Assembly: GCA_964535805.1 (NCBI GenBank)
Contig: CAZHUM010000002.1
Coordinates: forward strand, 740-64,739
DNA length: 64,000 nt
Reading direction: 5' to 3'
DNA from: an uncultured Thermoplasmata archaeon
GTDB lineage: Archaea > Thermoplasmatota > Thermoplasmata > Halarchaeoplasmatales > Halarchaeoplasmataceae
Part shown: one piece after another, positions 1 through 64,000 of the stretch
Layout of the letters: every line of letters starts with the position of its first letter
How positions within the stretch are numbered: position 1 is the first letter of the stretch
The notes under the pieces: model-generated
The model's database searches: none
What the model was told of the DNA's origin: nothing
What the model saw: only the letters and a program-made list of their open reading frames with translations
Made by a program: the position numbers and the translations under genes

Positions 1-235
1 GGAGGTATATCTTTTACATAACCGATCTCTTTAGGCTCTACTCCTTCCCCGTTCCATTTTAATTTATCGATAAAAAAATCAACATAGTTCTCTTTTGATA
101 GATACTGCTCTATCTCAGGGTTATTAATAAGATAATTTTCGGCATGTATCTTCTCTGGATTCTCCAATTTCTTTACTATTCCACTTATCCTTCTATCGAT
201 TTCTTCTTCTGACATCTCTACATATTCTTTTGTCA
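1..235 (-). CDS. hypothetical protein, N-terminal part only (gene runs past left edge)
   Basis: ATG at 235..233 (minus strand) with an open frame to the window edge. N-terminus reads MTKEYVEMSEEEIDRRISGIVKKLENPEKIH. No motif recognised. Confidence 0.4.
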
Positions 236-241
236 TTTTTT

Positions 242-1123
242 TCACGCTCCATCATATATTTTGTTCACTTCTTTCATAACTGTTTCCCATCCAATTTTAT
301 CAACTATCTTGTTGAATTTACTATATTCCTCTTCGTCTAGTTTTAAATTCTCAGAATGAAATTTGTGAATAGATGATGATTCCACTTTCTCATATCCATT
401 TAAAATATCATCTATCAAAGAAACTATCTCTCCCGCAATCAACACCCTACAAACCTTTAGACCCGGTGAGGGGGCGTCTATGAACACGTAGAATCCGTTT
501 ATTTCACTCAGTTCTTTGACCTTCGATGTTAGTAAACTCGTGCTTGAAGATAGTATCAGATGTTTGGACCATCCATCTTCGCCTTCAACGATCGCTTTAG
601 CTTCTTTCTCGTCACTTCCAAACTCGATATTTCCTTCGGAAAGGTGGAAGTCAACAATAAATTTATCAGAGGTCAACAACTCGTGGTCTATCTTACCAAA
701 TCTTCCTCTTTCTACGATAGAACGAAGTAGAGACAAAAAATGTTCATCTTTTTCGATAAGAGACCTGATACTTTCCTTGATGTTATTACGTCCAGAAGCC
801 GAAGGATTCTCTCTTACTTCCTTGACTCCATCTTCCACCCGGACAGTATAATACCTGCCGTAGAACCAGGGAAATAACGGGGTGTAACCATCTTGATTGA
901 TTAGATTCTCTAAACTATCAGGGCGATCGATCTGGTAGATTATATCTGTTATCGATTCGTCGGTCTCTTCTTTCTTCGACTGATCGCTACATTCTTCATC
1001 ATTAGGAGATACCCGTTCTATCAGACCAGCTGAAACCCCATCTCGTTCTATGTCGTAGCAGAATCTTCTCACTATCATTATTTTTTCTTCTTCTGGTGTG
1101 AAATTCATATTATCACTCTCCAT
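242..1123 (-). CDS. hypothetical protein (293 aa), last gene of the AAA+-led cassette
   Basis: Long ORF with a genuine ATG. Overlaps the upstream gene by 11 nt, suggesting an operon. No recognisable catalytic motif. Confidence 0.55.
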   Translation of the reverse strand: MESDNMNFTPEEEKIMIVRRFCYDIERDGVSAGLIERVSPNDEECSDQSKKEETDESITDIIYQIDRPDSLENLINQDGYTPLFPWFYGRYYTVRVEDGVKEVRENPSASGRNNIKESIRSLIEKDEHFLSLLRSIVERGRFGKIDHELLTSDKFIVDFHLSEGNIEFGSDEKEAKAIVEGEDGWSKHLILSSSTSLLTSKVKELSEINGFYVFIDAPSPGLKVCRVLIAGEIVSLIDDILNGYEKVESSSIHKFHSENLKLDEEEYSKFNKIVDKIGWETVMKEVNKIYDGA

Positions 1124-1886
1124 CGATTTCCAACCATTCTTTTATTTTAACTCCGTTTTCTTTGTAATTTGAAACCCAGTCCGAAAATGAACAAACACCT
1201 TTTTTACACCATTGTTTTGTCAATCCTTGATTCGGAAATGGAGCAACTTTAGATTTTATCTCACTTTTTTTACTATTTAACGACAGTATCATTTTTAGTA
1301 TTTTTAATTCTACATCTAGATAATTTGAATTTTTATTTTTTAATTCAATCTCCGTATCATTTATATTGAGTCCGTTTATATGTTTAATTAGTGATTGAGT
1401 TACTGGTTTTTTAAAACTTGATTTTGGTAACATAATAACTATTTTTTTTGGATCTAAACTTTTTATTTCTTTTTCAAGTGCATCCATATAATCAATAATT
1501 TTTTCTTTGGTAATCTCATCAACGTCTTTTATTGGTTGATAAAACAAGTCTGTAAGCCAATATCCGGAATGGATAAAATTGCATAGTCTAGTATATTTAT
1601 TATCATCATTTTCACAATCTTCAAATTTACTTATTAAATCATTGTCTTCCAAAGGTGTTAACAATGCACCAATTAATCCAATTTGTTTTGCATCTTCACC
1701 AACATAATAAAAATAATTCTTAGATTTAGAATATTTTGGAGGACTTTCAGCTATAAACATAACCCTACACATTTTCTTAGCTTCTTCATAGATATCATTA
1801 AACCTTTCATCTAAGTCCCTTTTTGTTCCGTCAATTTCTAAAATTTTTTCTAAACTGTCCGCCTTTATTTCCCGATAATTAACCAT
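1113..1886 (-). CDS. hypothetical protein (~257 aa), strongly AT-rich gene
   Basis: ORF 1113..1898. The first ATG with a GGTGG ribosome-binding site (MVNYREIK) is at 1886. Composition is markedly AT-rich versus flanks. Contains AESPP and GLIGALL segments vaguely reminiscent of UDG-superfamily motif A; this is speculative. Confidence 0.5.
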   Translation of the reverse strand: MVNYREIKADSLEKILEIDGTKRDLDERFNDIYEEAKKMCRVMFIAESPPKYSKSKNYFYYVGEDAKQIGLIGALLTPLEDNDLISKFEDCENDDNKYTRLCNFIHSGYWLTDLFYQPIKDVDEITKEKIIDYMDALEKEIKSLDPKKIVIMLPKSSFKKPVTQSLIKHINGLNINDTEIELKNKNSNYLDVELKILKMILSLNSKKSEIKSKVAPFPNQGLTKQWCKKGVCSFSDWVSNYKENGVKIKEWLEIDGE

Positions 1887-2037
1887 TTTTTCCACCAACT
1901 TTATATCGACATCATCTCTCTTAAATTTTTACCACGCTCATCAATTTAAATCCACATTTTAACCTATGGAACTTCATCCACCATATCAACCCTTGTCCTT
2001 ACCGACGATGGCCATGTACTCTTTCATCTCTTCGATC

Positions 2038-2637
2038 TCAGTCATCACAAGCACCTCCTTCAGCATCATACAGTACATCCAAAACGTGTTTCCAGCCTTT
2101 CTCGTGAACACATCTCAGAAGGCATTCGAACTTTTCTTTTTCAATATCTTCATCCATGATCTTACTGGTCAATATTAGCTCATCAGATCGATAATCCTCC
2201 ACGATCTTTTCGATGAGGGGTTTAATCTCTTCAGCGATGTAAAATAAGTAAGTTGGAGATTCTTTAAAATCTACGAAGCGTATCCCCGGTATTCTCTCCA
2301 ATAAATCCAGATCCGCATAATGCAAAGATTTGGTTATGTTCAAACTGTATTCATCGATCCAGTTACCTTGAGATAACTTTTTATCCGAAGTGTATTCACC
2401 GAGCAACACCTCGAAATCGTATTCACCCACTTGTTCATTCCATTCTCTGGAATGGAAAATATTTCCGTTCACCGTGTAGTAATCATGTCCCTTATATCTC
2501 CTAGCTTTATCCAGTGCCCACTTGAACAGATAAACCAACCTCTCATCCTCATGGAAAACTTCCCGAAGGATCGTCTCCGCCCGATCTAGATCCTCCACTT
2601 TTTCTCGTTCCCAGAAATACGGGTTTTTTTCACTCAT
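2038..2637 (-). CDS. hypothetical protein (199 aa)
   Basis: The ORF track gives 2038..2745, but the N-terminal 36 codons are an Arg/Trp-rich read-through. An internal ATG (MSEKNPYFWEREK) is preceded by a GGGGGA ribosome-binding site. It directly abuts the stop of the upstream 66-aa gene. Confidence 0.5.
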   Translation of the reverse strand: MSEKNPYFWEREKVEDLDRAETILREVFHEDERLVYLFKWALDKARRYKGHDYYTVNGNIFHSREWNEQVGEYDFEVLLGEYTSDKKLSQGNWIDEYSLNITKSLHYADLDLLERIPGIRFVDFKESPTYLFYIAEEIKPLIEKIVEDYRSDELILTSKIMDEDIEKEKFECLLRCVHEKGWKHVLDVLYDAEGGACDD

Positions 2638-2830
2638 CTTCGTCCCCCGTGAACATACCTTTCTCGATCTCCAACCTCTTCTCCAGTTCCTCACGAACCC
2701 ACGCCAACTTCTCCTCGTACCTTTTCTCCAGGTCCCACAGCACACGTATCTCTCTCATCAGGTCATAGGGAGAAAGGGAGTGAAGGTATCTCCGCTCCCT
2801 GTAGGCTTCCAGCTCTTCCTCACTGATCAT
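2630..2830 (-). CDS. small charged helical protein (66 aa)
   Basis: ORF with a GAGGGAG ribosome-binding site upstream. Its start overlaps the stop of the 54-aa repeat gene by 11 nt. Its stop sits 2 nt before the next start. These are signs of translational coupling. Confidence 0.45.
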   Translation of the reverse strand: MISEEELEAYRERRYLHSLSPYDLMREIRVLWDLEKRYEEKLAWVREELEKRLEIEKGMFTGDEDE

Positions 2831-2984
2831 CTTTCTCCCTCTTGGGGTTCAGCACTGAATCCATCACCTCTACGTCTTCTTTCAAGCTCTTCTTACATAT
2901 CTCCAGGTCATCCCTCAAACTGTTCTTGCAGATCTCTAGATCGTTCTTCAAATTCTTTTTACATATCTCCAATATATCTTTCAT
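2820..2984 (-). CDS. 54-aa protein made of three 11-residue repeats (DLEICKK-S/N-L-K/R-D/E-D), predicted coiled coil with one Cys per repeat
   Basis: Missed by the ORF track because it is under 60 aa. ATG at 2984..2982 is preceded by an AAAGGAGGA ribosome-binding site 7 nt upstream. Translation is MKDILEICKKNLKNDLEICKNSLRDDLEICKKSLKEDVEVMDSVLNPKREKDDQ. It is encoded by three 33-bp tandem DNA repeats. Confidence 0.4.
   Translation of the reverse strand: MKDILEICKKNLKNDLEICKNSLRDDLEICKKSLKEDVEVMDSVLNPKREKDDQ
2875..2973. repeat. 3 x 33-bp imperfect tandem repeat (coding, not CRISPR)
   Basis: The three units are tcttctttcaagctcttcttacatatctccagg, tcatccctcaaactgttcttgcagatctctaga and tcgttcttcaaattctttttacatatctccaat. 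They lie inside the 54-aa ORF. Confidence 0.8.
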
Positions 2985-3108
2985 TTCAAATCCTCCTTTT
3001 CATAAAGTAAGAACCGAAAGGGGGGGTGTGAAAGCGCCCCTCCTCTCGGTCCCCTCCTTCCACTTTCTCTCAGAACGTCCGTTAAGAAAGGTGGAGTCCC
3101 TTTTAGAT

Positions 3109-4596
3109 TCATGCATATCCCCTAACATCTTCCGGCTCTTCTTCGAGGATTCCTAGATAGGAGTGCATCACCTTACTCCCTTTCAACTCCTCTTCGCAGG
3201 CCTCTTCGAAGTCCTCCATCTCCACGTGATCCCTGCCCTTCCGCATCGCCTTCCTTGCAGCGTTCAGCACGGAGTTCCTGATGTGCCCCCCGGAGAACTC
3301 GTACTTCTCGGCGAGGGTTCCGATACACACGTCCTCGCACAAGGGCGTTTCCTCCGGTATGTGGTACTCCCAGATCTTCTCCCTAGCCTCGGCGTCGGGC
3401 AGTGGCATCTCCAACTTCAGGTCAAGCCTTCTCTCGATCGCCCTGTCCAAGCCGATGGCGATGTTCGTGGTGAATATGATCACTCCGTCGTGGTTCTCCA
3501 TACCCTGCAGTATGATGTTGATGACCCTGTTCTCCGACCTGTCGCAGCTGGACACGGAAGGCGATCTCCTCTGCAGCACCGCATCGGCCTCGTCTATCAG
3601 CAGTATACAGTCCTCGTTCAGGGCGTCGAAGAGCTTGCTGGCGTTCTTCTCGGTATTGCCGAAATAACAGTCCACCATGTCTCCGAAGGACACTTGATAA
3701 AGTTCTTTGTCCAACTCGTTCGCTAGAGCTTTGGCTAACATCGTCTTACCGGTGCCCGGGAATCCAGAGAACAATAGGTTCAAACCCTTCCTTTCGCCTA
3801 TCACCGATTTGAGATTCCACTCGTCAAAGAACTTCTCCGAGTTCTTTTGCTGCTCCGATAGTGATAGTATGGACTCTTTCAAATCTGTGGGTAAAACTAC
3901 CTGAGACAGTTCTACATCTGAATCCACTTTTTTCAGGAATTCGTACTCCTCTTTCTCACCGTTTCCCTTGTGCTCTGTTCTCTCCTGTTTCTCCCCGTAG
4001 AGTCCGTCTATCACCCAATCCGATAGTTCGTATCTCATCTTCTCTGGCGAGGTCCGTTCTCTCCTTCTCCTCCTTTCCCTCAGATGTTTCGGTAAGTAAG
4101 GTCTTTCCCTCTCAAACACTTCTTTAATCAGATCAAATCCCAAAAGTTCACCGGATCTAGTCAACCTCTTCCTGCAGTCCTCGACATCTTCACCTGTCAA
4201 CAACCGCAGAGCCATGATGATCTGTTCTCCAGAAGCTGTCGAGTTCGCTGTTGAAACACCGACACCTTTCTTGGAGAACAGCATCAACAAGATTATCTTA
4301 CTCTCATCTTCCACTTCCCAGAACTCGAAGAACTCGTCGCATTCGAATCCTTTTTCTTTCTTCTTTTCCTCAAGTTCTTCATGCTTTTTCTTAAAATATT
4401 CTATCTTCTCGTCTATCCTTTCGGGCGAAGGGTTCATGATCAGATTCTTCGCTTCGTTCAACAAACCATAATAAAAGGTCCTGGCAGCTCTCAAATATTG
4501 TTTATTGTCTTCGAGTTCTTCTACTTCGTCCATGTCCAGATAGTCACCCATCTGGAGTTTTCTTAATCTATCCAAAATCTCATCTTCTTTACTCAT
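3109..4596 (-). CDS. AAA+ ATPase of the classical AAA clade with a ~270-aa N-terminal domain of unknown function
   Basis: Walker A GFPGTGKTMLAKA and Walker B ILLIDEADAV are present. There is a sensor-2-like region SGGHIRNSVLNAARKAM. Start moved to ATG (MSKEDEIL) with a GGAGGT ribosome-binding site 8 nt upstream. The N-terminal half has no recognisable domain. Confidence 0.8.
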   Translation of the reverse strand: MSKEDEILDRLRKLQMGDYLDMDEVEELEDNKQYLRAARTFYYGLLNEAKNLIMNPSPERIDEKIEYFKKKHEELEEKKKEKGFECDEFFEFWEVEDESKIILLMLFSKKGVGVSTANSTASGEQIIMALRLLTGEDVEDCRKRLTRSGELLGFDLIKEVFERERPYLPKHLRERRRRRERTSPEKMRYELSDWVIDGLYGEKQERTEHKGNGEKEEYEFLKKVDSDVELSQVVLPTDLKESILSLSEQQKNSEKFFDEWNLKSVIGERKGLNLLFSGFPGTGKTMLAKALANELDKELYQVSFGDMVDCYFGNTEKNASKLFDALNEDCILLIDEADAVLQRRSPSVSSCDRSENRVINIILQGMENHDGVIIFTTNIAIGLDRAIERRLDLKLEMPLPDAEAREKIWEYHIPEETPLCEDVCIGTLAEKYEFSGGHIRNSVLNAARKAMRKGRDHVEMEDFEEACEEELKGSKVMHSYLGILEEEPEDVRGYA

Positions 4597-4626
4597 ATTC
4601 AATACCTCCAAACAGCGGCGGATAAC

Positions 4627-4643
4627 GGCACCCAACGGGTGCC
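4627..4643. promoter_or_regulatory. perfect 7-bp stem / 3-nt loop hairpin GGCACCCaacGGGTGCC in the leader region of the AAA+ operon
   Basis: Inverted repeat read directly from sequence. It sits about 30 nt upstream of the AAA+ start codon on the minus strand. Confidence 0.5.
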
Positions 4644-4732
4644 CCTTTGCGGCATCTTCCTCCTCTCATAATGCACATCTCCGTTAGTTAACGGCGGTAA
4701 CTGTTATATTAGTAAGAAGTCCTATATATAAT

Positions 4733-4750
4733 TAACGGAACTATCCGTTA
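4733..4750. promoter_or_regulatory. palindromic operator-like site TAACGGAactaTCCGTTA; the same half-site recurs at 4620-4626 and 4681-4704
   Basis: The inverted repeat lies between divergently transcribed genes. TAACGG occurs three times and CCGTTA occurs twice within 130 bp. Confidence 0.5.
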
Positions 4751-4760
4751 CATATCAAAA

Positions 4761-4774
4761 TATTTAAATATATA
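4761..4774 (+). promoter_or_regulatory. archaeal TATA box (tatttaaatatata) for the Csa3-like regulator gene
   Basis: TTTAAATA core lies about 25-30 nt upstream of the ATG at 4794, consistent with a leaderless or short-leader transcript. Confidence 0.55.
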
Positions 4775-4793
4775 CTAGAAGATTATATACTGT

Positions 4794-5588
4794 ATGACAG
4801 CAAAAGATTCAGGAGTTCATATAACAGCTGGCGGTTTTGAATACGACAGGGTATTGGTACCGATGCTGAACAAGTACCCCGTTGATAAACTGGTGATGTT
4901 CAGGTCTAAAGCTTCGCCTTACACTGAAGCGAGGGACCTAGCCGGAGAATTTCTGACCAAACTTAAGGATAACCCGATCGACATCGACATAGTAAAACTG
5001 GATATCTACGACTTCAACGACGTTTTCATAAACACCCTCGACCAGATAAAGAAATACGCGGAGAAAGGTAAGAAAGTTTACATCAACATTTCTCCAGTAC
5101 CTAAATTGGCCACTGTTGCCATGATAAGTGCCGCTTTCCTATCGAGGTACAAAGACAGCCTGGAGATATTCTATGCATCGCCCAAAGATTACCTGATACC
5201 TAAGATGATGGAATATCTCTCAGACATCGAAAACAAGGATTCTTTGGACAGATTGAAAGAACTCGGAGATAGGTTCATGAAGAACGGCACGGCTGTGGGT
5301 GTGCAAGAGTACCAGGAGATACCGGTGTTCCCCATCAAAGAGATCAACGATGTTGACATGGAGATACTGAAGACCATCAAAGAAAAGGAAGGCGTCCAAT
5401 CCATCGAAGAACTCGTAGAAACGATCAACGAAAACCGAAAAGAAGAAATCAAGCGGTCGAGCGTCCAGTATCGTTTAGAGAGACTGGAAGAGAAACGGAT
5501 GCTCGATACGGAGAGAGAAGACAGGCGGCTGAAGATACGACTCAACCGGCTGGGAGAAGTGTACCTGGAAGGATGTATGCACAGCTGA
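4794..5588 (+). CDS. Csa3-like transcriptional regulator (N-terminal CARF/Rossmann-like domain plus C-terminal winged HTH; HFX_2341-like family)
   Basis: N-terminal HITAGGFEYDRVLVPML matches the T/S-x-GF-D/E motif of Csa3 CARF domains. The C-terminal half is basic and helical (RLERLEEKRMLD..RLKIRLNRLGE), typical of a wHTH. It is divergent from a palindrome-rich intergenic region. Confidence 0.5.
   Translation: MTAKDSGVHITAGGFEYDRVLVPMLNKYPVDKLVMFRSKASPYTEARDLAGEFLTKLKDNPIDIDIVKLDIYDFNDVFINTLDQIKKYAEKGKKVYINISPVPKLATVAMISAAFLSRYKDSLEIFYASPKDYLIPKMMEYLSDIENKDSLDRLKELGDRFMKNGTAVGVQEYQEIPVFPIKEINDVDMEILKTIKEKEGVQSIEELVETINENRKEEIKRSSVQYRLERLEEKRMLDTEREDRRLKIRLNRLGEVYLEGCMHS
5531..5584. repeat. 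direct repeat copy 1 (54 bp, 52/54 identical to 7122..7175); encodes the C-terminal 17 codons of the regulator
   Basis: The sequence is gaagatacgactcaaccggctgggagaagtgtacctggaaggatgtatgcacag. Weaker similarity continues about 20 bp further. Confidence 0.85.
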
Positions 5589-5620
5589 ATCAACACGTCC
5601 CGAGCAGGCTAGAGGAATAA

Positions 5621-6238
5621 TCACTCGAATATATCAGAGAACTGTGAACTTATGGTCCTTTTCAATCCGTCCCGTTTCCTTTCTACCCTTAACCCGACTA
5701 CACGATCAATCTCACTGGAATCCAATTTAATATCTTTTTCTAAAAGCTTTTCTCGTATACCTACAAGATCGTCAAAGAATTTTTCTTTGTTCGGATCATC
5801 CTCAATCCTATCCATATAAGCTTCCGCTTTGGCGGCTATCAGATGTTCGTTCGTCGGCACGTGGACTCCCCTGATTAACTCAGAGGTTTCAGTCATATTC
5901 TGAAGGACCTCTTCCGTTAAAAAGTGTGAGCCTCCGGCATCTATCAATTCAACGGTTATATTTTTATCTCCAATAGTTGCAAAAAAGGTGATACTCGCTC
6001 CATCGGTTTCGATATTGAACGATCCGTTCAGCTCCTTTGCTACCTCTTCTAAACGATCATAGAACTCTTCATATGGGTCGGTAGGAAAGGGATGTACGTC
6101 TATGTCTTTAGTACTCCTTACATTTCCAAATCTATACAACACCGCTGAGCTGCCGAGCAGTAGGATATCTATTCCGTGTCGATTGAAGGCTTCAACAAGT
6201 TTTTTAACACATTCGTAGTGCTCTTTTTCATCGATCAT
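5621..6238 (-). CDS. minimal nucleotidyltransferase-fold protein (205 aa)
   Basis: LLGSSAVLYRFGNVRSTKDIDV matches the GS-x(9-13)-DxD signature of the pol-beta NTase superfamily. It overlaps the upstream gene by 4 nt (ATGA). Confidence 0.6.
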   Translation of the reverse strand: MIDEKEHYECVKKLVEAFNRHGIDILLLGSSAVLYRFGNVRSTKDIDVHPFPTDPYEEFYDRLEEVAKELNGSFNIETDGASITFFATIGDKNITVELIDAGGSHFLTEEVLQNMTETSELIRGVHVPTNEHLIAAKAEAYMDRIEDDPNKEKFFDDLVGIREKLLEKDIKLDSSEIDRVVGLRVERKRDGLKRTISSQFSDIFE

Positions 6239-6972
6239 CTAACAGAGACCTCCTTTATCTTTCCCTTTCCTAGAGCGTTTTGCTTTTCTTTTATATAATT
6301 CGGAAGTTCAACATCGAATTCATTCGGTTTTTTACCACCGTAGCCAGAATAACCCAGCCATAAAAGTTTGTCTTTCATGTTCTGACTAAGTTTCAACCCT
6401 TCAAAGATTTCCTTACCGGCCTTGACTTCTCGTGGAAGATAAGTGGATAAAAAAAGCAGAGCCGTATCCGTTCCGTCGAGTATAGGTAGTTCATATGTTT
6501 GGCCAAACAATTTCAACTTGACCTTCTTTTCAGCAGAAAAATCATAGACAAAATAATCTAATTCACCAAAACCTGGATCTTCGTTGAAAACGACCATAGT
6601 TCTCTCCGGAACATAATCCGCATATGCATTCCCAGAAAAACAAATAAATGCATGAGATAAACCTTCGTGTTCGAACACGGAATTCAATGAGAGTAATTCA
6701 GCATAATAACCCATGGCCGCCCAGCAATTGATCAGTATCGATGGATCCACTGCGAAATACTCACCACGGTTTAATTTTATTGTCAAGTAATAATCCATAG
6801 ACTTTTTTAAAAATTGATCTGCCAAGTTTTTATTGTCTTCTAACATATCCTTTCTTTTAAATCTCTTAGGCGGATTTAAACTAATATATTTTTTAATCAA
6901 CCATCTGGGAGGTACCCTCATGTCTTTTTCATCGAGGGTCGGTATATTATGGACTTTATGTTCTCCTTCCAT
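6235..6972 (-). CDS. hypothetical protein (245 aa), upstream partner of the nucleotidyltransferase
   Basis: ORF with a 4-nt overlap with the NTase gene. AT-rich. No Rx4-6H HEPN motif and no obvious HTH seen. Confidence 0.5.
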   Translation of the reverse strand: MEGEHKVHNIPTLDEKDMRVPPRWLIKKYISLNPPKRFKRKDMLEDNKNLADQFLKKSMDYYLTIKLNRGEYFAVDPSILINCWAAMGYYAELLSLNSVFEHEGLSHAFICFSGNAYADYVPERTMVVFNEDPGFGELDYFVYDFSAEKKVKLKLFGQTYELPILDGTDTALLFLSTYLPREVKAGKEIFEGLKLSQNMKDKLLWLGYSGYGGKKPNEFDVELPNYIKEKQNALGKGKIKEVSVR

Positions 6973-7121
6973 AAAATCACAATATATTAACTATTAATTA
7001 AGTTTTCTGTTTACTTAGCTATGCATTAAGTCTTTAAACTGTTGAACGATATATTAACTATCTTACCCCCCCTCAATTCTCTAACCTATATCAGATTATC
7101 TGAGTCTATGAGTAGAAAGAG

Positions 7122-7175
7122 GAAGATACGACTCAACTAGCTGGGAGAAGTGTACCTGGAAGGATGTATGCACAG
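7122..7175. repeat. direct repeat copy 2 (non-coding remnant of the regulator 3' end)
   Basis: The sequence is gaagatacgactcaactagctgggagaagtgtacctggaaggatgtatgcacag. It has two mismatches versus copy 1. Confidence 0.85.
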
Positions 7176-7215
7176 GCGAATCATCACTTCCCAAGCAGGA
7201 ACCTTGTTCCAGTCT

Positions 7216-7725
7216 TTACAGCACTTCGACTTCTTTGATCTTTATGTCCTTGGCGGGCACGTCGGCATGTCCTCTCTCCTTCAAGGTGTCCACGTCACCT
7301 ATCTTCTCCACAACGTCCATACCATCCACAACTTTGCCGAATACACAGTAGCCCCAACCGTCTCCGGTTCTGTCCCAGTCCAGTCCATCGTTATCCTTCA
7401 GGTTGATGTAGAACTGTGACGTTGCCGAATGCGGTTTACCCGTTCTAGCCATGGCTACGGTTCCCTCCTTGTTCCTGTGACCGCTTTTTTCCGCCTCGTT
7501 CTTTACCGGTCCGTAGGTGGTGTCTTTCTGGATCATACCCGGTTTGAATCCACCGCCCTGCACCACGAAGTTCGGGATGACTCTGTGGAATATCGATCCT
7601 TTAAAGAACCCGTCTTCTGCATACTTAAGAAAGTTTTTCACGGTCTCTGGTGCGTCGTCATCGAAAAGCTCTATCACCAACTCTCCTTCCGTCGTTTTCA
7701 TCTTTACCTTGGTGTTATCTGACAT
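7216..7725 (-). CDS. ppiB: peptidyl-prolyl cis-trans isomerase, cyclophilin type
   Basis: LVIELFDDDAPETVKNF, FHRVIPNFVVQGGG and GTVAMAR..PHSATSQFYIN are canonical cyclophilin motifs. They closely resemble E. coli PpiB. Confidence 0.9.
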   Translation of the reverse strand: MSDNTKVKMKTTEGELVIELFDDDAPETVKNFLKYAEDGFFKGSIFHRVIPNFVVQGGGFKPGMIQKDTTYGPVKNEAEKSGHRNKEGTVAMARTGKPHSATSQFYINLKDNDGLDWDRTGDGWGYCVFGKVVDGMDVVEKIGDVDTLKERGHADVPAKDIKIKEVEVL

Positions 7726-7847
7726 GTTATCTGAGCAGGTGATTATCGAAGACACTTATTAACCTATTCTATGGAAAGGTTATGGATCAAGCTAGAAACA
7801 TATGTGGAAAATTTTTATAATGACAAGACGCTGTAGAACTGATACCC

Positions 7848-8171
7848 ATGAAATTCATATCCATGCTGATAGCACTCACTCCGGATGCGGACAAAGAAAA
7901 GCACCACGCGAAGATAGAAACGGACATGTACGAACTGCACGTCAATCTAGTAAAGAACCAACAAGAAGCGCTGAAAGTGGCAAAAGACAAAGCAGAGACC
8001 GATGGTGTGCAGTCCATCATGCTGTGCCCTGGTTTCACCCATGAACAGGTAGCAGAAATATTCAACGCATTAGACAATGTGTCCGTCACGGTGGCAAGGG
8101 GCGACGGACCCAGCGGTCAGATAGCTAAGGATGCCATGGAAAAGGCGGGATGGACCTCAACAAACGAATAA
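7848..8171 (+). CDS. hypothetical small protein (107 aa)
   Basis: ORF with a TATA-like tttttataa about 25 nt upstream. No motif recognised. Confidence 0.45.
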   Translation: MKFISMLIALTPDADKEKHHAKIETDMYELHVNLVKNQQEALKVAKDKAETDGVQSIMLCPGFTHEQVAEIFNALDNVSVTVARGDGPSGQIAKDAMEKAGWTSTNE

Positions 8172-8271
8172 ATTTAACATAATCTAAGAAACAAGCAGCC
8201 CGGAAATTCCATCATCTAATTCATCTTTAGCTTCCATTAACTGTTCCCTCTGGCAGGTGTAGTACTCTTTT

Positions 8272-8688
8272 TTATCTCCTGTTTTTATCATCAAAGTATT
8301 GTCTAGCATCTTCGCCGTCGTCGTAATATCTGATGATCTTTTTACGTGGCTTGAATCCCAGTTCTTTGTAGAACTGGTAGGCACCCTTGTTGCTGACTCG
8401 GACGGTAAGACTCAATCTTTTGGCGCTGATCCTTTCAGATAATGCTTCCACAAGAGCGTAGCCGATACCCTTTCGTCGGTGCCTTGGATCTACTGCTATG
8501 GAAACTATCACACCGCTTCTGGTACCCATGGCATAGCCCACTAATTCGTCATCATTCATTGCCACCAAGAAGAGCGGGCTTCCCATGTATGACGGAAATA
8601 TCTTTCTTCCGTAGGGTTCTTTGAAGGACCTGTTTTCGATATCGAGTATGCCATCGAGATGTTCCTTCTTACATTCTTTTATATTCAT
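8272..8688 (-). CDS. rimI: GNAT N-acetyltransferase, RimI-like
   Basis: GNAT motif A is VDPRHRRKGIGYALVEA. Size and layout are typical of ribosomal-protein alanine acetyltransferase. Confidence 0.75.
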   Translation of the reverse strand: MNIKECKKEHLDGILDIENRSFKEPYGRKIFPSYMGSPLFLVAMNDDELVGYAMGTRSGVIVSIAVDPRHRRKGIGYALVEALSERISAKRLSLTVRVSNKGAYQFYKELGFKPRKKIIRYYDDGEDARQYFDDKNRR

Positions 8689-8704
8689 GGTATTATCGCC
8701 TTTA

Positions 8705-9382
8705 TCAATAGTTTCCCATACCAACTTTCATGGATCCCTGGGTTTCTATCCAACCTTGGCTATCCGTTATCTCGATATATGCTCGATCCGTATATTCATT
8801 TCCGTTCCAGCCGAAAACCCACCATGTATTTTCACCACATAGTTCTACTGAGATATGGATTTCATCGGTATAATTTTCGTCGAACTCAGCATACAATATT
8901 CCCGTGTAACTATAGCATTTTAATCTATCTTCCCAGCTTTCGGGATATGGAAAATCGCAATCCTCCTGTTGGATATCAGTTTTTGGATAAAGCATGAGAT
9001 CATTACCCAAAGGCTCCTTTGTATTCACTGTTTCTTCAGAATGTATATCAAAAGCAGCATACTGTTGTGAAGATATGTTTGCTATACTAACCGATAACAT
9101 TGGGCCATATTCCGTTTCGATGTATGATATGTTCCAATTGGCTGGTATATAACCTGTTTCAAGGATGTTTTCGTTGGGCGTTTGTCCGTCCTGGGTTGGA
9201 TAAGGCACGTATAAGATTATCTCGTCTACATCATTATTACCCACATCTACGTCTATTTGATATTGATATCCGCTGGAATAACTTTCGTTCTTAAGATGTC
9301 TAGCGTACAGAAAAAAGCCTGCAACGGCCGCTGCTATCACCACCACGACTATGACTAGAATTGTAATTATCGTGCTTTTCAT
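8705..9382 (-). CDS. membrane-anchored or secreted hypothetical protein
   Basis: The N-terminus is a hydrophobic segment IITILVIVVVVIAAAVAGFFLY. The remainder is an acidic extracellular-looking domain. Confidence 0.5.
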   Translation of the reverse strand: MKSTIITILVIVVVVIAAAVAGFFLYARHLKNESYSSGYQYQIDVDVGNNDVDEIILYVPYPTQDGQTPNENILETGYIPANWNISYIETEYGPMLSVSIANISSQQYAAFDIHSEETVNTKEPLGNDLMLYPKTDIQQEDCDFPYPESWEDRLKCYSYTGILYAEFDENYTDEIHISVELCGENTWWVFGWNGNEYTDRAYIEITDSQGWIETQGSMKVGMGNY

Positions 9383-9506
9383 GTATTGTTACTCCGTCTG
9401 TAGTCATGGGATACGTTACGATAAAAACATTGTGCTCACTTGGGGGCGGATTCACCATTCCAGTGACCACAATACTTATGTATGGTGGGTTATATGATTA
9501 CTATAG

Positions 9507-9743
9507 GTGTCTATATTGAGCGAAGTGACCACTGTTCAAGTCAAGAAAAAAACATTAAAAAAACTACAGATGGAAAAGGAATACCCCAGACAAACGTATG
9601 ATGAGATCATATCAAATATGATCAAGGTCTATGATGATGTCAAGAAAAGTAACCAATACGACGAATTTCTACATAAGATCCAGCAGCCCAAGATGAAAGA
9701 ACTTTGGGACAATCCGGACGACGAGGCTTGGGAAGATGCTTGA
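9507..9743 (+). CDS. putative antitoxin (small DNA-binding protein) of the MazF-like module
   Basis: 78-aa ORF that overlaps the toxin gene by 8 nt. N-terminal TTVQVKKKTLKKL looks like a beta-strand plus helix, as in RHH/AbrB-type antitoxins. Confidence 0.45.
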   Translation: MSILSEVTTVQVKKKTLKKLQMEKEYPRQTYDEIISNMIKVYDDVKKSNQYDEFLHKIQQPKMKELWDNPDDEAWEDA

Positions 9744-10050
9744 ATCAGGGGATGTCGTATTGACAAAGGTACAATTCACAGATACCTTCGAAATAAAGAG
9801 AAGACCTGCTGTCGTTCTTTTCGAAGAGATGAACAATGTGGTGATCGCCGGTATAACAAGTAATTTGAATATGGTTGGGATCCCATTATCCAAAGAAGAT
9901 GGGGCGATTAAGGAGAGTGTTATTAAGTTGAACTACATCTTTACGGTATCCAATCAGATGGTAGAGAGAGTCTTATTTAAATTGAATCAGGACAAAAAGG
10001 AAAAAATCTTTGAAGAGATGAATAAAAAACTACGTTCTCTAAAAGATTAA
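9736..10050 (+). CDS. MazF/PemK-family endoribonuclease toxin
   Basis: GDVVLTKVQFTDTFEIKRRPAVVL...VVIAGITSN follows the PemK/MazF pattern GDIV-x-V-x-FPF-x(5-8)-KxRPALVL...V-x-ITS. Confidence 0.65.
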   Translation: MLESGDVVLTKVQFTDTFEIKRRPAVVLFEEMNNVVIAGITSNLNMVGIPLSKEDGAIKESVIKLNYIFTVSNQMVERVLFKLNQDKKEKIFEEMNKKLRSLKD

Positions 10051-10126
10051 ACTGAATTCACTTCTAAGTTTCGCAACTCCGTTGTAAACTTCTTACTCAT
10101 GAGTAAGTTACTTTAGAGTAAGCAGA

Positions 10127-10564
10127 TCATACCTCGTGCTCGATACGCTCGCCGGTGGTCATATACACCACGCGTTCGGCGATGTTACAGGCGTGGTCGG
10201 CGATGCGCTCCAGATACCGTATCACCAGTACGTACTGGGTACCCAGTGTGATAGCCTTGGAGTCCTCCATCATGTAGGTGAGTGTTTCCCGGAATATCTC
10301 GTCGTAGAGTGCATCGACCATCTCTTCCTTTTCGTATATGATGTCGATGGCCTTTCGGTCCTCTTCAACGAAGGAATCTACCGCACGGTCCACCATATCT
10401 ATGGTCAATTCTGCCATGTGCGGTATGGAAACTAATTTCTTCAGATGTTCTTTATCCAGCATCCTCTTTGCCACCTTAGCGATATCTTCGGAATATCGAC
10501 CTATACGGTCAAGATCGGTTATTATCTTGAGACAGGTACCGATCATACGCAGATCTCTGGCCAC
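10127..10564 (-). CDS. PhoU-domain protein, apparently N-terminally truncated
   Basis: YLERIADHACNIAERVVYM is the PhoU repeat signature. The ORF begins at a GTG with an in-frame stop 30 nt upstream and no ATG. It is about 1.5 PhoU repeats long and overlaps the 3' end of the upstream membrane ORF. Confidence 0.55.
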   Translation of the reverse strand: MARDLRMIGTCLKIITDLDRIGRYSEDIAKVAKRMLDKEHLKKLVSIPHMAELTIDMVDRAVDSFVEEDRKAIDIIYEKEEMVDALYDEIFRETLTYMMEDSKAITLGTQYVLVIRYLERIADHACNIAERVVYMTTGERIEHEV

Positions 10565-11030
10565 CGGCGCTTGTAGAGATTATCAATGCATCTTTAGTAC
10601 TCAACTTTTGTATAAAAATAGATAATATCAAAACTGAAAGGGATATCAAGAAAAAGCCAACAATCATCAATCCATTTTTAATATTATAAATAAAAAATTC
10701 AGGGAATAGAAAATAGTAATCGATGAAAATGCCTAGAAAGGTTATCCAGAAAGTAACAAGGAAAACCCTTTCAAAAAAAGTGTTTGGCTGCTCTTTGAAA
10801 GCTTCCTCTTTAATCTTTCTTGAGATAATACCGAACAACAAAACAACATATAGGATAGTGTTAATAGGAAAATTTAGTAAAAAGATGGTAATCATAGTGT
10901 ATAATAAAAAACCAGGTGTATAGTAAGCGGCAGGATTTCCTAAAGCTAGACCAGATATACTAGTAAGAGAGAATAATACGATCAACAGGCCAAACAAGTA
11001 TACCTTGATCAATTTGTTTAGATCGTTCAT
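10509..11030 (-). CDS. hypothetical polytopic membrane protein
   Basis: Multiple hydrophobic helices. AT-rich. The 3' end overlaps the PhoU ORF by 56 nt. Confidence 0.4.
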   Translation of the reverse strand: MNDLNKLIKVYLFGLLIVLFSLTSISGLALGNPAAYYTPGFLLYTMITIFLLNFPINTILYVVLLFGIISRKIKEEAFKEQPNTFFERVFLVTFWITFLGIFIDYYFLFPEFFIYNIKNGLMIVGFFLISLSVLILSIFIQKLSTKDALIISTSAGGQRSAYDRYLSQDNNRS

Positions 11031-11093
11031 TTTATTCTAATCCCGACATAACTGAATAAGGATACGATTATATTTTCTTTTCTATCTACAGAC

Positions 11094-11243
11094 CATTCAA
11101 CCTTCGATCAGCTCTTTCTGCTGTCTGCTCCACTCTTCATTGGAGGTCTTTTTCAGCCACTCTACATACAGATCGATGAATTTCAACCTCTCTTCGAAAT
11201 TCCTTTTTCTTTCTTCCTTTAACTCATCCAAGTCGATATTCAT
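11094..11243 (-). CDS. 49-aa charged helical peptide, translationally coupled to the NTase gene
   Basis: ATGA start/stop overlap with the upstream NTase gene. Translation is MNIDLDELKEERKRNFEERLKFIDLYVEWLKKTSNEEWSRQQKELIEGG. Below the ORF-track length cut-off. Confidence 0.3.
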
Positions 11244-11806
11244 TTTGACCACCCGAGATAGTACTTCGCATCCTCGATAGAAATTTCTAAGGCATCCAAA
11301 TATTCTAGTAGCTTGCCAGTATTTAGATTTTTCTCGAAAAGTTTGAACAAAAATCTTGCATCTTCTATGTCCTTTTCAGAACCCATGAATAGTTTAAAAG
11401 CTATTTGTTGTTCAAGAGGAGATATGGGCAGGCGTTTTTCATTTAACAGAACGGTTATCGAGTTCTCAAGTGCTTTTCTATCCATACCAGTATGTTGAAA
11501 TTTGAGTTCTATGTTAGGAATGATCTCACCCTTATAGGCAAAACGAACTGCTATCTTATCCATCAAATACCCTTCATATGCATCTTTCACATCTGAAGTG
11601 ATTATACACTCGAATTCACCACTCAAATTATGCCACAAATCTTCAAATTTTTTATAAGATATATTTTCACACACAACGTCGATATCTTCACTCGTTCGAT
11701 TTCTCCCAAATAAGATCGCTACATAGCCAGATAAGAAGATATGAGAAATATTCAACTGGGATAGATTTTCTGAGAAGTAGATTGCCATCTCATCCAACTT
11801 GTTCAA
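11240..11806 (-). CDS. nucleotidyltransferase-fold protein, paralog of the 5621..6238 gene
   Basis: LSGYVAILFGRNRTSEDIDVV aligns with LLGSSAVLYRFGNVRSTKDIDV of the other NTase. It shares a downstream P-x-E-x-IA-K segment with it. Confidence 0.55.
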   Translation of the reverse strand: MNKLDEMAIYFSENLSQLNISHIFLSGYVAILFGRNRTSEDIDVVCENISYKKFEDLWHNLSGEFECIITSDVKDAYEGYLMDKIAVRFAYKGEIIPNIELKFQHTGMDRKALENSITVLLNEKRLPISPLEQQIAFKLFMGSEKDIEDARFLFKLFEKNLNTGKLLEYLDALEISIEDAKYYLGWSK

Positions 11807-11911
11807 TTCCTTTTCCAGAGATATTCTATCGCCGTTGTAATTCAGTTCTATCTCATCGCCTCCACGTAAATGGCTTTTTTCACCATGTTAACATTGATGT
11901 GTAAAATTTCG

Positions 11912-12172
11912 TCATTCCGTATTCAACTTCCTCAGTTCCTCGGGGGTTATCAATCCCTGCGCCAGGAGATCGAAGGTGTCGTCTATGGTGACGATCCTCT
12001 CCACGGTATCGAAATCTATGTCTCCACCGCAGCACTGCTTGTAGACTTCCTTCACCTTCTCGTAATAGTGGATATCTTCATCGGGGTACTCCGGTATATC
12101 CAATTCTCCCATCTCGCACATAGCGACTAACCTTTTGATCTTCCTTTCCTCTTCTTCTTCCACTCTGACCAC
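11912..12172 (-). CDS. hypothetical small protein
   Basis: 86-aa ORF lying 105 nt upstream of the NTase paralog. No motif recognised. Confidence 0.3.
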   Translation of the reverse strand: MVRVEEEEERKIKRLVAMCEMGELDIPEYPDEDIHYYEKVKEVYKQCCGGDIDFDTVERIVTIDDTFDLLAQGLITPEELRKLNTE

Positions 12173-12309
12173 CTTAATACCGAGTGAATATTTTGATGGT
12201 TTTTAAGCTTTTTTACTGAAAATTATGTGAAGGAATGTAGATTGACCAAGGTGCGTCCAGAATATTCCCAAAGAAAAAAACTTTATACGTTACATTCATT
12301 TAATAATTC

Positions 12310-15309
12310 ATGGAGGAAGAAACTCCAGTCTTCTCCCTAAAACCAGAGTTGACCGGAAGAGACGAGGAGATCGAAAGGCTTGACAATCTATTCGATAATA
12401 CCGTCAAGGGGAAAGGCTCCACTGTTTTCATCTCAGGAGAAGCTGGTATCGGTAAGACCAGGCTCGTAGAGGAACTCATAAACACTGCAGAAGCAGAGAA
12501 CGCCAAGATAATCCAGGGATGGTGCCTCGCAGACAGCTTGGAGCCGTTGATGCCCTTCAAAGAAGGGCTGAGAGACGCGGGGCTCTCCCACTTCGTATCT
12601 AAGAATCCGCCACCGAAGGTGATCTCCGCTTACCTGATAGACATCTCCGGTATATTGATAGCAAAAGCGGAGAGAGAGAAAACGGAGCTGGACCCGGACA
12701 TCTTCGCATCCATGCTCACCGCCGTTGAGAACTTCGTAAGCGACTCGCTTTCCATGATGGGTGAGGAACACGGCAGCAAGTTGAACAGCATACGATACGG
12801 GGAGTTCGAGATACTAGTACAGTCTACATCCGAGGTGTCCATCGCTGCGGTCATCGAGGGGACCCACAGTGAATTTTTGATCAACGATATGAGGGACACC
12901 CTGAAGAACGTAAGCTCCGAGTTCAGCTCATGGGAGGGCGACATGAGATGTGTCGATAAGGTCAAACCCAAGGTCGATTGGTTCATCGAATCCAGAAAGT
13001 ACGAAGGGAGGCACTTGGTGGACGACCCGAAGATCAGGCAGGAGAACCTTTTCGACAACGTTCTCCTGGGGCTGAGAAGGATATCTGCCGAGCGTCCGGT
13101 AGTCGTTTTCATAGACGACCTCCAGTGGGCCGACCCGTCCTCGCTAAACATGCTCCACTATCTCTCGAGGAACACAAGAGATAACGGTGTTCTTATACTT
13201 GGAACGTACCGTCCAGAGGATATTCTGGAATTGTCATCAACAATTCCAAATGTCGATGGAATTTGCCAGAAAATTCCAACAGATGTTTCTGAAACGTATG
13301 ATGGAAAAACCCATCCGCTGAAGACGACCATGCAGAATATGAGCAGAGAAGACCTCTTCGAGACAGTGGAGCTGAGCAGGCTCGAGGAATCGACTGTCGA
13401 GGAATTCATGGAGAAAACACTGGGTAAAATAGAATTGAAGAGCGGGTTCGTTAAGGAAGTATACAGAGAGAGCGAGGGCAACCCGTTTTTCCTTCTCGAA
13501 GTAACCAAGATGCTGATAGAAGAAAAACATCTGATAAACGAAGATGGCACGTGGAAGATCAAGGATCCCGAGGAGGGTATCCACATACCGTCCAAAGTGT
13601 ACGACGTAGTGGTAAGACGACTCGAGAGGTTGATCCAAGAGCAGAGAGACCTCTTAGAATGCGCTAGCGTGGTGGGTGAAGAGTTCGAGAGTTCCGTGGT
13701 TGGAGAGGTCACGGGGATGAACAGAGTGAACCTACTGAAGAATCTGAACAAGATCGAGAGGACTCACAACTTGATACATTCCATAGAAAAAAAATACCGG
13801 TTCGACCACTCTAAGATAAGAGAAGTTCTCTACAACGGTATAAACGAGGAGCTGAGGCAGGAATATCATCGTATAATCGCCGATACCTACGTAGAGCTGT
13901 ACCAGGATGATATCGAAACCGTGATCGAGGATGTCGCAAATCACTACGACCTAGCGGAGGACGAAAGGGCGGGAGATTACTTGATACGAGCAGGAAACAA
14001 AACCAAGGACAGCTTCGGCAACGAGGAGGCAGTACTTTGGTACAAGAAATCTTTGAAATATCAACTTGAAAATACAGATCTAGCACAGGTATACAAGAAG
14101 ATGGGTGAGATACATTCTTTGACGGGGGACTACAAGGAATCTATAGAATATCTGGAAAGGGCTATCCCCAATATCGACGAAAGGGAAACCCAGGTTGATC
14201 TTTACTGGGATATAGCAAACGCCTACGAGAGGATGGGGGAGTACGATAGGGCATTGGAAGAATGCGAAAAAGGCTTGGATATTAATAAGGATATAAATAC
14301 CTCCGGTAAATCAAGAATCTTAGGGATGATGGGGTGGATATACATGAGAAGAAACGACTATGACAACGCTGAAGAAGTCCTTTTCCGAGCCCTTGAGGTA
14401 GCAGAGAGTATTGGGGGTGGGGATGAGATCGGGTACGTTTACAGCTTCTTAGGCAATTTCTACGATAACAAAGGTATCTACGACAAAGCACTGGATTATT
14501 ACAAAAAATCTCTTGAGATATTCCAGGAGATAGGGGATGTTATTTACCGATCGAAGGCACTGAACAACATCGGTTTGGTCAACTGGAAGATCGGGAACTT
14601 CGATAAGGCTGAAAAGTGCTACAGCGAGAGTTTGGAGATCAAAGAGAACGTGGGAGACAAGCACGGTATACTGGTCACCTTGGCAAACCTGGGCAGTCTA
14701 CACGAAGATATGGGAGATTACGAGAACGCCCTGGAAGAACACAAGAAATGTCTGGAGATAAGTGAGACCATCGGAGACAGTTTCAGTTCCTGCGTGGCCA
14801 GGTTCAATATCGGTTCCCTCTACAAAGTAAAAGATGAGATGGGGAGAGCTATGGAGTACTTCGAAGAAAGCCTAGCTCTGTGTAAAAAGATTAACAACGA
14901 TTGGATACAGGTCCATAATGAGTGTGAGATCGCCCATATAAAAGCGAATGAGGGTGATTTTGAGAGGGCTTTGGAATTGATCGAAGATGCTCTGAATAGA
15001 ACTAGAGAAATGGGTGCACAAGCCGAGGAGGGGCTTTGTCTTAAGGTCAAAGGTATCATCCATAGAGAGATGGAGGAATATGAGGAGGCAGAAGATGAGT
15101 TAAGAAAAGCTGAAAATATACTAGATGAAGTGGGCGATAAGAAAGAGATGGCTAAGACATATCTGGAATATGGGAGATTGTTCAAAGATAGGGGGGAATT
15201 TGGCAAAGCCCGCGAGAGATTGGAGAAGGCAAAAGAGATGTTCGGAGATATGGGGATGGGGATCTGGGTCGATAAAGCAGATGAGGATATGTCAACTCTA
15301 GATAGTTAA
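12310..15309 (+). CDS. STAND-type NTPase (AAA_16-like) with a roadblock/LC7-like insertion and C-terminal TPR repeats (999 aa)
   Basis: Walker A is GEAGIGKTRL and Walker B is PVVVFIDDLQWAD. About 120 aa between them (ISAYLIDISGILIAKAERE...EILVQSTSEVSIAAVIEG) follows the roadblock/MglB pattern. Residues 560-990 contain many TPR-like repeats (e.g. EEAVLWYKKSLKY, YDRALEECEKGLDI). Confidence 0.7.
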   Translation: MEEETPVFSLKPELTGRDEEIERLDNLFDNTVKGKGSTVFISGEAGIGKTRLVEELINTAEAENAKIIQGWCLADSLEPLMPFKEGLRDAGLSHFVSKNPPPKVISAYLIDISGILIAKAEREKTELDPDIFASMLTAVENFVSDSLSMMGEEHGSKLNSIRYGEFEILVQSTSEVSIAAVIEGTHSEFLINDMRDTLKNVSSEFSSWEGDMRCVDKVKPKVDWFIESRKYEGRHLVDDPKIRQENLFDNVLLGLRRISAERPVVVFIDDLQWADPSSLNMLHYLSRNTRDNGVLILGTYRPEDILELSSTIPNVDGICQKIPTDVSETYDGKTHPLKTTMQNMSREDLFETVELSRLEESTVEEFMEKTLGKIELKSGFVKEVYRESEGNPFFLLEVTKMLIEEKHLINEDGTWKIKDPEEGIHIPSKVYDVVVRRLERLIQEQRDLLECASVVGEEFESSVVGEVTGMNRVNLLKNLNKIERTHNLIHSIEKKYRFDHSKIREVLYNGINEELRQEYHRIIADTYVELYQDDIETVIEDVANHYDLAEDERAGDYLIRAGNKTKDSFGNEEAVLWYKKSLKYQLENTDLAQVYKKMGEIHSLTGDYKESIEYLERAIPNIDERETQVDLYWDIANAYERMGEYDRALEECEKGLDINKDINTSGKSRILGMMGWIYMRRNDYDNAEEVLFRALEVAESIGGGDEIGYVYSFLGNFYDNKGIYDKALDYYKKSLEIFQEIGDVIYRSKALNNIGLVNWKIGNFDKAEKCYSESLEIKENVGDKHGILVTLANLGSLHEDMGDYENALEEHKKCLEISETIGDSFSSCVARFNIGSLYKVKDEMGRAMEYFEESLALCKKINNDWIQVHNECEIAHIKANEGDFERALELIEDALNRTREMGAQAEEGLCLKVKGIIHREMEEYEEAEDELRKAENILDEVGDKKEMAKTYLEYGRLFKDRGEFGKARERLEKAKEMFGDMGMGIWVDKADEDMSTLDS

Positions 15310-15420
15310 AGACGCTTAATTTCCGCCTTCCGGTATACATTCTGGGCACTAGAAGAACCGACCTCACCACACTTTTCGATTTCCAGGCACGATAAATTAA
15401 TAATACAACGATCCAAATCC

Positions 15421-15984
15421 ATGACCATGTCGTGGATAAGAGAAGTCGAGGAATCCGAAGCAGAAGGTAAACTCAAGGATATCTACCAGGAGATCATCAA
15501 ATCCAGGGGTAAATTGTCCAATATAATGAAGGTCCACTCCCTCAACCCTAAGGCGATGAGAGCGCACATGGATTTTTACATGTCGATAATGTTCAAGGCG
15601 AGGAAACTCAAACGGGTGCACTGTGAGATGATCGCGGTGGTCGTCTCCGCCGCCAACGGATGCCGGTACTGTATAAACCATCATTCCGAGGCACTAAACC
15701 ATTACTGGAAAGACGAAGAGAGGATACATAAATTGATAACCGAGCCGGAAAACATAGGTCTCAGCGATAAAGAGATAGCCATGGTCTATTACGGTAGGAA
15801 ACTGACCTCCTCACCCGAACTCGTGACCGAAGAAGATGTAGATACTCTTAGGAAAACCGGCCTTACAGACGAAGAGATACTCAACATAAACCTGATCGTC
15901 AGCTACTTCAACTTCGTAAACCGGGTCGCTTTGGGCCTGGGTGTGGAATCCACCAAGGAAGAAATGGAGGGCTATGATTACTGA
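15421..15984 (+). CDS. carboxymuconolactone decarboxylase / AhpD-like peroxidase family protein
   Basis: CRYCINHH is the Cxx(x)CxxH core of the AhpD/CMD fold. Confidence 0.8.
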   Translation: MTMSWIREVEESEAEGKLKDIYQEIIKSRGKLSNIMKVHSLNPKAMRAHMDFYMSIMFKARKLKRVHCEMIAVVVSAANGCRYCINHHSEALNHYWKDEERIHKLITEPENIGLSDKEIAMVYYGRKLTSSPELVTEEDVDTLRKTGLTDEEILNINLIVSYFNFVNRVALGLGVESTKEEMEGYDY

Positions 15985-16000
15985 AAATGGAGTTTAGAAG

Positions 16001-16858
16001 ATGGTGTCTTTTATCTTAGAGATGGCTGGGAGTTTCGCTGTAGCCGTCGGGGGGTTTCTAGCCTTGATGAAGATCATTGTAAGCATGAGGGCACGAAAAG
16101 AGGTTTGGGACATATTCAAAAAGATGGAGGAAAGGGGCGATTTTCAAAGAAGGGAGGGCACCAAAACGGGCTACGGTATGCCGGATTTAGTAGGTAAAAC
16201 AGCGGGAAGGGAGATTTACGTACACCCAGTAAGATCAATGGGCGGTAAAAAACCCAGACCTTCAAAAACGGTATATGCCGTAGAAAGTAAACTGAACATC
16301 GATGAGGATATAATCATCTTTTCACCTGACACATCAGAGATGGACGAGAAACTACCGATTTTAGACGCCCCCCGTTTAGAAAAGTACGGTTATAACGTAG
16401 CTTCTGAGAGACATAAAAATCAGGGGATTGTGGATAAACTCCTCAATAAAGAAGTTGCCAACAGAGTGAACCGTTTAATAGTTAAGAACGGCGACCGTTT
16501 CAGGGCTGTTATAATCGAATCGGGGTTAGTCATGTTCAGCACCTTTAAAATCGAAAACCGCAGCGAGAAGATGAAAGAAAATATCGACGGCCTGGTCGAA
16601 CTTGTAGAACTGATGGAAGATAATTATACTGATCTAGAAGATGAACAGGACAATGAAAGATTAAAAGTGGTAAGAAAGAAAAGTAACTTCGTTTACGTCG
16701 ATTTAGCACTGATGGGTGCGGTTTCCGCATTGGCCATCTATATAATTTACTATCATATGATCGATCTGTCTTTCTTCTTCGTGAATCTAGGTGTGGTCTT
16801 GTTCATGATAAGCGCTTTAAGAGCTTATTCTATATCTCATACTAGAGGATGGCTTTGA
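16001..16858 (+). CDS. hypothetical membrane protein
   Basis: N-terminal and C-terminal hydrophobic helices flank a charged central region. Confidence 0.45.
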   Translation: MVSFILEMAGSFAVAVGGFLALMKIIVSMRARKEVWDIFKKMEERGDFQRREGTKTGYGMPDLVGKTAGREIYVHPVRSMGGKKPRPSKTVYAVESKLNIDEDIIIFSPDTSEMDEKLPILDAPRLEKYGYNVASERHKNQGIVDKLLNKEVANRVNRLIVKNGDRFRAVIIESGLVMFSTFKIENRSEKMKENIDGLVELVELMEDNYTDLEDEQDNERLKVVRKKSNFVYVDLALMGAVSALAIYIIYYHMIDLSFFFVNLGVVLFMISALRAYSISHTRGWL

Positions 16859-16882
16859 ATCCATATCATCTTGGATTGACGT

Positions 16883-18373
16883 TTACACCCTGGACCACAG
16901 TCCCGACAGCCTCTTGGTCCCCCACAAGCTGTTGATCTCGTAAACCGCCACCACTTTTTCATAGATATCTATCAGATTAAATGAATTACCCAACAGGCTC
17001 CTCTGGTAGATGCTGCTCAACGAGTTGGCGTTCACTATGATAGTCCCCTCCACACTCAGGAAGTGGGGGTGTGAAGATGTCCCGGTCAACACGAGATCGA
17101 TCCCGGAATCTACTACCTCTCTCAACAGGTCTCCGCTGTCCTCAAGCAGACCTTTCTCACGGCTGTGTGGTATGGGCAGAAGATTGTGATGTAGGAATAT
17201 CCCTTTGAAATCCTCTTCCCGGTCCTCGAGGTCTCTAAGTAGTGCGGTCCTCTCCGTCTTACCGACTATACCGATGGGTGAGTCGTACTGAGATGAAGCT
17301 ACGCCCTGGAGAATGATATCGTCGTTGGACCACGTTTGATCCAGTTCACCGAAGAACTTTGAGAATAGATGATAACCGAGGTAATTCAAGTCACGACCCG
17401 CAGGTGTATACACCACGGGAGCGTAGATCCTTGACAGGCGCTCGTGTGCCACCTGATAGTCCCGGGAGATGCCCTCTCTGACTATACCACCGCAGTGGAC
17501 CACTACGTCCGGGTCCAGGTTGTTGATGGTGTTGATAGCGTTCTTGAAATGTCTTTTAAGGAACACCCTGGAATCGGATATGAATGTATTAGAAATGTGA
17601 GCTATCCTGCATTCCCTCTTTCCGAAATCAGAAAAAATACGCTGTGTCTTCCTTGGAAAATCGAAGCGCTCCTCCCTGCCGTCCACTCTCTTAGTTATCA
17701 CGCTCTTACCTTTCTCGTCGATATCTATGATGTTGTAGGAGTTGACGTCTCCGTACCTCGTTTTGGTCGAAGAAACGGTTCCAGCATTTATCAGAACGGA
17801 GTCTTCTACCCGGTACACATTTGGATAATGCCGATGACCGGATATTATCAGATCGACATCCGAGTTGATGAACAGTTCCAGCAGATCACCGGCGTTGGAC
17901 AGTATGTTCCTCTCTCTTCCCGCCATGGGTATGGGTATGGTGTGATGGTGCAGCACGATTATCTTGATGGATTTGTCGTTGAATTCGTTCAACGCTTCCT
18001 CGAGAAAATCGAATTTTACCATGCCCACTCTGCCGTTGTTGCTGTCGGCTATGGCGCTGTTGACGAATATAACGACCGCATCATCGAAATCGTTGAAACC
18101 CGTGGATGGGCCGATGTAGTCTTCGAAAAGTTGAACTCCGCCGTTCCTTGCATCGTGGTTTCCCGGTACCACCACGTAGGGGACCTCCAACCTCTGGAAA
18201 AATCGCTGGGCTTCTTCGTACTCGGACAACCTACCACTCTGGGTGACGTCTCCGCTGTGTATCAATAGGTCGTACTTACCGCTGTTTATCTCTTTAAGAA
18301 CTTTCTCTAAAACCTCGCCGTTGAATTCGCTTCCACCATCGATGTGGGTGTCCGATATGTGGATTATCTTCAT
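16883..18373 (-). CDS. tandem calcineurin-like metallophosphoesterase (two MPP domains)
   Basis: Domain 1 has ISDTH..GD(x)n..GNHD..HH..GH. A second copy of the same motif series lies in residues ~260-496 (ISNTF..GG..HHN..GTSSH). Confidence 0.8.
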   Translation of the reverse strand: MKIIHISDTHIDGGSEFNGEVLEKVLKEINSGKYDLLIHSGDVTQSGRLSEYEEAQRFFQRLEVPYVVVPGNHDARNGGVQLFEDYIGPSTGFNDFDDAVVIFVNSAIADSNNGRVGMVKFDFLEEALNEFNDKSIKIIVLHHHTIPIPMAGRERNILSNAGDLLELFINSDVDLIISGHRHYPNVYRVEDSVLINAGTVSSTKTRYGDVNSYNIIDIDEKGKSVITKRVDGREERFDFPRKTQRIFSDFGKRECRIAHISNTFISDSRVFLKRHFKNAINTINNLDPDVVVHCGGIVREGISRDYQVAHERLSRIYAPVVYTPAGRDLNYLGYHLFSKFFGELDQTWSNDDIILQGVASSQYDSPIGIVGKTERTALLRDLEDREEDFKGIFLHHNLLPIPHSREKGLLEDSGDLLREVVDSGIDLVLTGTSSHPHFLSVEGTIIVNANSLSSIYQRSLLGNSFNLIDIYEKVVAVYEINSLWGTKRLSGLWSRV

Positions 18374-18374
18374 C

Positions 18375-18806
18375 TCACTCCCTCGAGATGTGGGTTTCCA
18401 TAGAGTGCCTTTGGATGTCCAAAAGGTCTCCCAAGGTCATTATACCGATTATTTCGCCCCTCTCTTTCACCAATATGTGTTTGATGTTCTGTTTGGACAT
18501 CAATTCGAGGACCTCCCTTATCTTCGCGTTGATATCGGAGGTTATCAGATCCTCGTTCATGATCTCTGTTACCTTCATATCCGGTTTCCGCCCCTTAGCC
18601 ACTACCTTCCTCTTTATGTCTCCATCTGTGAAGTACCCGATCACCTCATCCCCTTCCACTACTGCCAGAGAGCTGATGTTGAATTCCACCATCTTCTGTG
18701 CGGCTTCCCTTACTGTGCTGCTCGAGTCTATACCGATCAACCTTTTTGTAACGAACTGCCTGATCGGAAGGTCCAGTTCGTAAATATTTGGTAGATTATG
18801 GTTCAT
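18375..18806 (-). CDS. CBS-domain pair protein
   Basis: Two CBS motifs are present (SSLAVVEGDEVIGYFTDGDI and KHILVKERGEIIGIMTLGDL). Only 1 nt separates it from the phosphoesterase gene. Confidence 0.8.
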   Translation of the reverse strand: MNHNLPNIYELDLPIRQFVTKRLIGIDSSSTVREAAQKMVEFNISSLAVVEGDEVIGYFTDGDIKRKVVAKGRKPDMKVTEIMNEDLITSDINAKIREVLELMSKQNIKHILVKERGEIIGIMTLGDLLDIQRHSMETHISRE

Positions 18807-19683
18807 CTTCCATCACCTCCTCCAGTCCGGAGAAAACGTCTTCCAATATGACCTTCAAGGTTTTTTCGAAATCCACATTTTCTACCACGGTTATACCTCC
18901 CTTCAAAGCCATGCTGACGACGTAATCGTGTATCTCCCTGATGCGATCTAAGCGGTCTATGTATCGACTCGGGTCCCTCAGACTACCCTCTTCTCGAGAG
19001 TGGAAGTGCTGTATGTGTTGTTCGATATCCGGCACATCGAGAACGTATTGATAAGTGTGGGCGGATGATTTTCTGTCTGTCTGGATGAACCCCGGTACGA
19101 TATGCACCCCGTTCAGAACCATGTTCAGTCCCTCCTTACGTCCTCGGTTCATCACGGCGACCAGCCCCTCGCTCACCAAGCTCACCTGCTGCTCGAAGGC
19201 GTAGATCAGTTTATTGCTGACGAAGGGTGTCCTCAATTTATCGCATGCGGTAAAAGTTGATTGGTGGAGTGTGGGTATCAGTTCCGGTGATATTATGGAA
19301 CGCATTATCTCTCTGATCGTGTCGGTTCCGATAACCCTGTTGATACCGAGACGATGTCCGATCTCGGCGGATAAGCTCGACTTACCAACACCCGGACCTC
19401 CGCCGATCATGATGAAAAGCGGCTGATCAAGGTACTTTATCTTCCTCCTCACCCGGTAGTATCGCTCTTCAAGGTTTCTGTTTCGATGCTTCAGTTCTTT
19501 AGATACCATGTCCTTGATCTCTGAAGAGCTTATCTCTTCGAAGCCCTCCTTTTCTATCCTATCTTTTATATTCTCGACTATCTCGTACGCCTCTTCCACG
19601 GTCATGCCCAAACTGGATATCGACCTTGCAAGGATCCCCTTCGAGAACGGATACGTTTTATCACCTTTCTTTACTTCAACCAT
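18796..19683 (-). CDS. 2-phosphoglycerate kinase
   Basis: P-loop is IGGGPGVGKS. Overall length and N-terminal region match the archaeal 2PGK family. The gene overlaps the cDPG synthetase gene by 8 nt. Confidence 0.7.
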   Translation of the reverse strand: MVEVKKGDKTYPFSKGILARSISSLGMTVEEAYEIVENIKDRIEKEGFEEISSSEIKDMVSKELKHRNRNLEERYYRVRRKIKYLDQPLFIMIGGGPGVGKSSLSAEIGHRLGINRVIGTDTIREIMRSIISPELIPTLHQSTFTACDKLRTPFVSNKLIYAFEQQVSLVSEGLVAVMNRGRKEGLNMVLNGVHIVPGFIQTDRKSSAHTYQYVLDVPDIEQHIQHFHSREEGSLRDPSRYIDRLDRIREIHDYVVSMALKGGITVVENVDFEKTLKVILEDVFSGLEEVMEDEP

Positions 19684-21103
19684 CTGAGTGCCTCCTTTTT
19701 GCTTCTTTACATAGATCTATTATCGCCTTTTCAATGTTTTCGATGGTACCGCCCACGAGTACGGGTTCGTTGTGCATGAACACTACGTCGACGTTCTTCC
19801 TCTTGGCGGTCACCGCGGCAACGTCTATGGAAGCCGCTTTTATCTCGGTGAGCAGGACATCGCTTTGAGCCAATCCTTCTTTCAGATCTTTTCTCAGAAG
19901 TGGTCTATTCGAAAGGTGAGTGGTTATGCCGGTCACTTCACAGTCGTAGTCTTCCTGCACACTTTTTTCTATGATATCGGCTACCTCTCCCTTGGCTGTC
20001 GTTGCGATGAATACCTTTTTTCCACTTATGTCACCGAGGGGCTTAGGTCTGAATACAGTCAGCGCGATGTCCATATCTGGATTGATCTCTCTGATCCCTT
20101 TGTACACCGCATCGACTTTTTCCTTATCGGCCACCGGTTCTTCACACATGGTGACGATGGCTAACTGAGAGGTCAATATGCGGTACTCTCCCAAGTATCC
20201 TGTTATGTGCTCTATGGGTTGTCCAGCCCCCACCAATACGATCCTCTTGTCGGTCTTAACCGGAGGGAAGGTTGCTCCTGAGCCCTCCATTACCACGAAC
20301 TTTTGCGGTATCTCGTTCGTCATCATGGCTCCCTGCAGCACGTTGGAAGAGAACGGATTGCCGGCCATACCCCCACCGCATCTCCTGCAGCCAACTGTGG
20401 GAACGTCACCGAGCAGAGCGTCCTCCCAGTAGTCAGATGCTGCGTGGCCGCCTCTCTCTGCGACGGATATCAGAGTGTCCGAAGACATCTCCATCTTGGA
20501 GGTGTCCACGTAATCTGGCTCCGGCGGTCCCCCTCTGCCCATGCATACTACGACCGGGTCGAAGTTCTCTTTTTTGAGTGTCTGGGCCACGGTGACACCC
20601 ACGGCTGTTTTTCCCACCCGTTTAGCGGTCCCTATTATCGAGATGCTGGGTTTCTCGAGTATTTCGTCTTCTCTAGGAGGGTCGTAAACGAAGTCCGCCC
20701 CCATGTAGGTTACCTCGTGTTTGAGTGTCCTGCAGATCAGATTGAATCTGCTTTTGTAGTCAACCACGGGTTCGTCGGAAAGGTCCAACACGATATCCGG
20801 CCCTGTCTCCTGGATGGCTTTTTCTAAAAGATCGAAAGGTAGTTCATCGTCGCTTTTATCCATGTAGACCACGTAATCCACATCCTCGCCTCCCAGCTCT
20901 TCGATAGCGTTCTCCACTTTTTCGGTTCCGCCCAGGAAGACCAGGGAGACTATGATCCCATGCATCTCCTCTATCTCTTCCAGCGTCCACTTGGTGACCG
21001 GTGGATAATGTTCTCCGTCCACCAAACACAGTATCCTTTTATCCCTTAAAATAGCCTTATTACGCTCTAATAAGTGTACAGAACCCTTTGAAGATTTTCC
21101 CAT
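19676..21103 (-). CDS. cyclic 2,3-diphosphoglycerate synthetase
   Basis: About 475 aa. Family resemblance to Methanothermus cDPGS. It is co-operonic with 2PGK, the other enzyme of the cDPG pathway. Confidence 0.65.
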   Translation of the reverse strand: MGKSSKGSVHLLERNKAILRDKRILCLVDGEHYPPVTKWTLEEIEEMHGIIVSLVFLGGTEKVENAIEELGGEDVDYVVYMDKSDDELPFDLLEKAIQETGPDIVLDLSDEPVVDYKSRFNLICRTLKHEVTYMGADFVYDPPREDEILEKPSISIIGTAKRVGKTAVGVTVAQTLKKENFDPVVVCMGRGGPPEPDYVDTSKMEMSSDTLISVAERGGHAASDYWEDALLGDVPTVGCRRCGGGMAGNPFSSNVLQGAMMTNEIPQKFVVMEGSGATFPPVKTDKRIVLVGAGQPIEHITGYLGEYRILTSQLAIVTMCEEPVADKEKVDAVYKGIREINPDMDIALTVFRPKPLGDISGKKVFIATTAKGEVADIIEKSVQEDYDCEVTGITTHLSNRPLLRKDLKEGLAQSDVLLTEIKAASIDVAAVTAKRKNVDVVFMHNEPVLVGGTIENIEKAIIDLCKEAKRRHSDG

Positions 21104-21209
21104 CTCTGATTCACCTGGTTTTTAAACACCTTATGGAACAAACGGTATATTTGGTTTACGCTCTAAAGTCAAATATTAAACCTTTTATCCAACCCCTCTT
21201 TACGGACGG

Positions 21210-22097
21210 ATGATGAAAGTGGGTTATCCCTGCCTGAACCGGACCTTGGAGTGCACTTCCAGTAGAACTTTCAGGTTGAAGAACTACGGCGAAAAAAGGT
21301 TGAAGGAAACCGTGGAGGATAATCTAGAGTGCTTGAAGAAGATCTTGGCATTCAACGTTAAAAATGATCTATATTTCTTCCGCATCACGTCGGATCTGGT
21401 GCCCTTCGCATCTCACCCCGTCTGCGAGTTCGATTGGCAGGGCTATTTCAAGGATGGATTCCGAGAGATAGGTGATTACATAGAAGAAAACGATGTGCGG
21501 ATATCCATGCACCCGGACCAGTTCATCGTTTTGAATTCGAACAAAGAGGAGGTTTACGATAGAGCGGTGATGGAATTGGTGTATCATGCGGATGTATTGG
21601 ATTCTATGAACCTAAAAACCGATGCGAAGATACAGCTTCATGTCGGCGGGGTCTACGGTGACAAGGAGAAAAGCATTGAGCGGTTCATCGAGAGGTACGG
21701 TGAACTGGAACCAAAGGTCAAGAGAAGATTGGTCATCGAGAACGACGACAGGAGCTACTGTCTGAGAGATTGTCTAGATATCCATCAAGACACTGGAGTC
21801 CCGATTTTGTTCGACAGCTTCCACCACGAGTTGAACAACAGTGGAGAGCCGCTCGAGAGGGCATTCGAGCTGTTCACTAGCACTTGGAAAAAACAAGACG
21901 GGCTTCCCATGGTGGACTACAGCAGTCAAAGGACGGGAGGTAAAAGGGGTTCACACGCAGAGAGCATAGATCCAGCACACTTCCGGTCATTCCTAGATGA
22001 CACTTCGAACTACGATTTCGACCTCATGCTGGAGATAAAGGACAAGGAAAGGAGTGCTCTGAAGGCGCTGGATATCATCCCACGGGACAGGTTGTAG
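21210..22097 (+). CDS. uvdE: UV damage endonuclease UvdE
   Basis: The N-terminus VGYPCLNRTL resembles UvdE GYVCINLSL. Size and conserved acidic/His positions fit the UVDE family. Confidence 0.75.
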   Translation: MMKVGYPCLNRTLECTSSRTFRLKNYGEKRLKETVEDNLECLKKILAFNVKNDLYFFRITSDLVPFASHPVCEFDWQGYFKDGFREIGDYIEENDVRISMHPDQFIVLNSNKEEVYDRAVMELVYHADVLDSMNLKTDAKIQLHVGGVYGDKEKSIERFIERYGELEPKVKRRLVIENDDRSYCLRDCLDIHQDTGVPILFDSFHHELNNSGEPLERAFELFTSTWKKQDGLPMVDYSSQRTGGKRGSHAESIDPAHFRSFLDDTSNYDFDLMLEIKDKERSALKALDIIPRDRL

Positions 22098-23436
22098 AGC
22101 TCCAGCCGGCGAAACCGCCCAGAATTACCGAGAGATCTTTCCAGCCTTCTCTTTTCAACAAACTGGCGGCTATCATAGAACGCAGACCGCTCCCGCAGAA
22201 GATGTAGACATTTTCACCCTTAGGTATTTCTTCTAGGTTCTCCATGATATGAGTTATGTGTATGTGGTGTGCATCTTCGATCTCTCCGTCCTCTTCCAGC
22301 TCGCCGTCGCTCCTGACGTCGAGTATCCATAGGTCCTTTCCGCTGTCTAGTATGCCGCATAACTCGTGTACGGAGATAGTATCCACCGAGCTGCTCTCTC
22401 TTCCGGACATGTGCCAAGCCAGCATGCCCCCCGACAGGCGTCCTTCGATATTGTCGTAGCCCATCCTCTCGAGGTAAGTTACTGCGGTCGATGGATCCCC
22501 GGACTCATCCACGAGTAGTATCGGTTTATCGTATGGTAAAAACCAGCCGGCGAAGTTGGGGACGCCCCCTAGCCATATTGAGATAGCACCTGGTATGTGT
22601 GCTGCTCCGAAGCTGAGTTCTTTTCTGGTATCGAGTATCACAGCGTCCTTTGCCTTTTCAGCGAATTCTGCAGGGGCCATAAACTTGACGGGTGTGGCGT
22701 CGTGAAGTAGGGGAGCACCGTCCTGATTCAACTGCTCCATCTTGGCGAAATAGGGCGGGTACTCTCTCATCGTCGCTGCCTTCTCAGCGAATTCTTGTTG
22801 GGTATCCACCTGCAGTTTCGGGTTGCGGTCCCTTTCGATCCCCACTGTGGTCCATTTTCTTTCCGCTATACTCTCTCCGCAGACGGATCCAGCTCCATGG
22901 GCGGGACAGACTATCACTCCGTCACCGAGGGGCAGCATCTTGTTGAAAATGGAGTCATACAGCTTGCCGGCCATCTCTTCCAACCGATCCTCTCCGTAGA
23001 AATCTATACGGCCGACGTCGCCGGCGAAAAGAGCGTCTCCCGTGAACACGACCCATGGCTCACCGTCGGGATCGTAGAGAATATAGCTCCTGCTTCCCAG
23101 GGTGTGTCCAGGTGTATGGATCGCCTCTAATTTCAACCTCCCGATCTTCCAGGTTCGCCCCTCCTCCGCAAGCTTTCCGTATCCGTAGTCAAGCTCTTCC
23201 TCCGCATGCCATATATCAGCACCGGTTTTGGACTCCAATTCCATAGAACCTATAACATAGTCCTCGTTCCTATGGGTCTCGAACACGTCCGTGATGGTCA
23301 TACCTTCTCGAGATGCCAGCTCTACGTACTTATCGGCGTCCCGCCGGGGGTCGATCACCGCCGCTTTGTTCCTATCTCCTATCAGGTACGAGTAGTGTGC
23401 TAATCCCTGGGATTCTATCCGCTCTAGTATCGTCAT
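22075..23436 (-). CDS. MBL-fold metallo-hydrolase fused to two rhodanese domains (persulfide dioxygenase-like)
   Basis: HTPGHTLGS is the metallo-beta-lactamase motif. Two rhodanese modules each carry an active-site Cys loop (VIVCPAHGAGS; IFCGSGLRS). Confidence 0.8.
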   Translation of the reverse strand: MTILERIESQGLAHYSYLIGDRNKAAVIDPRRDADKYVELASREGMTITDVFETHRNEDYVIGSMELESKTGADIWHAEEELDYGYGKLAEEGRTWKIGRLKLEAIHTPGHTLGSRSYILYDPDGEPWVVFTGDALFAGDVGRIDFYGEDRLEEMAGKLYDSIFNKMLPLGDGVIVCPAHGAGSVCGESIAERKWTTVGIERDRNPKLQVDTQQEFAEKAATMREYPPYFAKMEQLNQDGAPLLHDATPVKFMAPAEFAEKAKDAVILDTRKELSFGAAHIPGAISIWLGGVPNFAGWFLPYDKPILLVDESGDPSTAVTYLERMGYDNIEGRLSGGMLAWHMSGRESSSVDTISVHELCGILDSGKDLWILDVRSDGELEEDGEIEDAHHIHITHIMENLEEIPKGENVYIFCGSGLRSMIAASLLKREGWKDLSVILGGFAGWSSTTCPVG

Positions 23437-23547
23437 GCTTTATCTCCTCTTGATGTTAAACACACCATTTTAAAAAACTTTTTCTAGATAAAGGAAAAAC
23501 CAAAAGATTAATATTGCGAATTCTTGGATTCTATTCCAGGTGAAAAG

Positions 23548-24054
23548 ATGTCAAAAGGAATAGTACTGTTGGAGAACGGATTCGAGGACTCCGAATTGAT
23601 ATACCCGTACTTCCGTCTACAGGAAGCGGGGTACGAAGTGGACCTAGTGGCTTCAGATGACAGCGAAACCTACGAGAGCAAACACGGTATGAAGATGAAG
23701 CCGTCTAAATCTGCAGGTGATGTGGATGTGAGTGAATACGACGTACTGGTCGTACCGGGAGGAAGAGGTCCGGATCGGATGAGGATAAAGGAATCCATGG
23801 TCCAATTGGTGAAGAGAGCCGATGAAGAAGGGCTTGTTATCGCATCGATATGTCACGGAGCACAGCTTTTGATAGAAGCCCATGTAGTCAAAGGGAAAAA
23901 GATGACCTGCTGGAAATCCGTCGCCACGGATCTTAAGAACGCAGGTGCAGAATACATGGATAAAGAAGTCGTGGTAGACGGTAACTTCGTGTCGTCCAGG
24001 ATGCCTCCTGACCTACCGGCGTTCATGAGGGAGACTCTCAAGGTACTTGAATAA
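23548..24054 (+). CDS. pfpI: DJ-1/PfpI family intracellular protease
   Basis: LVVPGG and the ICHGAQLL nucleophile-elbow motif are present. The start is the PfpI-like MSKGIVLLENGFEDSE. Confidence 0.85.
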   Translation: MSKGIVLLENGFEDSELIYPYFRLQEAGYEVDLVASDDSETYESKHGMKMKPSKSAGDVDVSEYDVLVVPGGRGPDRMRIKESMVQLVKRADEEGLVIASICHGAQLLIEAHVVKGKKMTCWKSVATDLKNAGAEYMDKEVVVDGNFVSSRMPPDLPAFMRETLKVLE

Positions 24055-24056
24055 AT

Positions 24057-24656
24057 TTATTCGAAGTAAAGTCTTGCGCCCATCACTATGGTGAACAGCA
24101 TGACCGGGATCGAGCCGATGAATTCCGGGATAGCCGGTCCCATGTTATAGGGAATGGAATATACGAGCCACACGGCTGCTCCAGCGAGTATCACCGTCGC
24201 CAGGATGAAGATGCCCCATATTGGCTCTACGAAATCCCAGAGTTGATCCGCTCCCATGAGTACCATACCTCCGATAGAAAGTGCATAGAATAGGATAGTA
24301 ACGTACATGTGCGGTTCGGTCCCTTTTGGGAACACGCCTAGTAGTATAAGTGATATCATCCCGATCAAGAATAAAGTAGTTCCCAGCACTCCCACCTTTG
24401 TTTCCACGAATCTCCAAATACCCATGGTGAATATCACCGCGGCTATCCCCCCTACGATGAACCCAAAGTTGAGGATATTGCTGTACTGGTATTCCACCCT
24501 GCCAAGGTCACTTATCGCGTTATCTGACCAGCTGAAGCTGGGGTGAACTAGTATTGCGATCCCTATGAAAAGGTAGATTATTATCGGTGTTGCGATACCG
24601 CAGATACCTGCGAACTCTTCAGGAACCAAATCTTCTATGTCCATCACATCGATCAT
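24057..24656 (-). CDS. hypothetical membrane protein (DUF998-like)
   Basis: Six predicted hydrophobic helices. Confidence 0.45.
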   Translation of the reverse strand: MIDVMDIEDLVPEEFAGICGIATPIIIYLFIGIAILVHPSFSWSDNAISDLGRVEYQYSNILNFGFIVGGIAAVIFTMGIWRFVETKVGVLGTTLFLIGMISLILLGVFPKGTEPHMYVTILFYALSIGGMVLMGADQLWDFVEPIWGIFILATVILAGAAVWLVYSIPYNMGPAIPEFIGSIPVMLFTIVMGARLYFE

Positions 24657-24811
24657 TTTTTTGTCCTCCGATTAGGGGTCGATATCGTACGACCCGATTA
24701 GGTAAATAAACCAAAGAATAAAAAGTTTTTTAGTAAAAGATCAACAGGGAATATTTTACAGACCCTACAAAAAATATAATTAATGGGTATGATAATATCA
24801 TATTTGATTGC

Positions 24812-25054
24812 ATGATTAAATTGAAAGCAAAGGTAGGAAAGAGAGGACAAGTAGTCATTCCAAAACCTATTAGAGATATGTTCAACATCCATCCAGCGAA
24901 CGAGGTGTCTTTCAGGGTCGAAGATGACAAGATAATAATTGAATCTAGAGATCCTGAGACAATATTCAACGAGTACGTCTCCGAGATAGAAAAGAAAGAA
25001 GAACCTAAAGATATAGACTGGGATTCTAAATACTATTCGCAATTTGGTGGTTGA
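24812..25054 (+). CDS. vapB: AbrB/SpoVT/MazE-fold antitoxin (VapB-like)
   Basis: KVGKRGQVVIPKPIRDMFNI is the swapped-hairpin motif. The gene overlaps the PIN gene. Confidence 0.7.
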   Translation: MIKLKAKVGKRGQVVIPKPIRDMFNIHPANEVSFRVEDDKIIIESRDPETIFNEYVSEIEKKEEPKDIDWDSKYYSQFGG

Positions 25055-25055
25055 T

Positions 25056-25469
25056 ATGTACTACTTCGATAGTAATATTTTCATCCTACCAGCGTTATAC
25101 GATGGGAAAAAAGCTAGAAAAGCCAAGAGTCTACTCCATGATGTGGTCAGAGGTGATATCGAAGCAGCCACCTGTACACTAACCTTGGATGAAGTGACTT
25201 GGATAATAGCAAAAGAATCGACGAGAGAGCAAGCTCTGAAAGAAGTTGAAAGAATATTAGAATTTCCTCATCTAGAGATATTAGATGTGAGATCTGAAGA
25301 TATGATATCTATGATACGATACATGAGAAAGTATGATCATTTAAATCCTAGAGATGCAGTCCATCTTACCGTGGCTCTGAATAATGGGATCCACACTATT
25401 GTCTCCGATGATGACGATTTCTTGGGGATCAAAGAGATTTCATGGATGAAATTGGATGACAATGGTTGA
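25056..25469 (+). CDS. vapC: PIN-domain ribonuclease toxin VapC
   Basis: YFDSNIFI..D..D..IVSDDDDF shows conserved PIN acidic residues. It is paired with an AbrB-type antitoxin. Confidence 0.75.
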   Translation: MYYFDSNIFILPALYDGKKARKAKSLLHDVVRGDIEAATCTLTLDEVTWIIAKESTREQALKEVERILEFPHLEILDVRSEDMISMIRYMRKYDHLNPRDAVHLTVALNNGIHTIVSDDDDFLGIKEISWMKLDDNG

Positions 25470-25474
25470 GGATC

Positions 25475-25798
25475 ATGAAAGGTGAAAAAAGCTCGATCTA
25501 TTTCGATCCGAAACACTACGATGCCATGTTCACCATGACCGATGATATCCCATTTTACTTGGACTGTGTAAGTGATTACGACCAACCGGTTCTGGAGCTC
25601 GCGTGCGGGACGGGGAGAGTTACCGTACCGATGGCTGAAAGGAAGGTAGAGTGGAAGATAAGGATACTCTTCCCTAAAGAGATCGACGCACTGTTGAAAT
25701 ACAACGGGTTCCAGATCGAGAATAAGTACGGGGATTTCGACCGCACGGAGTTCACCGGCGATTCAGAAAAGCAAGTGATAATTTGTAAGAAGGTGTGA
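25475..25798 (+). pseudogene. internally deleted class I SAM methyltransferase remnant
   Basis: Motif I (VLELACGTGR) joins directly to a typical MTase C-terminal strand (LLKYNGFQIENKYGDFDRTEF). About 100 aa of the core is missing. The frame is continuous, so it may be a short expressed remnant. Confidence 0.4.
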
Positions 25799-25802
25799 CA
25801 CC

Positions 25803-26384
25803 ATGGACGATCTCGTATCCGTGTTGGAAAATGCTGAATTGAAGTTTCACGGGAGTCTCATTGAGCTGGTAGATGCTGGGAAGGGCAGGATAAAGGGTCA
25901 GCGGTACTACAAGGTCATATCGAAAGATTCGACCGTTTTGATCCTGAGCATTTACCGAGGTAAACCACCATATTACAGGGGGTGGGTAGAGCTCTTCTCC
26001 GTCGATCCCGAATTCTACGGAAGCGGATTAGAAAAGAGATTGATCGGTTCGATATCTCAGTGCACCGGTCCAGGCGAGAAACTCTTCGTCGAGTACGAGA
26101 ATGACCATGAAACGGCAGTGTGCTTGAGCAGAGGATATCCAGTGGAAGTGTCCCGCATGGGCTTCTTGATGCTTGAGAACGGATACACGTGGTTCAAGGA
26201 TTGGTACTTTCCCGAAGGGTTCAACGAGGGAGGACAGAAACTGCAGGGCGAGAAACCCATCGATGAAGAGCACCGGAGAAAGCACCTGGAAGACATCGAT
26301 AAGAGGGTGAAAGAATTTATGGATACAGAATCGGATGATGGAGGATATCTGATCCATGCAAAAAGGAGAGCCAGAAAGGTTTAA
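25803..26384 (+). CDS. hypothetical protein (193 aa)
   Basis: ORF; no motif recognised. Confidence 0.45.
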   Translation: MDDLVSVLENAELKFHGSLIELVDAGKGRIKGQRYYKVISKDSTVLILSIYRGKPPYYRGWVELFSVDPEFYGSGLEKRLIGSISQCTGPGEKLFVEYENDHETAVCLSRGYPVEVSRMGFLMLENGYTWFKDWYFPEGFNEGGQKLQGEKPIDEEHRRKHLEDIDKRVKEFMDTESDDGGYLIHAKRRARKV

Positions 26385-26428
26385 ATTCTACGCCCGAGTG
26401 GATAGCAAAAAGGATTTGAGATGTTAAG

Positions 26429-27391
26429 ATGGAAAAAAACAGACTCGAAATAAGGAGTTTCACAGAAAGTGACTACGAAGATATAGTCAAGGTACACAAC
26501 ACCGTGTATCCAGAATACAAGATATCAGTAGAAGAATTGAAGAGATGGGACGAGAAGAGGGAGGATAAGATAATATTCAATAGATATGTGTGTGAAAAAA
26601 ACGGTGAGATCGTAGCGGAGGGTGTCCACAACCAATCCTCACACTTCTACCATCCCCAGAAATTCTGGGCTGAAATCGTGGTGCTTCCTGAATACAGAAA
26701 ACAGGGTGTCGGTTCGGCTCTTTATCGATATATCATGGATGTGCTAGAAGAGCACGATCCCATAACTATCAGAGGGGAAGCTAGGGAGGACAACCAAGAG
26801 GGTATCAAATTCATAGAGCACAGAGGATTCAAAGAGGATAGAAGGAACTGGGAATCCCACCTGTACCTGGATCAGTTCGACGCCGGGGAATACGATGATC
26901 TGTTGAAAAAGGTATCAGAGCGGGGTATCGAGATCAAAACGTTAAAGGAGTTGAAATCCGATCCGGATAGAGATAGGAAACTGCATAGATTACACAATAT
27001 CCTCTTGGGAGACATACCGAGTTCGGAGGAACACACAGACGTAGACTTGGATGAGTTTAAAAAATCGATCTACGATAACCCCAACCTGATCCCAGAGGCG
27101 TATCTCATCGCGGTCCATAAAGGCGGATACGTCGGAGAGACTAACCTCTGGAAAAATCAAGAAGCCGACTACTGGGACACCGGCTTGACAGGGGTGATCA
27201 AAGAATACCGTGGGATGGCGATCGCTACGGCACTCAAAGTTAAATCCTTAAAATATGCCAAGGAGAACGGATGTCCGTACACGAAAACATGGAACGATTC
27301 GACGAACGAGGGTATGCTGCATATAAACGAAAAGCTTGGATTCGAAAAGAAGCCGGCTTGGATCTCATTCGTTAAAGAGATAAAAAAGTGA
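26429..27391 (+). CDS. GNAT-family N-acetyltransferase with two GNAT-like halves
   Basis: The acetyl-CoA-binding motif is RKQGVGSALYRY. The C-terminal half has a second GNAT-like fold (YRGMAIATALKVK). Confidence 0.65.
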   Translation: MEKNRLEIRSFTESDYEDIVKVHNTVYPEYKISVEELKRWDEKREDKIIFNRYVCEKNGEIVAEGVHNQSSHFYHPQKFWAEIVVLPEYRKQGVGSALYRYIMDVLEEHDPITIRGEAREDNQEGIKFIEHRGFKEDRRNWESHLYLDQFDAGEYDDLLKKVSERGIEIKTLKELKSDPDRDRKLHRLHNILLGDIPSSEEHTDVDLDEFKKSIYDNPNLIPEAYLIAVHKGGYVGETNLWKNQEADYWDTGLTGVIKEYRGMAIATALKVKSLKYAKENGCPYTKTWNDSTNEGMLHINEKLGFEKKPAWISFVKEIKK

Positions 27392-27394
27392 TGA

Positions 27395-27871
27395 TCAACG
27401 CTTTCTGGCCGTTTTTACTTCTCCCCCACATATACGGCAGTCATCCGTGGGTTCTTTGTACCATCTACCGCATTTGGTGCACCTGTAGGTCCAACTGTAC
27501 TCTTCGGTTATACCTTCCTGTGAGATGCCTTTGTAAGAGATGCCCAAGTTCTTCGCCATGTTTTGGATAGCGTAGTCGTCGGTGAGTATCACCGCATCTA
27601 GATGTATGGCGAGAGCTATAACTTCGATATCGGTATCGGATAATCGAACAAGGTCTCCGGTGTTTTTTGCCCTCCGTCTAACGTCCATCACAGCTGCTCC
27701 AGGGGGGGTAACGGTCTTCAGACCTACGGCCTTCATGTTCATCAACTTCCTGAACCATCTACCGCCTTTTTTGATCTCTTTAAGCACACCTGGTGGTATG
27801 TACATGGGGTCTGTGAGCGGAATATCCTTTCCGGAGAGTATCACGGAGGTGTCCAGTACGTACTTCATCAT
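27395..27871 (-). CDS. nob1: Nob1-like PIN-domain endonuclease with C-terminal zinc ribbon
   Basis: PIN N-terminus (YVLDTSVIL...SDTDIEV..A...ILTDD) plus a CTKCG..x(10)..CRICGG zinc ribbon. This matches archaeal Nob1 architecture. Confidence 0.6.
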   Translation of the reverse strand: MMKYVLDTSVILSGKDIPLTDPMYIPPGVLKEIKKGGRWFRKLMNMKAVGLKTVTPPGAAVMDVRRRAKNTGDLVRLSDTDIEVIALAIHLDAVILTDDYAIQNMAKNLGISYKGISQEGITEEYSWTYRCTKCGRWYKEPTDDCRICGGEVKTARKR

Positions 27872-27909
27872 TATATCATCGTGTAGGTCACTATTAGATT
27901 TTTGGCTTA

Positions 27910-29514
27910 TCATCTGAATGAAGTGAAACTCAGTATCGTATCCAATGCCCTCTCATCCTCGACTATCTTGCTCAGCTCATCTTTGTCCTTGGGTCTTTTT
28001 CTGAAGATGGCGGCGGCTCTTTTCCTGCCGATGCCCGGGATAGCTTGAAGCTGCTTGTAACTGGCTTCGTTCAGATAAAAGGGATGGTGGATCCCAGTAA
28101 CGCTCCTGTAGCCGTGGTCAGTGATCATCACATCGTAGTATCTACTCAATTCCAGGGGGTATTCAACACCGACCAAGAGGGGATAAGTGCCCACCTGTCT
28201 TCCGAAGGTGATGCTGCCCTCTTTTTTCTCCATGTAAACATCCTTGAGTACTATCCCTTCTGGAACTACCAGCTTCAACATTTCCTTATCTATATCTTCC
28301 CTCACCTTCTTCTTGAACTGCTTGAATTCTTTTTTGTACTTCAGCTCGAATTTATCTCCTTCTGACAGAACCTGGCGGATGTTGATCCGTCTCAGTAAAA
28401 GTCCCTGTTTAAGAACGCTTTCGAGAAATCCGTAGTTCAATTCATAGCTCTCAGAACTCTCTCCTTTTAGTCCTCCGAGGAAGTTCAGCCCCGGCAGGAC
28501 CTCGGGCATACCGGTCTCGCCCCTCTTTCGGCCAACCTGATTTACTATCTCTATTGCCTTTTCTACCTCTTCTGGACAGGTGTTCAGGTCGTTAGCCTCG
28601 ATTACATCGGGATCCGCAGATTCCATGCCGAAGGCTAGAACGTTCCCAGAAGTAGTGTATTTCACCAGGAGCTCCATTATCTCCCTGGACTGTTCTTGGC
28701 TGTTGGCTATAACAGCGGGATTGGCGTTGTCTACGTGTAGAACTTTGATATCTGGACAGGCTTCTCTTATGCCTCGGAGCAGTTTTTCGATCTCACGTGG
28801 TCTGGGCGTTGGTGTCTCGGTCCTCCCTATCCCTTCGGCCTTATAACTCATTATACACGACTGCCCACCGAGTCTGAAGTGTCGGAGTCCCAGATCATAC
28901 ATCTTCTGGATCTCTTCTATGATATCCTCCTGATCGCGGAATTCTGGCTTCCCGTAGTGGGGTTCGGAACAGAAGGCACAGCCTCCGGTGAAGTACCTTA
29001 CACACCCCCGGTAGGTGCTTATCTCCGGTATCAGCGGATCCGGGAACATGGGATGTTTTTCTACGACCCCGGCCCCGAGTTCCAGCCAGCGATTTCTCTC
29101 TTCCAGGGTCGCCCATCTATCCACCGGCTTTCCCTTCAAATAACCGTAAAAGTAAGCTCCAAGGTCCTTTACCGATCGGTGGTCGTATCCATCTATATCC
29201 GAGTATCTGGCGAGTGGACCTCCCAAAAATGTTTGAGGCTCGGTTCTTGCGATCTCTTCTGCCTCTCTTTGACTCATAGGGGTCCCGCTGAGGTACGTGC
29301 CGGGTACGGTGACCCCGCCGTGTACAAGCAAGATCTCCGATGGCGGCAGACCCGTTTCACGGTAGGTATCGATGGTGATATAATCCCAATCCATACCGAG
29401 TTCTTCACACACGCCGGCTAGCATCCTGGGTTCAGTGGAAATGAAGGGGGGTACACCGAGCTGTGCGGGCTCGTCCACGTATCCATCTAATATGGTCACA
29501 TAGGGCTTTTTCAT
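27910..29514 (-). CDS. radical SAM enzyme with C-terminal helix-hairpin-helix
   Basis: The cysteine cluster is CVRYFTGGCAFC. The C-terminal IPGIGRKRAAAI is an HhH motif. The ORF-track start is a GTG, so the first ATG (MKKPYVTIL) was used. Confidence 0.65.
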   Translation of the reverse strand: MKKPYVTILDGYVDEPAQLGVPPFISTEPRMLAGVCEELGMDWDYITIDTYRETGLPPSEILLVHGGVTVPGTYLSGTPMSQREAEEIARTEPQTFLGGPLARYSDIDGYDHRSVKDLGAYFYGYLKGKPVDRWATLEERNRWLELGAGVVEKHPMFPDPLIPEISTYRGCVRYFTGGCAFCSEPHYGKPEFRDQEDIIEEIQKMYDLGLRHFRLGGQSCIMSYKAEGIGRTETPTPRPREIEKLLRGIREACPDIKVLHVDNANPAVIANSQEQSREIMELLVKYTTSGNVLAFGMESADPDVIEANDLNTCPEEVEKAIEIVNQVGRKRGETGMPEVLPGLNFLGGLKGESSESYELNYGFLESVLKQGLLLRRINIRQVLSEGDKFELKYKKEFKQFKKKVREDIDKEMLKLVVPEGIVLKDVYMEKKEGSITFGRQVGTYPLLVGVEYPLELSRYYDVMITDHGYRSVTGIHHPFYLNEASYKQLQAIPGIGRKRAAAIFRKRPKDKDELSKIVEDERALDTILSFTSFR

Positions 29515-29522
29515 CTGCTTTA

Positions 29523-29819
29523 TCACCCTTTCTCTAACCTCTTCTTCGCCTTTTTTATCGTCCCGCTCGTGATAAGTGTCCTCACTTTTCCACCGCCTAC
29601 TTTCATACCGTTCAGTACATCGACAGTCCTCTCCTTGTACCTGTGATCACATCTGATAATACCCTCCTCACCGGTGAAAACGGTCAGCCACGGTTGGATC
29701 TCCTCGTATTCTTCACGTGAAAAATTTCTCCTTATTGCCGAGATCATGCCCCGACGGTCAGTGCTTCCTCCTTCGATGAAGAAAGAGATGTACCGCTTCC
29801 TTTTACCTTCGACTGCCAT
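29523..29819 (-). CDS. RNase P protein subunit Pop5 (Rnp2)
   Basis: KRKRYISFFIEG and GIIRCDH...VRTLITSGTIKKAKK match the Pop5 pattern (KRRYL.LEV...GIVRC...SGTIKKA). Confidence 0.6.
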   Translation of the reverse strand: MAVEGKRKRYISFFIEGGSTDRRGMISAIRRNFSREEYEEIQPWLTVFTGEEGIIRCDHRYKERTVDVLNGMKVGGGKVRTLITSGTIKKAKKRLEKG

Positions 29820-29859
29820 GGTGGTCAATCTATTCACTATATAAAAAGAGTTCACATCG

Positions 29860-30381
29860 CTAGTCGGTGTACTCGGGCATCTTCTCGATCAAGACATAGA
29901 TGATTACGAATATGAGGACACCGAAAAATATCGAAAGCGGTATGGCGGTCATGGAGTTCATCTCTATATTCAACGCGCTGTACCTGGCCGTGTAGATACC
30001 TCCCCAGGAGATGGCAAAAGCGAGGAGAAGATTTAAAATCAGATTTTTGTTCCAAGAATTTTTGAAATCGTTGAGCATCTTGTTTCTTCTCTCACCGCGG
30101 GTATCTTTTTTGATGCTCCTGACTAGCACTTCTCTGTTAGCCAGGTTCCAACTGGCGTAGAGTGCGAAGAACACACCGAGTATGACCACAAGGTTAAGGT
30201 TGGTGAAATCCAGGTATCTGTTCAGAACGTAGAATGATACGCCGGTCACCATTATACCCAAGCTGTTCAGTGCCCTTTTCTTCAGAAACACGCCGGTGAT
30301 AGAGATGAGTCCTCCGACGACGGGGAGAAACCAGTACGATGTCGGATAGGTGAACAGGGCTGTAACTACAGCTGTTGACAT
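29860..30381 (-). CDS. hypothetical membrane protein (4 TM)
   Basis: The 5' part of the ORF-track ORF overlaps the DUF58 gene in another frame. An internal Met (MSTAVVTALF) was taken as the start. Confidence 0.4.
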   Translation of the reverse strand: MSTAVVTALFTYPTSYWFLPVVGGLISITGVFLKKRALNSLGIMVTGVSFYVLNRYLDFTNLNLVVILGVFFALYASWNLANREVLVRSIKKDTRGERRNKMLNDFKNSWNKNLILNLLLAFAISWGGIYTARYSALNIEMNSMTAIPLSIFFGVLIFVIIYVLIEKMPEYTD

Positions 30382-30419
30382 CACGATTATAGGTGCGGTT
30401 ATCTCCTGGTCCTTCAGAT

Positions 30420-31685
30420 CTATTTTCTCATCTCGTATCGTCTCACCACCTCTAAAGCCGCTTCCAAGGGTTCGTTGGGATCCCAATCCACTACGATGGC
30501 GTACTTCCACAGCTTGTTGATCAGGTTCCTGCGCTCCATCATCAATATCTTCTCGGCTACGGGGTCTTCGATGTCCTGCTCTGAAAGTTCTATCGCCAAG
30601 GGAGACGGGGATACTATCAATAGGTCGTACTCGTTCCTCCAGAGGTCCACCACGGTCTTCATAATCTTCGGGTCCACCAGAGGAGACACTATTATCACCA
30701 TGCTCTTGCTCGGGAAGAACCTGTTTATCACCCATTTTGCGTCCTCAAGATCCCACAGACCGCCCTGGCTCGGGTTGCATAGGCTGTCCATTATCTCGTA
30801 GAATTGATCCCTTCCGAAGCCGGGATATACCCAGTTGAGGAAATCTCCCAGTATGACCATCCCCACCCTGTTCCTGTCCTCTAAGATCGAAGCTGCCATA
30901 CTCGCCGCCGCTCTGATCGATGCGTTGTTCGTGTTCCTCTCCACGGTACCCACGTTCGAATCCATACCGGCATCTATCAAGATGATCACGTCGGCGCTCT
31001 GCTCTCCCTCGTACTCGTTGGTTATCGGGTGCATGTACCGAGCGGTCGCCCTCCAGTTTATCCTCTTCATCTCATCGCCCATCTGATACTCCCTGAGTGC
31101 GAAGAACTCGGAACCCACTCCGATGGCACCGGATCTAATATTGCCCAGCCAGTTCTTCGTGTACTTGGGTCTGATATAGACACGCTTGATGTCTTCGATC
31201 TTGGGAAGTATGGACAACTTGATCATCTCTTCGGATTTCCACTCGCGTGTGTAGAGCTCGAATGGGTCACGGTACCTCAATCGGATGGGACCGACCTTAC
31301 CCTCGCCCCTTACGGGACAACAAATCTTGTAGTGTATAGATCTGGTCTCGCCAGGGCCGATCTCGAATATGTTGTGGTTCGTCCCCTGGCTCACATCAAG
31401 TCTGGGTGATATCTCGTCCAGGACTTCTAGATATTTTATCGCATCTCCATCGTTCGTGAAGGAAGTGATGATATCCACCTCGTCGTCCTCGTAGACCTGT
31501 GTAACCTCTACCTCCCTGTTGATATCGATTTGGAGTTCATCTGGCGGTGCGTAGAGCAGCCCGAAGACGAGTATCGATATGGACGGTATCGATAGAACGA
31601 GCAGAACCCAGCTTCTGAGCAAGAGGCCGAAGATCACGGCCAAAAGGGCGAATCCAGCTATGTAAAAGGAAGAGAGGGTTCTCAT
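30420..31685 (-). CDS. DUF58 protein (vWA-like partner of MoxR ATPases)
   Basis: FFALREYQMGDEMKRINWRATAR is the DUF58 signature. Two N-terminal TM helices are present. The gene directly abuts moxR. Confidence 0.8.
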   Translation of the reverse strand: MRTLSSFYIAGFALLAVIFGLLLRSWVLLVLSIPSISILVFGLLYAPPDELQIDINREVEVTQVYEDDEVDIITSFTNDGDAIKYLEVLDEISPRLDVSQGTNHNIFEIGPGETRSIHYKICCPVRGEGKVGPIRLRYRDPFELYTREWKSEEMIKLSILPKIEDIKRVYIRPKYTKNWLGNIRSGAIGVGSEFFALREYQMGDEMKRINWRATARYMHPITNEYEGEQSADVIILIDAGMDSNVGTVERNTNNASIRAAASMAASILEDRNRVGMVILGDFLNWVYPGFGRDQFYEIMDSLCNPSQGGLWDLEDAKWVINRFFPSKSMVIIVSPLVDPKIMKTVVDLWRNEYDLLIVSPSPLAIELSEQDIEDPVAEKILMMERRNLINKLWKYAIVVDWDPNEPLEAALEVVRRYEMRK

Positions 31686-32636
31686 CTACTTCACTTTGGG
31701 GACGGGCACCTTTTTGAGTATCTGGTCGATTATATCTGCCGGGTCGACACCCATTATCGCGGGACTGGGTTTAAGGACCAATCTATGTGAGAGTGCTTCC
31801 TTGGCTAGGAATTTAACATCATCCGGTAGAACGTAGTCTCTGCCCATCACCGCCGCGTTGGCCATGGAGACCTTCATGAGAGCAAGACTGCCTCTGGGAC
31901 TGGAGCCGACTTCCACCTGGCTGTGCTTCCTGGTCATCTGCACGATGTTGACGATGTAGTTCTTTATGTCGTCGTCCAGATGCACTTCTTCTACCGATTC
32001 CTGCATCTCCAGTACCGTCTTCGGATTGGTCAGCTTCTTGGTTTCCACTTCATCGGTCTTCCTATCTTTTCTCCTACGAAGGATCTCTACTTCGTCTTTC
32101 TGGCTCGGATAACCGACATCCAAGCGCAGCATGAACCTGTCCACTTGTGCTTCCGGGAGCGGGTACGTTCCCTCGTACTCGATGGGGTTCTGCGTGGCTA
32201 TGACGATGAAAGGCGGTGACATCTTGTGCGTTTCACCCTCGATGGTCGTCTGTTTCTCCTGCATAGCTTCTAAAAGGGCGGCCTGGGTCTTCGGTGGAGC
32301 CCTGTTGATCTCGTCCGCAAGTAATATGTTCGTGAATATGGGCCCCTTCCGCATCTTGAACTCTCCGGTGTTCCGGTCGTAGATGAACGACCCGGTTATG
32401 TCAGCGGGCAGCAGATCCGGGGTGAATTGGATCCTCTTGAAATCACACCCTAGAGCATCGGCAAAACAGTTCGACATCATGGTCTTCGCTAAACCTGGGA
32501 AGTCCTCGAAGAGGATGTGTCCGTTGGCCAAGAAACCGACGAGTGTTTTTCTCAGCACTCTTTTCTTTCCCACTATGGTCTTGCTCACTTCGTTGATCAA
32601 TCCTTTTCCTATCTTAGATACTTTTTCTATCTTCAA
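31686..32636 (-). CDS. moxR: MoxR-family AAA+ ATPase
   Basis: Walker A is FPGLAKT, the MoxR-type PGxAKT variant. Walker B is LLADEINRAPPKTQAALLEAM. The C-terminal region is conserved. Confidence 0.85.
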   Translation of the reverse strand: MKIEKVSKIGKGLINEVSKTIVGKKRVLRKTLVGFLANGHILFEDFPGLAKTMMSNCFADALGCDFKRIQFTPDLLPADITGSFIYDRNTGEFKMRKGPIFTNILLADEINRAPPKTQAALLEAMQEKQTTIEGETHKMSPPFIVIATQNPIEYEGTYPLPEAQVDRFMLRLDVGYPSQKDEVEILRRRKDRKTDEVETKKLTNPKTVLEMQESVEEVHLDDDIKNYIVNIVQMTRKHSQVEVGSSPRGSLALMKVSMANAAVMGRDYVLPDDVKFLAKEALSHRLVLKPSPAIMGVDPADIIDQILKKVPVPKVK

Positions 32637-33301
32637 CTCCAGTCCTCCATTCTATTGATCAAATCTATTATTTTTCTTCTGTAATCTTCATCTTTCTTGA
32701 ACGATCTTCTTGAAGATAGGGATTTATTTTCCCTGCACAACTCCCTATAGTGATTACAATTTATAAGGAATTCGGTGATAACGTCGTCATCGACCTCTTC
32801 TATGAGCCTATCATTATCCTCAAGGAGCTCGTCTATGTGATCTGGTGAATATCCCCTTTCCTGTTTCATCTTCTCGACGAAGTCGTCCATGAGTCTCCCC
32901 TCCAGCATGGCTCTGCTGGTTTCCAATCCCTTTGAGGACCGATTAACCAGATTGGATGTTCTGTTCAATCTAGAACCGACTATTATATCCAGCTCGTTTT
33001 GATTTCTCCAGGTGACCAAGGGAGAGGTTTTATTGTGGAATATCTTCATCAAGAGGGTAGCGACAATCCCCAAAGCCAGTATGATCACCAGCCATCTTAC
33101 ACCTCCACTGTTTCCCACCCAGGGAAGGGACACCAAAAGAAAAAAAGCGAGGATGAGGGCTATAAAGGTGAATATGCTGTCGAGATGATCTAGACCTGAT
33201 TCACGGTTACCTAAAAATGAACTGTATTTGAATCGAGGGACCGCGCGGATGAGGAAATCATCCTCATGCTCATCTTCCATTTCTTCTTCCCATTTGGTCA
33301 T
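32633..33301 (-). CDS. 2-TM membrane protein, paralog 1 of a four-member family
   Basis: An acidic N-terminus and two TM helices are followed by a domain containing W-R/K-N-x-NEL and VGS-K/R-L. It overlaps the moxR start by 4 nt. Confidence 0.5.
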   Translation of the reverse strand: MTKWEEEMEDEHEDDFLIRAVPRFKYSSFLGNRESGLDHLDSIFTFIALILAFFLLVSLPWVGNSGGVRWLVIILALGIVATLLMKIFHNKTSPLVTWRNQNELDIIVGSRLNRTSNLVNRSSKGLETSRAMLEGRLMDDFVEKMKQERGYSPDHIDELLEDNDRLIEEVDDDVITEFLINCNHYRELCRENKSLSSRRSFKKDEDYRRKIIDLINRMEDWS

Positions 33302-33474
33302 CTAGGACCTCCTACCTCGCTGTTTTAAGTTGGAGGAGTAATAATAAATTACATAACTTTCTATAAGACATTTGTGCTCTATAATGCTATTTATACTCCT
33401 GTAGTTTTGTTTGTATAGATTTTTACACTCGTTAACGATAAATTAAAAGAAAGGGGTTTGCTTATTTATCAAAG

Positions 33475-34779
33475 CTATGTATATACGAGACGACAAGCCC
33501 AACTAGTAAGGCAGGGGTTAGGACACATTGGTTCGTTTTTATCGCTGACATACAATCTAGTTGGATGTATTCCACCGTTCAATATCTTAACACCAAGAGC
33601 ATCAAAACCCGAAAAAGTCGCCGTTATTTTTTCTTCAAGGGTTTTACCGAACAAAATAGTTTCGTCGCTCTTCCGCTTATAACGGACAAGCATGTTCATA
33701 TTATCATCGTATCTCATCACCTGATGGAAATGTACCAAACCATTGTTTTTATCAGTTTTAAAAGTAGTAAGGAAAAAGTTGTCCTCAGGTATTATTGTTA
33801 TTACACCATTATAGTCAAGTTCTGTGATTTCATAAAAGTTTAGATGCTTTGTACTTACCATCTTCACTATAGAACTAATATATTGCCCTCTAGTATTGGT
33901 TACCGTATATTTAGTTGTAGTTATTAGTCCAATCTGAGATATTACCTCCGAAGTTATATTTACCTCCGAATTAACCGTATCTACACCCCAGACAGTAAAC
34001 ACTTCTGTGTATGGGTTAAATGAAAAGGCCATTTCAGGAGTTGTTTGAACCAATATATATATAGACTGAGATGCCCCATCGCTTTGCCTTGTGACGTTTA
34101 GTTTGATTGCCTGATTCAAAATTGTGTTCTCAGGTACGTAAAGTGTTTCAGATACCGCTACATTTTCTCCTGGTTGTGCAGTAATTTCTGTTGGTGGTAT
34201 TGCACCTTGTAAAACCCATCCTTCAGGTATTGTTGATTCATCCGCTTCTAATGTAAATGTTTCTTGTGCCATAATATTTTCATTCCTGACATGGATTGTA
34301 TCTGTTGCTGATGTTCCCGGTGCTATGTCCAGGGGAATAACACATTCATGTCCAACATTGTTACCTTCATTCGATTCAGCGATTGTATCTGTTGTGTCTA
34401 GGACCAGTTCGAAGTTCACTTGATAAGATGCAAGTGCCTCCACTACGTATTTAACTCCTTTAATCCCACCAGCTCTGATTGGCGGTTCAACCCATATATC
34501 AAATGTTTCTGTTGGTTCCTGCCAGAAACCAGCTGTTTCCGCATATTTTAATTCCATCCAAAAGCCATCTTCAACATCTGCATCCCCTATATTTTCTATG
34601 TATATAGTCATTGGTAATTCTTCTCCTTCTATTACAGGATAAACAGCGCCTATGCCCTTACCTACTAAATCCGGTTGTCTTTGTTCCGCTTGTACCGCTG
34701 TAGCTGGCATTATAGCCAACCCACTAAAAACCAATAAACCAATCACTAACAGTGACGGTCCTATTTTACTTATATTCAT
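33475..34779 (-). CDS. secreted or surface protein with N-terminal CARDB-like domain
   Basis: A signal peptide is followed by DLVGKGIGAVYPVIEGEELPMTIYIENIGDADVEDGFWMELKY, which has a CARDB-like pattern. It is flanked by AT-rich DNA. Confidence 0.5.
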   Translation of the reverse strand: MNISKIGPSLLVIGLLVFSGLAIMPATAVQAEQRQPDLVGKGIGAVYPVIEGEELPMTIYIENIGDADVEDGFWMELKYAETAGFWQEPTETFDIWVEPPIRAGGIKGVKYVVEALASYQVNFELVLDTTDTIAESNEGNNVGHECVIPLDIAPGTSATDTIHVRNENIMAQETFTLEADESTIPEGWVLQGAIPPTEITAQPGENVAVSETLYVPENTILNQAIKLNVTRQSDGASQSIYILVQTTPEMAFSFNPYTEVFTVWGVDTVNSEVNITSEVISQIGLITTTKYTVTNTRGQYISSIVKMVSTKHLNFYEITELDYNGVITIIPEDNFFLTTFKTDKNNGLVHFHQVMRYDDNMNMLVRYKRKSDETILFGKTLEEKITATFSGFDALGVKILNGGIHPTRLYVSDKNEPMCPNPCLTSWACRLVYT

Positions 34780-35033
34780 GTATATCTCACCTATCAGAAG
34801 TAATGTATTGTTATTATTTATATTTATCGCATATTAGATATATATATATATAATATAGTTTCGATACTTCTTCTCCTCTCATCATCAACCACCCGGTTGA
34901 CAATGTATTACAACCCTGCAGTTATGATCACAACTTCACTGGAACACATTACCTGGCTGAATACCTTTCTAACTTGTCTACATATATAAGAGAGGTTTGT
35001 GTATCTAATTTTCAGTTTCCTTATGTATTTCTT

Positions 35034-35702
35034 TTAACTCCAGTTTTCCATCCTACCGATCACAATTTCGATCCATTCCCTATAATCATCATCAGATTTT
35101 TTATTAATTTTCATATTCGAAAACAACTTTTTATCTCCTCCCGTTTCACGATAATCTTTACAGTGTATAAGGAAATCCGAGATAACATCATCTCCAACGA
35201 AGTTCCGTAATCTGTTAGGATCCTCTAACAATTCTTTTACTTCACTATCAGATAATCCTCTCTCATACTTCATCTCCTCGACGAAGTCGTCCCTTATCCT
35301 CTCTTCCAGCAGTGCTTGACTCATCTCCAATCCCTCGGAAGACCTTCTAACCAGGTCGGAGGTTTCTTTCAACTTGGAGCCGACTAACAGATCCAACTCG
35401 TTTGTATTTCTCCAGCCCATCAACGGACAACTTTTATCATAAATTGTCTTAGCTATAAATGATGCAACTATAGACAGGCTCAAAATAATTATAAACCAGC
35501 GTATCATCCCACTATAAGGTACCCACCAAATCGTCAATAATATAATAGCTGAAAGGAAAACAATTACAAATGAAAAAATATTTTTGAAGCGATCCACCCC
35601 GGATTCACGATTACCTAGTGCAGCGCTGTGTTTGAATCTCTGAGGCATGCGTACGAGATTATCGTCTTCGAATTCGTCTAGATATTCTTCTTCAAATTTC
35701 AT
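35034..35702 (-). CDS. 2-TM membrane protein, paralog 2
   Basis: Same architecture as paralog 1. The C-terminal ~110 aa are near-identical to paralog 3. Confidence 0.55.
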   Translation of the reverse strand: MKFEEEYLDEFEDDNLVRMPQRFKHSAALGNRESGVDRFKNIFSFVIVFLSAIILLTIWWVPYSGMIRWFIIILSLSIVASFIAKTIYDKSCPLMGWRNTNELDLLVGSKLKETSDLVRRSSEGLEMSQALLEERIRDDFVEEMKYERGLSDSEVKELLEDPNRLRNFVGDDVISDFLIHCKDYRETGGDKKLFSNMKINKKSDDDYREWIEIVIGRMENWS

Positions 35703-35724
35703 TGTGAACCGACCTCTATTATCT

Positions 35725-36396
35725 TCAACTCCAGTTTTCCATCCTATCGATCACTTTTTCGATCCGTTTCCTATAATCTTCATTTGATTTTATGTCTACT
35801 TCTACATTCGAAAACAACTTTTTATCTCCTCCCGTTTCCCGATAATCTTTACAGTGTATAAGGAAATCCAAGATAATATCATCTCCAACGAAGTTCCGTA
35901 ATCTGTTAGGATCCTCCAACAATTCTTTTACTTCACTATCAGATAATCCTCTCCCATACTTCATCTCCTCGACGAAGTCGTCCCTGATCCTCTCTTCCAG
36001 CAGTGCTTGACTCATCTCCAATCCCTCGGAAGACCTCCTAACCAGGTCGGAGGTTTCTTTCAACTTGGAGCCAACAACGACATCCAATTCGTTTCTATTC
36101 CTCCAGTTTATGAGTGGTATGCTCCTTTTATGGAATATCCTCAACAGTAGAGAAACTACGATTCCCAATGCTAACAATATACACATCCATCTCAATGCAC
36201 CGCTATTTTTTATCCAGGGAATTAATATGAGAAGGAAAAAGGCGAGGATAAACGCTATAAAAGTAAATATGCTGTCTAGATAGTCTTTACCAGTTTCGCG
36301 CATCCCTAATGCCCCTTTTTCCCTATAATCGCAAATACCTGGGGCCAAAAAATCGTTTTCAACCTTTTCTTCCCATTCTTCATGCAATTTCATCAT
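35725..36396 (-). CDS. 2-TM membrane protein, paralog 3
   Basis: Its 3' ~400 bp are over 95% identical to the paralog 2 region. Confidence 0.55.
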   Translation of the reverse strand: MMKLHEEWEEKVENDFLAPGICDYREKGALGMRETGKDYLDSIFTFIAFILAFFLLILIPWIKNSGALRWMCILLALGIVVSLLLRIFHKRSIPLINWRNRNELDVVVGSKLKETSDLVRRSSEGLEMSQALLEERIRDDFVEEMKYGRGLSDSEVKELLEDPNRLRNFVGDDIILDFLIHCKDYRETGGDKKLFSNVEVDIKSNEDYRKRIEKVIDRMENWS

Positions 36397-37259
36397 ATAC
36401 CCCCTCCTATCTCTTTCTTTAGTTTATTGAGACCACTCAAAGCCCTTCTCCTGTCCTCATCACCTAACTCATGAACGCTGTACCTTGCCTCCTCGAACGT
36501 TTTCGTCATATCTGATATGATCGATGAATCTATTCTCAGTTTCTTCACTGCCAATCTCCTGAACTCGCGTGGTGTCATGGAATCGTTATCCTTCAGACCT
36601 CTTTCCTCCAGTGTGTTACACATCCTTTGATAACTCCGTATTATGGTTGAGCGTACATCCTTACCTTGGTGTAGCTCATCGATCGTCTCTTCTACATCAG
36701 AAGTGATCTTTTCCCTCATACCCCCTTCCAATTTTTCTTTCTCGGTTTTCAGTTTATTAACAACGTATGTATTTGCTTTCTTAAATATGTAGATATACAC
36801 GATCAACATCAAGATAACTATTGGTATCAATAGAGCTAATGTATTAGAATAGTTTGCGTAGTAAAAGGTGCCTCCGGGGAAGATTGATGTGAATGATTTG
36901 ATAAAGGGGAGTAATTTCAACATTATAATGAAAACTATACCGCCAAACACATAACCCAGTAGTTTTACTCCCATCTCAAAAGCTTCTTCCTTATCCTTCG
37001 TAAATTCATAAACCGCAGCTGCCGAAGCAACTACCAAACTGGATATAAAGATATAAAAAGCTATCTTGAAAGGAAACTGCACAACAGTAGATCCATCGGA
37101 ACCCCCCGATTCGGAGGCGGGTGCGATCAGATCCGGTGTTTTCTCCCCTCCAGTAAAAACATACGGATAGGCATTGAGCAGGTTCCCTATAGCCCAACAA
37201 GTTAGGAGCAGAAGAAGTATACCAATCAAGACTATGGTCTTTCTACCCGTACTATTCAC
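36393..37259 (-). CDS. DUF4129-like membrane protein (paralog A)
   Basis: The C-terminal conserved block is MTPREFRRLA...FEEARYSVHELGDEDR. TM helices are present. It overlaps the next gene by 4 nt. Confidence 0.55.
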   Translation of the reverse strand: MNSTGRKTIVLIGILLLLLTCWAIGNLLNAYPYVFTGGEKTPDLIAPASESGGSDGSTVVQFPFKIAFYIFISSLVVASAAAVYEFTKDKEEAFEMGVKLLGYVFGGIVFIIMLKLLPFIKSFTSIFPGGTFYYANYSNTLALLIPIVILMLIVYIYIFKKANTYVVNKLKTEKEKLEGGMREKITSDVEETIDELHQGKDVRSTIIRSYQRMCNTLEERGLKDNDSMTPREFRRLAVKKLRIDSSIISDMTKTFEEARYSVHELGDEDRRRALSGLNKLKKEIGGGI

Positions 37260-37296
37260 CTAATAAAATAAGGTTATTTGTTATATAAGAGTGTTT

Positions 37297-37896
37297 TCAC
37301 CCCAATCCCTCCATCTTGTCCATCACCCTCTCGATCCTTTTCTTGTAATCCTGGGGAGTCTCCCTCGACCTGTCCGAGAACAATCTCGCCGCGCCGCCTG
37401 CGTCCCTGAAGTCCTTACTGGTCTTCAGGAACTCGTAGATGTCTTCGTCCCCTATCTCTTTCTTCAATTTTTCCATGTCATCCATGAGCTCATCTATCTC
37501 ATCTGGAGAGAGACCTCTGTCCTGCTTCAAGCTCTCGATGATGTGGTCTTTCAACCTCTCCTCTAGCAGTGCCTGGCTGGCATCGTATCCCTTGAAAGCC
37601 CTCTGTACCAGCTCCGAGGTCTCACCCAGCTTGGAGCCGACCCGCATGTTCAGCTCGTTCTTGCGCTTCCAGCTCTCCAGGGGCTGTGATCGGCGGTACA
37701 TCAGAAGAGCTACGATGCTGGCGATGATCCCGAGAGAAAATATGCTGATTGTCCACCGGAGCATGCCGGAATAGGGTGACCACGGTATGAACACTATGAG
37801 CATGAATATCATCAGAATGGTCACGAACTTGAACACATTCTCGAAGCCTTCTCTCTCTTTCTTGTATTCCTTTTCAATCCGTTCCATGGGCACCAC
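37297..37896 (-). CDS. 2-TM membrane protein, paralog 4
   Basis: Same family; contains WKRKNELNMRVGSKLGETSELV. Confidence 0.5.
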   Translation of the reverse strand: MVPMERIEKEYKKEREGFENVFKFVTILMIFMLIVFIPWSPYSGMLRWTISIFSLGIIASIVALLMYRRSQPLESWKRKNELNMRVGSKLGETSELVQRAFKGYDASQALLEERLKDHIIESLKQDRGLSPDEIDELMDDMEKLKKEIGDEDIYEFLKTSKDFRDAGGAARLFSDRSRETPQDYKKRIERVMDKMEGLG

Positions 37897-38782
37897 CTCC
37901 CAGCTCGTCTCTCAGAGCGTTCAAGCTTGTCATCGCTTTCTTCCTGTGCGTATCACCGAGTTCATGTCTGCTGTACCTGGCCTCTTCGAACATGGATGTG
38001 AGAGTCTCGAGAGTCCCTTTACTGACATCCAGCCTTCTCACAGCAGTTACTTCGAACTCCCTGGGAGTCATGAAGTCATCCTGCTCTACGCCGGTGTCTT
38101 CAAGCACACGGCACATGGATTGGTAACAGCGTATCACGGTCGATCTAACGTCCTTACCCTTGTACAACTCGTCCACTGTTTTCTCCACGGTCGATGATAT
38201 CTCATCCCTGATATCCTCTTCCTCGCCGAGCTCCATCTTATCGTACAGGTAACTGTTCACTCTGTAGTAAACGATCACACCCAATAAGCCCACCCCGACC
38301 AGCAGCAGTATAACTCCACCGATGGACCCACCTATCAGCGGTATTGGACTTCCACCGGTTCCACCATCGCCAGATGGCGGCTCTATGGCGTCCCCGATTT
38401 TCATCTGGCCAGGAGAAAATATAAGAACGAATATCAACATGGCCAACCCGGTGCCTATCGCAGTTGCTATAAGTTTAACCACCATGGTCTTGTCCTTTTC
38501 TATCACGGCTACAGCTACTGCCAGTATAGAAAGTACGATCAGAGCTCCGATAAAGAAGTAATATATGTACTTGATGAGTTTTGCATCCGCCCCCTCTACC
38601 TCACCCGTTCCAGCACTCCCCTGGTTGAACTCCGGATACTCGTCCTCCCCTCCGCCGTATATATGCGGCAGCGTATACAAAAGGTTGCCCACCGCCCAGG
38701 AGGCCAATATCAAAAGAATTACCGCTATGCCGAGGACTGTTTTCTTATCCAGGTTTCCACCTAGTTGAATAATTAGGTCCAA
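37874..38782 (-). CDS. DUF4129-like membrane protein (paralog B)
   Basis: The C-terminal block is MTPREFEVTA...FEEARYSRHELGDTHR. A Gly-rich segment and TM helices are present. Confidence 0.55.
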   Translation of the reverse strand: MDLIIQLGGNLDKKTVLGIAVILLILASWAVGNLLYTLPHIYGGGEDEYPEFNQGSAGTGEVEGADAKLIKYIYYFFIGALIVLSILAVAVAVIEKDKTMVVKLIATAIGTGLAMLIFVLIFSPGQMKIGDAIEPPSGDGGTGGSPIPLIGGSIGGVILLLVGVGLLGVIVYYRVNSYLYDKMELGEEEDIRDEISSTVEKTVDELYKGKDVRSTVIRCYQSMCRVLEDTGVEQDDFMTPREFEVTAVRRLDVSKGTLETLTSMFEEARYSRHELGDTHRKKAMTSLNALRDELGGGAHGTD

Positions 38783-38846
38783 TTGTTATAATAAAGTTTT
38801 GCAAAAAAAGGATAAAAAGTAAATATGCCACTTTGTTGTTTTTAAC

Positions 38847-40136
38847 TTGATGGATATTAATAGGCCTTCGATGCACATATTGACCATCCTTATCGTTGTA
38901 ATGCTCTTTTTTAATTTCAGCTTTTTAGGAATTGTAAGATCCGATGACGGCGATCTGGCTGATTCAGCCTGGCCCTGCTACAAAGGTGACATGAGACGAG
39001 TTGGAAGGAGCGAACAGGACGTGTCTAAAAACGGCCGTGAGATCAGATGGAATCTTTACATCAACCGATACAAGGTTACTTCGTCTCCATCGATAGGGGC
39101 CGACGGTACGATCTACCTGGGCTCGGACACAAACAAGCTGTATGCGGTCACACCGGATGGAGAGATCAAATGGACACAAAAGATCGGTGAGACGCCTAGT
39201 GATTTCTTCGGAGACGATGCCACTTCGAGAAGCTCTGCTTGCATAGGTCCAGACGGCACCATCTACATCGGCTCTTCCAGTAAAAAGATGTTCGCTATCA
39301 ACGAAGATGGAGATATGATATACAACTATTCTACAAACGAGAAGATCGATTCTTCACCCATCCTGGACCCCAAAGGGAACCTTTATTTTGGAAGCACGGA
39401 CGGATATATCTACAAATTAAATGATTCCTTCGGGTTGGAATGGAAGTACGATACGGGGAGCAGTATAGTATCCTCACCAGCTATCGATGAAGACGGTACT
39501 GTCTACATAGGTAATAAGGAGGGGGAGTTATTAGCATTCAATCCCGATGGAGATATCGAGTGGAATTATTCCTGTGAAAGTGAGATCCAGTCTACTCCTG
39601 CGGTCTCCGATGAAGGCGATATCTATTTCGGGACGTGGGAAGGTGTTGTATACGCACTGGACGGAGAGGGAAACGAACTCTGGACGTACGAAACCGAAAG
39701 CTACATTGAATCATCCCCTTCCGTCGATAGAAACGGTGTGATATACATGGGCTCCTGGGATCGTAACTTGTATGCATTGAACCCCGATGGTTCTTTGAAG
39801 TTGAAGTACGAGACTGCCAGCATGGTACGGTCTACTCCGATAATTGATAAGAACGGCATGATAATCTTCGGCTCTGACGATTCGAATATATACGTGCTTA
39901 CACCGGATGGAAGATTAGACTGGAAGATAAGCATACAAGATAAAGTCCTATCTTCACCCGCTCTAGGCGAAGACGGGACCATATATGTGGGTTCAGGGGA
40001 CGGAAGATTATATGCCATCAACGAAAAAAGCCATAAGGACAAGATAGAATCCATTTTCTGGACGATTGTCCCGATAATAGTCATCATCGTAGTCGTCTTT
40101 TTATTCGTTATACTGATCAAATTAAGAGAGAAATGA
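38847..40136 (+). CDS. PQQ-like beta-propeller repeat protein with signal peptide and C-terminal TM anchor
   Basis: About eight repeats of SSPAI..DGTIY-I/V-GS.D..LYA...DG...W. The C-terminus is IVPIIVIIVVVFLFVILI. Confidence 0.75.
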   Translation: MMDINRPSMHILTILIVVMLFFNFSFLGIVRSDDGDLADSAWPCYKGDMRRVGRSEQDVSKNGREIRWNLYINRYKVTSSPSIGADGTIYLGSDTNKLYAVTPDGEIKWTQKIGETPSDFFGDDATSRSSACIGPDGTIYIGSSSKKMFAINEDGDMIYNYSTNEKIDSSPILDPKGNLYFGSTDGYIYKLNDSFGLEWKYDTGSSIVSSPAIDEDGTVYIGNKEGELLAFNPDGDIEWNYSCESEIQSTPAVSDEGDIYFGTWEGVVYALDGEGNELWTYETESYIESSPSVDRNGVIYMGSWDRNLYALNPDGSLKLKYETASMVRSTPIIDKNGMIIFGSDDSNIYVLTPDGRLDWKISIQDKVLSSPALGEDGTIYVGSGDGRLYAINEKSHKDKIESIFWTIVPIIVIIVVVFLFVILIKLREK

Positions 40137-40140
40137 TCCA

Positions 40141-40944
40141 ATGATATTCTATTTCCCTGGAAGAAAATTCCCAAGTCTATCTGTGACCGGTGAAAGGTGC
40201 TCACTTTTCTGCCCTCACTGTAAAGGTGAATATCTCAAGGGGATGGAAAACGTGGATACACCTGATAAGCTGTATGAGCTAGCTGTAAATATGGAAGAAA
40301 AAAAATACCTGGGATTTCTCCTAAGTGGTGGATGTGACGAACATGGAAGGGTGCCTTTGGAAGGTTATTACGATACTATAAAAAGAATCAAGAAAGAAAC
40401 ATCTCTAAAGATAAATGTCCACACTGGACTACCCGACGATAAGATGGTTAGGGAACTGACTAGAACGGATATAGATGTTATTTCATACGACGTCATCGGC
40501 TCCCGAGAGGTTATCAAGAATGTGTATGGACTCCACAGGACACCGGAAGATTACTATCAAGGTTACAAAAGGCTAATCGAGCACGGAGTTGACACCGTTC
40601 CACACATAACCGTAGGTCTAGACGAGGATAAACTCAATGGGGAACTGAAGGCCTTGTATCAAATCCGAGACGCTGAAAAGATAATCCTGAACTCTCTAAT
40701 ACCTTCGGATTACGGACGCCGTGTGAAAACGGACGATTTCTTACTCGTTTTAGACCATGCTCTAGACGTGAGTGATGCTGAGATAGTCCTTGGCTGCATG
40801 CGGGAGAAGGGGAGAGCTGATTTGGAGATCGAGTCCATAAAAAGGGGAGTTTCAGGTATAGTCAATCCGTCTTTGAAAGCGAGAAGATGGGCTGGATCTA
40901 GATACGATATAGTGAGAAAAGAAGTCTGCTGTGCCCTAGAATAG
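40141..40944 (+). CDS. small radical SAM protein
   Basis: CSLFCPHC is the CxxxCxxC radical-SAM triad. GFLLSGG resembles the SAM-binding GGE motif. It starts 4 nt after the propeller gene. Confidence 0.6.
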   Translation: MIFYFPGRKFPSLSVTGERCSLFCPHCKGEYLKGMENVDTPDKLYELAVNMEEKKYLGFLLSGGCDEHGRVPLEGYYDTIKRIKKETSLKINVHTGLPDDKMVRELTRTDIDVISYDVIGSREVIKNVYGLHRTPEDYYQGYKRLIEHGVDTVPHITVGLDEDKLNGELKALYQIRDAEKIILNSLIPSDYGRRVKTDDFLLVLDHALDVSDAEIVLGCMREKGRADLEIESIKRGVSGIVNPSLKARRWAGSRYDIVRKEVCCALE

Positions 40945-40945
40945 C

Positions 40946-41809
40946 TCACTCGTATATACTGCCTTCACCAGAGTATCTTTTCTTTATAGGATACATTATG
41001 TAAACCCATACAGAATAAGCGACGATGAACCCCAATGATAATAGAGAATACGGATAAGTCCTGTTCAAAGGTAGATCTGTGATGATATCGTACTCGACGG
41101 TGGCGTTGTGAGTAGTATTCATGACCACGTAGTATTCCTCGAATTTTACACGAGGGTCGGGCATGTTATATTCGAAGGGTTCTTGATATTCAGCCTTCTT
41201 GGGCTTATTGACACCCCGGTTGAGATACAGATCTGTCCTGTTGGCCTCGTAATCTTCTATGGATAGGACCTTGACGCTGACTTCAACTAATTCTAGGTGA
41301 CTCAAGTTATGCGTATCCAGCACTCTAACATTGATCTGGTCGGTGAAGATGTAGTTGAACCTACCGCGAGGAACGAAATATATCGTCTCGTCTTCGGAGG
41401 TATAAATGTCAACTTTATGACTTGATGTGGTATGTTTTTCTATCTGAGCGGGTATGAATGGGGTCGCCGTGATACCGAGTATGATTATGGATATAATTAT
41501 TATCGTGTACGCCTTCTTCATGGAGTGCTGGGCCATGATAAATTTTGCACTTTCGCTCTTACGGTACCTTATCTCCAGGATTCTGAAAGCGAATGACTCT
41601 ATGGCAAGGACCAGCAGCCATAGATAAACAATCACTAGGGGGAAAAATATAGGTAGATAAAAGGGTTTAAACTTGGCGCCGGTCAGATAAACGAAAAGTG
41701 AAAATATCACTACAATGGCTATAGTTTGTGGGATGTAAGCAAGTTTAGCCAATCTCTTTACCCTTTCGATTTGGTATGCTCCTTCCAATTTGCTGTATTC
41801 ATCATCCAT
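40946..41809 (-). CDS. hypothetical membrane protein
   Basis: Several TM helices and a large extracytoplasmic domain. Confidence 0.45.
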   Translation of the reverse strand: MDDEYSKLEGAYQIERVKRLAKLAYIPQTIAIVVIFSLFVYLTGAKFKPFYLPIFFPLVIVYLWLLVLAIESFAFRILEIRYRKSESAKFIMAQHSMKKAYTIIIISIIILGITATPFIPAQIEKHTTSSHKVDIYTSEDETIYFVPRGRFNYIFTDQINVRVLDTHNLSHLELVEVSVKVLSIEDYEANRTDLYLNRGVNKPKKAEYQEPFEYNMPDPRVKFEEYYVVMNTTHNATVEYDIITDLPLNRTYPYSLLSLGFIVAYSVWVYIMYPIKKRYSGEGSIYE

Positions 41810-41859
41810 TGAATTCCCTACGATATATTTACTTTCAGCATATCTATATATTTGTTCAT

Positions 41860-43095
41860 TTATAGAAGTTTCGCTTTGAATTTAGATATCAAGAAGGGTG
41901 CGGCGTACTCGGGTACTTCCATCTCATCTCCCAGCTCGAATTCCTTTTCCCCGATCTGTATAGAATCGATTTTTGGCACGATGTCGAGAGATACCTTGTA
42001 TTGTTTATCTGACAGGTAAGTCGGAACCGCACTCACCAGAGGATTAAATCCGTCCAACTCGTCTAGCGGTATGGTAACTACTGTCAAGAATGAACCCGCG
42101 TGGATCGAATTCTGCAGTCTGATCAATCTCTTTGTATCACCGGTGACGGGTTCGTCAGTGGTGCCCACGATATCTTCACCGATCTCCTGGATATTGTGTT
42201 CATCGATTATACCCTCTATGATCTTCTGGAATGTATCCACTTTGACCTTTGATTTCTCTGGAAAGATGTCAAGGACGCCTTCATCGACGACCAATTTCCA
42301 TTTGCCTTCTGTATAAAGGTGTTTGTAAAGCCCCTGTGCGGTTTTTTTGCCGATGCCGTGCTTCTGCATCATCTCTTCCAGTACCTGGTCTTCGGGGAGA
42401 GATGACCATCTCTTCAGTAACTGTATGGTCAACTTTCTAGTTCTCTTCCTCCATCCGCCTTCTTCCTCAGGTGGTAGTTCGGGGCTCTCCGCATGTGTAG
42501 CGAATTCCTGGAAACGGTCGACTTCGAACACTTTTTTAGGGAGGATCACATCGGGGTCTAAACCCTTTCCAGTGATGTAATCCACTATCTCCCTTCTAGC
42601 CTGCCTGGACATTGGGTGGACGTCCTTTCTCCTAACGTGGATGTGATAACCCCTATGGCCTGAGAAATTGACGGTGATATCCTCTTCATCGAAGCCAAAA
42701 TCATCGAGTAAGAAATCGTCTATGAGCAGTTTCGTTTTCTTCCTGACCAGTTTCAACTGTTCTACGTAACACAACTCTTCTCCACCGGGTAGGTGATCCG
42801 CGTCCAGATCGAAGACGAGATCGGCTCCCAGCCAATCTTTGTCCTTCATGGGGGCATAGGGGTTTGAATAGTAAGCTGTTGAATAGTATGAATGGATCGG
42901 GATCTTCTTACGTAGGAACGAGACCACTTCCTTTTTCGTATCGAAGGCTACCGGTCGATGCATACCGCTCCCTCCCATGTAGATGAATGCGTACTCTCTC
43001 ATAGTGAATCGGGGAGGGAGTATGGGTTCTATGCTGTTGTAATGCTCTCTCAATACCCTCGATAGGAAGTGTCGTGTCTTTGCCTCTCTGTCCAC
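41860..43095 (-). CDS. priS: DNA primase small (catalytic) subunit PriS
   Basis: DLVFDLDADH is the catalytic acidic motif of archaeo-eukaryotic primases. SGHRGYHIHV is the second conserved block. Confidence 0.8.
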   Translation of the reverse strand: MDREAKTRHFLSRVLREHYNSIEPILPPRFTMREYAFIYMGGSGMHRPVAFDTKKEVVSFLRKKIPIHSYYSTAYYSNPYAPMKDKDWLGADLVFDLDADHLPGGEELCYVEQLKLVRKKTKLLIDDFLLDDFGFDEEDITVNFSGHRGYHIHVRRKDVHPMSRQARREIVDYITGKGLDPDVILPKKVFEVDRFQEFATHAESPELPPEEEGGWRKRTRKLTIQLLKRWSSLPEDQVLEEMMQKHGIGKKTAQGLYKHLYTEGKWKLVVDEGVLDIFPEKSKVKVDTFQKIIEGIIDEHNIQEIGEDIVGTTDEPVTGDTKRLIRLQNSIHAGSFLTVVTIPLDELDGFNPLVSAVPTYLSDKQYKVSLDIVPKIDSIQIGEKEFELGDEMEVPEYAAPFLISKFKAKLL

Positions 43096-43196
43096 GGACT
43101 ATGGTAGATACATAAAAGTATTATAAGATTTTTGAGTGGGGCCTCGATTACCAATAAACAAAATCTTTATTAACACCCTTAGATGCATCATATTCC

Positions 43197-44057
43197 ATGG
43201 GTCACATCGCTAAGATATCGGGGATGTTCACTTTCATGATACTGCTTTTCGCAGCTATAGGGTTCCTAGTCGGTGAATTCTTCTTTGGAAACTGGATGAT
43301 GGGTATAATCATCTTCCTTGTAATAGCGGGCGTGATGAACTTTGTAGCATATTTCTACAGCGACAAGATAATATTGAAAAGGTATGGCGCACAGATCATC
43401 GAAGAAGGGGAGAACCCGCGTCTGTTCAATATCGTCAAAGAGGTCGCCTACGAAGCAGATATCCCGATGCCAAAGGTGGCTATAGTGCCCATGGGAGTTC
43501 CCAATGCCTTCGCAACGGGAAGGAACGAAAAGAACGCTGTTGTAGCAACCAGCCCGCCGCTTCTACAGCTGCTCGATGACGACGAGTTGAAGGGGGTGCT
43601 CTCCCACGAAGTGGCCCACATCAAGGACAAAGACATGCTCATAATGAGTGTCGCAGCCACACTTGCGGGTGCGATCACCTTCGCAGCAAGGATGGTCTGG
43701 TGGAACATGTTCTTCAGCCGAAGAAGGATAAATCCAATATTTTTGGTTGTCATGATCCTGGCCCCCATCGGTGCGATAATGATAAAGATGGCGATATCGA
43801 GGAAGAGGGAGTATCTCGCAGATGAGGAGGGTGCTAAGATCTGCAAGAACCCGAACGCATTGGCTGATGCTTTGGAGAAACTGCACTACCAGAACAAAAG
43901 AAGTCCGATCAAAAAAGGAAGTCCAGCATCCGCATCTCTATTCATCGTCAATCCTTTCAAGAAGAGCGCTTTCGTCAACCTTTTTTCCACTCATCCACCT
44001 ATGGAAAAAAGGGTAGAGCGTCTGAGAAAGATGGCAGTCGAGTTCAGCTATCTTTAA
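43197..44057 (+). CDS. htpX: zinc metalloprotease HtpX (M48)
   Basis: HEVAH zinc-binding motif, four TM helices, and EYLAD..GA downstream. Confidence 0.85.
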   Translation: MGHIAKISGMFTFMILLFAAIGFLVGEFFFGNWMMGIIIFLVIAGVMNFVAYFYSDKIILKRYGAQIIEEGENPRLFNIVKEVAYEADIPMPKVAIVPMGVPNAFATGRNEKNAVVATSPPLLQLLDDDELKGVLSHEVAHIKDKDMLIMSVAATLAGAITFAARMVWWNMFFSRRRINPIFLVVMILAPIGAIMIKMAISRKREYLADEEGAKICKNPNALADALEKLHYQNKRSPIKKGSPASASLFIVNPFKKSAFVNLFSTHPPMEKRVERLRKMAVEFSYL

Positions 44058-44099
44058 TCGTGAGAATTTTTAAGTACCTAAGTATTTATGCTGTTAGAG

Positions 44100-45032
44100 A
44101 TGGTATGCTGTTCAGCCCCAGGCAAGGTCATACTTTTCGGAGAGCACGCAGTTGTTTACGGCAAACCAGCCATAGCGCTGTCAGTGAATAAAAGAATATC
44201 TTCAACTATCTCATGGGGAGATAAAAAAACGACCATAAATCGGATGGAGTTGGACGAAGAAAAACAGCCGTTTTTGGTCAAAGCCATGGAGAAAACAAAT
44301 ATCGAAGAACCGCTTTCTATCACCACTAAAAGTGATCTGCCAAGCGGAGCCGGGATGGGATCATCCGCTGCGCTCGCTGTTTCTCTCTTGGGCTCACTAC
44401 ATGCTTTGAAAGAAGATGAGGAAACGGATGAAACAATAGCGAAGGAAGCTTTCGATGTGGAGTACGAAGTCCAGGGTAGTGCCAGCCCCATTGACACTTC
44501 TACATCCGTGCACGGTAAGGCGATCTTCATATCGGATAGAAAGGAAAAGAACCTACTTTGGTCCATCTCTAAAGGAGATAAATTATGGAATATACACCAC
44601 TTGGACATCCCGAAGATGAATTTGGTCATCGGGCATACTGGGGTCCACGCTCCCACAGGCCCCCTCGTAGAGATGGTCGGTGAATTTTACAATACCAATA
44701 ATTTTGCCAAAGAGGTCGTCGATGAGATAGGCCGCGTCGTCCGACAAGGGAAAAAAGCGCTTAACGATGGTAACCTTGAAAAGATTGGAAGTTTGATGAA
44801 CAAGAATCACAAACTGCTGAGGATCTTAGGAGTTAGCCATCCGAGATTGGAATCGTTGGTGAGATCGACTAGAAAACATTCATATGGATCAAAATTAACA
44901 GGAGCCGGTGGAGGTGGCGCAATGATATCTTTGACAGATGAACCGGAAAAGGTAGCTGAGATAATCGAGAAACGAGGAGGGGAACCATATACGTTCAAAC
45001 CTTCAAAGTACGGTCTACGTTTAGAAGAATAA
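44100..45032 (+). CDS. mvk: mevalonate kinase
   Basis: SAPGKVILFGEHAVVYG and the GHMP ATP motif PSGAGMGSSAA. Start moved to ATG (MVCCSAPGK). Confidence 0.85.
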   Translation: MVCCSAPGKVILFGEHAVVYGKPAIALSVNKRISSTISWGDKKTTINRMELDEEKQPFLVKAMEKTNIEEPLSITTKSDLPSGAGMGSSAALAVSLLGSLHALKEDEETDETIAKEAFDVEYEVQGSASPIDTSTSVHGKAIFISDRKEKNLLWSISKGDKLWNIHHLDIPKMNLVIGHTGVHAPTGPLVEMVGEFYNTNNFAKEVVDEIGRVVRQGKKALNDGNLEKIGSLMNKNHKLLRILGVSHPRLESLVRSTRKHSYGSKLTGAGGGGAMISLTDEPEKVAEIIEKRGGEPYTFKPSKYGLRLEE

Positions 45033-45336
45033 TTGAGTTGATTACTGATATTTTTTAATAGACTACATTTGATAATAGATCGATGAGGGATTCAGCTAGC
45101 TATAGATTCTATAACTCCTTTACATCATTCGCGGATCTGAATACTAGAGGGGTTCTGTCTGACGGTATAATCTATCTAAAATGTCATCGTGCCAGTGAGA
45201 CGGAGATACAGCTTTGGATAAGATGAGTTAAAATGAGTCAGGGTAAAACACAACCAAAATTGCTTCACTCTGTTACACGCGAAGGGAAACTTCTAGATAG
45301 CTAGAGTTATAACTGAAAGATAGAAAGGAGTTGTGT

Positions 45337-45717
45337 TCAGTAGGGTCTTATCTTCTTACGGTCTACTGCGATACCGCTTGGTGTTACTGCTAGGAAATTA
45401 TTGCTCAGAGCTGCTACGTCACCAGTTACATCATTCGCCACAGCTTTCAGTTCGCTCTGTACTCTGTTCATGGCTTCTTGATTCCCAGCAATTGCATCTA
45501 TATCGATCAGTAAGATATTGCCGTCGTAAACGATATCCGTGATATTCCTTACATCTTCGTACCTGTGGATCTCAGCAACTTTGATCATCACATCCGCTTC
45601 AACCTCTATACCACCTTCTTCCATGAGCTCTCCGAGGTCGATGTACTCTTCCGAGCCGAGTTTTTCTCCCTTCTTCGCTTTTTTATGGGTCTTCTTCTTA
45701 AAGAAATCTCCGATCAT
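45337..45717 (-). CDS. sepF: cell-division protein SepF homolog
   Basis: DVMIKVAEIHRYEDV..ITD..YDGNILLIDIDAI fits the SepF/DUF552 core. The ORF-track start is a GTG, so ATG (MIGDFF) was used. Confidence 0.6.
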   Translation of the reverse strand: MIGDFFKKKTHKKAKKGEKLGSEEYIDLGELMEEGGIEVEADVMIKVAEIHRYEDVRNITDIVYDGNILLIDIDAIAGNQEAMNRVQSELKAVANDVTGDVAALSNNFLAVTPSGIAVDRKKIRPY

Positions 45718-45764
45718 ACGCTTCACTTCACGGGTGTATGTTTACAAGGGCATAAAAATGTATC

Positions 45765-45784
45765 GGAAAATCTTGCGATTTTCC
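45765..45784. promoter_or_regulatory. perfect 20-bp palindrome GGAAAATCttgcGATTTTCC upstream of the sepF TATA box
   Basis: Read directly from sequence. A second, imperfect copy (ggagaaaatcttgcgattctcc) lies at 45819..45840. Confidence 0.5.
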
Positions 45785-46070
45785 AAACACTTCTCAAGCA
45801 AAGCTTTCGAAGTCTATCGGAGAAAATCTTGCGATTCTCCAAAGATCCCTCTGCCTTCACTTTCTTCCCTTCGGTCGTAAAATGATGGCCACAGAATAAA
45901 AGGTTCTACTTCTACATCATTTATTCACGATGTTCATAAAGGATGTAGACGACGGGATTCTGTTCAGAATATTCGCTGCGCTCATATTCTAAACGCTCAT
46001 CTATTAAAATAGATTCGCGAACCAAGGTTCTCAACCCTCTACCTCCACTTTCCTCCCGTTGGTCGTAAAG

Positions 46071-46144
46071 TGCAGGCGACGGGATTCGAACCCGTGCAAT
46101 TAGCTTGGAAGGCTAAGATCCTAACCAGACTAGATCACGCCTGC
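46071..46144 (-). tRNA. tRNA-Trp (anticodon CCA), no intron, CCA tail not encoded
   Basis: Reverse complement is GCAGGCGTGATCTAGTCTGGTTAGGATCTTAGCCTTCCAAGCTAATTGCACGGGTTCGAATCCCGTCGCCTGCA. It folds as a cloverleaf with a 7-bp acceptor stem, a GTTCGAATC T-loop and anticodon loop TTCCAAG. Confidence 0.8.
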
Positions 46145-46475
46145 TATGTGTGAGAGTGTTAATTCATATTACTATTATATCCTTTTTGGTCTATATCCTC
46201 AGAAATTATTAAAACGTCGTTACCTATACTTACGGAGAAGGTGCATATCTATCTCCGCGGATAAAAGATGTTGGTGGAATTTCAAGGTTCTGATATTTAT
46301 CTTAGGTATCTGTGGTTCTGTTGCCGTTTCATTGATGCTTTGGAACGTGCTGTATGGTTTAGCCTTTGCTTTTTTTTACTTTTTTGTTATAGGTAGGATG
46401 TGGAAGTTTATCGATAAAATATGATTCCTTTTATCAATCATTGGTTTTATATTTGACTTCTTATATCGGTTAATC

Positions 46476-48674
46476 ATGCAGAGGATATTCATCGGAGTCG
46501 CATGGCCCTATGCCAACGGGCCGATACACATAGGCCAGGTAGGTGGATGCTACCTTCCACCGGATATATTCAAAAGATATCACGAGTTGAAAGGGAACGA
46601 AGTCCTCATGGTCTCGGGTTCCGACCAGCACGGAACCCCAGTGACCATAGAAGCCGATAAAGAAGGCATCACTCCGAAAGAAGTAGCGGAGAAGTACCAC
46701 GATATAAACACCAAGGCGATCGAGGATCTGGGTATACGATTTACGCTATTTACATACACCATGAATCCAACGCATAAGAGGGTGTCTAGGGATTTGTTTA
46801 AAACCCTGTACGATAAGGGGCATATCTTTCTGGATTCCATGAATACCTTCTACTGCGAAAATTGTGATAAATTCCTGCCGGATAGATACGTACAGGGTGA
46901 ATGTCCCGTCTGTGGCCAGGTGGATATCAGGAGCGATCAATGCGACGAATGCGGGACCATCTTGGATCCAGAAGATGTTCTAGAGCCGAGATGTATGTTC
47001 TGCGGAGAAGTGCCCTCCCTCAAGGAGAGCGAACATTTCTTCCTCAGATTATCTGGTTTCCAGGAAAAACTGGAAGAGTATGTGGAGGACAAGGATTATT
47101 GGAAAAATCACGTATTGAATTTCACCAAGGGATGGCTGGAAAAGGGATTGGAGGACAGACCGATCTCCAGGGATATGGAATGGGGCATATCCGTACCCGT
47201 TGAAGGCTACGAAGACAAGAAGATCTACGTATGGTTCGAAGCCGTCATCGGATATCTATCAACTGCAATACTGTGGTCGGAGAATACCGGTAACGACTGG
47301 GAGGTATTCTGGAAGAACCCAGATACAAGGCACTATTACTTCTTAGCCAAGGACAATATACCGTTCCACACGATAATCTGGCCCTCGATGATAATGGGCT
47401 ACGACGAGGAGTTGAACCTACCATACAACGTACCCGGGAACCAGTATATGTTGCTCGAAGGGGAGCAGTTCTCAACGAGCCGGGGTAGGGTGGTTTCACT
47501 CACCGACGTACTGAAGGATTTCGATGCCGATGCGATCAGATATTACATCACCGCCGTCATGCCTGAGCTCAAGGACACTAGCTTTTCATGGGAGGACTTC
47601 AAGGAGAAGAACAACTCCGAGCTGGTGGGCAATCTAGGCAACTTCATACACCGTGTTCTTTCTTTTACACACTCTAAATTCGGGTGCATACCGGAGATGG
47701 GAGAACTAGATGAGAGGGACGAGGAGATAATCGAGATCATCGACGAAAAGGTAAAAAAGATAGACGGTGCCCTGAGTCAATGTAAATTCAAAGAAGGGCT
47801 CAAGTATTTACTGAAACTATCCAGAGAGGGGAACAGGTATTTCAACGACAAGGCACCATGGCACCAGATCAAAGAGGATAAAGAGAGATGTGGAACGACA
47901 CTACATATATCTTTGAAGATAATAAAAGCTATAGCGATCGCAGGGTCTCCTTATCTCCCGCACACCATGGATAAGTTATGGAACGAGTACCTAGGAGAAT
48001 CCGAGTCTTTCGATGAAAGAAGGTGGGAATATGCCTTGAAATCATTAAACACTGGATTCGAGCTCGAGAAACCCGAGCCATTGTATAAGAATATAAATAT
48101 AGATGAGATTTTCGAAGAAGAGGAAGATATCATGGACGATCTAAAGAAGCTGGACCTTAGAGTAGGGAAAATAACGGAAGTCGAAGAACATCCCAACGCA
48201 GATAAATTGTACATCGCTAGAGTCGATTTGGGGTGTGAAAAAAGAACACTAGTAGCAGGTCTGAAACCCTACTACGATAAGGAAGATATGCAGGGTAAAA
48301 AGATCGTGGTCGTCTGCAACCTAGAACCCGCTAAATTGAGGGGCGTGACTTCAGAAGGGATGATGTTGGCCGCCCAGGAAGGAGATACGGTATCTCTTCT
48401 AAAGGCTGGTGGGGATATCGGGTCATCCATCGAAGGCACCGAAAAGGGTGCTGAACAGATTTCATTCGGCGATTTTAAGGAATACGATTTTATCGTTGGC
48501 AGTTGGAGCGACGGAGCCCTAGATGTTGGTAAAGAAGTCGAAGCGCTCGAGCAAGAAGGATTCGGTGGTACGAGTGTAGTTTACGTTAAGGACGGTAAGG
48601 GAACGGTGCTAAGAGACGATTCTGGTGTGATCCATCTTGATAAAGAAGTAAGTCCCGGCAGCGAAGTCTTGTAG
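46476..48674 (+). CDS. metG: methionyl-tRNA synthetase with C-terminal tRNA-binding (EMAP/Trbp111-like) domain
   Basis: PYANGPIHIGQ (HIGH region), two Cys4 knuckles, FSTSRG (KMSKS region), and C-terminal LDLRVGKI...EGMMLAA. Confidence 0.95.
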   Translation: MQRIFIGVAWPYANGPIHIGQVGGCYLPPDIFKRYHELKGNEVLMVSGSDQHGTPVTIEADKEGITPKEVAEKYHDINTKAIEDLGIRFTLFTYTMNPTHKRVSRDLFKTLYDKGHIFLDSMNTFYCENCDKFLPDRYVQGECPVCGQVDIRSDQCDECGTILDPEDVLEPRCMFCGEVPSLKESEHFFLRLSGFQEKLEEYVEDKDYWKNHVLNFTKGWLEKGLEDRPISRDMEWGISVPVEGYEDKKIYVWFEAVIGYLSTAILWSENTGNDWEVFWKNPDTRHYYFLAKDNIPFHTIIWPSMIMGYDEELNLPYNVPGNQYMLLEGEQFSTSRGRVVSLTDVLKDFDADAIRYYITAVMPELKDTSFSWEDFKEKNNSELVGNLGNFIHRVLSFTHSKFGCIPEMGELDERDEEIIEIIDEKVKKIDGALSQCKFKEGLKYLLKLSREGNRYFNDKAPWHQIKEDKERCGTTLHISLKIIKAIAIAGSPYLPHTMDKLWNEYLGESESFDERRWEYALKSLNTGFELEKPEPLYKNINIDEIFEEEEDIMDDLKKLDLRVGKITEVEEHPNADKLYIARVDLGCEKRTLVAGLKPYYDKEDMQGKKIVVVCNLEPAKLRGVTSEGMMLAAQEGDTVSLLKAGGDIGSSIEGTEKGAEQISFGDFKEYDFIVGSWSDGALDVGKEVEALEQEGFGGTSVVYVKDGKGTVLRDDSGVIHLDKEVSPGSEVL

Positions 48675-48685
48675 ACTCATGGTAG

Positions 48686-48711
48686 AACACCGCTGCGACA
48701 CAGGTGTTTTA
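48686..48711 (+). terminator. hairpin AACACC-11nt-GGTGTT followed by a TTTT run, the metG terminator
   Basis: The inverted repeat plus T-tract lies 12 nt after the metG stop. Confidence 0.5.
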
Positions 48712-48857
48712 TCGTATCTTGGTGCGACTATATTAATAATTTTAATATAATAATATTTAGGCATATCAAATTCAGTGCTTGAAAACGAGCTTTTTTCTTG
48801 AAAATTACCTGGAATTTAGCGAAAGTTTTTTATATTAATAAAAGATTATACCTCTGG

Positions 48858-48876
48858 GGTCGGTGAATGACCGACC
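48858..48876 (+). promoter_or_regulatory. perfect hairpin GGTCGGTgaatgACCGACC in the 5' leader of the 72-aa gene
   Basis: It sits between a TATA-like ttttttatattaat (~48825) and the GGAGG ribosome-binding site at 48890. Confidence 0.45.
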
Positions 48877-48901
48877 TTAATATTCAAACGGAGGAAAGAA
48901 A

Positions 48902-49120
48902 ATGAGTATGAAGAAAATAAGTGTAGACAAAGCTCAGGAGATAGCCACGAAAAAGGGATTGAAACCCGGATTAGTAAAGGGAACCGATGGAATCCAATTT
49001 ACAAAGGGTAATAACCCAAGGCTTGAAACCATAGACTGGGGCGAGTTCAAGAACAAGCTCGCCGAGAGAAATCTAGCAGTTTATGAATCTGGCGGCTGGA
49101 TGAAGATAATGAAAAAGTAG
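48902..49120 (+). CDS. hypothetical small protein (72 aa)
   Basis: GGAGG ribosome-binding site 8 nt upstream of the ATG. Followed by a long oligo-T terminator at 49141..49171. Confidence 0.5.
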   Translation: MSMKKISVDKAQEIATKKGLKPGLVKGTDGIQFTKGNNPRLETIDWGEFKNKLAERNLAVYESGGWMKIMKK

Positions 49121-49140
49121 GACTAAAAAACGGTCCCAAT

Positions 49141-49171
49141 CTTTCTTTTTTTTATTTTTTTTTATTCTTTT
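49141..49171 (+). terminator. oligo-T archaeal terminator (ctttcttttttttatttttttttattctttt)
   Basis: Extended T-tract 20 nt after the stop codon. Confidence 0.5.
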
Positions 49172-49237
49172 GAAACGTGATTTTTGTATACATTTGTAAA
49201 ATATTTTTATATAGTCGTCGATTACTCATCTATCAGC

Positions 49238-50920
49238 ATGATAGAAGTTGAGAGTAGATGGGGGCTTTCCAAAAGTGGGAAGTTTTGGTTTGATGACAAG
49301 GAGATGGTATTCCCGAATATACTCTACATAGACGACGGTATTATAGATGAATATGTAAAAGGAGACATAGATGGGATCTCATTTTCTGATAGTGAAGATT
49401 CAGATCTGAAAAGGTCAATTTCCCTCTTCCAAGAGAACGGTTTCAACATACCACAATCCTTCGGATATCCAGACTTGATAGGAGGTGACGTAGTGGAATG
49501 CTCTCCCCCTAGATCCTTTTTCCAGGTCCTTTACGACCAAGAACCGAGGGAGGATGCCGGCATATATGTGATCGCTAACGCCCCGGAATTGTTCACGAAT
49601 CCAAAGTACTTCGTGGATAAGATTTTGAGTATAAGGAAGAAAATCGGTTATCACAAACTTCTCTACACCCCGGGCATAGCGAGACCGAACAACATCGCCC
49701 TCTTGAACTACCTAGGCATAGATCTATTCGATACCATCTACTGTGATCTGATGAGTTTTAAAGGGATAAAAACAACGGATTGGCTGAATATCGATGCACA
49801 TGGTTCAGAACAGAACCGCGTTCTAATGAAAGAAGAGCTTGATATTATCAAAAAAAGCATAAGATGTGGACGTGTAAGAGATCTAGTCGAAACACGTGTC
49901 AGAAGTGAGCCTAGATTGGTGGAGATGCTCAGATGTACCGATGATCACTATGATGATTACTCTCATAATATACCCGTTACAGGTGAAAAAGTATTCATTA
50001 CGACCTATGAAGGTCTGTATAGACCTGATATCCGACGATTCAGGAATAGGCTTAGAGAAAGATACGAACCGCCGGAGAGGGATGTGCTGCTGTTACTTCC
50101 ATGCTCCGCTCGAAAACCCTATTTCCAATCTAAGACCCACGGTATGATAAGAGGAGCGGTCAATCAGGGAAACTGGACCGATGTACATGAAGTGACCCTC
50201 ACGTCACCGATGGGCGCCGTTCCCCGTGATATTGAGATGTTCTACCCGGCCCAGCAGTACGATATACCGGTATCGCATAAATGGCTGGAAGAAGAGAAGA
50301 GCATGATTCTTGAGACCCTCGAAACCATAATAGAAAAGGGTGATTACAGTACGATAATTTGCCACCTCCCACCAGACATGGATTTCGTGAGGGAGAGCAT
50401 AGATTGTATTGATACAACACGGGGCAGGCATCCGACTGACGATACGTCGCTCGAAAATCTAGCTGAAAGTGTTGTAGAGAACACAAATCCTGGCAGGAGT
50501 TACCAAGAATTCCTTCATCAAAACATGACCTCTTTTGCTGAGTTTCAATTCGGTCCAGCAGGTAGAAAACTTACTGAAGGAGCCGATATAAAAGGCAGAT
50601 ACCCGAACTACCGCATCATGAAAGGAGAGGATCAGATAGGCATGCTCGTTTCGGAGAGAGGGCTGATATCCCTAACTCTATCAGGAGGAGAGATACTTCT
50701 GAAAGAAGATGAATACGTTGTTGAGATCGATGATTTCAGGCCCAAAGGGACCGTCTTCGCGGTAGGAGTCAAAGATGCCGACGAAAAGATATGTCCCGAA
50801 GACGATTGCGTTCTAGCAAACGAAGGAGAACTGAAGGGAGTGGGAGTTGCGGTGATGTCCGGAGGGGAGATGATATCCGCTGAGAGAGGGGGAGCGGTCA
50901 GGAGCAGACACTACGTGTAA
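49238..50920 (+). CDS. arcS: archaeosine synthase ArcS-like protein (TGT-related region plus C-terminal PUA domain)
   Basis: LLLLPCSARKPY is a PCS..KPY motif typical of the ArcS/DUF5591 region. The C-terminus VVEIDDFRPKGTVFAVGVKDADEKI...GELKGVGVAVMSGGEM has a PUA-like fold. Start placed at the ATG 25 nt after the TATA tttttatata. Confidence 0.55.
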   Translation: MIEVESRWGLSKSGKFWFDDKEMVFPNILYIDDGIIDEYVKGDIDGISFSDSEDSDLKRSISLFQENGFNIPQSFGYPDLIGGDVVECSPPRSFFQVLYDQEPREDAGIYVIANAPELFTNPKYFVDKILSIRKKIGYHKLLYTPGIARPNNIALLNYLGIDLFDTIYCDLMSFKGIKTTDWLNIDAHGSEQNRVLMKEELDIIKKSIRCGRVRDLVETRVRSEPRLVEMLRCTDDHYDDYSHNIPVTGEKVFITTYEGLYRPDIRRFRNRLRERYEPPERDVLLLLPCSARKPYFQSKTHGMIRGAVNQGNWTDVHEVTLTSPMGAVPRDIEMFYPAQQYDIPVSHKWLEEEKSMILETLETIIEKGDYSTIICHLPPDMDFVRESIDCIDTTRGRHPTDDTSLENLAESVVENTNPGRSYQEFLHQNMTSFAEFQFGPAGRKLTEGADIKGRYPNYRIMKGEDQIGMLVSERGLISLTLSGGEILLKEDEYVVEIDDFRPKGTVFAVGVKDADEKICPEDDCVLANEGELKGVGVAVMSGGEMISAERGGAVRSRHYV

Positions 50921-50925
50921 TCGTT

Positions 50926-52446
50926 TTACACTTTTTTGAAGGCTGGATGTTTCTCCAGTATCATGCCTTCTATGGTCATCGGGTTCTTGTGTTTTGCCAA
51001 CTTTACGGCCTCTTTAAGACACATCTCCTTCTCGGAGTAGATGGTGAAAAGCAGTTCGTCTTTGTCGATTTTATCTCCCTTCTTTTTGTTCAGTATGATG
51101 CCGCCGGTTTTACGGTATGGTGCTCCTGCGGTCCTTACTATCTCGATTATTCTGTGATTGTTAACATTGTTCACATAACCGTCTTCTACTGAGCAAATCT
51201 TCTCGGAATAATCTCCTAGATGTATATCATCGGATTCGACTTCAGGATCTCCGCCTTGGTAATCTATGATCTGCTTCATCTTCTCAAGGGCCTCACCGCT
51301 TTCCAGTAACCTTTCAGCTTCCTTTTTTCCCCGACCTTCTCTCATACCCCCCTGTTCTAGTACCATCCCTGCGAGGGAGGTAGATTTTTCCAGGAGGCTG
51401 TTGGGGACCTCCTTACCCTCTAAGGCCATGAGTGCTTCTCTAGCCTCCACCGTGGGACCGACCGCCTCACCCACGGGCTGATCGCCGTAACTCAAAGCAC
51501 ATCTAACATCGATCCCTATCTCTTCACCGATCGCGACGAAATCTCTAGCATACTTTCTGCCTAGTTCCATTGTTTCTACCTTTGTATTCATGCCGATGGG
51601 GATGTCCATGACCAGATATTCTGCTCCACAGGCTTTTTTCTTGGACAGAACCGATGCTAAAACCTGGGCATAAGGGTCTATCCTCAAGGGATATTCCGCA
51701 CGTATTATTAAATCGTCTGCAGGAGCTAAATCTACCGCCCCGCCCCATGCGATGACACCCCCTATCTCCTCGGTTATGTTCTTGATCTGCTCTGTGGTTA
51801 GTGACACGTTTGTGAGCACTTCGAATATGTCCGCTGTGCCTCCCGCACTGGATATCGCCCTTGAACTGGTCTTGGGTATCATCAATCCGGCGGCTGCAAC
51901 TATAGGGACTATCAGCAGCGTGATCTTATTGCCAGGAACACCACCTATACTGTGATGATCGAATATCGGATGTTTGTCGAAATCGATAGAGATCCCGCTG
52001 TCGATCATAGCTAATGTCAGGTTCTTCGTTTCGTTGATATTCATGCCGTGTGAGTAAACTCCGCATACGTAGGCGGAGAGTTCTATATCGGAGAGTCTTT
52101 TCTCAGCTATATCGTTGATTATCTCCTTTATAGCGTGTTCGCTGAGTTCCTTTCCCTCCAACTTCTCCTTTATGTGATCGATGGATTCTGGTCTCTTCGT
52201 TGGCAACAGATCCAACTCGTCCCCGTCTTCCGCATCCAACTTATCAGACACCTTGTGAAGTACACCGACCTCGTCCTTTTTGACCAGTGTACTCGATGTT
52301 TCGACTATCGCTGTTACCTTTTTACCTCCTTTGGATACCTTCACCCTGCTCTGACTGCGCATCCCGAGTTTCTCCGCATTTATCTGATTAAGTACAACGG
52401 TCATCTCGCCTGCTTCTAAATCTATCTTTTTGGCTTTCAAATTCAT
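50926..52446 (-). CDS. deoA: AMP phosphorylase (thymidine-phosphorylase family with N-terminal extension)
   Basis: Pyrimidine-nucleoside-phosphorylase core (SIGGVPGNKITLL, TSSRAISSAGGTAD) plus the AMPpase-specific N-terminal domain. Operon context with RuBisCO. Confidence 0.85.
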   Translation of the reverse strand: MNLKAKKIDLEAGEMTVVLNQINAEKLGMRSQSRVKVSKGGKKVTAIVETSSTLVKKDEVGVLHKVSDKLDAEDGDELDLLPTKRPESIDHIKEKLEGKELSEHAIKEIINDIAEKRLSDIELSAYVCGVYSHGMNINETKNLTLAMIDSGISIDFDKHPIFDHHSIGGVPGNKITLLIVPIVAAAGLMIPKTSSRAISSAGGTADIFEVLTNVSLTTEQIKNITEEIGGVIAWGGAVDLAPADDLIIRAEYPLRIDPYAQVLASVLSKKKACGAEYLVMDIPIGMNTKVETMELGRKYARDFVAIGEEIGIDVRCALSYGDQPVGEAVGPTVEAREALMALEGKEVPNSLLEKSTSLAGMVLEQGGMREGRGKKEAERLLESGEALEKMKQIIDYQGGDPEVESDDIHLGDYSEKICSVEDGYVNNVNNHRIIEIVRTAGAPYRKTGGIILNKKKGDKIDKDELLFTIYSEKEMCLKEAVKLAKHKNPMTIEGMILEKHPAFKKV

Positions 52447-52450
52447 GTTC

Positions 52451-53680
52451 TCACATCCATTTCTCCAACGCCTTTCTCAATTCATCATGCTCTTTCGCGT
52501 ATACTTCCAATTCGATGCCTTCTACTGCAGCGTCCAGTGCCTGCACCATGGCGGCTCCACCGGCTCTAACGCCGTCAGGGTGACCGGAAACTCCTCCTCC
52601 AGCTTGGATCTGCACATCAAGACCGCTCTTTTCAAGGAGCGGGGGGATCAAGCCAGGATGAAGTCCGCCGCTTGCCACCGGTATCACCTTTTGGGCTTCG
52701 CTCATCTCTCCCAACAACATCTCCTTGGAACGCAATTCTTCCTCTACATTGGCGTGCATCTTACCTACACCGTAAGTACCTGTATGGAATGAATCCCCTC
52801 CGACCATCCTTACTAGTGCCGCGATAACAGGCATGGATATCCCGTGATCCGGGTTCCTGGTGATAGCACCGTGCATGGCTCTGTGAACGTGAATCGGTAC
52901 ATCTACAGATGGGTCCTCGGCAAGAGCCTGGACACCGGAGAATCCTACGGTCAGTACGTCTACCATCAACTGTCTAGCACCGTTCTCCAGAGCTAGGTCG
53001 GCTGCATCCAATATGCGGTGAGCGGAGGTGCTTATGTTGTGAGCGTGTATCATCTTGTGACCTTCCTCCTCGAGCAGGTCCAATTTCTCACTCACCTTGT
53101 TGACCCTGTCCCCGAGGGGACAGAAATCCTGGTCAACCAGGGTTTCATCATCCTTGGAGTTCGTAAGACCTCCTTTACCGGCTTCGTAAACATAATCTGA
53201 GAACTCCTCTGGAGGAAGTCCGATCTTGGGTTTGACTATGGTACCGATGAAAGGTTTTTTGGGCCTCCCCATCAGCTTTCTCAAGCCGTCTATTCCGAAC
53301 TGAGGGCCGGGATATCTCTGTACGATATCGGGGGGTATCTGTATATCCTCTAGCCGTACTCCGTCTAGGGTTTCAAGCCCGAAAAGGTTTCCCGCTACAA
53401 TGCTGAGTATCTGCGGTGTCTCACCGAGTTCGCCTGAGAAATCTATTATGGGGTAACCTATAGTCACATAATTTCCTTGGGCTTTTACCACCTTGGCACC
53501 GTACCTTTCGAATATGTCATCGGAAAGGGTAGTGGGCATGGTCCATGTGCCAGTAGATTCCTCTTCAGCGATCCGAATACCTGCTGTTTCTATGGGCAGG
53601 TCGCTCTTTACTTTGTACTCACAAATAAGATACTCTTCTGGGTCTAATTCTTCACCCAAAGCTAGATAATCTATCATCAT
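52451..53680 (-). CDS. rbcL: ribulose-bisphosphate carboxylase, type III
   Basis: GGLTNSKDDETLVDQDF matches the RuBisCO GGLDFTKDDENVNSQPF region. The C-terminal VSGHPDGVRAGGAAMVQALDAAVEGI is the loop-6 region. The length is about 410 aa, the form III size. Confidence 0.9.
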   Translation of the reverse strand: MMIDYLALGEELDPEEYLICEYKVKSDLPIETAGIRIAEEESTGTWTMPTTLSDDIFERYGAKVVKAQGNYVTIGYPIIDFSGELGETPQILSIVAGNLFGLETLDGVRLEDIQIPPDIVQRYPGPQFGIDGLRKLMGRPKKPFIGTIVKPKIGLPPEEFSDYVYEAGKGGLTNSKDDETLVDQDFCPLGDRVNKVSEKLDLLEEEGHKMIHAHNISTSAHRILDAADLALENGARQLMVDVLTVGFSGVQALAEDPSVDVPIHVHRAMHGAITRNPDHGISMPVIAALVRMVGGDSFHTGTYGVGKMHANVEEELRSKEMLLGEMSEAQKVIPVASGGLHPGLIPPLLEKSGLDVQIQAGGGVSGHPDGVRAGGAAMVQALDAAVEGIELEVYAKEHDELRKALEKWM

Positions 53681-54591
53681 TTCATCTCCTTTATTATTCT
53701 ATATGCCCCCGAGGGCGATATAATACCTTCCTCGGTGACTATGGCATCTATATAGTCATCTGGGGTGGCATCGAAAACCGGGTTTCTTATGGTCACGCCA
53801 GGGAACAGTGACGGATCGACGATCTCCTTTGGATCTCTTTCCTCTATCTCAACCAGATCACCGAAAGCCGTCTCTTTGGAAAATTTATACGTTTCAGCGC
53901 AAACCGTCACCGGTACCCTGGCTTCGTGGGCAGAGAGAGCTACTTGGGATGTCCCTATCTTGTTAATCACAGCACCGTTGGATGCTATGGTATCCGCCCC
54001 GATATAGACTTGATCTATGTCCTGCATGAAGTATCTGACAGCGGAGTCCACTATCAGAACAACTGGGATGCCGTAGTCAACGAGCTCTCTCACCGTTATA
54101 TAGCCCTGCTTTTTCGGCCTTGATTCCGTAGCAAAGACCCTTAACTCTTTACCTTCGTCCCATGCGTACTTTATAGCACCAAGAGCTAGGGAACTGTTGC
54201 AGTGTGTCAGTATCATATCTCCGTCGTTTATCCTCTTACCCCCGTACTCAGCGATCTTTTTAGCTGCTTCGTAAGACTTTTTAACGAATTCGTCCGCCCT
54301 TTCCTTTACAGTGAATTTTGCGGTTTCCACATCATTGAATTTTGGGTAAAGTACATAATCAATCGCATTTGATAATGATATCGCTGTGGGTCTAGTGGAT
54401 AAGACCATCTCTTTGGCTTTCTCCATCTCTGATTCAAACTCCTCAAGGTCGTTTCCCCTGAACTGCTGTACCGCTTTCTTCATTGCGACCGCACCCGCCC
54501 GAGCTATCTTGGCGGCCCCCCGAATCTCCATGGATTCTATCTTCTCTGCTATCTGTTCTATCGTCAGTTCATCCCATTCATGATATTTCAT
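53677..54591 (-). CDS. ribose-1,5-bisphosphate isomerase (eIF-2B alpha/beta/delta-like)
   Basis: e2b2-family fold (GADTIASNGAVINKIGT, CAETYKFS). It overlaps rbcL by 4 nt. Confidence 0.85.
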   Translation of the reverse strand: MKYHEWDELTIEQIAEKIESMEIRGAAKIARAGAVAMKKAVQQFRGNDLEEFESEMEKAKEMVLSTRPTAISLSNAIDYVLYPKFNDVETAKFTVKERADEFVKKSYEAAKKIAEYGGKRINDGDMILTHCNSSLALGAIKYAWDEGKELRVFATESRPKKQGYITVRELVDYGIPVVLIVDSAVRYFMQDIDQVYIGADTIASNGAVINKIGTSQVALSAHEARVPVTVCAETYKFSKETAFGDLVEIEERDPKEIVDPSLFPGVTIRNPVFDATPDDYIDAIVTEEGIISPSGAYRIIKEMK

Positions 54592-54609
54592 GCATATCTA
54601 AATAACTGT

Positions 54610-55281
54610 TTAACAGATAAATCCTTCGTTGTATTTCTCTACTTCCTCGTACACCCGCCAAAGGTTTTTGTCTTTGATCACCACGTCAGCGGATTCGATC
54701 ACAATATCATCGTTGGGGTCGAATGCTATCCCAAGGGCAGCCTTTTCAAGCATGGGGGCATCGATGAAGCTGTTGCCTACTGCAGCACATTTCTTTGGTG
54801 AAAAGTCTAACTCGTCCATCAGCTTGTCGAAACTGTGACCTTTGTCGTTGAGTCTAACCTCCAATGTACCGCCCTTCAGTCCTACATTCTCATCATCAAT
54901 GATATCGTTTGCCATCACCCTATCAAAATATCCTTTAGAGATACTGTGGGCTAGTGGTTTAAGCCCTCCGCTTATAACTGCCAAAGAGTATCCTTCTGAT
55001 TTCAATTGGTTCATCGTCTTCTCGAAACCTTCCATCAACGGTACACCATCCAAAATACCGATGATATCATCCCTACTTATCTCCGATTTACATGCTCTCC
55101 AGAGGGCGATATCCCTTTTTATGAACTCCCGATCGTCTATCTCACCGTCTAGATAAGCTTGAAGGGAATCTTCGTTGCTGACACAGAAATAGTCGTGCAC
55201 CCAGGACCATGAGCTGTGGACATCGACCAAGACTCCATCCATATCGAAAATTATAAGTTTTATACTATCGACCATGCTCAC
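54610..55281 (-). CDS. HAD-superfamily phosphatase, phosphoserine-phosphatase-like
   Basis: IIFDMDGVL (motif I), the conserved Ser/Thr region and GNSFIDAPMLEKAALGIAF (motif IV region). Confidence 0.7.
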   Translation of the reverse strand: MSMVDSIKLIIFDMDGVLVDVHSSWSWVHDYFCVSNEDSLQAYLDGEIDDREFIKRDIALWRACKSEISRDDIIGILDGVPLMEGFEKTMNQLKSEGYSLAVISGGLKPLAHSISKGYFDRVMANDIIDDENVGLKGGTLEVRLNDKGHSFDKLMDELDFSPKKCAAVGNSFIDAPMLEKAALGIAFDPNDDIVIESADVVIKDKNLWRVYEEVEKYNEGFIC

Positions 55282-55305
55282 TAACTCTTCATCATCTAGA
55301 AATTT

Positions 55306-57924
55306 TTACCGCCAGACCTTCTTCATGATGTTCTTGTAGTTCCTCATCTCTTCCAAAACCTTTTCGTAGTCTTCATCCTCTTTTGATTGATTTGCTCTCT
55401 TGAGGATATCTATCTGTTTGGATACATCTACGCCAGATATTTTTGCTTTTTTCAACTCGGTCTGGGCCTTTTTCACAAGATGTTTTAATTTGCCTGGGAC
55501 TTCTTTTAATATTTCCTCCTTTGCCATCTCAGCATACTCTTCAGCTTTGTCCCAATCACCGACCGATAATTCACCCTTGGCCTTGTTCAACAACTCATTT
55601 GCTTTAGTTGTGTCTATACCCATTACCTCTGCATCGAATATCAAGCTCTCAACATTTGAAAGGGATGTCTCAGCCTCTGAAAGGGGCTCTCCTATCGCTG
55701 TTACCTTTTGTTCCGCCTTGGAAAACATCTCCAAAGCAGATTTATAATCGTCTACATCCATAGCACTTCTTGCTTCTTCTAGGTAGTTTTCTATTTCCTC
55801 GAAATCGTGGTCCATGCTTTCTTCTAGTTTTAACTCGATAGAGACCATCTTTTCGTCCATCTCCTCCTTCAATATACTCAAAAGCTTGTCTCTGCTTTTT
55901 TCCAGGGATTCAAGAGCCATATCTAGATCTTGATGGTTCGTGCTTTTTAAGGCGTCGTTGATTATCTCTTTTCCACCCTCTATTTTGAATCCAACCTTTT
56001 TGGAACGTGTGAGGATATCTTTTATTTCATCAGCCTTTTCTCGGATATCAGCGACTGTGATCTCTTCTTCGACGACCCCAGGAACTTTATCCACCTCAAC
56101 AAAAACCTCCTCTTGCTCTACTTCCGTTATCTCGGGTTCTTCCCCTTTTTCAAACTCGGTAACCTCACCAGCTAGTACATTTTCCATCTCTATAATCAGT
56201 TCATCAAGGTTAGCGATGGCTTCATCGTATTCTCCGCTGTCAGCTCTGTCCTTTTCTTCCTTGATCATCTCCAGGTACCCTTTATAGTCCAGACCATCTT
56301 CTTTCATCTCCTTTATCCTGGACTTGGCCTCGTCTATTTTCACCATGACCCGTAGTATCTTTTCCGTATCTTCTACGATCTCTTCCGCTTTTTTCAGTGC
56401 CTCTTCGTATTTTTTCTCCCCTTTGAGCATGTGGACATCTTCGACCCCTAGTTCCAATTCATCAGTGTGTATTTTAGTGTGCGATATCTGATCTAGATTA
56501 TTTTCCGCTTCTTTAATTTTTTCTTCTATATCCACCATCAGGTCTGCTTTCTGTTCAGACATTGCGAGCTCTTCTTCTAATTCTGCTTCAACCTCTGCAT
56601 GATGCAACTGCTCTTCGATCTTCCCTAAAGTACTATCTAAAATACTCATGGCCACGTCGTATTCACCCTGATTCACTTTTTTCTTGGAATTTTTTAATGC
56701 CTTGAGATATGGTGTGTAATCCATATCTTCTTTATCCAGTTCCCTAATCTTTTGTTTCCCTTCCAGGAACCTTTCGTTGAGCTGTATTATCTTGTCCGCT
56801 TTGTTGTTAAAATCCTCGATGGTGTTAAGTGCGTCGATATAGTCTCCTTCCTTCCTAGCCTTCATGGTCACCTTGATCAGATCTTTTACGTTATCCAAGT
56901 TGAATTTCGTTTTCTTGATTTCAGAAAAATTGTCTTTTGCAATTTTTATCTTCTGATCCAGTTCCTTTTTAATCTTTCCTTTTTTCTCATCTTCTTTTTG
57001 CCTTTCAAGTGCCCTTTCTTCCTCTTCTTTTTTATGCTTAGATATCTGCTGATCACAATTTTCATACATGGATTCTAGATATTCGATAGAAGATGCATAG
57101 TCTCCTTCATCAGCCAGCTTTTTTGCCTCTTTGAGTTTATCGATTTCCTCTTCGTAATCGATACCCAGGTCTTTCATCTCTAATATCATGCCTTTACATT
57201 CTTTGATCTTATGGAAGATTTCGAATACCTGTTCCGAGTGTTTAGATATTTCTTCCAGTAATTCCAATCCCTTTTCGTAATTATCAGCTTTCTTCTCTTG
57301 TACGGTCCGTTTAAGGAGGGTTTTGATGTCATTGATATCTATCTTTGTGTCTCTTAGATCCGATATCTTAGACCTTGCTTTCGCCAGCTCTTCATCGAAT
57401 CGTTCTACAAGCTCAGGGTCGATTTCTTCCTCTTCGACCTCTTCTTCAAATTCTTCAGCTTCTGCAAATTCAATACCACAAGAAGGACACTTATTAGCGT
57501 CTTCAGGCACCTCTGCCCCGCACTCTGGACATTCGAAGACGATCATCTCTGATTCATCTATCTCTTCTTCCACCTCTTCATCTTCAACTTCTTCTTCGAG
57601 TTCTAAATCAACGTCCTCTTCGATCTCTTCTTCGGTTGCCTCTTCTTTCACTTCTTCCTCGATCTCTTCTCCACTCTCTTCAGGACCTGCGCCCCCACCT
57701 CCGATGGTTTTAATGGTTTCGATGAGTTCTTCATCTTCAATGTCCCCTTCTAAAGTCTCTATCATCCCACTTATATCTTCCTCTGGCTCACCGGTCTCGA
57801 TTTCATCGGCTATATCAAACAGATTTAGGTCAACACCGCAGACTGGGCATTTTTCTGATTCTGCAGGAATCTCAGAGTCGCATACTGGACATACTATTGT
57901 TTCTTCTTCAGGCAATGTGAGCAC
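55306..57924 (-). CDS. large acidic coiled-coil protein (872 aa) with two Cys4 zinc ribbons and about six internal ~110-aa repeats
   Basis: The zinc ribbons are CPVCDSEIPAESEKCPVCG and CPECGAEVPEDANKCPSCG. They are separated by poly-Glu tracts. Then come repeated units each containing a G-I/L-D-Y/V...GDY-x-x-A TPR-like helix pair. The protein is highly charged. Confidence 0.6.
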   Translation of the reverse strand: MLTLPEEETIVCPVCDSEIPAESEKCPVCGVDLNLFDIADEIETGEPEEDISGMIETLEGDIEDEELIETIKTIGGGGAGPEESGEEIEEEVKEEATEEEIEEDVDLELEEEVEDEEVEEEIDESEMIVFECPECGAEVPEDANKCPSCGIEFAEAEEFEEEVEEEEIDPELVERFDEELAKARSKISDLRDTKIDINDIKTLLKRTVQEKKADNYEKGLELLEEISKHSEQVFEIFHKIKECKGMILEMKDLGIDYEEEIDKLKEAKKLADEGDYASSIEYLESMYENCDQQISKHKKEEEERALERQKEDEKKGKIKKELDQKIKIAKDNFSEIKKTKFNLDNVKDLIKVTMKARKEGDYIDALNTIEDFNNKADKIIQLNERFLEGKQKIRELDKEDMDYTPYLKALKNSKKKVNQGEYDVAMSILDSTLGKIEEQLHHAEVEAELEEELAMSEQKADLMVDIEEKIKEAENNLDQISHTKIHTDELELGVEDVHMLKGEKKYEEALKKAEEIVEDTEKILRVMVKIDEAKSRIKEMKEDGLDYKGYLEMIKEEKDRADSGEYDEAIANLDELIIEMENVLAGEVTEFEKGEEPEITEVEQEEVFVEVDKVPGVVEEEITVADIREKADEIKDILTRSKKVGFKIEGGKEIINDALKSTNHQDLDMALESLEKSRDKLLSILKEEMDEKMVSIELKLEESMDHDFEEIENYLEEARSAMDVDDYKSALEMFSKAEQKVTAIGEPLSEAETSLSNVESLIFDAEVMGIDTTKANELLNKAKGELSVGDWDKAEEYAEMAKEEILKEVPGKLKHLVKKAQTELKKAKISGVDVSKQIDILKRANQSKEDEDYEKVLEEMRNYKNIMKKVWR

Positions 57925-58071
57925 CTCTTAAGTATAGTAAAAAACGTAGTGTGTATTTAGTTTTTTACATTGATTATTAAATAAAAACTCAATAATCTTC
58001 TATGTTCTATGTCCTTCGAACTACGAAAACTATCCAAAAGATTTTATGTACGTACATATCATGGAAAATCG

Positions 58072-59337
58072 ATGACTCTTATCGAAGAATGCGAAAAGGG
58101 TGTGCCCGACTACGTAAAGAGGGCGGCATCGGAAGAACCGGTGACACCAAAAGAGCTTTCCAGGTTGGTCGCCGGTGGACTCGCCGTTATACCGAGGAAT
58201 GTCATCCATGATCCTGTTCCCAAACCCATAGGGAAGGGATTGAAGATAAAGGTGAACGTGAATCTTGGAACATCAAAGGATAAACACGACCTTGAATCCG
58301 AGCTCCAGAAATTGAAGGTCGCCGAGAAGTACGGTGCAGATGCGGTGATGGATCTCAGTACAGGGGGAGATATCGACAAGATCCGCAGGAGGATCATCAA
58401 GAGCACGAAACTCCCTATAGGTACCGTACCGATATACCAATGTGGACTGAAGAAGGCAAGAGAGAGCGCGGTCGTGGACATGAGCTCTGACGATATATTC
58501 AACAGCATCAGACTTCACGCCCAAGACGGTGTGGACTTCGTAACGATCCACTGTGGTGTGACTAAAGCTGCTGTACAGAGTTTAAAAGAGAGTGGAAGGC
58601 TCACCGACGTGGTCAGTCGAGGAGGGTCATTCCTGGCTGCATGGATACTGCACAATGGAGAAGAAAACCCCCTGTACTCCGAATTCGACTACCTATTGGA
58701 GATCGCTAGAGAATACGGCCTAACTTTGAGCCTGGGAGACGGATTCAGACCTGGATCTATCGCGGATGCCACCGATAGACCTCAGATCCAGGAATTGATC
58801 ACCCTGGGAGAACTCGTTAAAAGGGCAAGAAATGAGAAGGTCCAGGTGATGGTCGAAGGACCGGGACACGTGCCGATCGATCAGATAAAAACGAACGTCG
58901 ATATAGAAAAAGAACTCTGCAACGGTGCACCATTTTACGTGCTTGGACCCCTGGTGACCGATTTCGCACCGGGTTACGATCATATTACCGGAGCAATAGG
59001 AGGTGCACTGGCTGCATATCACGGTGCTGACTTTCTGTGTTATGTTACTCCCGCCGAGCATCTAGGCCTGCCCGATGTCGAGGATGTTAAAGAAGGCACT
59101 ATCGCGAGTAAAATAGCGGCTCATGCAGCGGATCTCGCAAGAGGGATAAACAGAGATATCGATGATGAAGTATCCCGGGCGAGAAAAGAGTTGAATTGGG
59201 AGACCATGTTCGACAGGGTGGTGGACCCGGAGAAGGCAAAAAGGTTCAGAGAGGAGAAGAACCCCAGCGATGAAGACGCCTGTTCCATGTGTGGAGATGT
59301 CTGTGCGTTCAAGATCCTGCAAAAATATCTAAAATGA
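58072..59337 (+). CDS. thiC: phosphomethylpyrimidine synthase ThiC
   Basis: C-terminal CSMCGDVCAFK (CX2CX4C). The start is the short ThiC start MTLIEECEKG. The TATA ttttatgta lies about 25 nt upstream. Confidence 0.9.
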   Translation: MTLIEECEKGVPDYVKRAASEEPVTPKELSRLVAGGLAVIPRNVIHDPVPKPIGKGLKIKVNVNLGTSKDKHDLESELQKLKVAEKYGADAVMDLSTGGDIDKIRRRIIKSTKLPIGTVPIYQCGLKKARESAVVDMSSDDIFNSIRLHAQDGVDFVTIHCGVTKAAVQSLKESGRLTDVVSRGGSFLAAWILHNGEENPLYSEFDYLLEIAREYGLTLSLGDGFRPGSIADATDRPQIQELITLGELVKRARNEKVQVMVEGPGHVPIDQIKTNVDIEKELCNGAPFYVLGPLVTDFAPGYDHITGAIGGALAAYHGADFLCYVTPAEHLGLPDVEDVKEGTIASKIAAHAADLARGINRDIDDEVSRARKELNWETMFDRVVDPEKAKRFREEKNPSDEDACSMCGDVCAFKILQKYLK

Positions 59338-59392
59338 GGATATCCACCAATACTTTTAAGTAAAACGATGATAACTCAGGAAAAGTGATATA

Positions 59393-59668
59393 ATGGAATT
59401 CAACGTTTTGGAAAAAACGGAAAACAGTCTTCAGATAAAGGTTTTAGACGCCGATGCCAGTGTTATGTATCCCATAATGGAACAACTGTTATCCGACGAT
59501 AGGATCGAGGAAGCGAACTACTCAGTGGAGCATCAGGAGCTCGATGATCCAGTATTATATCTCAAGGCAAAAAAAGGAGAGGATCCGAAGGAGATCTTGG
59601 TGGATAATGCGAAGGCGATCCAGGAGCAGTTCTCAGATGTCTTCGAAAAGCTGTTCGAAGAAGAGTGA
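59393..59668 (+). CDS. rpoL: DNA-directed RNA polymerase subunit Rpo11 (RpoL)
   Basis: 91-aa protein. The N-terminal beta-strands plus acidic C-terminal helix fit RpoL/Rpb11, although the GEDHT motif is degenerate. Confidence 0.6.
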   Translation: MEFNVLEKTENSLQIKVLDADASVMYPIMEQLLSDDRIEEANYSVEHQELDDPVLYLKAKKGEDPKEILVDNAKAIQEQFSDVFEKLFEEE

Positions 59669-59709
59669 CCTAGATAAAACTTGACCCTGGTACTCGAGGG
59701 GAGATAGGT

Positions 59710-61002
59710 ATGGAAAGCGAGGTGGGGATAGAGGTTTTTTATACGTCTAGTCCCGGTATAGGAGGAAGGCTGAAAAAATATCCTGAAGATTTTCAGGTGA
59801 AGGAAAATATCGATAAAGACAAGATCGAAGGCGGGGACGGCGAATACACGATAGCGAAGGTGTGGAGCAGGAACTGGGAAACGAACCGACTGATAAGGCG
59901 GTTCTCCAAGCTTTTGGGGATCAGCCGAAGAGGTATCTCTTTTGCCGGCACGAAGGACAAAAGAGCTGTGACGACACAGTGGATGTCTTTCCACAAGGAA
60001 CCGGAAGGACTAGATATCATCGATCTCAAGGACGTGGAGATATCGGATATCAGAAGATCTCACAGACCACTATACATCGGAGCACACGAATCCAACACCT
60101 TCGATATAACGGTCAGGGAGATCGATTTAACTCCTGATGAGATAAAAGAAAGAACGGATTCGACCGGTAACGAGATCAAAGAAGCCGGTGGATTTCCCAA
60201 CTATTTCGGCGTTCAGCGTTTCGGTACTCTCAGGCCTATAACCCATCTGGTCGGTAAAAAGTTGATCAGGAGCGATTTCGAAGGGGCCGTGAAGATGTAC
60301 ATAGCCAATCCCATGGAAGGCGAGAGCGGTGGGTGCAGGGAAGCGAGGGAACGTTTAGAGGAAACGTGGGATTATAAAGAAGCGCTCTACAACTATCCGA
60401 AGATACTAACTTTCGAGAGGTCGATGATCCAGTACTTGGCTAACAATCCAGAGGATTACATCGGGGCACTCAAAGTTCTACCGGATAACCTTCTAAAGAT
60501 GTTCATACACGCTTACCAGTCATACCTATTCAACAAGATGCTGAGTAAAAGATCGCAGGATGGACTGCCCTTGAAAGATGCACTTCCAGGGGATATATTA
60601 CTGCCTGCGGACAGGGACGGTGCACCCAATGTCGATACACCCGTCCATATAACAAGCAGTAACGTAGAAAAAGCATCTAAGATGGTGAGGGACGGGAAGG
60701 CATACGTGAGTGCACCACTGTTCGGTTTCAGCTCTAAGTACTCGGAAGGAGAACAGGGTGAGATCGAGAGAAAGATCATCGAAGATGAAGATATCGATAA
60801 AAGAGATTTCGTTATTCCAGAGATATCTAATCTTTCTTCCAAAGGGACCAGAAGATCTATCTTCGCTCCGGTTTACGATCTAGATTGGAGGGCTTCCGAT
60901 TGTGTCAACATCGAGTTCACGCTTTTAAAAGGTACTTACGCTACAACACTGCTCAGAGAATTTATGAAGCTTCCAGAAGATAAGTCTTATCTTTACAGTT
61001 AG
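59710..61002 (+). CDS. truD: tRNA pseudouridine(13) synthase TruD / Pus7-like
   Basis: FAGTKDKRAVTTQW contains the TruD catalytic Asp motif (GTKDKRA). Confidence 0.85.
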   Translation: MESEVGIEVFYTSSPGIGGRLKKYPEDFQVKENIDKDKIEGGDGEYTIAKVWSRNWETNRLIRRFSKLLGISRRGISFAGTKDKRAVTTQWMSFHKEPEGLDIIDLKDVEISDIRRSHRPLYIGAHESNTFDITVREIDLTPDEIKERTDSTGNEIKEAGGFPNYFGVQRFGTLRPITHLVGKKLIRSDFEGAVKMYIANPMEGESGGCREARERLEETWDYKEALYNYPKILTFERSMIQYLANNPEDYIGALKVLPDNLLKMFIHAYQSYLFNKMLSKRSQDGLPLKDALPGDILLPADRDGAPNVDTPVHITSSNVEKASKMVRDGKAYVSAPLFGFSSKYSEGEQGEIERKIIEDEDIDKRDFVIPEISNLSSKGTRRSIFAPVYDLDWRASDCVNIEFTLLKGTYATTLLREFMKLPEDKSYLYS

Positions 61003-61355
61003 AACATATCCTTGATCTTCAGCATATCTAAGAAGGAGGCATCGATCTTCACCTTTTTACGGGCGTATGCCTCCATGGGCTTCATCTCTTTGTTTATCAA
61101 TTTTGTGAATGTTTCAGTATCTGTATTGATGACTATCTCGGATTTCTTATAGTCCCCCTCCTTAATATCCCCTACGTCATTCCCGGAGATCGAAAAATGA
61201 AAATTGCCATCGTCTTCAAAGAGGACTGAGACACTGCGTTCGAATCCATCCAATTTCTTCTGCAGCTTCTCGCTCTCTTCTATCCTACCTCGGAACTCAT
61301 CGATCATCTTCTGCAATTGTCCTTTCATCTCGTCTTTGTCTGTCATGGATATCAA
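60999..61355 (-). CDS. SCP2 sterol-carrier-like domain protein
   Basis: 118 aa. The VSVLFEDDG...ISGNDVGD..GDYKK...INTD..TF..L pattern is typical of SCP2 folds. Confidence 0.45.
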   Translation of the reverse strand: MISMTDKDEMKGQLQKMIDEFRGRIEESEKLQKKLDGFERSVSVLFEDDGNFHFSISGNDVGDIKEGDYKKSEIVINTDTETFTKLINKEMKPMEAYARKKVKIDASFLDMLKIKDMF

Positions 61356-61398
61356 CTTTTAACGTCTATAATCAGGGGTGAGTAAAAAAGGTTTCTTT

Positions 61399-62046
61399 CT
61401 AAAATTCATCCAACTTCTTTGTCTTATGAAGGTTCATCAGATCCTGGCAGGTCTTCCAAGACCTTCTTACATAGGGTGGGAGCTCGCCTTTTTCTTTTAT
61501 CCATCTTTTCAGAAAATTTCTCGTCACCGGATCCGAGGGGTAGCCGCTGCCGATATCATCACCGATCTCCTCGGCTATCCTTTGGACTTCCAGATCTCTT
61601 CTAACCTTTGCACATATAGAAGCTGCGGATACTACCGGATAAGTGTCATCCGCCTTGTGCTCCGATACGAGCTTCACGTTCACCGCGAGCTTGGATTTGA
61701 TCATCCGAGCGAATTTTTCCTCGTTGGCGGAAGCGGAATCCACGTATGCAGTATCACCGTCGGAGCACAACTCGTTGATGATCGATGCAAAGAAGTCCGC
61801 CTCCATCTGGTTCATTGTTAACTGTGTACGCAGAGCGTCGATGTCCTGTGCGGATACCACCCTCCCTGCACAGCTCGCCATATCATAGATCTCTTTGGAT
61901 AATTCATCTCGCCTATTCGCCGTGTGTCTCTTAGAGTCCTTGACCTCCAGCTCTACGAGCTTACCGTCATCCTCGAGACAAACACCCGCTACCACCAGCG
62001 GTCCGATGACCGGACCCCGGCCTGCTTCGTCCACTCCACATATCAT
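61399..62046 (-). CDS. rnhB: ribonuclease HII
   Basis: The N-terminus MICGVDEAGRGPVIGPLVVAG is the RNase HII DEAGRG motif. Confidence 0.9.
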   Translation of the reverse strand: MICGVDEAGRGPVIGPLVVAGVCLEDDGKLVELEVKDSKRHTANRRDELSKEIYDMASCAGRVVSAQDIDALRTQLTMNQMEADFFASIINELCSDGDTAYVDSASANEEKFARMIKSKLAVNVKLVSEHKADDTYPVVSAASICAKVRRDLEVQRIAEEIGDDIGSGYPSDPVTRNFLKRWIKEKGELPPYVRRSWKTCQDLMNLHKTKKLDEF

Positions 62047-62123
62047 CGGCTAAAGCAGTTTAACATGGAATAAAAGTTTTTGCATGGATAAGTATAAAAA
62101 TAGGAGGAAATCATTTCGTGACG

Positions 62124-64000
62124 ATGAGGATCGTTCTCAGAGGAACCGTGCAGGGAGTGGGCTTCCGTCCCACGGTTTATAGAGTGGCAGAGAAACTCGA
62201 TTTGAAGGGTCACGTCAAGAACCTGGGTAACGAAGTGGAAGTTATTATAGACGGGGACCTAGATATATTTCTGGAGGAACTGAGAAGAGAACTGCCACCC
62301 TTAGCCGAGATAGCCGAGGTGGAGGTGGAGGATAGGGCAGTCAAAGCTGATACATTCAAGATAGTGAAAAGCTCGAACGGAGAGAAAAGATCTTCGACCA
62401 TACCCGTGGACACCGCCCTGTGCCCGGAATGCCTTGAAGAACTGAAGAGCGGAAAAAACCGAAGGAGCGGTTTTCCTTTCATAAACTGCACCAACTGTGG
62501 AGCTAGATATTCAACCATCCAAGAACTACCGTACGATAGAGCTAATACGACCATGGAAAATTTTCCACTCTGTGAAGTGTGCGTGGAGGAGTACAAGAAC
62601 CCGACGGACAGAAGGTTCCACGCCCAGACCATATCGTGTAACAAGTGTGGACCTAGTTACGTCCTCTTCGACAAACAGAAGAATAAGGTAGGTGGTATCG
62701 ACGAATTCTCTGCTCTATTGGATCAGGGAGAGATATGTGTGGCAAAGAGCTGGGGCGGGATGCACATAATCTGCACGCTGGAAAAGATACCAGAGCTGAG
62801 AAAAAGGTACGGTAGAAAACAGAAACCCTTCGCTTTGATGATGAGGGATTTGGAGACCGTAAGAAAATATGCGGTGGTAGAAAGAGAAGGCATTCTGACG
62901 GGACCTAGGAGACCCATTATGGTTTACACCAAAAAGGACATAGACAGCAAATCGATGGAATACGCGGCGCCTGGATTACCCACGGTGGGCATCATGCTGC
63001 CTTATACTGGACTCCATCACTTGTTATTCGATAAAATAGATCATGATACTTTAGTCATGACCAGCGCCAACCCTCCAGGTGAGCCCATGATGATCGATAA
63101 CGAAGAATCCTTCAAGCTCGATTTTGACTACTTCCTGCTTCACAACCGTAAGATCGCCAACCGTATAGATGACTCGTTGATAAGAGTCCATGGAGACCAT
63201 CTTTCTATTATAAGAAGGGCAAGAGGGTTCGTTCCAGATTACTTTGAGTTCAGCAAAAAACAGGTGATGGCATCAGGGGCGGATCAAAGCGGCTGTCTGG
63301 CTCTTTCCAAGGACGGAAGATTGTACCCAAGCCAGTATTTGGGTGATCTACGTTCCTACAACGCAAAAAAGTTCTACGAAGATACACACGACTACCTAAC
63401 TTCGATCCTTGGTATCGATGAAATAGAAAGAGTAGCGGTCGATCTGCATCCGTCTTACCAGAGCAGGAGATTGGGGCTTGAGTACGCGGAGCGATACGAT
63501 TCGGAATTGATCGAGATCCAGCACCACTGGGCCCACGGGGCTTCACTGCTCCTCGAACACGAATTGGACGACATCGTATGCATCGCCGTTGACGGAACTG
63601 GATACGGTGAGGACGGGCAGAGCTGGGGTGGTGAGATACTCTACTGTAGAGCGGATAGATACGAGAGGATGGGGCATCTAGAGACGTTCCCTCTTTTGGG
63701 TGGAGAAAAGGCGGTGGAAGAACCGGAAAGACTGGTATATGCCATCGAGAGGTCCAGGGACATAGAGAGCGATAGATTCGAACAAAATAAAAGAAATATA
63801 CTGGACAAACTCATGGAGAACAGCGTTTCCACGAGCAGTTTCGGCCGTCTGCTGGACGCGATTTCATGTGCGCTGGATATATCATGTGAGAGGACATACC
63901 AGGGCGAACCCGCTATGAAGTTGGAAAAGTATCAGATGCTGGGCGACGACGGTATCGATTTCGACGTGAATATAGACGGTGATACCATATGTACATTGGA
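62124..64000 (+). CDS. hypF: carbamoyltransferase HypF, N-terminal ~625 aa (gene continues past right edge)
   Basis: Acylphosphatase domain (VQGVGFRPTVYRVAEK), two Cys4 zinc fingers (CPECLEEL...CTNCG; CEVCVEEY...CNKCG), YrdC domain (KSWGGMHI) and the start of the Kae1-like domain. AGGAGG ribosome-binding site at 62102. Confidence 0.9.
   Translation, partial: MRIVLRGTVQGVGFRPTVYRVAEKLDLKGHVKNLGNEVEVIIDGDLDIFLEELRRELPPLAEIAEVEVEDRAVKADTFKIVKSSNGEKRSSTIPVDTALCPECLEELKSGKNRRSGFPFINCTNCGARYSTIQELPYDRANTTMENFPLCEVCVEEYKNPTDRRFHAQTISCNKCGPSYVLFDKQKNKVGGIDEFSALLDQGEICVAKSWGGMHIICTLEKIPELRKRYGRKQKPFALMMRDLETVRKYAVVEREGILTGPRRPIMVYTKKDIDSKSMEYAAPGLPTVGIMLPYTGLHHLLFDKIDHDTLVMTSANPPGEPMMIDNEESFKLDFDYFLLHNRKIANRIDDSLIRVHGDHLSIIRRARGFVPDYFEFSKKQVMASGADQSGCLALSKDGRLYPSQYLGDLRSYNAKKFYEDTHDYLTSILGIDEIERVAVDLHPSYQSRRLGLEYAERYDSELIEIQHHWAHGASLLLEHELDDIVCIAVDGTGYGEDGQSWGGEILYCRADRYERMGHLETFPLLGGEKAVEEPERLVYAIERSRDIESDRFEQNKRNILDKLMENSVSTSSFGRLLDAISCALDISCERTYQGEPAMKLEKYQMLGDDGIDFDVNIDGDTICTL

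Follow-up and report, generated by a model that had tools for sequence, protein, structure and literature searches.

A putatively regulated AAA+ ATPase gene and an adjoining putative accessory island in an uncultured Thermoplasmata archaeon

The archaeal proteasomal AAA ATPases PAN, Cdc48/VAT and AMA form a "network of AAA ATPases" (Forouzan et al. 2012, PMC3493965), in which the C-terminal HbYX motif is operationally defined as [LVIMGAPFYW][FY]x at the C-terminus; PAN itself is absent from Thermoplasmata (PMC3493965). HFX_2341 has been shown experimentally to be a Csa3a-like repressor, and in haloarchaea it is a global regulator with a direct or indirect part in cas gene regulation (PMC11434293). 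UDG-like proteins, among them Brig1 (PMC11078745) and the integron UDG-like defence proteins (bioRxiv 10.1101/2025.10.29.685425), are experimentally demonstrated antiviral effectors. Here we compare these systems with a locus at the left end of a 64,000 nt stretch of DNA ("the window"; contig CAZHUM010000002.1 of GCA_964535805.1, positions 740 to 64,739, forward strand), which on balance we read as a conserved, regulated AAA+ unit joined to a laterally acquired accessory island.

All ORFs of the block lie on the minus strand and are tightly spaced, as originally predicted. They run from the AAA+ ATPase gene (3109-4596; 495 aa counted from its ATG) through p54 (2820-2984), p66 (2630-2830), p199 (2038-2637), p257 (1113-1886) and p293 (242-1123) to p162, of which the first 78 codons (1-236) are in the window; a regulator gene (4794-5588, plus strand) is divergent from the AAA+ gene. 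The prediction that a gene crosses the left edge is correct, and its complete 162-aa form is found at 947-1435 of the Logan contig L016 from the same organism, but the array does not end there: it extends 2303 nt past the window edge, thus at least 2.3 kb more, with genes for proteins of 106, 79 (AbrB/MazE-like), 170 and 250 (an ABC-type ATPase) aa following p162 in that order.

The first gene encodes a classical AAA+ ATPase, as had been proposed, with Walker A (GFPGTGKT) and Walker B (LLIDEAD) motifs, a YFG pore loop, invariant arginines and a score of 88.7 bits against Pfam AAA. Its closest solved relatives are Cdc48/p97/VAT and FtsH, and it shares a classical-clade module, an aromatic pore loop and a flexible acidic tail with the archaeal proteasomal ATPases, and a single AAA ring with PAN. 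Its first ~270 aa match no model in Pfam, NCBIfam or PADLOC, in agreement with the earlier description of an unrecognised N-terminus; the overall architecture is a helical hairpin, a winged-helix-like N-domain, an Arg-rich linker, the AAA module and the acidic tail, and the N-domain is probably of helical, winged-helix type. Profile searches assigned the AAA half and the regulator, but left the AAA+ N-domain, p199 and p293 with no family match. Unlike PAN and Cdc48, the protein has no coiled-coil/OB or double-psi barrel domain, and it scores far under both family cut-offs. The family comprises about 18 sequences from Thermoplasmata and is, as judged from its members, specific to a small clade of that group, where, in contrast to the proteasomal ATPases, it is predicted to be under a dedicated Csa3-like regulator.

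The next-best relatives are short IetA-like AAA proteins and bacterial winged-helix-AAA proteins (PF22977 "Winged helix domain, variant" plus PF00004), which are 33-43% identical to it over the AAA half. Profile-profile alignment ties the winged-helix region of the bacterial proteins to the N-domain of the window ATPase, but the latter fails the PF22977 model, and the bacterial proteins are 650-830 aa long, have longer N-regions and in some cases carry a second P-loop. We know of no established function for the PF22977 family, and it is not named in the literature searched. That the ATPase is the IetA protein of an IetAS-type defence system is very improbable. Its best matches are indeed the PADLOC IetA models (9.8e-36, residues 224-470) and its top NCBIfam match is IteA_antiphage at 111 bits, but NCBIfam sets its equivalog cut-off at 510 bits, and PAN (110 bits) and FtsH (104 bits) score alike, so the match is a generic AAA one; it also leaves the N-terminal 220 residues uncovered, no protease-like partner was found and no neighbour matches a peptidase model. 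We regard the IetA identity as effectively refuted.

The ATPase ends in an acidic tail (disordered in the structural model) with the terminal residues VRGYA. The penultimate tyrosine is present in 16 of 16 family members, as well as in the L018 (KGYK) and second L019 (NMYA) paralogs discussed below, and the residues preceding it vary. The tail fits the operational pattern given above and appears HbYX-like, but it differs from the proteasomal ATPases at position -3, where it has Gly, a small and not a hydrophobic residue; two members have Arg or His there. That the N-domain is unlike those of PAN and Cdc48 also counts against proteasome docking. Bacterial winged-helix-AAA relatives often carry RGW-like aromatic C-terminal tails (several are of the RG[WY] type), and most of these lineages, to our knowledge, have no 20S proteasome, so the tail may dock something other than the 20S. 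We nonetheless lean towards a regulated, possibly proteasome-docking unfoldase beside a mobile, defence-like island. The AAA+ protein would then be a classical-clade hexameric unfoldase that probably recognises its clients through the helical/winged-helix N-domain and the Arg-rich linker and threads them through the YFG pore loops, and its flexible Gly-Tyr-X tail would dock a partner, the most plausible candidate being the 20S proteasome of a class without PAN.

The regulator matches Pfam HFX_2341_N at 84 bits (cut-off 30), the Penicillinase_R winged helix at 24.9 bits and, weakly, Csa3_N. It is predicted from these matches to be a CARF-like Rossmann N-domain joined to a winged-helix DNA-binding domain, as in the HFX_2341/Csa3a regulators; a CARF-like regulator is thus present as predicted, but it is not the mere context it was taken for. 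Homologs 57-65% identical to it are found no more than 5 kb from the AAA+ gene at L003, L005, L007, L008 and L011, that is, at five of the six informative other loci in addition to the window, and at L003, L005 and L007 they are adjacent to the AAA+ gene and divergent from it. The gene conserved as a partner to the AAA+ gene is thus the divergent regulator. A nucleotidyltransferase cassette, also noted in the original prediction, lies nearby and is bounded by a 78-nt direct repeat on both sides (5531-5608 and 7122-7199).

Alignment of genomes identifies two candidate operators in the AAA+ promoter (minus strand). Operator 1 is the palindrome TAACGGAtagtTCCGTTAA (4732-4750), which abuts the TATA box TTATATATAG (4722-4731), and this block (4722-4750) is invariant across five aligned genomes; operator 2, the palindrome CCGTTAACTAACGG (4681-4694), begins 27 nt past the TATA box, close to where transcription is expected to start, and is kept in L003, L005, L007 and L008 and in a variant form in L004. 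The operator-TATA-operator layout is common to the window, L003, L005, L007 and L008 despite proteins that are only 47-57% identical; it is also present in L011, where the half-sites are variant and co-vary, and in part in L004. The arrangement resembles HFX_2341/Csa3a repressors, with candidate palindromic operators that here lie across the divergent gene's promoter, and differs from the global role of haloarchaeal HFX_2341 in that each operator occurs once in the 64-kb window, at the AAA+ promoter only, and in that no CRISPR array was found in the window. We infer that the regulator, through a ligand-sensing Rossmann domain, would bind both palindromes as a dimer, and that its binding at the TATA-abutting and start-site palindromes would gate AAA+ expression.

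A G/C-rich stem-loop (3004-3060, minus strand) starts 49 nt past the AAA+ stop codon and is followed by a T-rich stretch. Its minimum free energy is -31.7 kcal/mol (z -3.35), it recurs in L003, L005, L007 and L004 and partially in L011, and compensatory changes are seen in 4 of its 10 pairs. Similarity to the other genomes stops at this stem-loop, and GC content is 0.48 in the AAA+ gene and 0.275-0.39 from p257 onward. By these sequence comparisons the conserved core is window about 3004-5588, which contains the regulator, the operators, the AAA+ gene and the hairpin; it would constitute a lineage-conserved regulatory unit of a Thermoplasmata group that is closed by the stem-loop. From about 3000 leftwards would lie an AT-rich, laterally acquired island with all genes in one direction.

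The comparison set, seven further AAA+ loci and three further loci with p257/p293, taken from MAGs and short contigs, does not support the proposal of a conserved ATPase-led cassette of six to seven genes. At six of the seven AAA+ loci (L003, L004, L005, L007, L008 and L011) every downstream gene of the block is absent, and the AAA+ neighbours are PHO4, AlaRS, FtsZ, hydrogenase, metallo-beta-lactamase or toxin-antitoxin genes; several of these loci sit among housekeeping genes with conserved synteny. By contrast, L018/L019, from one Thermoplasmata MAG, carry p250-, p257- (two copies) and p293-like genes beside an AAA+ paralog, on one strand (p250, the ABC-type ATPase, lies outside the window and the original block). 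This paralog is deep-branching and 39-46% identical to all other family members. The search of 1.8 billion representative proteins gave 28 matches to p257 and p293, and the AAA+ family has about 18 sequences; with families this tiny the genes are unlikely to have come together by chance, and we take their co-location as a sign of a functional link or a shared integration site, which counts against independence of the two parts. Weighing these observations, we find it rather more probable that the block is a composite of two histories than a single conserved cassette.

The p257 gene is markedly AT-rich, as stated previously (GC 0.275 against 0.448 for the window), and a TATA-like ATATAAAG lies 14-21 nt before its ATG, which makes a separate promoter probable. 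Its product has the UDG-superfamily alpha/beta fold and represents a new small family with the motifs ESPP, YF, D113, P118 and APFP; in some relatives an AbrB or RHH DNA-binding domain is fused to the protein or precedes it. The p257 protein shares its fold with Brig1 and the integron UDG-like proteins, its motif A is family-4-like (E-x-P), and the AT-rich accessory island that encodes it also has neighbours of a defence type (the ABC ATPase and AbrB/MazE-like genes). The defence-like, accessory character claimed for the neighbourhood is supported. Unlike those antiviral proteins, p257 is archaeal and partnered by p293, and no similarity to known families can be detected in its sequence; a glycosylase role for it is putative. 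Its motif B lacks the His/Asn of UDGs and it falls below the Pfam threshold, which counts against an enzymatic role. The 11-nt overlap reported between p257 and p293 follows from the ORF coordinates, but it is uncertain, because Met6 (1108) is the p293 start in public gene calls and in three homologs, giving 288 aa (242-1108). The p293 family alignment contains 8 sequences, with no match in Pfam, PDB or PHROG. The gene adjoins a p257-like gene in the window, L010 and L015 and is one gene away from it in L018/L019; L015 has a p293-like gene and only the end of a p257-like gene, on a contig too short to show an AAA+ gene. We favour a mobile module with its own promoter (p257, p293, p162, p106, AbrB/MazE-like, p170 and p250), which most likely would act on the DNA of invading elements by excising or binding modified bases, as do the Brig1/Dag glycosylases, or would alternatively be virus-borne cargo.

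A less likely reading, which we hold as a minority view, is that AAA+, p257, p293 and p250 are a single antiviral system, in which the unfoldase would activate, remodel or destroy a component once the DNA-sensing module has detected foreign DNA, with the small genes as variable adaptors. The co-directional co-location of the four genes in two genomes (window plus L016, and L018/L019) whose copies are only 29-41% identical, the extreme rarity of every family, the best PADLOC match of the ATPase (IetA, 1e-35), an AAA_5 (McrB-like) ATPase gene upstream in L018 and the probable dependence of p54-p199 on AAA+ read-through all argue for it. Against it are the six AAA+ loci with none of the module genes, several in conserved housekeeping synteny, and L010, where the p257-p293 pair occurs with no AAA+ gene; moreover, gene order differs, as p250 precedes the AAA+ gene in L018 but closes the array at its far downstream end, outside the window, in L016; the AAA+ copy of L018 has neither operators nor regulator, GC content and the TATA-like site suggest that p257 opens a separate unit, and a conserved hairpin separates the AAA+ gene from the remaining genes.

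The L010 locus also bears on the possibility, which we consider improbable, that everything past the AAA+ hairpin is an integrated virus or plasmid remnant that targets the AAA+ 3' flank, with p257, p293, p162 and p106 viral (for example in DNA-modification handling or counter-defence). There a Phage_portal_3 gene fragment is followed directly by AbrB, p257-like, p293-p162 fusion (P0121) and p106-like genes, but the portal match is to a fragment and scores 31.3 bits against a Pfam threshold of 33.8. The island has low GC and many short co-directional orphans with overlapping stops and starts; in two genomes it sits immediately 3' of a gene of the AAA+ family, in L019 its other end adjoins a second, convergent AAA+ paralog at that gene's 3' end, and the nucleotidyltransferase cassette elsewhere in the window is a repeat-flanked insertion into the 3' end of the regulator gene. 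However, the 5.3 kb downstream of the AAA+ gene (window 1-3000 plus L016) contain no capsid, terminase, portal or integrase gene, PHROG matches are confined to the AbrB-like gene and the ATPase P-loop, no relative was found among 2.9 million IMG/VR contigs, and neither a flanking direct repeat nor an att site was identified.

On our preferred reading of a conserved unit beside an acquired island, the latter would begin with p54, p66 and p199 as strain-specific, translationally coupled orphans. The Shine-Dalgarno-like sites and overlapping starts and stops described for them were recovered: such sites precede p54 (AAGGAGGA), p66 and p199, the p66 start overlaps the p54 stop by 11 nt, and the p199 start overlaps the p66 stop by 8 nt. 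Only 19 nt separate the hairpin from p54, which leaves no room for a promoter, so the three genes are probably transcribed by read-through from the AAA+ gene. Homology searches found no homolog of any of them outside the same organism, nor one of p199 in any fetched locus, which does not fit their suggested role as adaptors of a recurring system. We note that p54 contains three tandem 33-nt (11-aa) repeats of a DLEICKKSL-like sequence, and that 8 of the 9 SNPs relative to a sister-strain contig fall within 2777-2837.

The gene array at the left edge of the window is read throughout on the minus strand and begins with an AAA+ ATPase gene (3109-4596, 495 aa from its ATG), followed by p54 (2820-2984), p66 (2630-2830), p199 (2038-2637), p257 (1113-1886) and p293 (242-1123), named here by product length in amino acids, and by p162, which starts at 236 and runs off the edge. 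The stop and start codons overlap by 11 nt between p54 and p66 and by 8 nt between p66 and p199, and each of p54, p66 and p199 is preceded by a Shine-Dalgarno-like site; ORF calls thus bear out the array much as the original prediction described it. The 257-aa gene is AT-rich as claimed (GC content 0.275 versus 0.448 for the whole window), but the 11-nt overlap reported between p257 and p293 disappears if p293 starts at Met6, as it does in public gene calls and in three homologues, which gives a product of 288 aa. The proposed extent of six or seven genes holds for the genes themselves but not for the array, which continues for at least 2303 nt past the window in L016, a Logan contig of the same organism. 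That contig supplies the full 162-aa gene and then 106-, 79- (AbrB/MazE-like), 170- and 250-aa genes, all in one direction and of low GC content, and the last of these (p250) is an AAA_23/SMC_N ABC-type ATPase. Among the genes in 1-4600 only the AAA+ ATPase matches a curated family (PF00004); p54, p66, p199, p257 and p293 have no family match in Pfam, NCBIfam, PADLOC or PHROGs, and none of the locus genes can be assigned to a characterised family at any level finer than the superfamily. The 64-kb window contains no CRISPR array, its sole Rfam match is a sub-threshold snoRNA, and a scan for sigma-70 promoters and terminators, a bacterial model not relevant to an archaeon, gave background levels.

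Both the Walker A (GFPGTGKT) and Walker B (LLIDEAD) motifs claimed for the ATPase are present, and the protein matches PF00004 at 88.7 bits (cut-off 21.2) over residues 274-399. It has the large alpha/beta subdomain and helical lid of the AAA fold, can be aligned to Cdc48 D1 and D2, finds Cdc48/p97/VAT D2 in PDB profile searches, and in a 16-sequence family alignment displays a YFG pore-loop-1 motif and an invariant R389/R390 pair in the second region of homology. Just 16 full-length relatives (44-58% identical) turned up among 5.8 billion proteins searched, and those with names are Thermoplasmata, "Ca. Saliniplasma" among them; the next-best matches cover the AAA half only and are bacterial PF22977 winged-helix proteins of 650-830 aa and archaeal Cdc48. 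The N-terminal ~270 aa had been called unrecognisable, and no curated family does match there, but the region is probably winged-helix-like. In an AlphaFold model (pLDDT 75), residues 31-77 form a long helical hairpin and residues 85-160 a compact domain of helices and strands, after which an Arg-rich linker (163-180), which is disordered, leads to the AAA module; hhalign pairs the N-region with the winged-helix region of the bacterial relatives over ~140 columns (probability 68%, E 5e-5). On this match, which is moderate evidence, the N-domain probably consists of a helical hairpin followed by a divergent winged helix of the PF22977 type. A profile search with the N-domain retrieved no sequences, not even members of its own family, and a literature search found no paper that names PF22977. 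The ATPase adds a new architecture to the classical AAA unfoldases, one that carries an HbYX-type tail (see below) and comes with its own Csa3-like regulator.

The regulator gene (4794-5588) is divergent from the ATPase gene, and its 264-aa product matches PF19810 (HFX_2341_N; 84 bits, cut-off 30) and, in its C-terminal winged helix, PF03965 (24.9 bits versus a cut-off of 22.6), with a weak match to Csa3_N. Experiments have characterised HFX_2341 as a Csa3a-like repressor (PMC11434293). Regulator homologues (57-65% identical) lie no more than 5 kb from the ATPase in L003, L005, L007, L008 and L011, contigs from other genomes that carry the ATPase, and L004 is cut at the promoter. The 197-nt intergenic region contains a palindrome, TAACGGAtagtTCCGTTAA (4732-4750), that abuts a TATA box, TTATATATAG (4722-4731), and a second palindrome, CCGTTAACTAACGG (4681-4694), that begins 27 nt downstream of the TATA box; palindrome, TATA box and palindrome are thus arranged as in an archaeal promoter under repressor control. 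Both palindrome blocks are near-invariant in L003, L005, L007 and L008, where the proteins are just ~47-57% identical; L011/12 has the same layout with altered half-sites (GTTACG...CGTAAC), and L004, which begins at the TATA box, keeps a variant of the second palindrome. The two sites occur nowhere else in the 64-kb window, and we infer that the adjacent regulator is their likely binder. The 5' leader of the ATPase gene in the window (about 4624-4646, minus strand) has an extra ~55 nt that is absent from the other genomes and includes a hairpin, GGCACCC-GTT-GGGTGCC. On the far side of the promoter, a 78-nt copy of the 3' end of the regulator gene forms a direct repeat (5531-5608 and 7122-7199, 91% identical), and the two genes between the copies (5621-6972) encode a 205-aa DUF2204 nucleotidyltransferase and a 245-aa protein, an arrangement suggestive of site-specific insertion at the end of that gene. 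Further right, among ordinary genes for a cyclophilin (7216-7755), a GNAT protein (8272-8724) and PhoU (10127-10564), lies a gene (12310-15309) for a STAND-type protein of 999 aa that combines an AAA_16 NTPase with many TPR repeats.

A G/C-rich stem-loop (3004-3060, minus strand; -31.7 kcal/mol, z -3.35) lies 49 nt past the ATPase stop codon and is followed by T-rich sequence. It is also found 3' of the ATPase gene in L003, L004, L005 and L007 and in part in L011, with both-sided changes in four of its ten pairs, and similarity to other genomes stops immediately past it. In L003 and L007, too, a small gene in the same direction comes after the stem-loop, with a ribosome-binding site before it, so the element may be an intercistronic attenuator or stability element rather than a full terminator.

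If the cassette of the original prediction were a conserved one, other genomes would carry the same genes in the same order beside the ATPase. Seven other independent AAA+ loci were read (L003, L004, L005/6, L007, L008/9, L011/12 and, later, L018/19), and they do not share that order. None of p54, p66, p199, p257 or p293 occurs in L003-L009 or L011-L012, where the ATPase is followed instead by a thioredoxin-sized gene with PHO4, AlaRS and FtsZ genes, by hydrogenase genes, by a metallo-beta-lactamase gene or by toxin-antitoxin genes. A metallo-beta-lactamase gene accompanies the regulator-ATPase pair, in varying positions and orientations, in L003, L005 and L007 (Lactamase_B_2 plus RMMBL, beta-CASP-like) and in L011 (Lactamase_B_2 without RMMBL), and no counterpart of the L003/L007 gene was found in the window.

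The tiny genes had been proposed to encode structural or adaptor proteins. The absence of homologues leads us to reject p54, p66 and p199 as conserved adaptors, since the only ones found are on Logan contigs of the same organism and none of the three is present in any of the seven other loci. A small gene after the ATPase is common to L003 and L007, but tblastn of all three gave no match in either locus, and it was set aside as a counterpart. The p54 gene consists mostly of three tandem 33-nt repeats (2868-2971) encoding DLEICKKSL-like 11-mers. Compared with L001, a 4.4-kb contig of a sister strain, the window has nine SNPs, eight of them within the 61 nt (2777-2837) that span the p54 stop and the p66 start; these change the C-terminus of p54 from EKDDQ to KNHDE and alter two residues of p66, and the patch appears to be one of local recombination or diversification. 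Only 19 nt separate the stem-loop from the p54 start, and p54, p66 and p199 probably ride on read-through from the ATPase gene.

The p257 and p293 genes behave differently in that they recur, together with a p250-like gene and in a different order, at one of the seven other ATPase loci, L018/L019, from a soda-lake Thermoplasmata MAG. The island genes there are all on one strand; the first encode an AAA_5 ATPase, 440- and 264-aa proteins and the p250-like ABC ATPase (E 7e-26), and the remainder an RHH-like 351-aa protein, a p257-like protein, a 205-aa protein, a p293-like protein and a second p257-like protein. The full-length AAA+ copy (501 aa), encoded on the same strand between the p250-like and RHH-like genes, is 39-46% identical to every other member and has neither regulator nor operators. 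The 3' end of a second AAA+ paralogue lies at the contig end (L019, 10700-11082, minus strand), convergent to the island.

HMMER, run exhaustively against 1.84 billion representative proteins, recovered ~19 p257 sequences and eight of p293, families that a word-index search with concatenated p199, p257, p293 and p78 had missed, returning only P0121. The p257 protein has the alpha/beta/alpha fold of uracil-DNA glycosylases (UDG), although it scores 11.9 bits with PF03167, below the cut-off of 24.3; the best family member reaches E 0.0057, and four of the 19 have weak Pfam UDG matches. In the place of the GxxPG-type motif A it has A-E-S-P-P, with E and P invariant, similar to GEAPG of family 4, and in that of the HPS-type motif B it has APFP, with neither His nor Asn. 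PDB profile searches of p257 and p293 gave nothing significant, and weak matches of p257 to PADLOC DpdH and CARF models (E 7e-4 and 0.011) were set aside in favour of the better-fitting UDG fold. A TATA-like sequence, ATATAAAG, lies 14-21 nt before the p257 ATG, and the module starting at p257 looks as if it has its own promoter. Related genes are found on L010, a 3.7-kb contig without an AAA+ gene, where a Phage_portal_3 fragment is accompanied by an AbrB-like and a p257-like gene, P0121 (a p293-p162 fusion, 61% identical over p293) and the start of a p106-like gene. On L015 the end of a p257-like gene precedes a p293-like gene, the related proteins P0133 and P0135 are probably encoded on one further contig, and two p257 relatives have an AbrB domain fused N-terminally. 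More distant p257-like genes (27-35% identical) at 18 metagenome loci are accompanied by none of the other array genes. The p257 protein represents a new UDG-fold family with p293 as constant partner, an archaeal branch of that fold in mobile or viral contexts. UDG-fold proteins are already known as antiviral effectors (Brig1, PMC11078745; integron UDG-like proteins, bioRxiv 10.1101/2025.10.29.685425), and the family adds to the recent evidence for a reuse of glycosylase folds in conflicts between viruses and hosts. The portal fragment is what might be expected if the array were a virus or plasmid remnant, an unlikely reading in our estimation and one that overlaps with the composite reading below; no member of the AAA+, p257 or p293 families was found in IMG/VR, where a scan with the AAA+ alignment gave generic AAA domains only, and scans of genomes and viral contigs with N-terminal p293 patterns found nothing.

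The variable orphans and the separately travelling module argue against a single conserved cassette, and we somewhat favour a composite locus. Its conserved unit, probably inherited vertically, is made up of the regulator, operators, ATPase and hairpin. Left of about 3000 the DNA is variable and of lower GC content, with strain-specific orphans first, probably expressed by read-through, and then a module with an apparent promoter of its own that can be found where the ATPase is absent. The evidence does not bear out the proposed cassette, but the locus offers two concrete, testable hypotheses in its place. Chance is unlikely to have put the same, very rare gene families next to two distant members of the ATPase family, so either islands of one kind land preferentially in the 3' flank of these genes or there is a functional tie. 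A functional tie would suit a true AAA+-dependent system, which we consider doubtful in view of the one shared locus in seven. A bolder form, in which the family is a signal-inducible unfoldase around which a new antiviral system of archaea is organised, is improbable: a winged-helix N-domain, a proteasome-docking tail and a CARF-like repressor switch would be combined with rare DNA-sensing modules (UDG-fold p257, p293 and the small ABC ATPase), repeatedly recruited alongside and acting through the ATPase, perhaps by sending proteins of the virus or the host for degradation. An IetAS system is very unlikely: the ATPase does match NCBIfam NF042959, but at 111 bits against an equivalog cut-off of 510 and no better than PAN and FtsH models, and no neighbour in the window, L016 or L018 has the peptidase match expected of an IetS partner. 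The AAA+ and p257 families are small and known from metagenomes only, and all that is said here of their functions is inference.

The last 12 residues of the ATPase are acidic and disordered and end in VRGYA. All 16 family members have Tyr in the penultimate position and Gly occupies position -3 in 14; of two further copies, that of L018 ends in KGYK and the L019 paralogue has an acidic tail with a canonical HbYX end, NMYA. Proteasome-docking HbYX motifs are operationally defined as [LVIMGAPFYW][FY]x at the C-terminus, and Thermoplasmata lack PAN, with Cdc48 the only proteasomal ATPase known there (Forouzan et al., PMC3493965). The GYA end of the window protein and the tails of 14 of the 16 members fit this pattern, so the family has an HbYX tail in the operational sense. 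It lies outside the PAN, Cdc48 and AMA groups, because its scores are far under the cut-offs (102-110 bits with PAN models, cut-offs 500-750; 87 bits with the CDC48 model, cut-off 803) and its N-domain, helical and winged-helix-like, is different. Tails of the RGW type end several bacterial relatives, so a different partner may be the one to which the aromatic tail docks, and within the composite reading docking to the 20S proteasome is a possibility that we hold only tentatively. Should the Gly-Tyr-X tail indeed dock to 20S, the archaeal proteasomal ATPases would gain one more class next to PAN, Cdc48 and AMA. This class would occur in a lineage thought to depend on Cdc48 alone and would be the first to be controlled by a Csa3-like regulator of its own, perhaps one that senses nucleotides, through a well-defined operator. 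The same VRGYA tail is found on P0030, a short (339-aa) AAA ATPase from a soil metagenome (L013/L014) in an archaeal purine-biosynthesis context with housekeeping neighbours (PurL, PurQ, PurS and riboflavin kinase), so the tail motif extends beyond the 495-aa family.

Follow-up and report, generated by a model that had tools for sequence, protein, structure and literature searches.

How did a two-gene, AT-rich cassette come to lie between two copies of the 3' end of a regulator gene? A preliminary description of this locus read the arrangement as the footprint of a site-specific insertion into the 3' end of a gene. The locus is of interest as a nucleotide-resolved case in which a probable toxin-antitoxin or defense-type cassette entered the core chromosome of an uncultivated salt-lake archaeon without a mobile-element gene. 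We analyzed it within the 64-kb stretch of DNA in which it lies (hereafter, the window). The features are, in order:

4794–5588, plus strand: regulator gene, 264 aa, the target gene, with an HFX_2341-like N-terminal Rossmann-like domain and a C-terminal winged helix
5531–5608: direct repeat copy 1, 78 nt, the functional regulator 3' end (…KIRLNRLGEVYLEGCMHS*) and 20 nt downstream
5598–5608, minus strand: CCTGCTCGGGA motif, at the edge of copy 1 that faces the cassette
5621–6238, minus strand: nucleotidyltransferase, 205 aa, putative toxin (DUF2204, Pol-beta fold, GS…DID motif)
6235–6972, minus strand: partner protein, 245 aa, putative antitoxin or regulator, its stop overlapping the nucleotidyltransferase start (ATGA)
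6973–7075, minus strand: the cassette's AT-rich promoter/operator region, which homologous cassettes also conserve (upstream regions aligned by eye)
7076–7121: 46-nt spacer between the conserved promoter and copy 2, similar to no related locus
7122–7199: direct repeat copy 2, 78 nt, a non-coding relic of the regulator 3' end (…KIRLN*LGEVYLEGCMHRRII…)
7198–7210: hairpin GGAAC-CTT-GTTCC, between the relic and the ppiB stop
7216–7725, minus strand (that of the cassette): ppiB, a core gene for a cyclophilin-type peptidyl-prolyl isomerase (Pfam PF00160, 2.5e-48)

The repeat pair and the displaced regulator end

The two copies of the direct repeat are spaced 1591 nt apart and are identical at 71 of 78 positions (9% diverged), with a perfectly matching core of 36 nt and imperfect arms on either side. 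The 54-bp repeat first described lies within them (5531–5584 and 7122–7175) and has exactly two mismatches, at neighboring positions where copy 1 has CG and copy 2 has TA; the weaker similarity mentioned for about 20 bp further consists of 24 more nt with five mismatches. The edges of the repeat are sharp and of the same extent in both copies, and outside them in-register identity drops to background at once. It is the sole repeat of its kind in the window, where the remaining long repeats are paralogous genes at 32–36 kb. No third copy of the 78-mer was found in the window or in 33 related loci, orthologous regulator gene ends excepted, and with two copies, of which only the last 11 nt match a recurrent motif, it does not represent a common genomic repeat family. 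No relative shows the duplication without the cassette. Neither strand of the repeat folds significantly better than shuffled controls (z = +0.8 to −1.0), Rfam gave no match in the window or the related loci, and a search for inverted repeats at the ends of the insert found none.

The regulator (Pfam PF19810, E = 1.5e-23; Penicillinase_R winged helix-turn-helix, 2.7e-5; NCBIfam HFX_2341, 9e-17) contributes its last 58 nt to copy 1. This copy had been described as the last 17 codons plus the stop; it is the regulator 3' end, but the 54-nt part ends 4 nt before the TGA is complete, and copy 1 amounts to the last 18 codons plus the stop only when the weaker extension is counted in. An exact look-up of the regulator returned no match, and its closest orthologues in a genome-collection scan, a metagenome scan and a protein search were at most 75% identical. 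These orthologues are always divergent to an AAA ATPase gene, and the content downstream of the regulator is different in each lineage examined.

Copy 2 is non-coding, as had been proposed: the CG-to-TA change introduces a TAG in frame, and a change of CTGA to GCGA has removed the stop codon. All four differences in the coding part (CGG to TAG, AGC to AGG, TGA to CGA) are disabling or non-synonymous while the orthologues retain …LNRLGEVYL…, which indicates that copy 2 has evolved without constraint. It is a dead relic that is decaying, and its decay allows the insertion event to be dated.

The ancestral arrangement at this site is indicated by L001, the locus of the 75%-identical regulator orthologue, which like a second related locus (L020) has a single regulator end and no cassette. 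In L001 the same hairpin (GGAAC-CCT-GTTCC) stands after the regulator stop. Copy 2 and its right flank are colinear with the L001 regulator 3' end and hairpin, whereas the alignment of copy 1 ends at the stop codon. Since copy 2 and the hairpin line up with the sequence 3' of the regulator in L001, copy 2 is the displaced ancestral end, and this comparison shows copy 2 to have been the ancestral neighbor of the hairpin. Tandem duplication followed by deletion was considered and rejected: the deletion would have to end at precise points, and the explanation is contradicted by L001, in which the regulator end and the hairpin stand in their ancestral order side by side.

It could be asked whether the duplication is an assembly artifact, in which the 36-nt exact core was misresolved and the true arrangement is regulator–ppiB plus a separate circular or tandem cassette. 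Logan contigs from three runs encode the exact ppiB protein and each stop 30 nt into the repeat core, and all Logan contigs with the exact ppiB and cassette (several runs of one study) break at that same point. These contigs thus do not separate filled from empty alleles, and the k=31 graphs alone permit both resolutions. However, only the resolution in the window gives a regulator stop at the orthologous position; the alternative, which would join CTCAACCGG…CACAG to GCGAATCATC, reads through about 80 codons antisense to ppiB. A 36-nt repeat is also far below sequencing read length, and the mismatches beside the core tell the copies apart. We regard an artifact as extremely improbable. An empty or recombined site would have the sequence CTCAACCGG, the 36-nt core and GCGAATCATCAC, and a circle junction would consist of CTCAACTAG, the core and CTGAATCAACAC.

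The cassette, its foreign origin and its probable function

The two cassette genes have GC3 values of 0.35–0.41, compared with 0.57–0.63 in the AAA ATPase, regulator, ppiB, DUF6506 and PhoU genes, and the 1.5 kb between the repeats, called AT-rich from the beginning, has a G+C content of 0.379 against a window mean of 0.448. Other archaea carry homologues of the gene pair in unrelated settings. The stretch separating the repeat copies is foreign DNA at the regulator 3' end. In related hypersaline archaea the homologous pairs are kept together within arrays of PIN, MazE, RHH, AbiE and Pol-beta modules. None of the cassette homologues elsewhere carries regulator sequence, and related genomes did not provide an empty site, the nearest regulator orthologue being the 75%-identical one.

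The two cassette genes form one operon that starts with the partner gene, and all homologous loci share this order and the overlap; both the ATGA overlap and the G-S...D-x-D motif of the preliminary description hold. The nucleotidyltransferase matched Pfam PF09970 (DUF2204, 7e-11), not PF08843, and the PADLOC AbiEii model at E = 4e-6 over part of the model length. Its AF2 model (pLDDT 87.7) was matched by Foldseek to ANT(2'')-Ia, JHP933 and TglT/MenT3 with E = 5e-5 to 8e-4 and query TM-scores of 0.42–0.54; ANT(2'')-Ia was the top match, and JHP933 and TglT/MenT3 followed at E = 9e-5 to 8e-4.

The 245-aa partner had no match in Pfam, NCBIfam, PADLOC or PDB sequence searches, and Pfam likewise matched none of 10 members of its family. 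The family is very small, with 24 representatives among 1.8e9 proteins in an exhaustive profile search, and an AF2 model from 10 sequences was poor (pLDDT 41). In hhalign the protein aligned weakly with the AbiEi_4 protein of one related locus (L021) over 31 residues (48–78; E = 0.0045, probability 7.7%), and one distant family member gave E = 0.066 against AbiEi_4. The partner may have an AbiEi-like winged helix around residues 48–78. Upstream of its gene, the promoter has two pairs of repeated boxes, at 6979–6994 and 7046–7061 (15 of 16 positions) and at 6991–7007 and 7019–7035.

The resemblance of the nucleotidyltransferase model to ANT(2'')-Ia, JHP933 and the TglT/MenT3 toxins gives the pair an AbiE/MenAT-like appearance, and the DUF2204 assignment, the AbiEii HMM match, the fold matches, the coupled partner-first operon and the conservation of the pair in arrays were all counted toward a toxin-antitoxin reading. 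Judged from these sequence and model comparisons, the pair is probably an AbiE/MenAT-like toxin-antitoxin or abortive-infection module. Like AbiE and MenAT/TglT-TakA, it is a two-gene operon in which the partner comes first and overlaps a Pol-beta-fold nucleotidyltransferase; it shares with them repeated promoter boxes and a setting in toxin-antitoxin or defense islands, and AbiEii-like toxins match the cassette enzyme by a weak HMM hit and a clear fold similarity. In contrast to those systems, the enzyme belongs to DUF2204 (PF09970) rather than AbiEii/DUF1814 (PF08843) and is shorter at 205 aa, and the partner has no detectable family membership. The cassette pairs the uncharacterized DUF2204 nucleotidyltransferases with a partner family that is new and very small, and presents a candidate AbiE/MenAT-like system in archaea.

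Proposed recombination at the regulator 3' end

That foreign DNA was inserted at the 3' end of the regulator, as the preliminary description held, is supported by the GC3 values, the contexts of the homologues and the colinearity with L001. The claim that the insertion was site-specific found no support: the cassette has no integrase or fragment of one, the repeat has no significant fold and the cassette homologues lack regulator sequence. A scar of homology-anchored recombination leaves the same footprint as a site-specific insertion. Our preferred explanation, held tentatively and at slightly less than even chances, is that a horizontally acquired two-gene operon was inserted by homology-anchored recombination that displaced the regulator 3' end, as in Rhs and T6SS loci. 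The recombination route by which the cassette would have entered, like its toxin-antitoxin function, is one that we infer.

Under this explanation, a self-contained operon would have been acquired horizontally and placed in the core chromosome between ppiB and the regulator gene, which converge. The incoming DNA would have carried the cassette adjoined by a copy of the regulator's last 58 nt and about 20 nt downstream, and this regulator-like stretch would have provided the homology for host recombination. The substrate may have been linear DNA that recombined through just one of its ends (homology-facilitated illegitimate recombination) or a circle that integrated via a single crossover. The regulator would have retained a working end, copy 1, while the resident end would have been moved 1.6 kb downstream as copy 2, to decay since. 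The 78-nt repeat would then be a recombination scar for which a dedicated recombinase is unnecessary. Counting against this explanation, a donor-type locus with the cassette beside a regulator orthologue and no relic was not found, nor was an empty site among orthologues of at most 75% identity.

The scars of 3'-end displacement in Rhs, CDI and T6SS effector-immunity loci have been attributed to homology-facilitated illegitimate recombination (PMC5361080). The likeness lies in the order of parts, which is gene body, new working 3' end, acquired module and then orphaned old 3' end, and in the use of a conserved gene as a homology anchor without a dedicated recombinase. In those bacterial loci, however, the displaced ends encode alternative toxin domains with immunity genes and accumulate as arrays, whereas the end displaced in this locus is a dead regulator relic of 78 nt, and the new end encodes the residues of the old one. 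In addition, the module here is convergent to the gene and lies in an archaeal host. Should the homology-anchored route be correct, 3'-end displacement is not limited to bacterial polymorphic-toxin loci and would be a general way to add accessory modules beside conserved genes.

The most serious competitor, although we consider it unlikely, is site-specific integration of a small integrative element or its remnant, with an attP mimicking the regulator 3' end and the 78-nt repeats as attL and attR. A tyrosine integrase would have acted in trans or been lost, leaving what now resembles an integrase-less, cis-mobilizable element. The direct repeats overlap a gene 3' end and restore the gene, and the 36-nt perfect core with imperfect arms around a compact, bracketed cassette has exactly the look of attL and attR. 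Among archaeal integrase elements, those of the SSV and pNOB8 types have such att sites. The use of att sites of this kind by archaeal integrases is well documented (review: PMC8371274). The earlier observation that the cassette has no integrase holds, in that neither of its two ORFs is recombinase-like, and a scan of about 37 window ORFs found no integrase domain or tyrosine recombinase. The two ORFs occupy all of the insert except about 160 nt, so that a larger, decayed element would have to have lost sequence to within 12 nt of one att site and about 50 nt of the other. The repeat also lacks a notable inverted-repeat architecture. Site-specific integration is further disfavored by the absence of regulator-like sequence from the cassette homologues and by viral contigs, in which neither a relative of the 245-aa protein nor an exact match to the core was found. 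Free or differently integrated copies of the 78-mer were not found in the genome, metagenome and viral collections, in which no relative exceeded 75% regulator identity. Compared with att-flanked elements and their integrase-less derivatives (cis-mobilizable and decayed archaeal ones), this locus is alike in that direct repeats bracket foreign DNA and restore a gene 3' end; it differs in having no integrase or remnant, an insert of one 1.5 kb operon, no attP-bearing relative among those found, and repeats that are 9% diverged.

A true target-site duplication of 78 nt would have arisen by a transposition-type or break-repair insertion, through staggered nicks 78 nt apart that were filled in. 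The equal extent and sharp edges of the two copies fit such an event. The target duplications known from prokaryotes are about 2–15 nt, against 78 nt here. The locus lacks terminal inverted repeats, which together with the length of the duplication sets it apart from transposable elements and MITEs, as well as a transposase, and no repeats flank the window's other low-GC inserts. We consider this explanation very improbable.

The junction motif and intergenic repeat families

The homology-anchored explanation also bears on where the repeat ends. With the next base, the CCTGCTCGGGA motif makes up the 11-mer GCCTGCTCGGG, the terminal sequence of the "family B" intergenic elements in related archaea. 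L001 and L020 also have the motif, in identical orientation, downstream of their regulator orthologues. The cassette-side edge of the repeat coincides exactly with CCTGCTCGGG in both copies, and in other archaea CCTGCTCGGG is the point at which neighboring cassettes start to diverge. This is the expected place for the edge if it marks the end of natural homology between donor and recipient.

The same coincidence could make the motif itself a recombination site. The CCTGCTCGGG hairpin motif ending family B would then be the crossover site of an uncharacterized, integron-like shuffling system of hypersaline Thermoplasmata and DPANN archaea that moved the window cassette, which we find improbable. 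The motif recurs at the cassette boundaries of L013 (three copies), L023 (two copies, a 64-nt repeat beginning at the motif), L022, L001 and L020, and relatives have co-oriented cassette arrays with conserved repeats between the cassettes. However, a crossover at the motif would duplicate the motif alone, not 58 nt of regulator coding sequence, and the opposite edge of the repeat lies at an arbitrary codon. Neither a canonical attC (R''/R' boxes and a significant hairpin are absent) nor a recombinase was identified. The window contains the motif 5 times, no more than chance would explain (2.95 expected), and the family A elements resemble sense-strand RNA structures, with many U·G pairs.

The repeat elements lie between co-oriented toxin-antitoxin cassettes in hypersaline Thermoplasmata and Aenigmatarchaeota. 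A wider proposal, similarly improbable, makes family B, which ends in CCTGCTCGGG, and possibly also the structured family A the recombination sites of an undescribed integron-like cassette-capture system. Such a system would lack canonical attC and IntI, and the window would present one of its cassettes captured beside a core regulator gene, with the repeat edge as the crossover point. Integron cassettes, including those of archaeal integrons (PMC9668308), are comparable as small, promoter-proximal cassettes of toxin-antitoxin type and in the arrays with repeats seen in the relatives. Here, by contrast, the repeat is host coding sequence, not attC, with no R''/L''/L'/R' architecture and no IntI found, and the repeats of the relatives behave like sense-strand RNA structures.

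Three candidate features were rejected. Family A elements in the window were not supported by nhmmer. In L018, a 32-nt cassette-flanking repeat considered as a target duplication proved equally similar to a third family A copy (L018 7017–7108) and thus represents family similarity. A Fic/Doc-like assignment for the L020 ORF downstream of the regulator was unsupported by Pfam. The two uncharacterized intergenic repeat families at cassette boundaries in the related loci merit a study of their own.

One related locus presents an analogous relic, which we count in favor of the homology-anchored explanation. In L015, which with L013 belongs to the MAG set GCA_9053332xx–9053337xx, only the last 38 nt of a DUF5615 gene remain, 89% identical to the intact gene of L013. 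The cassette block that they precede shows 100% identity across 2.5 kb and has three different left contexts.

The direct repeat and the displaced end of the regulator gene

In-register comparison and local alignment confirmed the presence of the direct repeat claimed in the preliminary description and extended it to 78 nt, with 71 of 78 positions identical between the two copies and a spacing of 1591 nt. The features of this region are as follows:

4794-5588 (+), regulator gene, the target of the insertion; HFX_2341-like at the N-terminus, winged helix at the C-terminus
5531-5608, copy 1 of the repeat
5609-7121, interval with the two-gene cassette
7122-7199, copy 2 of the repeat
7198-7210, hairpin GGAAC-CTT-GTTCC
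7216-7725 (-), ppiB, encoding a cyclophilin

Identity fell to background at once beyond both repeat ends. Seven positions differ between the copies, namely repeat positions 17-18 (CG in copy 1, TA in copy 2), positions 55-56 (CT in copy 1, GC in copy 2) and three isolated sites in the last 16 nt; a 36-nt perfect block lies between the differences. A search of the whole window identified no third copy, and its remaining long repeats were paralogous genes at 32-36 kb. These are three genes of ~222 aa each (32628-36396, minus strand), of which two are arranged in tandem at a period of 691 nt; their repeats span 196-300 nt at 69-91% identity, and they adjoin genes for a MoxR AAA ATPase, two DUF4129 proteins and a CARDB protein. 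In addition, a 33-nt unit occurs three times in tandem at 2868-2971, inside a small minus-strand ORF (2820-2984), with the repeated peptide …DLEICKK.L….

In the regulator frame copy 1 reads …KIRLNRLGEVYLEGCMHS* and copy 2 reads …KIRLN*LGEVYLEGCMHRRIITSQ…, with an in-frame TAG and no stop codon at the gene-end position. All of the differences in the coding part of copy 2 (4/4) were disabling or non-synonymous, and orthologues keep …LNRLGEVYL…. Copy 2 has thus drifted as non-coding DNA. The regulator of L001 and L020, two related archaeal loci, has a single end and no cassette; no strain-level empty site was found in the collections searched, in which the nearest regulator orthologues were 75% identical. 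A hairpin, GGAAC-CCT-GTTCC, lies 28 nt after the regulator stop codon in L001, and the window hairpin comes after copy 2, not copy 1. Using nhmmer, copy 2 and its right flank were colinear with the L001 gene end and hairpin, and the alignment of copy 1 ended at the stop codon. The hairpin position and the colinear alignment together show that copy 2 and the hairpin are the ancestral end of the gene, now 1591 nt further downstream. Logan assemblies from several runs, a few SNPs apart, share the insertion down to its junction k-mers; the insertion is older than the diversification of these strains.

Composition and coding content of the insert

The interval had been described as AT-rich, as carrying two genes with an ATGA overlap, and as lacking an integrase, all of which held. 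Its G+C was 0.379 versus a window mean of 0.448, the two genes are on the minus strand and encode a 245-aa protein and a 205-aa DUF2204 nucleotidyltransferase, and scanning ~37 window ORFs identified zero integrase domains. GC3 was 0.41 and 0.35 in the cassette genes and 0.57-0.63 in the AAA ATPase, regulator, ppiB, DUF6506 and PhoU genes. The insert is foreign DNA. Outside it, the window is ordinary chromosome (primase, form III RuBisCO, ThiC, TruD, RNase HII, UvdE) of an uncultured hypersaline Thermoplasmata archaeon, whose nearest loci are from Thermoplasmata and ‘Candidatus Saliniplasma’ MAGs.

The nucleotidyltransferase matched PF09970 (E=7e-11) and the PADLOC AbiEii model (E=4e-6). Its predicted model was confident (pLDDT 87.7), and the closest folds were those of ANT(2'')-Ia, H. 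pylori JHP933 and the M. tuberculosis toxins TglT/MenT3 (E=5e-5 to 8e-4; query TM-scores 0.42-0.54). The 245-aa partner had zero matches in Pfam, NCBIfam, PADLOC and PDB, its structure prediction was unusable (pLDDT 41), and a search of 1.8 billion proteins yielded just 24 representatives of its family. The sole lead came from residues 48-78 (…FL…L..KL.RG.YFAVDP), which weakly matched an AbiEi_4 protein in its winged helix (hhalign E=0.0045); one distant family member matched Pfam AbiEi_4 at 0.066. Partner and nucleotidyltransferase were inseparable in ~10 other contigs, partner first and overlapping, and the 100 nt upstream of the pair are conserved, with repeated boxes. We infer that the pair is a putative toxin-antitoxin or abortive-infection module similar to AbiE/MenAT, differing in its DUF2204 enzyme and its unclassified partner. 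Here “AbiE/MenAT-like” refers to the likely mode of working and not to a family assignment.

The promoter region of the window cassette has direct-repeat boxes at 6979-6994 and 7046-7061 (15/16 identical) and at 6991-7007 and 7019-7035, and homologous cassettes keep similar boxes (AAAACTTAAC-ATAG) in their upstream regions. As candidate operators, the boxes could serve autoregulation by the 245-aa protein. Among Logan contigs, the strain variant L005 differed by two SNPs, both synonymous, and L033 (three runs) had four SNPs in 1615 nt, all clustered within 34 nt (6885-6918) at the 5' end of the 245-aa gene.

Several more genes of low GC3 lie dispersed over the window's first 12 kb, none of them with flanking repeats. 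Gene pairs observed here were:

242-1898 (-), two overlapping genes of 293 and 261 aa without assigned identity (G+C 0.39 and 0.28; GC3 of the latter 0.20), with matches limited to weak PADLOC ones (DpdH and CARF-like); probably another foreign insert
9507-10050 (+), PemK/MazF-type toxin of 104 aa (E=1.6e-7) with an overlapping 78-aa DUF7557 protein upstream; a low-G+C type II toxin-antitoxin pair
11097-11806 (-), second small nucleotidyltransferase-like gene (188 aa, GR…SEDIDVV motif, GC3 0.36, weak AbiEii match at E=0.011), followed by an overlapping 51-aa ORF whose counterpart in Logan contig L025 is called as 48 aa, DUF8150, in precomputed annotation; this pair may be another toxin-antitoxin-like insert

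Relatives of the cassette and the route of insertion

Homologous pairs sit among PIN, MazE, RHH, DUF2283, DUF433, Pol-beta and AbiEi/AbiEii modules, in arrays whose genes often all lie on one strand (L021 from Aenigmatarchaeota, L018 from Saliniplasma, and L006, L007 and L013); regulator sequence was absent from all five loci. One set of MAGs shared a cassette block at 99-100% identity over 2.5 kb, yet the block had three different left contexts. The block of L015 is 100% identical to that of L013 over 2.5 kb, and in front of it lies a 38-nt relic (L015 129-166) from the 3' end of a DUF5615 gene whose body is missing. This relic is 89% identical to L013 943-980, where the gene is intact, and the third left context, in L014, is unrelated to the other two. 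The shared block and the gene-end relic are a direct view of recent recombinational exchange of this cassette family, which leaves gene-end relics at its junctions.

Of the earlier proposal of site-specific insertion into a gene 3' end, insertion was supported; site-specificity was not demonstrated. Transposition (no terminal inverted repeats; 78-nt duplication), an integron cassette (the repeat is composed of host coding sequence and does not fold like an attC, z = +0.8 to -1.0) and assembly error (regulator stop codon only in the observed resolution) were ruled out or unlikely. Homology-anchored recombination and site-specific integration both give the topology seen. The scar is similar to the 3'-end displacement of bacterial polymorphic-toxin loci and also to att-flanked integrase-less elements. 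We tentatively prefer homology-anchored recombination by host machinery because nothing recombinase-like was found in the insert or among the ~37 window ORFs scanned, the insert is the operon alone, a natural limit of homology accounts for the right edge, junctions of this cassette family repeatedly carry relics of gene ends, and the same architecture in Rhs, CDI and T6SS loci has already been attributed to this route (PMC5361080). Integration at an att site mimicking the gene end, by an integrase now absent, seems the less probable of the two and rather unlikely. By the homology-anchored route, the incoming DNA would have been a cassette adjoining a regulator end; no donor locus of this kind was found. 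It would have entered as linear DNA, joined by homology at one end and illegitimately at the other, or as a circle that integrated through a single crossover.

Repeat elements at cassette boundaries

On its left side the repeat has its edge (5530|5531 and 7121|7122) at an arbitrary codon. The right edge coincides exactly with CCTGCTCGGG, which with the next base of copy 1 forms the 11-mer GCCTGCTCGGG. This 11-mer closes a hairpin-rich intergenic element, here named family B, in L013 (three times), L023, L022, L001 and L020; the window repeat edge is thus the terminal motif of family B. Downstream of the L001 and L020 regulators, the 11-mer is oriented as in the window. Possibly the motif is the point where orthologous loci lose homology, with different cassettes beyond. 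It could also be a recombination site, but that would leave the duplication of 58 nt of coding sequence unexplained, and the window shows no excess of the motif.

Two uncharacterised repeat families at the cassette boundaries of related loci are more unusual material than the window scar or cassette. Family B elements vary in length (130-390 nt) and were located as follows:

L013, ~90-245, 2523-2655 and ~5620-5775
L023, ~6600-6770
L001, 5530-5680 (-)
L020, 3240-3625 (-)
L021, near 4388, 8344, 9886 and 11392

Their conserved blocks are GGGACTGCCGAC…, …ACCCCGCCCT… and …GCTGGC…, with a terminal hairpin CTCCCCGA-AGGCCTGC-TCGGGGAG. Small GGAAT…ATTCC hairpins are gained or lost among close relatives (L001 vs L020), and no Rfam match was found. 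A 64-nt repeat in L023 (4972-5035 and 6753-6816, 94% identical; also L022 ~8125-8190) likewise starts at the right-edge motif, running from CCTGCTCGGGGAG through a TTTAAATA box to an ATG. A DUF433 gene follows one L023 copy; the other has no annotated gene after it and so may be what is left of a cassette 5' end.

Family A elements (~90 nt, 15 copies) come after gene cassettes, on the gene strand every time:

L006, 2781-2871, 5193-5279 and 7460-7550
L007, 2253-2344, 4250-4324 and 4497-4586
L018, 2426-2512 and 7017-7108, with a partial copy at 3968-4005
L021, 1416-1486, 2630-2713, 6734-6817, 7428-7506 and 12072-12143

Family A is absent from the window and had no Rfam match. Its pattern is …GAYCGAGC…TGAGGATAGG…GGTGGG…GAGTGT…, and a 10-bp helix and two inner helices are backed by covariation, with 92% of cells paired (matched by 0/500 shuffles; slid controls 23-53%). 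Many of the pairs are U·G, so that family A is probably an RNA structure of the sense strand.

Follow-up and report, generated by a model that had tools for sequence, protein, structure and literature searches.

A Thermoplasmatota STAND ATPase with a predicted roadblock/longin-class domain inserted between its Walker A and Walker B motifs

The 64-kb stretch of DNA analysed here (the window) contains a complete open reading frame (ORF) whose product our analysis confirms to be an AAA_16/MalT-type STAND NTPase, with the domain order of that type: a nucleotide-binding domain (NBD), then the helical and winged-helix domains, then an arm and a TPR array. Table 1 lists the features of the gene and of its product. 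The candidate TATA box upstream of the ATG suggests, from its sequence and position, that the STAND gene may have its own promoter and be transcribed into a leaderless or short-leader mRNA.

Table 1. Coordinates of the STAND gene and of the parts of its product in the window
Feature	Coordinates	Strand	Residues	Description or basis
Candidate archaeal TATA box	12282..12287	+		TTTATA, about 25 nt 5' of the ATG; read directly from the sequence
Complete ORF	12310..15309	+		999 aa; STAND NTPase with predicted inserted roadblock/longin-like domain and TPR array
NBD, N-terminal part	12346..12609	+	13-100	AAA_16 match and DSSP of the 590-aa model
Predicted inserted roadblock/longin-class domain	12610..13014	+	101-235	Alignment with insert-less relatives, AF2, Foldseek
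NBD, C-terminal part	13015..13221	+	236-304	α2, β3, α3, β4
Protein-specific loop, about 23 aa	13222..13299	+		LELSSTIPNVDGICQKIPTDVSE; pLDDT <50 for residues 308-330, predicted disordered
Helical domain and winged-helix domain	13300..13839	+	331-405 and 406-510	Secondary structure of the model
Helical arm and TPR array	13840..15264	+	511-574 (arm); 575-985 (TPRs)	About 10 TPRs

The motifs of a STAND switch are all in place. The N-terminal part of the NBD consists of β1, the P-loop, α1, β2 and a short helix and carries Walker A (GEAGIGKT, residues 43-50, nt 12436-12459), and the C-terminal part carries Walker B (VVVFIDDLQWAD, residues 264-275, nt 13099-13134, of which VVVFIDD is residues 264-270) on β3 and the sensor-1 arginine (R301, in GTYRPED) on β4. 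Both Walker motifs are near-invariant in an alignment of 88 sequences, in which D275, R301 and E303 are invariant. The GxP motif (EGNPFF, residues 389-394) lies in the helical domain, and F-D-H at residues 498-500 of the winged-helix domain includes the STAND "MHD-like" histidine; in the same 88 sequences G390, P392, F498, D499 and H500 are each conserved to 90% or more. The Pfam AAA_16 match (E 5e-25) is above cut-off, and an AF2 model of 590 aa (pLDDT 87) finds CED-4 (4m9s, E 2e-7), MalT (8bob, E 3.9e-7), the STAND-TPR protein 6mfv (E 1.3e-6) and also Cdc6 when compared with known structures by Foldseek; phmmer found no sequence relatives of the protein in the PDB at E ≤1e-3. The loop that follows the NBD is a gap in every homologue shown in a 12-homologue alignment, and only one homologue of an 83-homologue alignment has residues in this stretch. 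The C-terminal part of the protein has strong Pfam TPR matches (TPR_12, E 9.9e-53; TPR_1, E 8.8e-41; TPR_MalT, E 1.2e-16), and we presume the array to be a sensor or interaction domain. Since the NBD begins at residue 13 and the TPR array reaches the C-terminus, there is no fused effector among the Pfam matches, and specifically no nuclease, protease, Sir2 or TIR domain in the 999 aa. The earlier note, which was made from the sequence, had described the ORF as a STAND NTPase with a TPR-like C-terminal 430 aa and no effector domain, and all three parts of that description hold.

Structure prediction shows a self-contained α/β domain of about 135 aa, of the roadblock/longin class, inserted in the β2-α2 connection of the NBD and so between Walker A and Walker B. 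These two motifs are 221 residues apart here, versus 123-133 in P0076, P0083 and P0086, the closest relatives whose alignment shows no insert at this site. The enlarged spacing reported in the earlier note is therefore real, although its figures (about 250 aa, against a usual 80 or so) are not. The net gain is about 95 aa, the domain standing in the place of a variable segment of about 45 aa. Of the top 83 homologue clusters, about 75 have an insert, 150-170 aa long between the same flanking columns, and the insert-bearing clusters are mostly from Thermoplasmata MAGs. Conservation, measured as the majority fraction, is 0.61 in the insert versus 0.64-0.68 in the NBD. Residues G114, F132 and E188 of the insert are invariant, and W-G-D (residues 208-211) and S-x-K-Y-[DE]-G (residues 228-233) are conserved at its C-terminal edge.

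AF2 predicts the insert to be a compact α/β domain and not disordered, with a pLDDT of 79.7 when it is modelled alone and of 80-92 inside the 590-aa model. DSSP gives the order bb-a-bbb-a-a in both AF2 models (strands 103-111, 116-121, 158-163, 166-172 and 176-183; helices 129-149, 188-202 and 212-227); the preceding helix, 81-89, is assigned to the AAA_16 core and not to the insert because the insert-less relatives have it too. Each of the 50 listed Foldseek PDB matches of the insert (E 4e-5 to 4e-4, probability 1.00) is to a roadblock or longin protein. The leading ones are MglB, the Roadblock/LC7 domain 3kye, LAMTOR and dynein LC7 (6hjm, 1j3w, 3kye, 3t12, 1veu and 5y39), and the TM-scores are moderate at 0.45-0.55 when query-normalised and 0.5-0.69 when target-normalised. 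Matches to longin domains include that of VAMP7 (4afi; E 1.1e-4, 144 columns, TMq 0.51), COPI zeta and AP sigma, and 9qpq, 5mc7, 4p6z, 1veu, 5y39 and 6u62 are further matches in the longin/LAMTOR group. The canonical roadblock order is α1-β1-β2-α2-β3-β4-β5 and the longin order is β1-β2-α1-β3-β4-β5-α2-α3; the insert, which has no N-terminal helix, has its elements in the longin order and not in the canonical roadblock one (a-bb-a-bbb). The roadblock/longin fold class is also common to proteins with other functions.

Sequence comparison is less generous. The isolated window insert has no Pfam Robl_LC7 match at E ≤10; Robl_LC7 is the commonest Pfam match among 39 family members, found in seven of them and always sub-threshold (best E 0.011), and no longin Pfam family is above threshold in these 39. 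Comparison of the insert by hhalign with M. xanthus MglB and LAMTOR2 and with an MglB alignment was insignificant (E 0.02-0.05, probability ≤2%), the MglB alignment, 120 sequences of ≥76% identity, being too narrow to be a fair substitute for HHpred; the hhalign alignment does place the β1-turn-β2 hairpin of the insert in register with MglB. The insert profile has marginal matches only to PDB sequences, of which AP-4 sigma (E 0.07) is the best natural protein and the rest are designed proteins. The roadblock/MglB-like domain proposed in the earlier note is thus partly supported: AF2 and Foldseek agree with it in fold class, whereas the elements do not follow the canonical roadblock order and the sequence does not establish homology to Robl_LC7. 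We describe the insert as a predicted roadblock-class fold with longin element order.

Two other views of the segment bear on this assignment. It might be no real domain at all, only a loose, lineage-specific elaboration of the AAA_16 helical region on which the fold is a modelling artefact; the Pfam AAA_16 alignment does run into the insert (to residue 143, model positions up to 124), and the moderate query-normalised TM-scores and the insignificant profile comparison with MglB point the same way. This view is already largely refuted by the strong conservation of the insert, the consistency of its secondary structure in two independent predictions, the single fold class of all top Foldseek matches and the presence of the segment by itself in non-ATPase proteins (below), and we consider it extremely improbable. 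Alternatively, the insert could belong to the profilin-like fold class as a PAS/GAF-like sensor, binding a small molecule and adjusting the ATPase by allostery. Roadblock and longin domains share that fold class with PAS and GAF, and the domain is also found behind membrane anchors in other proteins, but none of the top 50 Foldseek matches is a PAS or GAF structure and there is no PAS/GAF Pfam match at E ≤10; a sensor of this kind seems very unlikely to us.

The domain extends well beyond this protein. A profile of it matches 4623 representative clusters, 2201 of them at E ≤1e-10. These include proteins that have no Walker A and carry two or three copies of the domain, as well as proteins with three or four TM helices and two tandem copies. 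Judged from these matches, the inserted domain is a mobile module, because the profile finds copies, tandem ones among them, in proteins that lack a P-loop. Some family members are single-pass receptors: ahead of the module they have one TM helix and an extracellular part with Ig, β-helix or FG-GAP domains. No Pfam match covers the insert domain in any of the roughly 75 insert-bearing clusters (precomputed Pfam lists) or in 13 further profile matches, and public annotations of homologues read "adenylate cyclase", "DUF2791/BREX ATP-binding" or "TPR protein". With 4623 clusters matched and no Pfam coverage in the proteins scanned, a new domain model would be justified. There are many paralogues per genome, and tandem insert-bearing copies occur at three loci (at least three copies in L001, two each in L004 and L023); the window has no second copy of the domain.

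Near the STAND gene the window has a PemK gene at 9736-10050 (E 1.6e-7) and, at 11240-11806, an NTase-like ORF that is sub-threshold AbiEii-like and lies on the strand opposite to the STAND gene. The earlier note had compared the protein with Avs-like STAND proteins and had named this NTase as an example of a possible separately encoded effector; neither idea is supported. The NTase-like ORF has no counterpart at 25 related loci. More generally, no counterparts of it, of an 86-aa ORF, a CMD protein, a 285-aa membrane protein, PhoU or PemK were found at related loci; these window neighbours are not conserved partners. PADLOC gives no Avs match; it returns generic TPR models, with mad8 (a weak match, E 2e-4) and PDC-M01A (E 7e-3) only.

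The protein could still belong to an Avs-like antiviral or conflict system, its TPRs binding a viral protein and its effector acting in trans as a GTPase or a neighbouring toxin. Its NOD-TPR architecture fits, as do the many paralogues per genome and their tandem arrays, and some loci keep suggestive company: AbiEii and UPF0175/DUF3368 in L003, an MNT-HEPN pair, a Cas4-like gene and DUF1016 in L020, and PemK and the sub-threshold AbiEii-like NTase in the window. On the other hand, PADLOC recognises neither Avs nor any other STAND defence model, no nuclease, protease, Sir2 or TIR effector is fused to the protein, the window neighbours are unconserved, and the majority of loci lie amid housekeeping genes. 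Moreover, the receptor-like relatives with extracellular domains are a better fit to environmental signalling than to intracellular virus sensing. We regard an antiviral role as decidedly unlikely.

The gene neighbourhoods of the family point to a different kind of partner. At 7 of the 21 usable insert-bearing loci (L001, L003, L004, L009, L010, L022 and L024) a gene for a Ras-family GTPase of about 290 aa is directly adjacent and co-directional, either overlapping the insert-bearing gene or separated from it by 110 bp or less. Another two loci (L016 and L017) have a GTPase gene no more than 6 kb away, making 9 of 21 in all and leaving 12 without. No GTPase is near any of the insert-less control loci, a set of only four (0/4). 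The search for related loci used a generic Walker B peptide (at least 12 genome loci and at least 4 metagenome loci). The adjacent GTPases match Pfam Ras with E 1e-23 to 1e-30 and carry G motifs of the Ras/Rab type (DxxG, NKxD, SAK) and not of the MglA type, so that MglB serves as a precedent by analogy only. In spirit, then, the earlier note was right to suggest a partner with a gene of its own; the family loci point to a small GTPase of the Ras family, and not to the NTase paralog. The 64-kb window itself has no GTPase gene, so the partner of the window protein, if it has one, is unlinked. The window protein is a soluble and apparently monocistronic copy. Nor is there a GTPase near L029, whose protein (P0222) is a TM protein with two tandem domain copies.

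MglB, LAMTOR and longin domains are platforms for the MglA, Rag and Rab/Arf GTPases. By analogy with these, we propose, as our preferred reading of the computational results and one that has perhaps slightly less than an even chance of being correct, that the window protein is a STAND switch into which a platform has been built where a Ras-family GTPase, encoded in trans, can dock. The TPR array would sense a ligand or a protein, and sensing would trigger the ADP/ATP switch and the self-association that are usual in STAND proteins. As the output or input port, the inserted domain would be where the GTPase docks. The ATPase switch might in this way be coupled to the GTPase switch, with the STAND protein acting as scaffold, GAP or GEF, or with the GTPase gating the STAND protein.

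A simpler use of the insert would be self-association or autoinhibition with no GTPase involved, in which it pairs STAND protomers or paralogues or caps the NBD until the TPRs are engaged. Roadblock domains typically dimerise via β-sheet edges, and the insert has the roadblock/longin fold by Foldseek. Its insertion site, which we take to be the ISM or pore-loop side of AAA+ rings, would line the oligomer hub. The tandem paralogue arrays of L001, L004 and L023 are possible heterodimer partners, the tandem domain pairs of the non-P-loop proteins are pseudo-dimer-like, and more than half of the loci, like the 64-kb window, have no GTPase. Self-association as the sole role leaves unexplained, however, the directly adjacent, co-directional Ras-family GTPases of 7 of the 21 loci, and it is compatible with GTPase docking and not exclusive of it, because MglB and LAMTOR bind GTPases as dimers. 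On balance we think a role confined to self-association or autoinhibition unlikely.

STAND/NLR-type ATPases, and modules of a roadblock or longin domain with a small GTPase, are among the most widespread molecular-switch designs. If the insert does dock the neighbouring Ras-like GTPase, an effector-less STAND protein would gain a defined signalling route, the coupling of an ATPase switch to a GTPase switch would gain a tractable archaeal model, and the partnership of platform and GTPase that figures in discussions of eukaryogenesis would prove to be in wider archaeal use. The larger claim, of a previously undescribed Thermoplasmatota signalling system in which a STAND ATPase, soluble or receptor-fused, uses its roadblock/longin platform to control directly, or to be controlled by, a dedicated Ras-family GTPase with a helical tail of about 110 aa, is one that we put forward as possible though rather doubtful. 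It would, if true, constitute a prokaryotic receptor-to-ATPase-to-GTPase relay and extend the eukaryote-like logic of a longin/roadblock platform plus small GTPase beyond the Asgard archaea. Our literature search, on roadblock with STAND ATPase/NTPase, on AAA_16 and on Thermoplasmata small GTPases, found no description of a STAND-roadblock fusion, and looking for STAND/TPR or roadblock fusions in Wuichet & Sogaard-Andersen 2014 (PMC4316618), Kaur et al. 2020 (PMC7159879) and Tran et al. 2024 (PMC10933270) did not turn one up either.

Among known systems, the MalT-type STAND proteins (E. coli MalT, 8bob, and the archaeal STAND-TPR protein 6mfv) share with the window protein its whole domain order from NBD to TPRs and its Walker A, Walker B, sensor-1 Arg, GxP and winged-helix His (Foldseek E 4e-7 to 1e-6), and by analogy a ligand-gated ADP/ATP switch would be expected here too; the window protein differs in its insert of about 135 aa between β2 and α2 and in having no DNA-binding or other effector domain. 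Avs proteins likewise combine a NOD with a TPR-like sensor and show paralogue expansion, but the window protein lacks an N-terminal effector and matches no Avs model in PADLOC, and to our knowledge a roadblock-like insert is not a feature of Avs1-5. RuvBL1 and RuvBL2 (Rvb1/2, pontin/reptin) are AAA+ ATPases that also have a whole domain between Walker A and Walker B. Many RuvBL chains align with the 590-aa model in Foldseek (E about 1e-6), as would fit insertion at a topologically similar place. The RuvBL insert is the OB-fold domain II; the RuvBL proteins are not STAND proteins but assemble into hexameric rings in chromatin remodellers, and homology of the inserts is not implied.

The MglB/Roadblock-LC7 proteins (PF03259), as in MglA-MglB and the Streptomyces conservon proteins CvnB-CvnD, provide the best structural matches of the insert (6hjm, 1j3w, 3t12 and 3kye) and are likewise linked to a small Ras-superfamily GTPase, a genomic link that is seen here at the family level and not in the window. 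They are stand-alone proteins of about 120-160 aa, whereas here the domain sits inside an ATPase; unlike them the insert has no N-terminal helix, has two C-terminal helices and fails the Pfam model, and the family-linked GTPases differ from MglA in their Ras/Rab-type G motifs. The longin domains of VAMP7 and of the AP/COPI sigma and zeta subunits, together with LAMTOR/Ragulator, are components of eukaryotic trafficking and of mTOR, whereas the insert is part of a Thermoplasmatota STAND ATPase with no membrane-trafficking context evident. It is with the longin domain that the insert shares its bb-a-bbb-a-a order, and the general role of longin and LAMTOR/Ragulator domains is that of a GTPase-binding platform (for Rag in the case of LAMTOR).

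The STAND gene of the window is a complete 999-aa open reading frame (12310-15309, forward strand), whose product carries the Walker A (GEAGIGKT, residues 43-50) and Walker B (VVVFIDDLQWAD, residues 264-275) motifs quoted in the earlier note. Pfam finds only a two-part AAA_16 match (E 5e-25) and a dense TPR array at about residues 575-985 (TPR_12, E 1e-52; TPR_MalT, E 1e-16), so there is no fused effector, as had been noticed. Outside the segment inserted between the Walker motifs the protein is an orthodox STAND, with the conserved sensor-1 arginine (R301), GxP (G390 and P392) and winged-helix F-D-H (residues 498-500), and a 590-aa model resembles CED-4, MalT, the archaeal STAND-TPR protein 6mfv and Cdc6 in Foldseek. 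A 23-aa loop just after the sensor-1 strand (LELSSTIPNVDGICQKIPTDVSE, residues 306-328, nucleotides 13225-13293) is peculiar to this protein in the homologue alignment, with disorder as its predicted state (pLDDT < 50).

The Walker motifs are 221 residues apart, not about 250 as first estimated, and the baseline, taken from the closest relatives without the segment (P0076, P0083 and P0086), is 123-133 residues rather than about 80; thus a ~135-aa segment (residues 101-235) stands in place of a ~45-aa variable, hydrophobic, Gly/Pro-rich stretch. A search with residues 1-534 found 884 relatives, of which the first ~80 clusters (95-99% query coverage, labelled mostly as Thermoplasmata or Thermoplasmatota MAGs) have the same segment at 150-170 aa. 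Its conservation is comparable to that of the ATPase core (majority-residue fraction 0.61 vs 0.64-0.68); no variation is seen at G114, F132 and E188, and its C-terminal edge carries the motifs W-G-D and S-G-K-Y-D-G. The AlphaFold2 model of residues 92-250, made from 78 sequences, is compact (pLDDT 79.7, pTM 0.74; order b-b-a-b-b-b-a-a), which bears out a folded domain rather than a disordered one. The model of residues 1-590 (pLDDT 87) reproduces the same elements, flanked by beta2/helix 81-89 and by helix 240-261, which runs into the Walker B strand. We consider a modelling artefact barely credible. Insert-less P0076, P0083, P0086, P0100 and P0116 have their own ~45-aa hydrophobic, Gly/Pro-rich segment (e.g. 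APNILALIPVVGPVMAVG) at the equivalent site (window residues ~100-240), which makes the beta2-alpha2 link a hot spot of variation in the AAA_16 subfamily; that segment could be a membrane-associating loop.

Foldseek comparison of the insert model with the PDB gives 80 matches at E<=1e-3, and every one of the best 50 is a roadblock or longin protein. They include, on the roadblock side, MglB of M. xanthus and T. thermophilus, a Streptomyces Roadblock/LC7 domain (3kye, target-normalised TM 0.67), LAMTOR/Ragulator subunits and axonemal LC7, and, on the longin side, the VAMP7 longin domain, AP sigma and COPI zeta. Those best 50 contain no PAS or GAF structure, and that the insert is a small-molecule sensor seems very improbable. 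The order of elements is that of longin; canonical roadblock domains have an N-terminal helix that the insert lacks. Pfam gives no Robl_LC7 match for the window insert and only sub-threshold ones in seven of 39 members (best E 0.011), a profile search of PDB sequences reaches AP-4 sigma at E 0.07, and hhalign of the insert profile gives no significant match to MglB or LAMTOR2, even though it places the beta1-turn-beta2 hairpin in register. We therefore assign the predicted domain to the roadblock/longin class by fold, as a statement about structure and not about sequence homology; of the roadblock/LC7 proposal the fold class holds, and the canonical helix order and the Robl_LC7 and hhalign support do not.

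The insert profile finds 4623 representative clusters at E<=1e-3 (2201 at E<=1e-10), and beyond the ~1000-aa STAND-TPR proteins the domain occurs in three further settings: as two tandem copies after 3-4 TM helices in ~560-aa proteins without Walker A (P0222, P0236, P0240 and P0242); as 2-3 copies about 500 aa apart in 1200-2400-aa proteins that lack a P-loop and contain CARDB and DUF5915 (P0121, P0156, P0173, P0189, P0210 and P0229); and in longer STANDs (P0129, P0141, P0145, P0155, P0159 and P0225) where the insert-bearing ATPase and TPRs follow extracellular-type domains (Big_9, Cadherin_5, He_PIG, fn3, NosD/beta-helix, FG-GAP) and a single predicted TM helix, and which look like single-pass receptors. 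NosD/beta-helix proteins, the domain type fused in these receptor-like members, are also encoded just upstream of insert-bearing STANDs (L021 1-3598, L023 4591-5820, L024 4503-5486). A sister group of ~800 aa (P0084-P0120, e.g. L026 6001-8406 and L027 6001-8328; 47-49% identity over half of the query) has the same AAA_16 core without the insert, and a C-terminal alpha/beta-hydrolase replaces the long TPR array, though a few members still have a TPR match. At the level of prediction, the window protein belongs to the MalT-type STAND-TPR NTPases, and its nucleotide-binding domain houses an inserted roadblock/longin-class domain that is both conserved and mobile. Public annotations overlook this domain; the names in use ("TPR repeat-containing adenylate/guanylate cyclase", "adenylate cyclase", "DUF2791 family P-loop", "BREX system ATP-binding domain") look like carry-over from AAA_16 similarity, since members named as cyclases have no cyclase domain.

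Among 25 related loci fetched, 21 were insert-bearing and usable, and in seven of these (L001/L002, L003, L004, L009, L010, L022 and L024) a Ras-family GTPase gene directly adjoins the STAND gene and runs in the same direction; the two genes overlap or are at most 110 bp apart. In two more, a co-directional GTPase gene lies no farther than 6 kb away (L016, with opposite-strand genes between, and L017, two genes off); 12, the window among them, have none, nor do the four control loci of insert-less relatives. The adjoining GTPases (~277-299 aa; Pfam Ras, E 1e-23 to 1e-30) carry the motifs G1, G3, G4 and G5, and their C-terminal tail, ~110 aa long and helical, has no Pfam match. The G3 DxxG is followed by A, R or Q, and some of these GTPases may therefore lack the catalytic Gln. 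L001 has in addition a 183-aa GTPase gene and a 90-aa gene whose product is similar to the 293-aa GTPase in its C-terminal tail (HMM positions 208-284, E 8e-6); the pair looks like that protein in split form. Archaeal genomes hold few small Ras-like GTPases each, so direct adjacency in a third of the loci, in every case co-directional, is far above chance, with a small control sample (four loci). Roadblock and longin domains classically serve small GTPases as binding platforms, GAPs and GEF subunits, examples being MglB-MglA, Ragulator-Rag, longin-DENN/TRAPP and the Streptomyces conservon (PMC4316618, PMC10933270). Our tentative reading, held at not quite even confidence, is that the insert would dock a Ras-family GTPase encoded in trans and link it to the STAND ATP switch, with input from the TPRs and, in some relatives, also from extracellular domains. 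For the window copy, the main caveat to this reading is the missing GTPase neighbour; an insert serving purely for dimerisation or autoinhibition is rather unlikely.

Neither a small GTPase nor another copy of the insert domain occurs in the 64-kb window. The STAND gene seems to stand alone, and none of its neighbours has a counterpart at any related locus; this includes the NTase-like gene that had been named as a candidate effector, whose AbiEii match is also sub-threshold. The PemK-like and AbiEii-like genes lie in a stretch of lower GC (0.38 at 10-12 kb), and the metallophosphoesterase, CBS-pair and ATP-cone genes are apparently ordinary housekeeping genes.

Features of the window and of related loci (L numbers)
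Feature	Locus	Position	Strand	Remarks
TTTATA box	window	~25 nt upstream of STAND ATG		
Spacer	window	before next gene		111 bp; holds T-run and A/T-rich box
86-aa ORF	window	11912-12172	-	upstream, opposite strand to STAND gene
NTase-like ORF, 188 aa	window	11240-11806	-	upstream; AbiEii E 0.055
PemK-like toxin	window	9736-10050	+	further upstream; E 1.6e-7
PhoU	window	further upstream, beyond NTase-like ORF		
CMD/AhpD-like protein	window	downstream of STAND gene		
Membrane protein	window	downstream of STAND gene		no Pfam match
Two metallophosphoesterase halves, 496 aa	window	16883-18373	-	
CBS-pair protein	window	18375-18806	-	
ATP-cone + P-loop kinase-like protein	window	18796-19683	-	
tRNA	window	46071-46144	-	sole Rfam match at gathering score in 64 kb
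Ras-family GTPase	L001	10858-11739	+	adjoins insert-bearing STAND-TPR gene
Ras-family GTPase	L003	10713-11588	+	adjoins insert-bearing STAND-TPR gene
Ras-family GTPase	L004	6751-7647	+	adjoins insert-bearing STAND-TPR gene
Ras-family GTPase	L009	5689-6585	+	adjoins insert-bearing STAND-TPR gene
Ras-family GTPase	L010	about 6766-7629	+	adjoins insert-bearing STAND-TPR gene
Ras-family GTPase	L022	5037-5906	+	adjoins insert-bearing STAND-TPR gene
Ras-family GTPase	L024	8836-9669	+	adjoins insert-bearing STAND-TPR gene
Second GTPase, 183 aa	L001	12022-12573	-	
90-aa gene	L001	11732-12004	-	separate, after 183-aa GTPase
AbiEii + UPF0175/DUF3368	L003	4126-4809 and 7024-7826		
MNT-HEPN pair	L020	4944-6004		HEPN gene overlaps STAND start codon

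In the window, L003 and L020, genes of toxin-antitoxin type immediately precede the STAND gene; by tblastn the three sets have no mutual homology. Insert-bearing STAND paralogues also occur in tandem or in multiple copies in single genomes (L001 113-10748, with at least three in a row; L004 7638-12949; L023 6001-11717), and P0029, P0035 and P0045 are paralogues on one 4.2-Mb contig. Such arrays, and the toxin-antitoxin genes near some loci, hint at an Avs-like defence sensor with its effector in trans, but PADLOC matched neither Avs nor any other defence model of the STAND type, so the antiviral framing of the earlier note loses ground and we regard such a sensor as improbable.

In the searchable literature there is no paper that brings a roadblock domain together with a STAND ATPase/NTPase, and the relevant surveys consulted do not mention such a fusion. 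The combination of a STAND NTPase with a roadblock/longin platform appears to be new; both parts are of known kinds, and no new category is needed. The 590-aa model also matches many chains of RuvBL1/2, AAA+ proteins whose Walker A and Walker B motifs are separated by a whole inserted domain, so there is an AAA+ precedent for such a site, although the domain inserted in RuvBL1/2 differs in fold from that of the STAND protein.
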